DNA of 27,601 nt from Chthonomonas calidirosea (GCA_945859975.1 CAMAPH010000037.1:1-27601), one strand, 5' to 3'; shown: positions 1-27,601, numbered from the stretch's first letter. Program-made: numbers and translations. Notes: generated by a model not told the origin, from the letters alone.

Positions 1-27
1 CTCAGATCGAGACGCACGGGCTGATTC

Positions 28-1332
28 ATGACACCGCTTCTCTTATTCGCTAGTCTCGTGGCCGTTGCGCCACCCATCGTCATACAGTCGGCACGGATCG
101 AAGTTGGAAACGGCCAAGTGATTCCGGTCGGGAACATCGTCATCCAGGACGATAAGATTGTTGCTGTCGGTCCAGACGTCCAAGTACCGGCGGGCGCTAC
201 GGTCATTAACGGAGCGGGCCTCACGGTTTATCCCGGCTTCATCGATGCCTACAGCACCTCTGGGCTGAAGCTTCCGACGCCGCTGGCCAGCGGCACCAAG
301 CAACCGGACACCCGGAACACCGCACCGGCGACGATGTGGAAGGAGAACCGACGCGGCAACCGAGCCGACGTCAAAGCGGTGATGCACTTGGACCTGAAGG
401 CTCCTTACGGGGATCGGCAGGAGAACGGCGTGACTTCCCTGCTGCTGAGCTCGGGCGATGGCACGATTAGCGGAACCGCGGGAATCGTAAACCTGGGCGC
501 GGAGCCGAAGGTGCTTGCGGGCGAAGTCGCGACGGAGATCAATTTCCGGTCCAGCGGTGGATTCCGCGGTGGGGACGAGATGGCGGGTGGCCAGGGACGA
601 CAACAGTCACCAGCAGCCGATCCGGGCTACACGTATCCGCAGACGCCGTTCGGCGTGTTTGCGCTGTTGCGACAGACGCTCTATGACGCGAAGGCTTATG
701 CGGCCAAGACGCCAAGCAAGGCAGACCCGAGTTATGAGGGCTTGAAGCCGCTCGTCACTGGAAAAATTCCCGCGCTCTACTCGATTGCGAACTCCAGAGA
801 TATTGCTCGGGCGGCACGATATGCGGAGGAATTTGGCTACAAATTTATCGTTAACGGTGGGATTGATACCTACCGAATGATTCCGACGCTGAAGAAGCAC
901 AGCGTGCCCGTGGTCATCAACTTGGACTTCACGGACGAGCCAACGCGCAAAGAAAGCGAGGGTCGCGATGCGACTCCAGCGGCCGTTCTGGAAGATCGCT
1001 GGAAGACTTGGAACGAGCGAAACGCGAATGCGAAGCTTCTTAGCCAGGCTGGGATTCCGCTGGCGTTCCGAGGCAGTCTTGGCACAAAGGGGTATCTCAG
1101 CGGCGTGCGCAAGGCGATCAGCTACGGGGTTCCTCGCGAAGTGGCCCTGCGCTCGATGACGCTGGGAGCGGCGGAGATTTTTGGCGTTGGAGACAAGGTC
1201 GGTTCGATTGAGCCGGGCAAGCTCGCCAACCTCGTTTTGATGAACGGAGACTTTGCGGTGGAATCGAAGACCGTGGTTTCGGTGATTGTGGAGGGCAAGC
1301 AGATTGCCGTTGGAGCGAAGCCAGCTAAATGA
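28..1332 (+). CDS. Secreted amidohydrolase-superfamily protein, probably non-catalytic
   Basis: 434 aa with an N-terminal hydrophobic signal. Amidohydrolase beta-sandwich/TIM-barrel signatures (TVYPGFIDAYS, GSIEPGKLANLV). The HxH metal ligands are replaced by AYS. Confidence 0.8.
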   Translation: MTPLLLFASLVAVAPPIVIQSARIEVGNGQVIPVGNIVIQDDKIVAVGPDVQVPAGATVINGAGLTVYPGFIDAYSTSGLKLPTPLASGTKQPDTRNTAPATMWKENRRGNRADVKAVMHLDLKAPYGDRQENGVTSLLLSSGDGTISGTAGIVNLGAEPKVLAGEVATEINFRSSGGFRGGDEMAGGQGRQQSPAADPGYTYPQTPFGVFALLRQTLYDAKAYAAKTPSKADPSYEGLKPLVTGKIPALYSIANSRDIARAARYAEEFGYKFIVNGGIDTYRMIPTLKKHSVPVVINLDFTDEPTRKESEGRDATPAAVLEDRWKTWNERNANAKLLSQAGIPLAFRGSLGTKGYLSGVRKAISYGVPREVALRSMTLGAAEIFGVGDKVGSIEPGKLANLVLMNGDFAVESKTVVSVIVEGKQIAVGAKPAK

Positions 1333-3980
1333 AATATCTATCCTTAATTGCAACTACCGCGCTCGGCATCGTGCTCGCGGGTTCGGCGGCGGCACAGACC
1401 GCAATGGCGGCGCCGAAGGCACCGGCAGACGGCCCAGACAAGTCCTGGCCAGTTGAAACTTCGGCAGACCGGAAGCCAAGGCTAAAGACCAACGGCGACG
1501 TTTTCATCAAAGGCGCGCGGATTCTCACTGCTTCTCACGGAACGATTGAGAAGGGCAACATCTTGGTTCGAAAGGGCAAGATCGTCGCGATTGGCAACAT
1601 CGCTCAGCCCGCCGGAATCACCGTTATCGACGCCACTGGCAAGGTGGTTAGCCCCGGAATCGTCGACACCCACGTTCACCGCGGCGCGGACGTGACGAAC
1701 GAAGGCAGCGACTCGATTGTTGCCGAGGCGCGGATTCTTGACGTGCTTAACCCCGAGTTGAAGAACGTTTGGCAGGCGGTTGCTTCCGGCGAAACGACCG
1801 GGATGCTGCTTCACGGCAGCGCGAACCCAGTCGGTGCCGAGAGCTTGGTGATCAAGTTCAAGTACGGGGCAAATCCTGACGAGGCGACGATTTCCGATGC
1901 GCCACGCATGATCAAGTTCGCGCTGGGCGAGAACGTGACGCGGTCGGGCGGCACGAACCCAACGCGGTTCCCGCGCACCCGAATGGGCGTGGAAGCTACC
2001 TATCGCCGAGCCTTCTTGGCGGCGAAGGACTACAAAAAGAAGTGGGCTGACTTCCGGGAAGGCAAAACGAAGACGGCGCCAGAGATGGACCTTCGATTGC
2101 AAACCCTGGCCGACATTCTGGACCGGAAGGTTTGGATTCAGTGCCACGGATACCGGGCCGACGAGCACCTGATGCTGGTTCGATTGAGCCAGGAATTTGG
2201 CTTCAAGATCGGAGCTTTGCAGCACGCGGTTGAGACCTACAAGATTGCGCCGGAGCTCGCGGCGGCGGGGATTGGAGTCTCGGTCTTTGATGCTTACGCA
2301 TCGAAGCTGGAAATTTACGACGGTATCTCGGCCTACTCGGCGGCGGTTCTGAACAAGGCTGGCGTTTTGACTTCGTTCCACACCGACGGGACAAGTGGAA
2401 CGACGGCCATCGCGATCAATGCGGCGAAGGCGATGCGATGCGGCGGACTTTCGGAAGAAGAGGCGCTCAAGCTGATCACGCTGAACCCGGCTAAAGAGCT
2501 CGGAATTGACCACCGCGTGGGATCGATTGATGTTGGCAAGGATGCCGACCTCGTCATTTGGAACGGCCACCCGCTCAGCGTATATTCGCGAGTTAACACC
2601 ACCCTCATTGAGGGCGAGGTGTACTTCCAGGAGAAGGATTCGTTCAACCTGAAGGCCAAGAGCACGTTCAAAACGAAGCTCGATAGCTTCAAATACGTGC
2701 CGAATCCTCCAGTTCCGGCGAAGTCGAACGTGTACGCGATTGTTGGAGGCACGGTTCATACCGTCGCGGGTCCGACGATTGCCAACGGCACGGTTCTGGT
2801 TCGAAACGGGAAGATTGCAGCGGTTGGGCAAAAGCTGGCGGTGCCAGCCGGTGCAGTTGTCGTCAACGCGGCAGGAATGCACGTCTATCCTGGGTTCATC
2901 GACGCCGGGACGCAGATTGGCTTGACGGAGTTTGGTCAGGTCGGACAGGCGACCGACGCGCGAGAGCTGGGTAACTATCAGCCCGACCTTGTTGCGGCCA
3001 CGGCGGTTAATGTCCAGTCGATCCACATTCCGGTGGCGCGTGTTCAGGGGATTACGACGGTCTTTACCGCCCCTTCCAGCGGCGCCATTGCCGGGTTCGG
3101 CTCCGTGCTGAACCTGCTCGGCGGTTCGCGTGAGGAGATGACGCTTTCGGCGAAGGCAGCGCTCACGATCAACTGGCCCGGAGGCGGTCCGAGCAACTTT
3201 GGATTCGACTTTGGAACGGAAGAAGCCGAGGTGTTTCATGACGACGGCGATGGCCACTTGACGGCAGGCGGCCAGGGTGCGTCTGCCCCGCTCACCGGCA
3301 GCGCGAAGGCGCTCGATGACTACTTCGAGAAAGCGGCGGCCTATGGCCGAGCGCACACGGAAACCGACGCCGCGTATGAAGCCATGCAACCGCTGTTCCG
3401 ACAGCAGGCCACCGTGTTCATCCGGGTTCGAAGCGCAACCGCGATTCGAGAAGCAGTGTCCTTCATCAAGAAGCGCAAGCTGAAGGCCGTACTGGTCGCT
3501 GCGCCAGATGCTTGGAAGGAAGCGAAGCTGTTAGCCGACGAGAAGATTCCGGTCATCATCGAGCCCGCCGGGCGAGCCTTGCTTACGGCGAACGTCACGA
3601 CGAGCGATTGGGATCCATACGAGACGCCATACGCCTTGCCCGCCCTGTTGGAGCGAGCGGGGGTCAAGTTCGCGTTTATGTCGGACACGTATGCCGAAGT
3701 CATGAACCTGCCCCACCGGTCGGCGGAATCGGTGGCTTACGGGCTTTCTAAGGCTCGACACTTGCGGGCGCTGACTCAGGATGCGGCGGATATTCTGGGC
3801 GTTGGCGACAAGCTCGGCTCACTCTCGGCGGGCAAGATTGCGAACATCGTGATCAGCGATGGCGATGCCTTCGAGCTGACCTCGAATATTCGCTACGTGT
3901 TCATCAACGGAAAGCCGGTGCTGCTAAAGAGCAAGCACACGGAGCTTCGCGATGAGTACCTTGCGCGATTGAAGAAGTAA
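1329..3980 (+). CDS. Secreted two-domain amidohydrolase-family protein
   Basis: 883 aa, signal peptide (..GSAAAQ), ATGA overlap with the upstream gene. Domain 1 has PGIVDTHVH, KFALGEN, CHGY, QHAVE, HTD. Domain 2 has PGFIDAGT (no His) and GSLSAGKIANIV. Confidence 0.85.
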   Translation: MKYLSLIATTALGIVLAGSAAAQTAMAAPKAPADGPDKSWPVETSADRKPRLKTNGDVFIKGARILTASHGTIEKGNILVRKGKIVAIGNIAQPAGITVIDATGKVVSPGIVDTHVHRGADVTNEGSDSIVAEARILDVLNPELKNVWQAVASGETTGMLLHGSANPVGAESLVIKFKYGANPDEATISDAPRMIKFALGENVTRSGGTNPTRFPRTRMGVEATYRRAFLAAKDYKKKWADFREGKTKTAPEMDLRLQTLADILDRKVWIQCHGYRADEHLMLVRLSQEFGFKIGALQHAVETYKIAPELAAAGIGVSVFDAYASKLEIYDGISAYSAAVLNKAGVLTSFHTDGTSGTTAIAINAAKAMRCGGLSEEEALKLITLNPAKELGIDHRVGSIDVGKDADLVIWNGHPLSVYSRVNTTLIEGEVYFQEKDSFNLKAKSTFKTKLDSFKYVPNPPVPAKSNVYAIVGGTVHTVAGPTIANGTVLVRNGKIAAVGQKLAVPAGAVVVNAAGMHVYPGFIDAGTQIGLTEFGQVGQATDARELGNYQPDLVAATAVNVQSIHIPVARVQGITTVFTAPSSGAIAGFGSVLNLLGGSREEMTLSAKAALTINWPGGGPSNFGFDFGTEEAEVFHDDGDGHLTAGGQGASAPLTGSAKALDDYFEKAAAYGRAHTETDAAYEAMQPLFRQQATVFIRVRSATAIREAVSFIKKRKLKAVLVAAPDAWKEAKLLADEKIPVIIEPAGRALLTANVTTSDWDPYETPYALPALLERAGVKFAFMSDTYAEVMNLPHRSAESVAYGLSKARHLRALTQDAADILGVGDKLGSLSAGKIANIVISDGDAFELTSNIRYVFINGKPVLLKSKHTELRDEYLARLKK

Positions 3981-3988
3981 GGACCACG

Positions 3989-4016
3989 GTCTGGCCGGGA
4001 GGATTCCCGGCCAGAC
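3989..4016 (+). terminator. GC-rich hairpin, probable terminator or mRNA 3' stabiliser
   Basis: gtctggccggga-ggat-tcccggccagac is a perfect 12-bp stem 8 nt after the stop of the amidohydrolase pair. No U-tract. Confidence 0.55.
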
Positions 4017-4031
4017 ACTCCGTAGGACGCA

Positions 4032-5057
4032 ATGACTGAAGATGTAACTTATTACACGATCATTGCGCTCTCATTTTTGGGGGGAGGTGTGCTTCATCTA
4101 CTACTCCGGAATGTTGGACAGACACTAGCTACCTGGATGCTAGGCTTTGAGTTAGAACACATTGTTCTGCTAGGCGTACCCATTCTCAGGCCCATTCCTG
4201 GCTGGAACCATAATCGATTTGCAACCTTTGTCTCCGCCATTCCAATCCGGCCATCGAGGGAAAGACTTGTGTGCTTCTATGTTTCAGGACACATTTTCAG
4301 CCTAACGCTTATTACGATAGCTTTCGTCTATTACTTCAACACTCGGCCGGCTTTACCATCCGAGGTGATCATAGGGATGCTCTGCTATGCCAGCATTGCC
4401 CTCGGGGATCTTGCATTCCAGATAACACGGCCACCATCGGATCAGAAGGAAACAATCGTTCAAGCAATTCGGGATCTCAACGTCTATCCGCACTGGCGCA
4501 TTTCAAATTTTGAAGTTGACTATGCTCTGAGGGATACGGGCAAACTTCGGCCTTCACAATATCCCGAAGAGACTTTTGAACGGTTGAGCCAGATTGAGAG
4601 GTACCCGTACGTCTACTGGCTATATCGTTTCTACAGTCTGATGGATTCCAATCGTGTCGAAGAAGCAAGGCCGTGTCTTCAGAAAGCATACGAGCTTGCG
4701 AACCAACTCGCACAATTTACTCCTTTCACGATTACCATTTTTTACGAGACCGCAATGTACACCGCGAGGTTCGAACAGAACTTTGAGGTCAGCACGGAGG
4801 CTTTACAAAGGGCCAAGCGACTCACGAAAGATGATCTCAACCGTTGGACTGCAGTCGCAGCCCGGGCCTATGTGCGCAATCACATCCCTTTTGCAACGAG
4901 CCTTCTGACCACCGCCCTCCGAACTTTCCGGCCCAATCGCGAAGACACACCTCAACTTTACGATCACGCCTTGGAGTGGTTTGAGCGCATCGTGCCTGGA
5001 TTCACGGAGACATTACCGGAGGAACTGAGAAGCTTCAGTGATACAATAACTGACTAA
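4032..5057 (+). CDS. Membrane protein, degenerate paralog of the adjacent M50-like protein
   Basis: 341 aa with an AGGA SD. N-terminal TM segments and a helical C-terminus. Shares SGH(I/L)FS, AMYxARF, AVAARAYxRNH and LxWxERIxPGF with 5136-6179 but has RNVGQ in place of HELGH. Confidence 0.7.
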   Translation: MTEDVTYYTIIALSFLGGGVLHLLLRNVGQTLATWMLGFELEHIVLLGVPILRPIPGWNHNRFATFVSAIPIRPSRERLVCFYVSGHIFSLTLITIAFVYYFNTRPALPSEVIIGMLCYASIALGDLAFQITRPPSDQKETIVQAIRDLNVYPHWRISNFEVDYALRDTGKLRPSQYPEETFERLSQIERYPYVYWLYRFYSLMDSNRVEEARPCLQKAYELANQLAQFTPFTITIFYETAMYTARFEQNFEVSTEALQRAKRLTKDDLNRWTAVAARAYVRNHIPFATSLLTTALRTFRPNREDTPQLYDHALEWFERIVPGFTETLPEELRSFSDTITD

Positions 5058-5082
5058 CTCTGAACTTCGCGGCCTGTCAATG

Positions 5083-5136
5083 TTCACAATCATGGAGCTT
5101 CGACTTTCACAACCGGATGCCCTAAGGATTTCACAA
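5083..5136 (+). repeat. Three direct TTCACAA repeats in an intergenic leader
   Basis: TTCACAA starts at 5083, 5106 and 5130 (23 and 24 nt spacing). The last copy ends on the A of the start codon. Confidence 0.5.
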
Positions 5137-6179
5137 TGAGCGATAGGATGGAGCACATTCTAACAAAAGTACTCGCTGGGTGCGCGGGCGCGCTGCTCGT
5201 CAGCGTGGTCCACGAACTGGGCCACGTCTTTGCGGCGTTGCTTAGGCGTTTCACGGTTCATACCGTTGCGGTGCTACACATACCGCTTTACATTCGGAAC
5301 CGAAAGTTACCGATCCGGTATAAACACGAGTCCTACGTGGTTGCGTCGAAGGCAAATCCGACAATCAAAGACATTACTTGGTTCATTGTCAGTGGTCATC
5401 TCTTTAGCTTTACCTCGGGAGTCCTCGCCCTGCTGTTTTTCGCAGCAAATCGATCGTGGCTAGAGCTACCGGCCCAGTTTGGACTCGTTTCTTATGGTTC
5501 CGTTTCCGTGATTACTCTGATTGTTGAGCCATTCATTAGGCTCTCCAACGGTCTGAGAACGGATACGCAAAATTTGATCGCAATTCAAAAGCAACCAGAC
5601 GCTGTCGTCGCGACCTGGGGCATGTTTCACGCTTTAGAAAGCTATTCGCGAAAACGTCCAGCGGAGATACCGGATGCGGTTTTAGGCAGATTACGGCTGA
5701 TGGCAGACTATCCCCATCTATACTCCCTGTTTCGGTTTCACAAGCACATGGACCGTGCTGAAGTTAAGGAAGCACAATCTTTTCTTGAACAGGCTTACCA
5801 AATTGTGATTGAGGACGACTCCAAAGATTACTTTGCTTTAGCGGCAAGATTTGATGCAGCAATGTACTTTGCTCGGTTTGGAGGAGATTGGAGATTGTCA
5901 ACGACAGCATATCGAGCGGTCAAGCAGGTTGATAAGAAGCACCGGGGGCGCTACTCTGCGGTTGCGGCGCGAGCGTATGCCCGCAATCACAAAGAGATCG
6001 CCTATCAGATTTCAGCTCATTCTGCAAAGCAGGTCGCTTCTGTTAAGCAAACTGATCCTGAGCTTTACGAGTATGTGCTGGACTGGCACGAGCGGATCAT
6101 CCCCGGCTTTCGAGACCGCTATATCTCAGAGTCAAGACATGCTGGTAAGGAAAAACGAAAGTGGCGCCTCTTCGGCTAG
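5136..6179 (+). CDS. M50 (site-2 protease)-like membrane metalloprotease with helical C-terminal domain
   Basis: 347 aa with an AAGGA SD. VVHELGHVFAA sits in the first TM. NGLRTDTQ after the last TM lies where the third-ligand Asp (DG motif) of M50 enzymes falls. Confidence 0.65.
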   Translation: MSDRMEHILTKVLAGCAGALLVSVVHELGHVFAALLRRFTVHTVAVLHIPLYIRNRKLPIRYKHESYVVASKANPTIKDITWFIVSGHLFSFTSGVLALLFFAANRSWLELPAQFGLVSYGSVSVITLIVEPFIRLSNGLRTDTQNLIAIQKQPDAVVATWGMFHALESYSRKRPAEIPDAVLGRLRLMADYPHLYSLFRFHKHMDRAEVKEAQSFLEQAYQIVIEDDSKDYFALAARFDAAMYFARFGGDWRLSTTAYRAVKQVDKKHRGRYSAVAARAYARNHKEIAYQISAHSAKQVASVKQTDPELYEYVLDWHERIIPGFRDRYISESRHAGKEKRKWRLFG

Positions 6180-6206
6180 TCGCCGAAGAAACCCCACAAG
6201 CGCAAT

Positions 6207-7073
6207 TTATCGGTTGAAAGGAACGAAGACCAGCGACGCCGACTTGTAGGCGTTGTTCATTTGGGCCGAGAAGCTGAACTTTTGCAACATGTTCCTGGAT
6301 TGGTTCATGGAGAGCAGGCCAGTTCCTCGCCCCGTGACCGTGCGTCCTTTTACGATCATTTGGCGGATGGTCAGTTGGTAGTCTCGTCCACTCTTCAGAT
6401 AGATGCCACTGAGGTCGACGGTGGAGGCACCTGACAAGCGAAGGCTGAACGATTTCGCCTTGTTCATCTTCAAGTCGAGATTCGTAATCTCAACGCGGTC
6501 GCCGTTACCGAACTTGATCACGCCTTCACCATTTACGGTAGCGTTCGCAGTGGACCCGACTTGCTGCTTATAGGAGTCGCTTTCCGCGACTTCGCCAAGC
6601 GATCGGTACATAGACATCGAGAAATTCTTTCCGTAGAACGCGGTGGTGTAGTCCGACGTTATCATCCTTTCACCTTGCTTTCTAAACTCGATGAAAGTGG
6701 TGGCCCTTGTCGTCTTACCACCCACAACCAGACTCGTGAATCTTGCCACGGCCATTCCGCTTTCTAGCTTCCAGGTACCGATTTGCTGAATCGAGCTGTC
6801 TTGGGCTAAGGATCGAATCACCGTGCCGTATTGCTGCACATCGGCCGCCGACCCTTTGGAAGCTCCGTCACGGAAGAGAGCAAGTTTTGCGATGCCGTTG
6901 TTTGCGAGGATCAGCTTAACTTTGATGGTGCCTTCCCCTTCGGTTGACATCAGGGGATATTCGCTTCGAAACACGCCGGAGTGGGACTGCGTTTCGGTCT
7001 GATTGGTTTGGGGGGCGCTGAATGGCGTAGGCAACGCGGCAGCAAGGGCAAGACTCACAAGGGAAATGGACAT
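6207..7073 (-). CDS. Secreted hypothetical beta-rich protein
   Basis: 288 aa with a signal peptide (MSISLVSLALAAA) and alternating beta-strand patterning. It fills the gap between flanking genes. Confidence 0.7.
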   Translation of the reverse strand: MSISLVSLALAAALPTPFSAPQTNQTETQSHSGVFRSEYPLMSTEGEGTIKVKLILANNGIAKLALFRDGASKGSAADVQQYGTVIRSLAQDSSIQQIGTWKLESGMAVARFTSLVVGGKTTRATTFIEFRKQGERMITSDYTTAFYGKNFSMSMYRSLGEVAESDSYKQQVGSTANATVNGEGVIKFGNGDRVEITNLDLKMNKAKSFSLRLSGASTVDLSGIYLKSGRDYQLTIRQMIVKGRTVTGRGTGLLSMNQSRNMLQKFSFSAQMNNAYKSASLVFVPFNR

Positions 7074-7223
7074 TTCAGGTTCCTAGGTTGCTTTCTCTAA
7101 CCTATGAAATTCCCCGGGAAAGCAGATGAACTGAGAAACTACGGAAGCAGGAATATCCTACTCTTGCCTTTATAGTGACACGATATCTTGCGACCAGAAC
7201 CGCAAAAGTCCCGACTTTCTGAT

Positions 7224-8390
7224 TTACTCCGCAACTATCGGCACGCCGCCTACTGCGCTTACCGCAAATACGTAATCGTCTTTGTGATACTTGGGCAGTA
7301 GTGCTTCTAAACCCTTAACCGTGGTAGCACCTTGCCAAGTTGGGCTCGTGGTCAGTCGCCAATAGACGCGATACTCCTGTCCGGCGTTCCCTTTCCACGT
7401 CACGCGACTCTCGTACCCTTGGCGTCGGTCGACTCGAACCTGGGTCGGGGCGGCTTCGGCGTTGGCAAAGTGGGCGAGCATTCGCAGGTTCAACCGCGTG
7501 TTCTCGCCGTGATAGCGCCAGTCCATGAACTCGGGGAGGTCCTGATCGGTGTGCTGGTGGCTGTACTCCTCGTGCTGCTCGACGACGCGAATGGCGGTAA
7601 AGCCTTCGCGGTTGAACGGCGTGTGGTCGCCACCGCGACCGAAGCGATCGCGCCGGAACACAAGATTGATGCGGTGCTTCGAACCGCTTTCGCGCTGGAG
7701 GAACTCCATAACGCGCGCAAGTTCTCGGCCCGCGTGGGTTTCGGTTTCTTCGCTGAACACGCGCACCGCATTGGCTTCCTTATCTCCCCGCTTGTTCTGG
7801 CTGTTGGCAATCATGTCGTTGCTCAGCACGGCGTCAATCGTCCAGGCTTCCGCTTTGGCGCGCTTGGCGAGGGCGGTGGAGCCCAAGAGGCCCTGCTCTT
7901 CGCCCGAGAAGGCGATGAAGTGCAGGGTGCGCTTGAACTTTTGCTGGCTAAGAATACGGGCACATTCCAATGCGGCCGCAACTCCGCTTGCGTCGTCATT
8001 TGCACCAGGTGCCTTGCCGGATATTCCTTCAGGCCCCATATTGATCGTGTCGAGGTGTCCGCCAATGGCGATTCGGTGGGCCTTAAGCGTCGGGTCGGTA
8101 CCCGGCAAAGTAGCGATGACCTGAACGACTTCTTTGGTCTCCGGAACGCGTTGACCCTTTTGGATCTCGTACTTCATGATCTCGACCTCGATGCCGGGGA
8201 TCTGCCGAAACTCACCGGCGATCCAGTAGGCGGCTTCGGTTAGGGTCGGATTGTTGCTGTTCCGGTTTGGCCAGCTTGCCAGCTTCTCTACCGTTGCGCG
8301 CAGGCGCTTTTCATCGACTTGCTTCGCGAGGTCTTCGATGTTCAGGGTCGGGGTTGAGTTCATGAGGATGCAAGCCAGCGCGGTGATCAT
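7224..8390 (-). CDS. M28 family metallopeptidase, probably exported, with a short C-terminal beta domain
   Basis: GGHLDT, APGANDDASG, GEEQGLLGS, NDMI, GGDHTPF and HQHTDQD motifs. Confidence 0.9.
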   Translation of the reverse strand: MITALACILMNSTPTLNIEDLAKQVDEKRLRATVEKLASWPNRNSNNPTLTEAAYWIAGEFRQIPGIEVEIMKYEIQKGQRVPETKEVVQVIATLPGTDPTLKAHRIAIGGHLDTINMGPEGISGKAPGANDDASGVAAALECARILSQQKFKRTLHFIAFSGEEQGLLGSTALAKRAKAEAWTIDAVLSNDMIANSQNKRGDKEANAVRVFSEETETHAGRELARVMEFLQRESGSKHRINLVFRRDRFGRGGDHTPFNREGFTAIRVVEQHEEYSHQHTDQDLPEFMDWRYHGENTRLNLRMLAHFANAEAAPTQVRVDRRQGYESRVTWKGNAGQEYRVYWRLTTSPTWQGATTVKGLEALLPKYHKDDYVFAVSAVGGVPIVAE

Positions 8391-8423
8391 TTTTGCTCGA
8401 ATTTAGGATAACACGGGAATGCC

Positions 8424-10760
8424 TTAACGCTCGTCCTCTTCTTCGGGCGGCAGTTCATCGTCCAGCGTTCCTCCGATTTCATACAGCGGTGCTTGGCCGA
8501 AGATTGCGTCAACGTCCAGAACGTTCAGCAAAACTTCTCGCGGGCGTGGGCCGTCTCGGGGGCCGACGATGCCGCGTTCTTCCATCACGTCCAGCAGACG
8601 CGAGGCGCGCTGGAAGCCGATTTTGAACTTGCGCTGGAGCATCGAGGTGCTCGCCTCTCCGCGCTCCACCACCCATCGCACGGCGTCTTCCCAAAGGCCG
8701 TCCATCTCCTCGTCGGGCTCTTCGTCCTCGCGCGTTCGCTTGCCAGGTTCCCCAGTGGCTTCGACGGGCTGCAGAACGTAGTCTGGCGATTGCTGCTCGC
8801 GCCAGAATCGGCAGACGGCGTCGATCTCTTTCTCCGAGACAAAGCAGCCTTGGATTCGGGTCGGCTTCATCGCATCGACGGGCTGGAACAGCATGTCCCC
8901 GCGACCGATGAGGTTTTCCGCGCCCTTCGAGTCGATGATGGTGCGCGAGTCGATTTGGCTGGCAACGGAGAAAGCGATGCGCGACGGGATGTTTGCCTTG
9001 ATGAGGCCGGTGATGACGTCTACGGAAGGCCGCTGGGTGGCAATGACGAGGTGGATTCCGACGGCACGGGCGAGCTGAGCGAGGCGGACGATGACGGTTT
9101 CGACTTCCGCGCCGCATTGGATCATGAGGTCGGCGAGCTCGTCGACGATGACCACGATGTACGGGAGCTTTTCGTTAAAGCTGGCTTGGTTGTTCCAGCC
9201 TTCGATGTTTCGTACGCCGGCTTCGCTACACAGGTCGTAGCGGCGGTCCATTTCTCGCCAAACGGCGCGGAGGACGCCGGCGGCTTCCTTCACGTCTTTG
9301 ATCACCGGGCACATGAGGTGCGGGATGCGGTCGAAGAGGGTGAGTTCGACCCGCTTCGGGTCGATCATGACCAGCCGAACTTCCTTCGGCGTGTTCCGCA
9401 TCAGGAGGCTGGTGATGAGGGTCGCGAGGCCGATGGACTTTCCGGAATTGGTGGCACCGCCGATGAGCAAGTGCGGCATTTTGGTGAGGTCTGCGTACTT
9501 ATTCTTACCGCTAACGTCTCTACCTAAAGCGACCAGAAGGCGACTTGGATGTCCGGTGAACTCCTTGGTTTCGCACAACTCTCTCAGCGTGACCATTGCG
9601 GGAGTCGCATTGGGGATTTCGATTCCGATGGCGGCTTTGCCGGGGATGGGGGCTTCGACGCGAATGCTGGAAGCCGCCAGGTCCATCGCGATGTTGTCGG
9701 CGAGAGCGGTGATTCGGTTGACGCGAACGCCTGGGCCAAGCTGGATTTCGTAACGCGTGACGGTCGGTCCGGTGGCGACTTCTACCACGCTGGCGTCGAT
9801 GCCGAACTGTTCGAGGGTGCCCTCGAGGGTCTCGATGTTCTGCTGCATCTCGATGGGCGAGCGCGCCGGCTGCATGATGTTTTCGGCAAGCAGGGTGATC
9901 GGCGGGAGAGTGTAGCCTTCGGCGGGAACTGGAACTTCGGTCGGGAGGGCGACGGTCTCTTTTTCCTCTTCGACCTTCTTTTGCACCGTTGCACCAAGGC
10001 CAATGAGCTCGCGGCGGCGCGGGACGGTGGGTTCCCTGGCGGGGGCTTCGTCCTCAAGGATCGGCGCTTCTAGCGGGACGCGACGGGATGGCTTCTCCAC
10101 CGGCGCGGGTTCTGGCTCAGGTTCCGGCTCGACAGCGTGTTTGAAAAGCGGCTTCATGCGCGCCCGTTCGGCTTCGGGATTGGTTGCCTTTGGCGCGCGC
10201 TTTGGCATTTCTGGCAGCATCTCGCGAACTTGCTTTGCTTGCTGCTTTCCGCGCTCGATCCAAACGCGGATCGGCGCATCGGCCACGAGCACAAGACCAA
10301 TCAGGCCAAGAAGCCCGATTCCGACCGGGGTTGCCGTGCCGATCATGCTGACGGTCGCATACACGATGACCGCGCCTAGGTAGCCGCCACCGCCGGTGAT
10401 GTTCACGGGGTCGAAAGGGTCACCGCCGAGTCGATAGGAAAGCCCGGCCAGAGCGGCCACAAGGATCAGGCAGAGGCCCCAGGCAAATCGGTGCCAAGTC
10501 CAACCGGTTCCGCGAACGAGGCCGACGCCACCGGCGACAAAGGCAAATGGGGCGGCCCACGCGCCTTGGCCAAAGAGGGTGCGGAAGGCGTTGCCTAATG
10601 CATCGCCGACCAACCCGGCTTGGGCGGTAGCGAGGGCGACCCAGATGATCAGCCCGAGGGCAATCATGCTGAGACCGAGAACATCAAGCTTTCGATGCGA
10701 AGCTGCCGCGGGTTTCGCGGCTTTTGCAGTCGGCTTGCGGGCTTTGTTGCCTGCTTTCAT
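8424..10760 (-). CDS. ftsK: DNA translocase FtsK/SpoIIIE
   Basis: N-terminal TM domain and Pro/Glu-rich linker. PHLLIGGATNSGKS (Walker A), MIDPKRVEL, VIVDELADL, ATQRPS, gamma domain ASTSMLQRKFKIGFQRA. AAAGGTG SD. Confidence 0.96.
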   Translation of the reverse strand: MKAGNKARKPTAKAAKPAAASHRKLDVLGLSMIALGLIIWVALATAQAGLVGDALGNAFRTLFGQGAWAAPFAFVAGGVGLVRGTGWTWHRFAWGLCLILVAALAGLSYRLGGDPFDPVNITGGGGYLGAVIVYATVSMIGTATPVGIGLLGLIGLVLVADAPIRVWIERGKQQAKQVREMLPEMPKRAPKATNPEAERARMKPLFKHAVEPEPEPEPAPVEKPSRRVPLEAPILEDEAPAREPTVPRRRELIGLGATVQKKVEEEKETVALPTEVPVPAEGYTLPPITLLAENIMQPARSPIEMQQNIETLEGTLEQFGIDASVVEVATGPTVTRYEIQLGPGVRVNRITALADNIAMDLAASSIRVEAPIPGKAAIGIEIPNATPAMVTLRELCETKEFTGHPSRLLVALGRDVSGKNKYADLTKMPHLLIGGATNSGKSIGLATLITSLLMRNTPKEVRLVMIDPKRVELTLFDRIPHLMCPVIKDVKEAAGVLRAVWREMDRRYDLCSEAGVRNIEGWNNQASFNEKLPYIVVIVDELADLMIQCGAEVETVIVRLAQLARAVGIHLVIATQRPSVDVITGLIKANIPSRIAFSVASQIDSRTIIDSKGAENLIGRGDMLFQPVDAMKPTRIQGCFVSEKEIDAVCRFWREQQSPDYVLQPVEATGEPGKRTREDEEPDEEMDGLWEDAVRWVVERGEASTSMLQRKFKIGFQRASRLLDVMEERGIVGPRDGPRPREVLLNVLDVDAIFGQAPLYEIGGTLDDELPPEEEDER

Positions 10761-10845
10761 CCGTTGAATTCACCTTTCACGTCACCGATCCGTGGCAACG
10801 TTCCATGATTGTAACGTGAGTTTGTGGTCTAGCGGTGCGGATTCG

Positions 10846-12510
10846 GTGCGTAATTTCGGAAACTCCGTTCTCGCGATGCTGATTGCGCAGCCGCTTTTGC
10901 TCCTCGTTGTGGTTGCGGCGCTGGGCTTGCCGCTTGGTCAAATTCGCATTGGTGGTGCTCGATTGGGTACGGCGGCGGTGCTGTTTGTGGGGCTGGCGAT
11001 TGGGGCGATTGACGAGCGATTGCACTTGCCAGACATCGTTTACTTGCTGGGCCTATCGATGCTGGTTTACACGATCGGCTTGTCGTCGGCTTCATCTTTC
11101 GGGCAGATCCTTTCGCGCGAAAGCGGAAAGCGCGTACTCACCGCGCTCTCAGGACTCACTTTGGCGGGGATTGCGACCTACTTTGCGTCTCGCCAATACG
11201 GGATAACCGGGCCGCAGGCGGCGGGAATGTTTGGCGGGGCGTTTACGAATGCGAGCGGATTGGCGAGCGCGGTCGACGCGGTGACAGAGGCGCAAGGGAA
11301 TACCGCCGAGCCGGTCGTGGGTTACTCGCTTGCGTACCCAGTCGGCGTGTTTGGGCCGATGTTGGTGATGATTCTTGCCCGGGCCGCTTTTCGAGTGAAC
11401 TTGGCGGAGGAAGCACTGACGATTCCGGCTTTTCGCAAGCTGAAGCAGAAGCTTTCGGTCGTGACGGTGGTCGTAACGAACCCTTCGGCGTTTGGAAAGT
11501 CGGTCGCCGAGCTGGCCTCCGAGCCGGGGCACGATTTGATTTTCGGCCGCGTCCGGCGGGGAGACTATGAGGAGCTCGCCAACGGCGGACTGGTGCTGCA
11601 AGAAGGGGATCTGGTGACCGTGGTTGGCTCGGCCATCGACATCCAGTACGCGGAGAAGGTGCTTGGGCAGCGGTCAGATGAAGCGCTGGAGCTTGATCGC
11701 AGTGAGTTCGATGTGCGGCGGATTTTTGTGAGTCGGCCGGATATTGCGGGGCGGTCCTTGAAGCAGTTGAATCTTCCGATGCATCAGCAGGCTCTGCTCA
11801 CCCGGGTTCGGAGGGGGGATTTGGACTTCGTTCCGAACGGGGATACGGTTCTGGAACTCGGAGACCGGGTTCGCGTTTTGGCGCGCCGGAAGGACATGGA
11901 GGGGGTGTCGAAGTTCTTTGGCGACTCGTACCGCGCGCTGGCCGAAGTGGATTTGCTGTCGTTCTGCCTGGGGTTAGCGTTAGGTTTATTGCTGGGAAGT
12001 ATCCCAATTCCGTTGCCCGGCGGCAGTCATTTCAAGCTCGGCTTTGCCGGAGGTCCGCTGGTCATGGCGTTGATTTTGGGTCGGATGCGGCGGACGGGAA
12101 AGATCGTTTGGAGCCTTCCCTACTCGGCTAATTTGACTTTACGGCAGTTTGGATTGCTGCTGTTCTCGGCGGGAATCGGCACGCGAGCCGGGTTTGATTT
12201 CTTCAACACGCTCTCCCACGGCGAGGGGATGAACGTGTTTCTGGTCGGGCTTGGGCTCACGGCGGGTTCGGGAGTGGTAACGATGTTGTTCGGCTACTAC
12301 GCGCTAAAGATTCCGTTGAACGTGCTGTTTGGCGTGTATGCCGGAGCGCAGACTCAGCCGGTCAGCCTAGGGTTTGCGGTGGATCAAACGAAGAATGACC
12401 TCGCGACGGGGGCTTATTCGGTGCTGTTTCCGATCGCGACGATCTACAAGATCATCATCACGCAGATGCTTCTGCTGTCTCTTGGTATTCCACCCGCGAT
12501 CGTCGACTAG
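10846..12510 (+). CDS. AspT/YidE/YbjL-family antiporter with two TrkA-C domains
   Basis: Duplicated membrane domains (LGTAAVLFVGL..GAFTNASGL; LGFAGGPLVMALILG..AGAQTQP) flank two RCK-C repeats (GRVRRG, TRVRRG). Start uncertain: GTG 10792, GTG 10846 or ATG 10876. Confidence 0.9.
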   Translation: MRNFGNSVLAMLIAQPLLLLVVVAALGLPLGQIRIGGARLGTAAVLFVGLAIGAIDERLHLPDIVYLLGLSMLVYTIGLSSASSFGQILSRESGKRVLTALSGLTLAGIATYFASRQYGITGPQAAGMFGGAFTNASGLASAVDAVTEAQGNTAEPVVGYSLAYPVGVFGPMLVMILARAAFRVNLAEEALTIPAFRKLKQKLSVVTVVVTNPSAFGKSVAELASEPGHDLIFGRVRRGDYEELANGGLVLQEGDLVTVVGSAIDIQYAEKVLGQRSDEALELDRSEFDVRRIFVSRPDIAGRSLKQLNLPMHQQALLTRVRRGDLDFVPNGDTVLELGDRVRVLARRKDMEGVSKFFGDSYRALAEVDLLSFCLGLALGLLLGSIPIPLPGGSHFKLGFAGGPLVMALILGRMRRTGKIVWSLPYSANLTLRQFGLLLFSAGIGTRAGFDFFNTLSHGEGMNVFLVGLGLTAGSGVVTMLFGYYALKIPLNVLFGVYAGAQTQPVSLGFAVDQTKNDLATGAYSVLFPIATIYKIIITQMLLLSLGIPPAIVD

Positions 12511-13655
12511 AACAGAACTGGACGTTCGTGTCGCTTGATGTTCAGAAGAAGGCCCACGCAGGCAAGGCAAAGCCAGATCGCGGTACCGCCACTGCTCATG
12601 AAGGGGAGCCACATTCCCGCCACTGGCAGTAGCTGCAGGACCATGCCGAGGTTCACCACGGTATGGAATCCAAGGACGGCAAAGATTCCCGCCGCCATCA
12701 TCTGATAAAACGGCTCGCTCGCCTTCAGCATGATCATGAAGACCCGATAGAAGAAGAAAGCGTAGGCGATGAGCACGATGGTGCAGCCGAGCAGCCCCGT
12801 TTCTTCGCCGAGGACGGTGAAGACGAAGTCGTTGCGCTGCTCCGGGATGAACTTCAGCTCTTTCTGTTTTCCGTTCAGGAATCCAGTGCCGTAGAGCCCT
12901 CCGACGCCAAAGGCGATTTCGGCGCGGTCGGTTTGGTAGTTCGCGTCCTTGTTGTCCTTGGTCGTCGACATTAGGCCCTCAATGCGGTCCTTCTGGTAGT
13001 CACGAAGAAGGAGATCCCGGACTGGCGGAACCAGCAAAACGGACGCCGCGACAAAGGTAAACACGCCCACCGCGATGGCAAAGAACTTGATGGGGGTTCC
13101 GGCGACCAGCGAGATCGCAAAGCCGGTGAAAAGCATCAGAAGCGCGGCAGCCAAGTGTGGCTGCTTTAGGATGAGCGCGATGGGCAAGGCGACATGGGCG
13201 AGGCCCCAGAAGAAGGTGGATGGTTCCTTTATCCGGTCGAGCCGGTTTGTGAAGAACGCGGCCAGCGTAATCACCGACAGAAGCTTTGCCGGGTCACTTG
13301 GCTGGAATTGGAGCGGTCCAATGTCGATCCAGCGTTGGCTGCCGTTGATGGTTTTTCCGATGACCAATGAGCCGGCGAGTAGCCCAACGACCGCAATGTA
13401 AAGACCGCTTGCGGCACGTTGCAAGAAGCGGATAGGAACAAAGTACATGGCGGCCATCGGGATGAGTCCGATGACGGTGTTAACCAGTTGCCGCTTAAAG
13501 TTACTCAGGCCGTCTTTGCCGTAGCCTTCGCTGTAGATCGACATGAGGCCCAGCACGACAAGGGCGAGGGTTGCGAAGATCAGCCCATAGTCCAGCTTGG
13601 CGACCTGCTTTCTTGAATCTAGCGCGCTGGAAAAGGAGTTCGAAATGGCGGCCAT
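12507..13655 (-). CDS. rodA: SEDS-family peptidoglycan glycosyltransferase, RodA type
   Basis: INGSQRWI, FQPSDPAK, LKQPHL, AFGVGGLYGTG, IPEQRNDFVFTVLGEE, LPFMSSGGT. Polytopic membrane protein. Confidence 0.88.
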   Translation of the reverse strand: MAAISNSFSSALDSRKQVAKLDYGLIFATLALVVLGLMSIYSEGYGKDGLSNFKRQLVNTVIGLIPMAAMYFVPIRFLQRAASGLYIAVVGLLAGSLVIGKTINGSQRWIDIGPLQFQPSDPAKLLSVITLAAFFTNRLDRIKEPSTFFWGLAHVALPIALILKQPHLAAALLMLFTGFAISLVAGTPIKFFAIAVGVFTFVAASVLLVPPVRDLLLRDYQKDRIEGLMSTTKDNKDANYQTDRAEIAFGVGGLYGTGFLNGKQKELKFIPEQRNDFVFTVLGEETGLLGCTIVLIAYAFFFYRVFMIMLKASEPFYQMMAAGIFAVLGFHTVVNLGMVLQLLPVAGMWLPFMSSGGTAIWLCLACVGLLLNIKRHERPVLF

Positions 13656-13658
13656 GAA

Positions 13659-14309
13659 TTACCTCGGCGCGGATTCTCTTACGGATTCGTCTCCGAACTC
13701 ACGGCGAACGACGCCTTTGCCCTCGACCATCCAGAACGTCAGTGAGCGTTTGATGGAATCACCGGAGTTTTCTGGAAGGATTTCCAGCCTGACTTCCACC
13801 TTTACCGATGGCATGTTTCGGCCACCAACATCGGCTTTCGATACTTCGCTGGTCACCTTTGCACGGGCCTTTCGGGTTTCGCTTTGGGCGTGCATTTCAC
13901 CGGTCCAGTCCCAGCGGTCTCCAACGTTCATTGGAAAAGTCATGAGCGGGAGCGGCGGGCTGAACCGTTCACCGGCGGCGTAGCTGAGCAGGAAGGCTTT
14001 TTCGGAACACTGGTATCGCTCCTGGTCGATGGTTTCGCCCTTGGAGACGAGTCGAATGGTCATCTCACCCGCGTGATCGTTGGCGTGGATGTCGACGGGG
14101 ATCGTGAGGCCGCCCATTTTCAGAACGGCGACCGATCCAGGAACGTCAGCGGGTCGGATGCAGTTGACCGCATCCAGTTGCGGGCCGGGCTTTTCACTTC
14201 CGGAAGAAATCGCCATCGGCACACCCTTACCAACAAGATTTGTGGCCGCAAATGAGCCTAATCCAACCGCTAAGGTGCAGACAATAGCGATACCGAAAGT
14301 GCGCAACAT
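13659..14309 (-). CDS. Exported/anchored beta-rich protein, DUF3108-like; paralog 3
   Basis: 216 aa with an N-terminal hydrophobic segment. FSPPLPLMTFPMNVGDRWDW and C-terminal TFWMVEGKGVVR resemble the two upstream paralogs. Confidence 0.7.
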   Translation of the reverse strand: MLRTFGIAIVCTLAVGLGSFAATNLVGKGVPMAISSGSEKPGPQLDAVNCIRPADVPGSVAVLKMGGLTIPVDIHANDHAGEMTIRLVSKGETIDQERYQCSEKAFLLSYAAGERFSPPLPLMTFPMNVGDRWDWTGEMHAQSETRKARAKVTSEVSKADVGGRNMPSVKVEVRLEILPENSGDSIKRSLTFWMVEGKGVVRREFGDESVRESAPR

Positions 14310-14311
14310 GA

Positions 14312-15040
14312 TTACTTGGTTTCTTGAATGGTGATCGTGTTTGCGCGGTTTGTAGCATCAAAGGTCTTCATGATGGTCTTGATGTTTCCGCGGCCTTTCA
14401 CGTGCCAGCTCTGAGTTTCCATACGTAACTTTTGCCCCTGTACGGTTCCCGAACCTTTAGAAGTAACCAAAAGCGCGTCGTATTCGCCGACCTTGGTTTT
14501 CAGCTTCTCGACGCCTTCGACCTTAAAGTCGTTGGTGACGTCCATGGTCTGGCCATCCTGCTTGACGATCGTGCGGGTTTTCCAGGTGGAACCTGGGGCC
14601 AGGGATGCAGGGAGCTCGATGTCCTTTTCGCCGACGGTTGCGATTGGGGAAGAGTGAACGTAAATCGCATCTTTCTCAACGCGGACCTCCATGTTGCCGA
14701 GCTGCTGTCCAAGTTGGCCGGTTCGCGTGATTTCGTAAATCGCCTTGCCTCCTTCGACCGACTTCAGCTTGACGGACTGTTCTCCAGTCTGTATAGCATT
14801 GCCGGCGGAGGAAACGATTTCCATGTTGATCGGCTTCTCTGCTCCAAGCCCGTAGTACTCATAGCCTTCGTGCTTGAGTTCGGCTGGAACGGAAGCTGGA
14901 TCTACGGCCGGGGTTGCTTCCGGGCCTTTTGAAGTGACGCTTGGAACCGTTTCTTTCGGGTCTTCGGTCTTTGCCGTCGTAGCGTTGTTACACCCGATCG
15001 CGAGGATGGCGAAGGTGGGAATGAGCCAGAGTTTCTTCAT
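14312..15040 (-). CDS. Lipoprotein, DUF3108-like; paralog 2
   Basis: 242 aa. Lipoprotein signal MKKLWLIPTFAILAIG-C. LPASLAPGSTW, VEGVEKLKTKVGEYDALLV, SWHVKGRGNIK. Confidence 0.75.
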   Translation of the reverse strand: MKKLWLIPTFAILAIGCNNATTAKTEDPKETVPSVTSKGPEATPAVDPASVPAELKHEGYEYYGLGAEKPINMEIVSSAGNAIQTGEQSVKLKSVEGGKAIYEITRTGQLGQQLGNMEVRVEKDAIYVHSSPIATVGEKDIELPASLAPGSTWKTRTIVKQDGQTMDVTNDFKVEGVEKLKTKVGEYDALLVTSKGSGTVQGQKLRMETQSWHVKGRGNIKTIMKTFDATNRANTITIQETK

Positions 15041-15750
15041 AGGGGTGCTTTGGATAGGCTTAGGGTCGTGGTGACGCTGCCGGTTGGCAGGGTCACGGCT
15101 TGGCGAAGACGAATGATGCCGACCTTGGGTTCAAACCAAGTGGTGGAAACGGTGTTGCCCTTCACGGTGCCGACCGTAAATTCGGTCAACGTTTCTACGG
15201 CGATGCCAGATTTTTTACCTAGGCTGGTGTCGACCACCTCAGGACCGCGAAGGCGAAGGCTGGAAGAGATCTTGCCGACCTTCTGGAGCACGGTGTAGCC
15301 CGTTCCATTCCATCGGGTGATCTTGTCCTTCACGAGGGGAGTAATGAGGAACGGCACGGGGCTGGAGAACTTGGTACGCGTAGTGCCGGAACTGATCTGA
15401 TAGATGCCGGTTTTGTCGATCCGCCACTCTTGCTCATCGACGACCTTGTTGTCGCGGACGAACTCGAGGGTCGCGTTGGTGACGGCGCCGTTTTTGACGT
15501 ACTTTGCGACACGAAGCTCCATGACGCCGGTTTCAGGCTGAACTCCCGAGCGATTCTGGATGATCGTATCGACTCGGTATGTCCAAGCGCTTCCGGGTTT
15601 GAGCGGAAGGAGGACATCGGCGGTGAGCCCCGCTTCCGAAAGTGGTGGAACTTCCGGCTGCTTTTTGGGGACGTAACCCGATGAGCCACAACCCGCGAGT
15701 CCAAGAGCGGCGGTAGCGGTGATCAGAAAGGCGGAAGTTCGATTTAACAT
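15037..15750 (-). CDS. Lipoprotein, DUF3108-like; paralog 1
   Basis: 237 aa with lipobox LAG-C. LPLKPGSAWTY, GPEVVDTSLGKKSGIAVE, TWFEPKVGIIR. 4-nt overlap with the next gene. Confidence 0.75.
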   Translation of the reverse strand: MLNRTSAFLITATAALGLAGCGSSGYVPKKQPEVPPLSEAGLTADVLLPLKPGSAWTYRVDTIIQNRSGVQPETGVMELRVAKYVKNGAVTNATLEFVRDNKVVDEQEWRIDKTGIYQISSGTTRTKFSSPVPFLITPLVKDKITRWNGTGYTVLQKVGKISSSLRLRGPEVVDTSLGKKSGIAVETLTEFTVGTVKGNTVSTTWFEPKVGIIRLRQAVTLPTGSVTTTLSLSKAPL

Positions 15751-15756
15751 GGGTGT

Positions 15757-16917
15757 TTAAGAAGGGCGCATCTTCGTCTGGCTTCGTAAGGCGGCGGCCT
15801 TCTTGGCATTGCCGTTGATGGAGTCAACCGCTTCTTCGACCAAGGTCCTGTCCTGCATTTGGGTGATTGTGAGTTCGCCCTGTTCAAGCTCGTGCCGGAT
15901 TCTGGGGGCGGCCACCGGAATACCGTCAGCAGTGATCAGAATCTGGGTGCCCACGCGCTTCTTGCTATATTGCCACAATCGCTTTCGGCCCTCGTCATTT
16001 AGCGTGATTACTAGGTCGTAAAGCGGTTTGTTGTCTGGTCCCTTGTATTCACGGAAGGAAGCGCCGGTGATGAAGTTGTCGCTCACGATTACCGAAGCAC
16101 TGCCCAGCACTCGCTTTGGATTTTCCGTTCGTTTTGTCGCGGTTTCTTTGGAGATCATTCCCTTGAGTGAGTCGGCGACGATCTCGCGATTCTTTGTGGA
16201 CTTTAGAATCTTTTCGGCTTCCTCTTTGTAGTAACCCGCCTGCATTTCTCGGGTGACGTTGCCCTTGTCTTTCAGTCGTGCCTCGATGGCCTTCATGATT
16301 CGAGGGCGGTACGGCTCTTGAACTCGACCAATGACCTCTTTGATTTCTCCCCCAATCGGAATGGACATTGGCACGGGGGTCTCGATGATGATGCCGTTCT
16401 CCATCGAGTCAAAGTCGAGGATGGAGAGTGGTAGCCCGTCCAACTTCATGTTCAGGTCATGCTCCAGCCGCTTGGCAAGTGCCTTATCGCCGTTGAGCGC
16501 TTTGTCGATGTCTTCGGACTTCCAAATCACCCGAACGCTTGGCCAGCTGTCGTCTTCGGCCATTTCGTTGAGCACCATGATGAACTGGCCCAACGCCTTC
16601 TCGTTGCCCTGCAGGGTTTGCAGGAGCTCCTTGATGGGGACTCGCTTTTTGATGGCGCCTTCGGTGGCGCCGCCACTGTCAGAGTCCTTGGAGTCGAAGT
16701 CTCCGGAAGCCTCAACCAATTGGGCCATGAAGTTTGCCGTAATGATTCGGTAACCGGCGCCGGCGTCGATCCCAACCAAGTTCACGCGACCGGGAGCGAT
16801 CGGGCTGAACTTCTCGTTCATGATCATCTGGTCGGTGATGATCTGACGCCCGAAATATCCGCCTACAACAAGGACAACAAAGCCAACGGCAATCTTAGTG
16901 GAGCTGCGGATTTTCAT
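15757..16917 (-). CDS. Single-pass membrane protein with C-terminal SecD/SecF P1-head-like subdomain
   Basis: 386 aa with one N-terminal TM. LVITLNDEGRKRLWQYSKKRVGTQILITADGIPVAAPRIRHELEQGELTIT matches the SecD P1-head pattern. No SecD C-terminal TM bundle. Confidence 0.7.
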   Translation of the reverse strand: MKIRSSTKIAVGFVVLVVGGYFGRQIITDQMIMNEKFSPIAPGRVNLVGIDAGAGYRIITANFMAQLVEASGDFDSKDSDSGGATEGAIKKRVPIKELLQTLQGNEKALGQFIMVLNEMAEDDSWPSVRVIWKSEDIDKALNGDKALAKRLEHDLNMKLDGLPLSILDFDSMENGIIIETPVPMSIPIGGEIKEVIGRVQEPYRPRIMKAIEARLKDKGNVTREMQAGYYKEEAEKILKSTKNREIVADSLKGMISKETATKRTENPKRVLGSASVIVSDNFITGASFREYKGPDNKPLYDLVITLNDEGRKRLWQYSKKRVGTQILITADGIPVAAPRIRHELEQGELTITQMQDRTLVEEAVDSINGNAKKAAALRSQTKMRPS

Positions 16918-16968
16918 ACCGGTACGGGAGACTCAACAACAAAAAGAGCCATTCGGTTCTGCCCTAGT

Positions 16969-18645
16969 TTACTCGCTGGGGTTATAGTTCGCGAAAAAGT
17001 TGCCCGAGATGAACGAGAGTCCGAAAGCGAGGCCAATTTGTAACGGAACGAGCACGGGGATGACCCACGGTAGCGGGATGTGCAGCGCGAATGCGGCAAA
17101 GAAGCAGATGATGCCGGGCACGGTGCCGAAGACCTGCGCGATCATTGAAATGAAACTTCGGAAGCCCCGCTGAGTAGGGTCGTCGACGTCCGGGAAAAGC
17201 AGTGTCGACAGCATCGTGGTGGACGACAACAGCAGCGAATAGCTTGGAAGCACGAACACCAGCGTTATCGCTTCGTTCCAGAGCCTAGGCTGGAAACAGC
17301 CTGCGACGACGGACGTTAGAACGACGACAAGCGCCGCAGGGATGGCCTTAGAGATGACCTCCCAGAACACGGTGATGTTGGGCGAATACGGAAGTGGCTT
17401 TAGAACATCGACGCGCTTTAGGGTTTCGACGAAGCCAATCTGGGCGCCGGCGGTTGCAAGCATGAACGTGCTCGCCGCTTGCATGATGATGAAAAGGTAC
17501 GACGCACCGGTGGAGATTCTTGTCGATCCGAAGGTGGCAACTCCCGTTAAGGCAAATGCTGCGATTGATAATGCGACGTACTGCCAGATTCCTCCACGGA
17601 ACTGAAGAATCGCCTCTCGCCAGATAAACGCCGGAGCGCCCACCAGAGTTTTGGCGGCGATCCACTTCGAAATCCGGTTTTGCTTAATCTTGCCTTGGCG
17701 GGCGTATTCGGCCAGAACGCCGAAGGTATCGCCCTTCTTTTGCATGCTCGAGATATTGCCGGCTTCGTTCCCTCGGGTGGCGGCTTGGTCGTACATCCAA
17801 GTTGCCTGTTGCATGGCACCCCAGAGTCCGAGGCCGGTGCAGACCAAGAGACCAAGTGCTCCTAGAGTTCCGTACAGCAAATTGCTGTTCAGGGGAGCCA
17901 TGACGGTTGCAGTCGCGAGAGTTGCGGGCCAGAAGGCGATCTTTGCGAGTGGGGACCCCAAGGCGCCGGTGACCGTGTATCCGGTCAAGTTATCGCGAAG
18001 GGAGAACGCTAACAGGATGATGAAGAGAATAGGTAGGCCGACCACAGCCAAGGCGACCGCCCAACGCACCTGTGCAGGCTTTTTCCAGTCGCGATTTAGG
18101 AACAACCGAACCGCGAACCCGATCATCGTCCACATCAAAGCGAGCAAAATCCACGATCCCATCCCGACGCGGAGGAAATAACTTCCGTACTGTGGGAAGT
18201 TGCGGAACAAGTACTCCACTCCCTCCATCGAGCCTCGACCGCCGATTACGATGAAGAAGAACGGCATCAGCAGGGTGAAGAAAAACTCCCGCACGATGTT
18301 GAAAGCCAGCACGAGCTTCGGGTTGATCGGAGTCGGGAACAGCACATCCACATCGGCTGCACGGTGAACGACTTTGCCGCTGAAGACACCCAGGCTCAGG
18401 ACCAGCGAGAGCACGGCGAACACTGCAAAGATGTAGGGCTCCAGGGTGTTGACGGGAGGAAGCACCAACGCGTCGTTGGTCGGTGAGAGCTTACGGAACG
18501 TGGGCCCTTTTTGGAATGGGCGGAAGAGGATAAGCCCGAAGTAACCAAAGAAGAACAGCACGCCAATCAGCCGGCGAACATTCGAAAATGCACGCTTGAT
18601 GCCGTTAAGAAACGACCGGACCGCGAGAAAAATCAGTGGATGCAT
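16969..18645 (-). CDS. Putative ABC exporter permease
   Basis: Many TM segments in two halves. ADVDVLFPTPI and DVLKPLP motifs are typical of ABC-2-like exporter permeases. Directly follows the ABC ATPase. Alternative start TTG 18654. Confidence 0.78.
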   Translation of the reverse strand: MHPLIFLAVRSFLNGIKRAFSNVRRLIGVLFFFGYFGLILFRPFQKGPTFRKLSPTNDALVLPPVNTLEPYIFAVFAVLSLVLSLGVFSGKVVHRAADVDVLFPTPINPKLVLAFNIVREFFFTLLMPFFFIVIGGRGSMEGVEYLFRNFPQYGSYFLRVGMGSWILLALMWTMIGFAVRLFLNRDWKKPAQVRWAVALAVVGLPILFIILLAFSLRDNLTGYTVTGALGSPLAKIAFWPATLATATVMAPLNSNLLYGTLGALGLLVCTGLGLWGAMQQATWMYDQAATRGNEAGNISSMQKKGDTFGVLAEYARQGKIKQNRISKWIAAKTLVGAPAFIWREAILQFRGGIWQYVALSIAAFALTGVATFGSTRISTGASYLFIIMQAASTFMLATAGAQIGFVETLKRVDVLKPLPYSPNITVFWEVISKAIPAALVVVLTSVVAGCFQPRLWNEAITLVFVLPSYSLLLSSTTMLSTLLFPDVDDPTQRGFRSFISMIAQVFGTVPGIICFFAAFALHIPLPWVIPVLVPLQIGLAFGLSFISGNFFANYNPSE

Positions 18646-18650
18646 CGAGT

Positions 18651-19394
18651 TCAAGCAGAAAGAACCGGAGGTGAATCTTCGGCGGTAATCGAAAGGAAGA
18701 TGTCTTCGAGCGACTGGTCGGCGGTGCCAAATTGTTCGCGCAGTTCCGCAACGGTTCCTTGGGCACGAAGGATGCCGCGCTGGACGATGAGCAACCGGTC
18801 ACAAAGCTTCTCGGCGGTGTCGAGCAGGTGAGTTGAAATGAGGATCGCGGCGCCGGCATCGCGTGCTCGTGTGATCTCATCCTTCAGTTCTCGCGCTCCT
18901 TCTGGGTCGATACCGATCAGAGGCTCGTCGAAGAGCAACACGTTTGCATCGTGAATGAGCGCACAGGCCACGGAGAGTTTCTGACGCATTCCTTTGCTCA
19001 GAGTGGCAACGAGCTCATTTCGCTTGTCAGAAAGTCGGTAGCGCGAAAGCAACGTTTCCTTTTGCGACTCGAATAGGTCCATCCGCTTGAAGCACATGGC
19101 GATGAACTTCAGGTGCTCTTCGACGGTTAGAAGTTCGTAAAGCGCGGGTACTTCGGGGACGAACGCGAGATTTGCTTTTGCCCGGGCTTGGTCCTGCACA
19201 ACATCGAACCCGTTAATGAAGACCTCGCCACCAGTGGGGCGAAGAATGCCCGCGATGCATCGCAAAGCCGTGGTCTTACCTGCCCCGTTTGGCCCCAGCA
19301 ATCCGATGATCTCGCCGGGTTGAACGTTGAAGGTCAAATCATTGACGGCGAGGTGCCGCTTGTACTCTTTGCGCAATCCGCGCACGTCTAACAC
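18651..19394 (-). CDS. ABC transporter ATP-binding protein
   Basis: GPNGAGKTT, LSKGMRQ, LLFDEP, ISTH. The GTG at 19394 gives MLDVRGL and lies 6 nt after a -10-like hexamer (the ORF track starts at TTG 19400). Confidence 0.93.
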   Translation of the reverse strand: MLDVRGLRKEYKRHLAVNDLTFNVQPGEIIGLLGPNGAGKTTALRCIAGILRPTGGEVFINGFDVVQDQARAKANLAFVPEVPALYELLTVEEHLKFIAMCFKRMDLFESQKETLLSRYRLSDKRNELVATLSKGMRQKLSVACALIHDANVLLFDEPLIGIDPEGARELKDEITRARDAGAAILISTHLLDTAEKLCDRLLIVQRGILRAQGTVAELREQFGTADQSLEDIFLSITAEDSPPVLSA

Positions 19395-19400
19395 CAACAA

Positions 19401-19424
19401 TGTTTACCGCACGTTCGGTAAATT
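19401..19424. promoter_or_regulatory. Back-to-back candidate -10 elements for the divergent ABC ATPase and moxR genes
   Basis: Inverted repeat tttaccg-cacgtt-cggtaaa (19403-19422). It gives ggTAAACA 6 nt before GTG on minus and ggTAAATT 7 nt before ATG on plus. Confidence 0.5.
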
Positions 19425-19431
19425 CCGGCCA

Positions 19432-20379
19432 ATGAACGTCGCGCAAATTGCAGAAAAGGTCCTTCTCCAGGTCCGCAAGGCCATCTCTGGGCAGGATGCC
19501 GTGATTGAGCAGGTGCTGGTGGGCATTCTGGCCAACGGTAACATCTTGCTGGAAGGCGTTCCGGGCGTGGCGAAAACGCTCTTAGTTCGGACCGTAGCGC
19601 GGACGTTTGACCTTGAATACGGCCGAGTGCAGTTCACGCCGGACCTGATGCCGAGCGACGTCATCGGCACGAGCATCTTCGATCTTAAGACCAACGAGCT
19701 GCGCCTTCGAAAGGGACCCATCTTTGTGAACGTGCTGCTGGCGGATGAAATCAACCGAACTCCGCCGAAGACCCAAGCGGCGTTGCTTGAGGCCATGGAA
19801 GAGCGGCAGGCGACGATTGACGGTGAGGCCTACCCACTGCCGCCTCCGTTCCTCGTCTTCGCCACCCAAAACCCGATCGACTTTGAAGGTACGTACCCGC
19901 TACCTGAAGCTCAGCAAGACCGATTCTTGCTGAAGGTTCTCGTGAGCTACCCAAGCCAGGAAGAAGAAATTGCCGTAATGAAGCGGCACCATGGCGGATT
20001 CCGGCCGCAGTCGCTTGATCTCGCCGGCATCGAAAAAGTTGTCTCGGTGCAGGAATTGATCGAGCTTCAGGAAGTCGTGCGCCAAACCACCGTCGAAGAC
20101 CGCGTTTTCGACTACATCTATAAAATTGTCCAGGAGACCCGGCGCGCGAATGACCTTCTGGTCGGTGGCTCGCCTCGTGCGGGAATCGCTCTGCTCAACG
20201 CCGGTAAGGCTTTGGCAAGGTTACGAGATCGCGACTTCGTGATTCCAGACGACATCAAGGAACTGAGCCTGCCAGTTTTGCGACACCGTGTGCTCCTGCG
20301 GCCAGAGGCCGAGGTGGAAGGACTCACGGCCGACCAAATTCTCACTTCGATTTTGGATCGCCAGACCGTTCCACGCTGA
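19432..20379 (+). CDS. moxR: MoxR-family AAA+ ATPase
   Basis: LLEGVPGVAKT, RVQFTPDLMPSD, LLADEINR, ATQNPIDFEGTYPLPEAQQDRF, GGSPRA. ATG 19432 is preferred because the 19327 start would overlap the divergent gene. Confidence 0.93.
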   Translation: MNVAQIAEKVLLQVRKAISGQDAVIEQVLVGILANGNILLEGVPGVAKTLLVRTVARTFDLEYGRVQFTPDLMPSDVIGTSIFDLKTNELRLRKGPIFVNVLLADEINRTPPKTQAALLEAMEERQATIDGEAYPLPPPFLVFATQNPIDFEGTYPLPEAQQDRFLLKVLVSYPSQEEEIAVMKRHHGGFRPQSLDLAGIEKVVSVQELIELQEVVRQTTVEDRVFDYIYKIVQETRRANDLLVGGSPRAGIALLNAGKALARLRDRDFVIPDDIKELSLPVLRHRVLLRPEAEVEGLTADQILTSILDRQTVPR

Positions 20380-20388
20380 GCCCGAGGC

Positions 20389-20397
20389 TGGTATAGT
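20389..20397 (+). promoter_or_regulatory. Candidate extended -10 promoter TGgTATAGT
   Basis: TGn followed by TATAGT, 7 nt upstream of the 5' end of the cloverleaf element. Confidence 0.55.
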
Positions 20398-20404
20398 CGC
20401 TGAT

Positions 20405-20459
20405 CGGAGAGCCCAGGAGGGACGATAAGGACGTCGAAGCATGGAAGCTTCCTCCGCCA
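20405..20459 (+). ncRNA. Candidate small RNA: four-way junction with GGA loops (Csr/Rsm-like, tRNA-shaped)
   Basis: Closing stem cggag/ctccg encloses ccc-AGGA-ggg, gacg-ATAAGGA-cgtc and gaagc-ATGGAA-gcttc, followed by CCA. Candidate promoter directly upstream. Confidence 0.55.
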
Positions 20460-20482
20460 TACATTTGCTTGTTCGTCGGATG

Positions 20483-20488
20483 TAACCT
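20483..20488 (+). promoter_or_regulatory. Candidate -10 (TAACCT) for a leaderless nitroreductase transcript
   Basis: TAACCT lies 6 nt before ATG 20495. There is no strong SD at normal spacing. Confidence 0.45.
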
Positions 20489-20494
20489 GACGGC

Positions 20495-21118
20495 ATGGAA
20501 TTTCTCGAAGTACTGAGTTCTCGCCGATCCGTGCCTTCATTTGATCCTTCGGTTTCAATCGACCGAACCGTGCTGCTGGAGATCCTGAACACCGCCAACC
20601 TGGCGCCGAGTTCCATGTGCTTGCAGCAGTGGGAGTACATCGTCTGTGACACCCCGGAGGCGAAAGCCCGGCTTCAGGCCGCTTCCTTCAACCAAAAGAA
20701 GATCACCGAAGCCAGCGCCGTGGTGATCGTTCTGGGCAATTTGAAAGCTGCGGAGCAGCACGCCGAAATCGTCGCTGACGCAAACATGGAAGCGGGCTAC
20801 TTTGGCGAAGACCGCCGGGAGCGCTGGATTGCGAGCGCAAAGAAGGGTTGGCCGACGGAGCGAGTCGAACGCGACGAGGCATTTCGGGGCCCTAGCCTTT
20901 GGGCGATGACTTTCATGCTCGCCGCGAAAGAAGCAGGTTGGGACACCGCGCCGATGGGCGGCTACGAACCGGACAAAGTGATCGCGGAATTTGGACTTCC
21001 GGAGACTCACATCCCGGTCTTACTGATAGCCATCGGTAAGGCAAATCCGGAGATCACGTTGCTTCCGCGGGTGAAGCGCATTCCAGCAGAAACCTTGGCG
21101 CATTTCAATAATTGGTAA
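20495..21118 (+). CDS. Nitroreductase-family flavoprotein
   Basis: SRRSVPSF, LAPSSMCLQQW, MLAAKEAGWDTAPMGGYE, IAIGK. Confidence 0.92.
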   Translation: MEFLEVLSSRRSVPSFDPSVSIDRTVLLEILNTANLAPSSMCLQQWEYIVCDTPEAKARLQAASFNQKKITEASAVVIVLGNLKAAEQHAEIVADANMEAGYFGEDRRERWIASAKKGWPTERVERDEAFRGPSLWAMTFMLAAKEAGWDTAPMGGYEPDKVIAEFGLPETHIPVLLIAIGKANPEITLLPRVKRIPAETLAHFNNW

Positions 21119-21142
21119 GTTCCGGCTCGTGACTGCGTCTGT

Positions 21143-22069
21143 TTGATCGTGGGAATCACGGCGTTAATCGGCTCGCCCGCGGACAGTTGGAGACACTGGC
21201 TGCGGGAGAATCTCGGTTCGTCCGACCTGCTTTGCCTCAGCCCCAACGAACCTAACCTCGGCCCGCCCGGACAAATTGCTCTGTACCGTGGCGAGGTGCC
21301 GGTTTGGACTCGGTTTTACGGATCGCTGGACGCAACGCGCTCGCCCCACGTGCTCGTGGCCGCGCTGGCTGAGGCGCAGCAACACTTTCGAGACGGCATG
21401 GTGCTGTTTCCCAGTTATCGGCCCAGCCCCGTGCTTGCTCAGACGGTCCGTTTGCTCTTGCGCTTGCTGAACCCAGATGAACTCTTGGTGAGCGAGCGAA
21501 GTGAAACCCCGACCGGCGGCTGGGGAATCCCGCTTGAACCCGAGCCGGTTGAGTTGGCGGCGTCTCTAACGACTCAGGTGCTAGAGGCTCAACGCAAAGC
21601 GCACTGGATGCGGCTTTGGGACGAGTCGTTTGATCATGAGTTGCCGCTTTCCGGCGTGTCGATCGAAGGTCTGCGCTTAGGATCTGGGAAGATGATCGGC
21701 TTTGAGGAGCGCAGGAAGCTCGGCTTAAATTGGTGTTTGCACCTTGAAGTTTCGGCCGCGAGTGCTTTTGCCGTTGTCACCGATTCCCCGACCGAAGAAG
21801 AGATCTCGGAGGTTCTTGACGCGTTTCACGTTCCGAAATTGCATGTTGTGCCTGCATCCGCTTACAAGAGTTTGCTGTGCGGGTTGGCGCGATCGCATGG
21901 TGAGGAGATCGGGATTGGGTTTATTGAGGATATCGACTTTGCGCAGCAGATATTGAAGCTGCGAGCAACGGCTGTTCCGCCCACACCCGTCCCCATTTTG
22001 AAGGTGGGCTCAATCAAAGTCGATCGCGCGGGCCGAGAGTTACCGGAGCCTCGACCTTGGCAAGTGTAG
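21143..22069 (+). CDS. Clp1/Grc3-like polynucleotide-kinase-fold protein with degenerate catalytic motifs
   Basis: LGPPGQIAL, RFYGS, LNPDELL and C-terminal LLCGL..GEEIGIGFIEDIDF..LKVGSIKVDRAGRE resemble prokaryotic Clp1. No GxxxxGKS/T. Start TTG 21143 or GTG 21149. Confidence 0.6.
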   Translation: MIVGITALIGSPADSWRHWLRENLGSSDLLCLSPNEPNLGPPGQIALYRGEVPVWTRFYGSLDATRSPHVLVAALAEAQQHFRDGMVLFPSYRPSPVLAQTVRLLLRLLNPDELLVSERSETPTGGWGIPLEPEPVELAASLTTQVLEAQRKAHWMRLWDESFDHELPLSGVSIEGLRLGSGKMIGFEERRKLGLNWCLHLEVSAASAFAVVTDSPTEEEISEVLDAFHVPKLHVVPASAYKSLLCGLARSHGEEIGIGFIEDIDFAQQILKLRATAVPPTPVPILKVGSIKVDRAGRELPEPRPWQV

Positions 22070-22116
22070 ACTCCTCGGTCTAATGAGAGCCGTGGTTGCA
22101 TGAGAGGCGTTGTCGA

Positions 22117-22731
22117 ATGAAGGTCTTTGTTGTGCGCCATGGAGAAACGGACTGGAACAAGCACGGCTACGCCCAGGGCCACACGGACATCAGCCTGAAT
22201 AGCGACGGCCGCCGTCAGGGGCAACTGCTATCGGATCATTTGCTGAACATTCCGATTGACCGCATCTTTTGCTCGGACCTCAAACGGTGCCGCGAAACGA
22301 TTGCCACTTTCGAAGCTGCCGTGCGAACGAAGGTCGAGGTTCGTGCCGATTTACGCGAGCGCAGTTTCGGCGAATGGGAGGGGCGACACTTTACCGACCT
22401 CCACGCGGCGCTCCGAGATTTGGGCGAGAACACCGGGCTCGATACTTCCGAAGTGCGACCGCCCGGAGGAGAATCATTTGCCGATGTTTGGAACCGAGTG
22501 GGACCATTTCTGGATGAGATTGAGACCTTGTCCGGTAACGTTTTGGTGGTCACGCATGGCGGAACCGCGGGCGTCATCATCGCTAGAATGATCTTGGCAA
22601 CGGTCAAAACTTGCCGTTCCTTTCGATTCGGCAACACCGGTCTCACTGAGCTAGAGCGAAGAAACGATAACGGCTATATGATACGGCGGCTCAATGATTT
22701 GCGGCACCTCGGCGAGGAGTTTGAACGGTGA
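22117..22731 (+). CDS. Histidine phosphatase (phosphoglycerate mutase-like) family protein
   Basis: VRHGETDWN, SDLKRC, LRERSFGEWEG, VTHGG. ATG 22117 has a GAGAGG SD. Confidence 0.92.
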   Translation: MKVFVVRHGETDWNKHGYAQGHTDISLNSDGRRQGQLLSDHLLNIPIDRIFCSDLKRCRETIATFEAAVRTKVEVRADLRERSFGEWEGRHFTDLHAALRDLGENTGLDTSEVRPPGGESFADVWNRVGPFLDEIETLSGNVLVVTHGGTAGVIIARMILATVKTCRSFRFGNTGLTELERRNDNGYMIRRLNDLRHLGEEFER

Positions 22732-24215
22732 AAAAGGCGAAAGAAGTTCTTAAGAAAGTTGGCCCTGGACTTGCAACCGGCATCTTGCTGATGCTGGCCT
22801 TTCCGCCGTTTGGATTTGCCCTAGTTCTCCTTGTAGCGCTTGTTCCTTGGCTCATTTCGCTTCGAGAGATGGATCACAAGCAGGCTTGGAAAAGCGGCTA
22901 TGGGATGGGGATTTGGTACGGTGCTAGCCAGCTCTTCTGGGTTTTCGGATTCATTCTCAAGTGGACGGGTAGTCCGGTCTACGGCGCTATCCCGTGGGTG
23001 ATTGTCACCATCCTCTTTGCGATCTATTACGGCCTCGTTGGGATGGCAATTTCGAAATGCTATCGGGCCGACAAGGGATGGATGATCCCGCTGGTTTGGG
23101 CAGGAATGGAGACGTTTCGATCCTATATTCCGATTTTGGCGTTTCCTTGGAGTCTCTTGGCGGCACCACTGGGAAGGTATCCGGAGTTCATTCAAGGGGC
23201 TTACTTCGGCACGATCTTCTTGGTGAGTGCGGCCCTTGTGGCGGTAAATGTGTTGGCCGCAGAAGTTTTCGGAAAGCCGAAGGGCCGAACCTGGATCGCC
23301 ATGGCAGTGTGGATCACCGCGTATTTGGCGCTCAACTTTGGCCGGGCAGCGATGCAAACGGATACCAAGCCGGTAAGAGTCGGCCTGTTACAACCGGGAG
23401 AAGACCTAGCCTTCGGCGATAGCAATACCGAGTTCACGCGCTTGTTATCTCGTTTTGGAGAACTCCTTCCGATTGCGCTGGATAGCAAGCCAGAACTGAT
23501 TGTCATGCCGGAAGGAATCACTTCTGCGCCTACAATGCCGCCTTCGGTGCCGTTCTATCTTCCCGAAAAGACGCCGGTGCTTTTTGGCGGACAACGCAGT
23601 AAGAAGCCGACCTTTCAGAGCGCGTTTTTGTTTAGCAACCAATCTTGGAAGTACGCGGACAAAACTCGACTCGTTATTTTCGGGGAGTTTGTTCCGTTCC
23701 GGCAGTATCTCCCGAAAGGATTCAATTTGCCTTCGGGAGACTTGGAAGAAAGCAAAGATGGGCTGAAACAATTCACGTTGCCGTTTGCAAAGGTTGGACC
23801 CATCTTGTGTTTTGAGGCGCTTTTCCCGGATATCTCGTGGCGTCACGCCAACTCCGGCACCACGATGATTGCCGTGATGAGCATTGATGACTGGTTCATG
23901 GGCACTCCCGCAATTGAACAGTTGCGCACCGCATCGGTTTGGCGAGCGGTGGAAACCGGCAATCCGATTGCCCGCGTGGGAGGTCTCGGAGCGACTTTTG
24001 CCGTGACCGGGCGGGGTGTTGTCCTTGACGAGGCACCGATTGGACCGCCAGCGGCAATGGTGGTCGAGCTTCCAGTTCCCAAGAAGCCTTCCAGCTTTAT
24101 CGGCACTTTGGCCTTTCCCGTGATCTCCCTTGGATTCTTCTGGGCAGGCGTGCTTTTCCGGTTCTCGAACCCGACTCCCGGCAAAAAGAACCGTGGAAAG
24201 AATAAGGTGGTTTGA
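22728..24215 (+). CDS. lnt: Apolipoprotein N-acyltransferase
   Basis: N-terminal TM domain with FPW. Nitrilase triad motifs MPEG, DKTRLVIFGEFVP, ILCFEALF, plus DDWF and RAVETG. GTGA overlap with the upstream gene. Confidence 0.93.
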   Translation: MKKAKEVLKKVGPGLATGILLMLAFPPFGFALVLLVALVPWLISLREMDHKQAWKSGYGMGIWYGASQLFWVFGFILKWTGSPVYGAIPWVIVTILFAIYYGLVGMAISKCYRADKGWMIPLVWAGMETFRSYIPILAFPWSLLAAPLGRYPEFIQGAYFGTIFLVSAALVAVNVLAAEVFGKPKGRTWIAMAVWITAYLALNFGRAAMQTDTKPVRVGLLQPGEDLAFGDSNTEFTRLLSRFGELLPIALDSKPELIVMPEGITSAPTMPPSVPFYLPEKTPVLFGGQRSKKPTFQSAFLFSNQSWKYADKTRLVIFGEFVPFRQYLPKGFNLPSGDLEESKDGLKQFTLPFAKVGPILCFEALFPDISWRHANSGTTMIAVMSIDDWFMGTPAIEQLRTASVWRAVETGNPIARVGGLGATFAVTGRGVVLDEAPIGPPAAMVVELPVPKKPSSFIGTLAFPVISLGFFWAGVLFRFSNPTPGKKNRGKNKVV

Positions 24216-25246
24216 TGAGTCGATTTGCGTCGCTTGAGGTTTTGCAGAGTCTGGTTCGGGCACCGGGACCGCCGGGGCACGAGGGCGCGATTCGGGATTT
24301 GATGGCCGGGTACGTCGCGGAGATTGGGCTGACGAGCTCGGTTGATGGCAAGGGAAATTTAAAAGTTTCCCTTGGTGAACCTAATCACATCGTTGTCACT
24401 GCCCACCTTGATGAGATCGCGCTGATGGTCACTTCGATCTCGGCGAGCGGCAAACTGAAAGTACGTGCACTCGGCGGTTTGCATCCTTGGAAGCTGGGCG
24501 AGTGCGCGGTGGACATTCTGGGCACACACGCGACTCTTCCCGGGATTCTAGGCTTTGGAAGTATCCACACCGAGGATCCGCGAAGCAACACGGTTCGGGC
24601 GCGAAACGGAGCGTTGAAGTGGGACGATGCGGAGGTTTTCACTGGGCTCTCTGCAAGCGCGCTTGCAGAAGCGGGGGTTCGGGTCGGAACGCGGGTCGTT
24701 ATTGCCTCCGCTTCGCGTGATTTGGTGACGCTGCCGCATCATGTCGCGGGACGGTTCTTGGATGATCGCGCGGATCTCGCAGCGTGGCTCATCATTCTTG
24801 AGGCGTTCAAAGACGTCTCGGCCCCGATTACGTTCCTTGCGACGACCTCGGAAGAAGTCGGTGGCGAGGGTGCGCTCTACCACCTAAGCCGGAATCCGGC
24901 CGATATCTGCATTGCCCTCGAGTTGGGAGCTAACGTTCCGGACGCTCCCGTCGAGCTTTCCGCTTCCCCAACAGTTTGGATGACGGACAGTTACTCACAG
25001 ACGAGCGCCGCGGATGCGGATCTGCTGCACGAAATCAGCAAGTCTACGGGCATTTCTTTACAATATCAGGCGTTCTCTCGCGGTGGTAGCGACGCCTCTT
25101 GCGCCGCATCGCACGGGCTTTGTGCCAGACCAATCACGCTGGGCTTGCCGATGGAAAACTCGCACGGGCTAGAAATCATGCATGCGCAGGCTATTCCCAA
25201 GCTAGCGGAGTTCACCATTGCGCTCCTTCAAAAGCTGATCGCGTGA
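24215..25246 (+). CDS. M42 family metallopeptidase
   Basis: PGPPGHE, AHLDEI, LDDRA, SEEVG, GGSDA, ENSHG. TGATG coupling to lnt. Confidence 0.9.
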   Translation: MSRFASLEVLQSLVRAPGPPGHEGAIRDLMAGYVAEIGLTSSVDGKGNLKVSLGEPNHIVVTAHLDEIALMVTSISASGKLKVRALGGLHPWKLGECAVDILGTHATLPGILGFGSIHTEDPRSNTVRARNGALKWDDAEVFTGLSASALAEAGVRVGTRVVIASASRDLVTLPHHVAGRFLDDRADLAAWLIILEAFKDVSAPITFLATTSEEVGGEGALYHLSRNPADICIALELGANVPDAPVELSASPTVWMTDSYSQTSAADADLLHEISKSTGISLQYQAFSRGGSDASCAASHGLCARPITLGLPMENSHGLEIMHAQAIPKLAEFTIALLQKLIA

Positions 25247-25252
25247 TAACCT
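25244..25252 (+). promoter_or_regulatory. Candidate extended -10 (TGaTAACCT) for a leaderless dehydrogenase transcript
   Basis: TAACCT lies 6 nt before ATG 25259. The TG overlaps the upstream stop codon. No SD. Confidence 0.45.
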
Positions 25253-25258
25253 TGGTCA

Positions 25259-26371
25259 ATGGTTATTCAAGGTCTGGCGTCGTTGCTGGAAGAGCCCGGT
25301 CAGCCGGCAGTCGTTCGAGAGATTTCAATCGATCCACCTTCCGCCGATGAAGTTCGGGTTGAGATCAAGTACAGCGGCGTATGCCACACCGACCTCACCG
25401 TAAAGGCACTCAACGGGAACGGAATGGCGTTTCCGATCGTGCTCGGGCACGAGGGCGCAGGAATTGTTGAGTCGGTTGGCGAGAATGTCAAGCACTTGAA
25501 GCCCGGCGATCCGGTGGTTTTGGCTTATCGTGCGCCTTGCGAGCAGTGCCCGGCTTGCCGTCGGGGCGATCCTCGTCGATGCTACATGGCCCTACGGCCC
25601 GGACCGCGCATTAAGCGGACTTCCGACGGAGCCGTATGCTCGCCGGTGTTGCGATGCGGAACGTTTGCTACCCACGCGGTGGTGCATTCTAAGGCGGCGA
25701 TCAAGATGCCAGAAGAAATGCCGCTGGACCGAGCATGCTTGCTGGCTTGTGGAGTGATCACCGGCGTCGGTGCCGCATTCAACACGACGCCCGTGGAACG
25801 AGGGTCTCGCGTCGCGGTGATCGGATGTGGCGGAGTGGGCTTAAGCGTAATTCAAGGCGCGAAGATTGCCGGCGCGAAGCAGATTATTGCCGTTGACGTC
25901 AATCCAACAAAGCTCGGATGGGCTCGCGAGTTCGGCGCAACCGACGCGGTTAATGCGAAGTCTGGCGATCCGGTTGCGGCAGTTCGAGCTCTAACCGAAG
26001 ACGGTTGGGACGGCGGCGTGGACTACGCCTTCGAAGCAACCGGGATTCCGATGTGCACGGAGCAGGCCATCAAGATGCTGGCGTATGGCGGCACGGCCAC
26101 AACCATCGGCTTCCCTGCCGCGACGGATGCGGTGAACCTAAATCTAGGCGATATGGCAACGGGGGTCTATTGGAATAAGGCTTCCCTTCGAGTCTGCCAC
26201 TGTGGCGATACCCTTCCGAGCCACGACTTCCCGATCTTGGCCGATTTGTATCTTAAGGGCCAGCTTAATCTGGACAAAATGGTGACGAATCGCATCAAGC
26301 TGGAACAGGTTGAAGAAGCGTTCCACGCCATGGAAACGGGCGACGTGATTCGCAGCGTAATCGAGTTCTGA
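25259..26371 (+). CDS. Zn-dependent alcohol dehydrogenase, class III / MscR-like
   Basis: GVCHTD, LGHEGAG, CEQCPAC..C structural Zn site, LACGVITG, IGCGGVG. Confidence 0.9.
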   Translation: MVIQGLASLLEEPGQPAVVREISIDPPSADEVRVEIKYSGVCHTDLTVKALNGNGMAFPIVLGHEGAGIVESVGENVKHLKPGDPVVLAYRAPCEQCPACRRGDPRRCYMALRPGPRIKRTSDGAVCSPVLRCGTFATHAVVHSKAAIKMPEEMPLDRACLLACGVITGVGAAFNTTPVERGSRVAVIGCGGVGLSVIQGAKIAGAKQIIAVDVNPTKLGWAREFGATDAVNAKSGDPVAAVRALTEDGWDGGVDYAFEATGIPMCTEQAIKMLAYGGTATTIGFPAATDAVNLNLGDMATGVYWNKASLRVCHCGDTLPSHDFPILADLYLKGQLNLDKMVTNRIKLEQVEEAFHAMETGDVIRSVIEF

Positions 26372-26381
26372 TCGAAATTGT

Positions 26382-26417
26382 CGCTTAAGGGTTGATCGTA
26401 TGATCAACCCTTAAGCG
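26382..26417. terminator. Perfect 16-bp inverted repeat between convergent genes, probable bidirectional terminator
   Basis: cgcttaagggttgatc-gtat-gatcaacccttaagcg lies between the dehydrogenase and helicase stop codons. Confidence 0.65.
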
Positions 26418-26425
26418 TGCGCGTT

Positions 26426-27601
26426 TTAGGCGACGCGGGGTCGCGCTGGTCGTGGGCCGCTGAAAGGTCGGCCTGGTCCCTTCGGACTGCCGTGACGCGA
26501 GTTTGGACGGGCTCCGCCCTGTCCGCCACCGCCGCCACGATTTGCTCCTGGCTTCGGCTGGGCCTGAGGGGCACCGGCTGGGAAGTTGGTTGTCGATTTT
26601 GGCGACAGCTCCATCTTCGTCTTCATGATTCGCTCGATATCTCGAATGTCCTTGTGCTGGGCTGGAGTGGCGAGAGTGATCGCTCGTCCGCTTGCGCCGG
26701 CTCGGCCAGTTCGACCGATGCGGTGAACGTAGTCCTCCGCGCAGTCGGGAACATCGTAGTTGATCACGAGTTCGATGTCTTTCACGTCAATGCCGCGAGC
26801 GGCGATGTCGGTGGCGACCAAGATTCGGTATGCGCCGGACTTAAATCCGGTCATCGCTTCTCGGCGCTGGTTGAGCGTTCGGTCGGAGTGAAGTTCTGCC
26901 GCCGAGTGGCCCATGTTTCGAACCGTTTTCGCGAGCTTTCGAGCGCCGTGACGGGTTCGAGCAAAGACCAAAACCGGTCCCTTCGATTCGTACAGCAAGT
27001 CCTGCAAGGTGGACTCTTTCGCTTCGCCAGGAATGACGATGAGCTCCTGAGTCACGTTCGCCGCGGCCGTTCCTGGTCGCGCGATTTCGACCCGAACCGG
27101 GTCCTGCAGATACTCATCGGCAAGCGATGCGATGTCCTTTGGCATGGTGGCGGAGAACAACAGCGTCTGCCGTGGCCAAGGCGTTTGGGAAAGAATTCGG
27201 CGAATGGCCGGAGCGAAGCCAAGGTCCAACATGCGGTCGGCTTCGTCGAGCACGACGATTGAGACAGCCTTGAGGGTCAGGTTTCGCTGCTTGAGGTGAT
27301 CTTCAAGTCGACCAGGGGTGGCAACCACAACGGTGGGGTTTGTTTTGAGCTGGCTGATCTGCCGGCCCATCGGGGCGCCGCCAACGAGGAGGGCGGTGCG
27401 AAGATTGAGTTTTCGAAGGGTCTCTTCGATTTGGAGGGCCAACTCTCGAGTTGGGGCCATGACGAGGGCACACTGCCCTTTTTGCACTCGCTCTACGATG
27501 GGGAGGGCGAAAGCCAGTGTTTTGCCCGTTCCGGTCTGGGCGAGACCAATGACGTCCTTTCCGTCTACTGCAGAGGGAATGGTTGCCGCCTGGATCGGCG
27601 T
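26426..27601 (-). CDS. DEAD-box RNA helicase (RhlE-like), 5' end beyond the window
   Basis: The frame is open to the edge (TPIQ..AQTGTGKT). PTRELA, TPGR, DEAD, SAT, ARGID, HRIGRTGR and a Gly/Arg/Pro-rich tail. Confidence 0.95.
   Translation of the reverse strand, partial: TPIQAATIPSAVDGKDVIGLAQTGTGKTLAFALPIVERVQKGQCALVMAPTRELALQIEETLRKLNLRTALLVGGAPMGRQISQLKTNPTVVVATPGRLEDHLKQRNLTLKAVSIVVLDEADRMLDLGFAPAIRRILSQTPWPRQTLLFSATMPKDIASLADEYLQDPVRVEIARPGTAAANVTQELIVIPGEAKESTLQDLLYESKGPVLVFARTRHGARKLAKTVRNMGHSAAELHSDRTLNQRREAMTGFKSGAYRILVATDIAARGIDVKDIELVINYDVPDCAEDYVHRIGRTGRAGASGRAITLATPAQHKDIRDIERIMKTKMELSPKSTTNFPAGAPQAQPKPGANRGGGGGQGGARPNSRHGSPKGPGRPFSGPRPARPRVA

Follow-up and report, generated by a model that had tools for sequence, protein, structure and literature searches.

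The closest described counterparts of the RNA reported here are RsmZ, RsmY and RsmX and CsrB and CsrC of the Gammaproteobacteria (Rfam clan CL00106), which are independently transcribed, display GGA motifs in short hairpin loops and in linkers, and end at a terminator in some members. Known Csr/Rsm families carry 5–22 sites, and the longer consensus of a CsrA/RsmE site reads (A/U)CANGGANG(U/A). According to one account (PMC4894983), CsrA-antagonist small RNAs are described for the Gammaproteobacteria, FliW is the described antagonist elsewhere, and many CsrA-bearing bacteria have no known RNA antagonist; the same source gives ANGGA in hairpin loops as the described CsrA site and reports that CsrB/C and FliW are anti-correlated. 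The other comparison is with the CsrA-binding flagellin leaders of C. jejuni flaA and B. subtilis hag, in which two A-N-GGA motifs occupy adjacent hairpin loops together with a ribosome-binding-like motif. In the flaA leader the two adjacent loops are ANGGA hexaloops that confer high affinity, and this leader can titrate CsrA, in the account cited above (PMC4894983).

The family to which our locus belongs resembles both groups. It shares with the Csr/Rsm RNAs a predicted independent transcription, the placement of GGA in short loops and in a linker, and a terminator in some members, and with the flagellin leaders the pair of A-N-GGA loops accompanied by a ribosome-binding-like motif. It differs from the Csr/Rsm RNAs in showing no sequence homology to them, in staying below the Rfam thresholds of CsrB, CsrC, RsmX, RsmY and PrrB_RsmZ, in packing three sites into 50–70 nt, in forming a three-way junction rather than a string of stem-loops, and in belonging to the Armatimonadota; unlike CsrB/C, it co-occurs with FliW in most genomes. 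An Rfam scan of 20 family loci yielded a single overlapping match, to PrrB/RsmZ at locus L130, where the match covers the full length of the model with GGA hairpins and terminator in register but reaches 23.9 bits where the threshold is 44; the other 19 loci gave nothing. In contrast to the flagellin leaders, the new RNA is unattached to a flagellin gene, persists in the genome studied here (G000) where flagellin and FliW are absent, and in many members is not followed by a same-strand gene. A likeness to tRNA, confined to G000, consists of a junction with four stems, a middle loop of 7 nt and a CCA trinucleotide, whereas D-loop and T-loop consensus sequences are absent from the element.

The window, by which we mean the whole 27,601-nt stretch analysed (CAMAPH010000037.1 of assembly GCA_945859975.1, Chthonomonas calidirosea), comes from an assembly of 3.12 Mb in 101 contigs. 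The small-RNA element sits in a spacer of 115 nt, flanked upstream by the gene for a MoxR-type AAA+ ATPase (19327–20379) and downstream by a nitroreductase gene. The initial annotation had described stems, GGA-bearing loops, a −10 box and a CCA end in this spacer, and every coordinate matches the sequence. The parts are as follows.

20389–20397, plus strand: putative extended −10 promoter box TGgTATAGT (TGGTATAGT), read from the sequence and identical in G045, an 82%-identical relative, and in loci L019–L022.
20405–20456, plus strand: small-RNA core, from first to last base of stem P1; 72.6 bits with model R2 and 62 bits with model R3, scores that are not independent since the G000 sequence was among those used to build both models.
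20405–20409, plus strand: 5′ strand of P1, cggag, pairing with 20452–20456; changes on both sides occur at all five pairs across the family.
20412–20421, plus strand: P2 hairpin ccc-AGGA-ggg, shortened from the family hairpin CACC...GGUG with A-N-GGA in the loop.
20421–20435, plus strand: middle arm gacg-AUAAGGA-cgtc, lineage-specific, equivalent to the single-stranded junction G(U/A)AACGGAGG(A/U)C of the family.
20436–20451, plus strand: P4 hairpin gaagc-AUGGAA-gcuuc, with a C-A-N-G-G-A-N-G hexaloop.
20452–20456, plus strand: 3′ strand of P1, ctccg, partner of 20405–20409.
20457–20494, plus strand: spacer up to the nitroreductase start, with a conserved hairpin at 20474–20492 and no terminator.
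20495–21118, plus strand: nitroreductase gene (Pfam PF00881, E 4.9e-24), the same-strand downstream neighbour.

The A-N-GGA or GGA motifs lie at 20415–20418, 20427–20431 and 20441–20445, the CCA trinucleotide at 20457–20459 follows directly 3′ of the closing stem, and the nitroreductase gene starts 38 nt downstream of the element. The extended −10 box is not accompanied by a good −35 element; a scan for standard two-hexamer σ70 promoters around the RNA element returned 0 sites, and no terminator-like site was found on either strand between 20250 and 20650. The 6-bp hairpin cgtcgg-atgtaac-ctgacg (20474–20492) stops 2 nt ahead of the nitroreductase start codon and is unchanged in G045 and L020 although adjacent bases vary; upstream of the nitroreductase ATG there is no obvious ribosome-binding sequence. 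A small upstream open reading frame of 14 codons (ATG at 20441, TAA at 20485) was rejected because its ATG falls on the degenerate N of the P4 loop, a position that reads ACG, AGG or AAG in most family members; 4 of its 14 residues differ in G045. Further downstream, positions 21143–22069 encode a 308-aa protein with no Pfam match and ~40% identity across the genus; its gene usually follows the small RNA directly and is itself followed by one for a histidine phosphatase.

The minimum-energy structure that RNAfold predicts for 20398–20465 is the cloverleaf originally described, with a first arm of 2 bp and an energy of −16.9 kcal/mol. The z-score of the fold was +0.16, 101 of 200 shuffles folding at least as well, and it was +1.84 when flanks were included. 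The minus strand folds slightly better (z = −1.29); the plus strand is favoured because the P4 and P1 stems of relatives contain G-U pairs and because the predicted promoter points that way. With five GGA in 52 nt, the element ranks among the richest 0.10% of windows in the 3.12-Mb genome. Three adjacent GGA-loop mini-hairpins within 52 nt occurred 114 times in the genome versus 84–131 times in five Markov simulations, and the same triple pattern with a 5-bp closing stem twice versus 0–4 times. A second triple site of this kind within 52 nt lies at 23268–23317 of the window and is expected at chance frequency. With both fold energy and pattern frequency at the level of chance, one sequence alone cannot separate the element from a fortuitous arrangement, and what lifts it beyond chance comes from relatives only, through conservation, covariation and a conserved promoter. 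A model search found no further copy in this genome, so that the element is single-copy.

Close relatives point to constraint on the spacer. It is identical in G014, a genome 98% identical overall, and the nitroreductase encoded at locus L021 is identical as well. Across contigs of three other runs, 22 sites vary between 20100 and 20800 and 0 between 20354 and 20592, the population contigs thus having 0 variable sites in the 115-nt spacer versus 22 in flanking coding sequence. The invariant stretch of 239 nt (20354–20592) reaches 26 nt into moxR on one side and 98 nt into the nitroreductase gene on the other, and covers synonymous positions at the moxR end and in the first 33 nitroreductase codons. 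The metagenome relative L019 showed 1 difference in the spacer versus 10 among the 36 bases that open the nitroreductase coding sequence, and G045 differed from the window across 20405–20456 by only 3 substitutions, all at unpaired positions (20411, 20428 and 20446). Judged by these comparisons, the window copy is under selection. No covariation was seen among these closest relatives, in which all 16 pairs are invariant and the comparison is uninformative.

Covariance model R1, built from few close relatives, gave matches of 25–29 bits in other species of the genus; these matches shared a motif, and two rebuilding rounds produced models R2 and R3. With R2, exactly one match per genome was obtained in 22 of the 46 genus genomes, with E values from 1e-6 to 1e-20. 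With R3, matches were found in 101 of 151 sampled Fimbriimonadales genomes, representing 43 of 55 genera; 92 of these had E ≤ 3e-9 and 9 were weak, 8 of the weak ones being the only matches in family f4. Elsewhere in the phylum, 5 of 137 sampled genomes matched, all weakly (25–27 bits). These tallies include G079, an unpublished genome, whose locus L084 was excluded from all alignments. Both csrA and FliW occur in family f4, from which 29 genomes were sampled, and its matches to the RNA model are weak ones in 8 genomes (E 5e-4 to 0.01); the RNA in this family has been either lost or strongly diverged. The comparison thus shows the window element to be a remodelled copy of a once-per-genome RNA family across Fimbriimonadales (phylum Armatimonadota). 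Rfam 15 does not contain this family, and the window gave nothing at gathering threshold nor at E ≤ 10 over the element; the unrelated known RNA family against which the initial annotation had asked for a check did not emerge. The literature searched, on CsrA, small RNAs, riboswitches and RNA motifs in Armatimonadetes or Fimbriimonas, contained no description of such an RNA.

The consensus runs P1, (G)UCACC, A-N-GGA, 2–5 further bases, GGUGG(U/A)AACGGAGG(A/U)CGGAGC, A-N-GGA-N, GCUCC and P1′, and its fold is a three-way junction in which a variable P1 closes P2 and P4, with a 12-nt single strand between the two hairpins. P1 mostly comprises 4–7 bp at its base and occurs as GGAG/CUCC, GGCC/GGCC, GGCU/AGCC and GGAA/UUCC. 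When 94 distinct sequences are fitted to the model, pairing holds in 96.1% of cells, 11 of the 14 pairs change on both sides (145 cells), and the covariation score was 0.345 versus 0.103 for shuffled alignments (reached in 0 of 500), with slid controls pairing at 37–54%. A model-fitted alignment is biased towards its model, and the count was therefore repeated on 92 sequences that MAFFT had aligned blind to structure. Pairing then held in 89.4% of cells, two-sided changes occurred at 10 of 14 pairs, the covariation score was 0.255 versus 0.114 shuffled (0 of 500), and slid controls paired at 45–56%. RNAalifold applied to the MAFFT alignment recovered P2 and P4 and missed P1, because the variable sequence of P1 aligns poorly in MAFFT; P1 was found in each sequence on outward extension. 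In P4, 99.8% of cells pair in the model-fitted and 97.2% in the structure-blind alignment. This stem shows G-C, A-U and G-U exchanges, GAAGC/GCUUC in G000 being a double change relative to GGAGC/GCUCC. Taken together, the 92 strong members, the covariation and the predicted promoter make this, on comparative grounds, a well-supported new family of structured RNA.

This family structure settles several points of the initial annotation. Of its elements, the closing stem, the first arm and the third arm are conserved and covary, and the middle arm is absent from the family: that hairpin is confined to the lineage of G000, G014, G045 and L019–L022, and the aligned bases of other members are unable to pair. 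In the G000 lineage P2 was shortened and the junction refolded into a hairpin, with all three motifs kept. The tRNA-like geometry suggested earlier does not hold for a three-way junction whose middle arm occurs in one lineage and whose CCA end lacks conservation. Maturation by tRNA-processing enzymes finds no support either; U-tails or terminator hairpins mark the end of the RNA in other members. As to a tRNA or tmRNA proper, ARAGORN predicted 0 genes in the window and Rfam gave no tRNA match, and this candidate was rejected.

The GGA motifs that the initial annotation had noticed in the loops turned out to be conserved across the family as A-N-GGA. Among the 94 distinct sequences, the P4 loop contains A-N-GGA in 90, nearly always as a hexaloop with C-G closure and with N being C in 30, G in 28, A in 23 and U in 9; loop and closing pair read C-A-N-G-G-A-N-G in most members and C-AUGGAA-G in G000. 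The junction carries A-N-GGA in 86 of 94 (AAGGA in G000, ACGGA in G045), and the P2 loop GGA in 83 and A-N-GGA in 76. GGA is present at all three sites in 76 members; it is missing from P2 in 11, from the junction in 7 and from P4 in 1. The P4 loop therefore has the form expected of a CsrA/RsmE site, A-N-GGA in a short hairpin loop, in 90 of 94 members, and with three A-N-GGA the RNA exposes the several GGA in loops or single strands that are characteristic of the sponge class. No complementary partner for the three purine-rich elements was found inside the RNA, an observation more in keeping with their presentation to a protein than with tertiary pairing.

The initial annotation had placed a separate small RNA gene here, with a start near 20404–20406, and the family supports this: a −10 box is suitably placed in 65 of 84 distinct members. 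In these members a TAnnnT box begins 15 to 8 nt upstream of the P1 base, versus 3.3% at random positions of the same loci, and the combination of a −10 box with TTG at 16–18-nt spacing is present in 20 of 84 versus 0.08% background, several putative promoters reading TTGACA or TTGCAT, 17 nt, and TATACT or TATAAT. From this conserved position of the −10 box, the transcript should begin at the base of P1 (~20403–20406 in the window). In nine members of the genus (L032, L031, L043, L044, L046, L049 and L051–L053) a GGAAC(T/A)TT or GGAACG box lies ~17 nt upstream of a −10-like box, and in three of the nine the −10 region reads CGTT; this arrangement resembles promoters of ECF sigma factors and might indicate stress control of the RNA. 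At the putative 3′ end, at least 5 T occur within the first 10 nt past P1 in 30 of 84 members, and a few members (L057, L078, L093, L101 and L130) carry an extended U run or else a distinct terminator hairpin.

The gene neighbourhood varies. In 39 of 88 loci, judged from rough ORF calls, the RNA faces a convergent ORF downstream, and of the 18 convergent ORFs that end ≤48 nt from the RNA, 10 carry Pfam domains, including RibBA, TatD, epimerase and HhH-GPD. Within the genus, the next same-strand gene encodes the nitroreductase in 7 of 21 loci and a 305-aa protein without Pfam domains in 9 of 21. In G055 (L037, G055:C9:17403–17471) the RNA and its −10 box are inverted within an otherwise conserved gene order of moxR, a 285-aa gene, the RNA, a 305-aa gene and a phosphatase gene; in G021 and G051 the RNA lies between two opposite-strand genes. 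Because of these convergent and heterogeneous neighbours and the inverted G055 copy, the family cannot be an obligate 5′ leader, and its members are, as predicted from promoter and context, independent small RNA genes. For G000 itself, the absence of a terminator suggests that the RNA is probably also the 5′ end of the nitroreductase message, with probable read-through into that gene.

The genome does encode the protein that the initial annotation had asked about: csrA is present in G000 at C26:8873–9028 (91.8 bits), with a 63-aa product that aligns to RsmE of the RsmE-RNA structures (2jpp, E 5e-19) and retains MLxLTRK and VHRxEIY. The gene (L002:1465–1656, minus strand) stands alone, its neighbours being what we take, from our own ORF reading, to be a ribF-like gene, a membrane-protein ORF and a thymidylate-kinase-like gene. 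Neither FliW nor flagellin was found in the G000 genome, leaving its CsrA without known antagonist or classical target. csrA was detected in all 46 genus genomes and in 147 of 151 genomes of the order sample, and since it is near-universal, its co-occurrence with the RNA is uninformative; 24 of the 46 genus genomes have csrA and no detectable RNA, and G153 (97% complete) has the RNA with no csrA or fliW detected. FliW is missing from 16 of 46 genus genomes, and within the genus the RNA was present in 14 of the 16 genomes without FliW versus 8 of the 30 with it. Across the order, the RNA was found in at least 83 of 130 genomes with FliW and in 17 of 20 among the FliW-less genomes listed. The idea that the RNA replaces FliW was rejected, as the genus pattern fails order-wide and most RNA-bearing genomes also have FliW; the pattern within the genus probably reflects shared ancestry. 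In five flagellated relatives, CA[CU]GGAGGA occurs at the ribosome-binding site of 5 of 10 flagellin genes and resembles the RNA junction.

Binding of CsrA by the RNA is the best reading of these data, one that we put at about an even chance on the strength of the motif match. It is supported by the conservation of A-N-GGA at three sites with N fully degenerate and the hexaloop closed by C-G, by the G000 lineage having rebuilt the scaffold and kept all three motifs, and by the RsmE-like csrA, the flagellin leaders that resemble the junction and the sub-threshold match of L130 to PrrB/RsmZ. It is weakened in turn by the small sponge capacity of three sites per RNA, by GGAGG being also a plain ribosome-binding sequence, by the csrA-positive genomes that lack the RNA together with G153 and the members that lack a GGA, and by a single-sequence fold and pattern frequency at chance. 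The P2 and P4 stems, moreover, are more conserved in sequence than pairing needs, which leaves room for a different partner. A genuine conserved small RNA whose partner is another protein, the 30S subunit through GGAGG mimicry, or an RNA base-paired by a junction seed would draw equally on the family, structure and promoter evidence, and we regard it as possible though less likely. The near-invariance of the junction G(U/A)AACGGAGG(A/U)C and of the stems CACC/GGUG and GGAGC/GCUCC goes beyond what CsrA sites need, and the presence of csrA does not discriminate, G153 having the RNA without a detected csrA. Against such a partner stand two loops with A-N-GGA and degenerate N, which suit a symmetric dimer like CsrA as portrayed in one source (PMC4894983), and three purine-rich elements whose complement is absent from the RNA. 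The G000 lineage, too, altered both the sequence and the fold of the junction and retained A-N-GGA. For base pairing in particular, the targets of GGAGG would be pyrimidine-rich, which is unusual for translation-control sites.

The locus taken singly could also be read as a cis-acting 5′ leader of the nitroreductase operon, either riboswitch-like with P1 serving as a terminator or a 5′ structure that protects against decay, and for this the 38 nt without a terminator up to the nitroreductase start, the nitroreductase or 305-aa protein gene as next same-strand gene in 16 of 21 genus loci, the U-rich tract past P1 in part of the family, and an invariant stretch that extends 98 nt into the nitroreductase gene can be cited. 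We consider it unlikely. Riboswitches and 5′ leaders lie consistently upstream of related same-strand genes; order-wide the downstream genes here are heterogeneous, 39 of 88 being convergent and 10 of the convergent ORFs within 48 nt having Pfam domains, and the G055 copy is inverted while those of G021 and G051 lie between opposite-strand genes. A required cis role for the family is thus excluded, and an added cis effect in G000 is possible. A functionless chance arrangement, or a tRNA-like or tRNA-derived element, could appeal to the z-score of +0.16, to the equal frequency of the pattern in simulated genomes and to the short stems, and is highly improbable: the 92 strong one-per-genome matches, the covariation and the conserved promoter speak against chance, and the lack of an ARAGORN tRNA or an Rfam tRNA match, with the four-arm shape and CCA not conserved, against a tRNA. 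As far as these tools show, the comparative data already refute both.

Positions 20389–20456 comprise a putative −10 box and then a 52-nt structured RNA. Transcription is predicted to begin at the base of P1 and, in some members of the family, to end at a U-tail past P1 or at a later terminator. Under the CsrA reading, the three unpaired A-N-GGA (P2 loop, junction and P4 hexaloop) would bind dimeric CsrA, which is RsmE-like in G000, and the RNA would act as a small decoy that titrates CsrA off messenger RNAs, a sponge action suggested by the same motifs. In G000 the RNA might additionally serve as a CsrA-bound 5′ leader. We tentatively propose, at somewhat below an even chance, that this is the first CsrA-sequestering small RNA family outside Proteobacteria: a three-site, three-way-junction decoy, independently invented in Fimbriimonadales, that would stand beside FliW in most of the order and be the sole known antagonist where flagellin and FliW were lost but CsrA was kept.

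Whatever its partner, the RNA represents a well-supported new structured RNA family in a poorly studied phylum. If the proposal is true, RNA decoys for CsrA would have arisen more than once and could coexist with FliW, and the family would provide a natural scaffold of 52–70 nt on which the bridging of two loops by one CsrA dimer could be studied.
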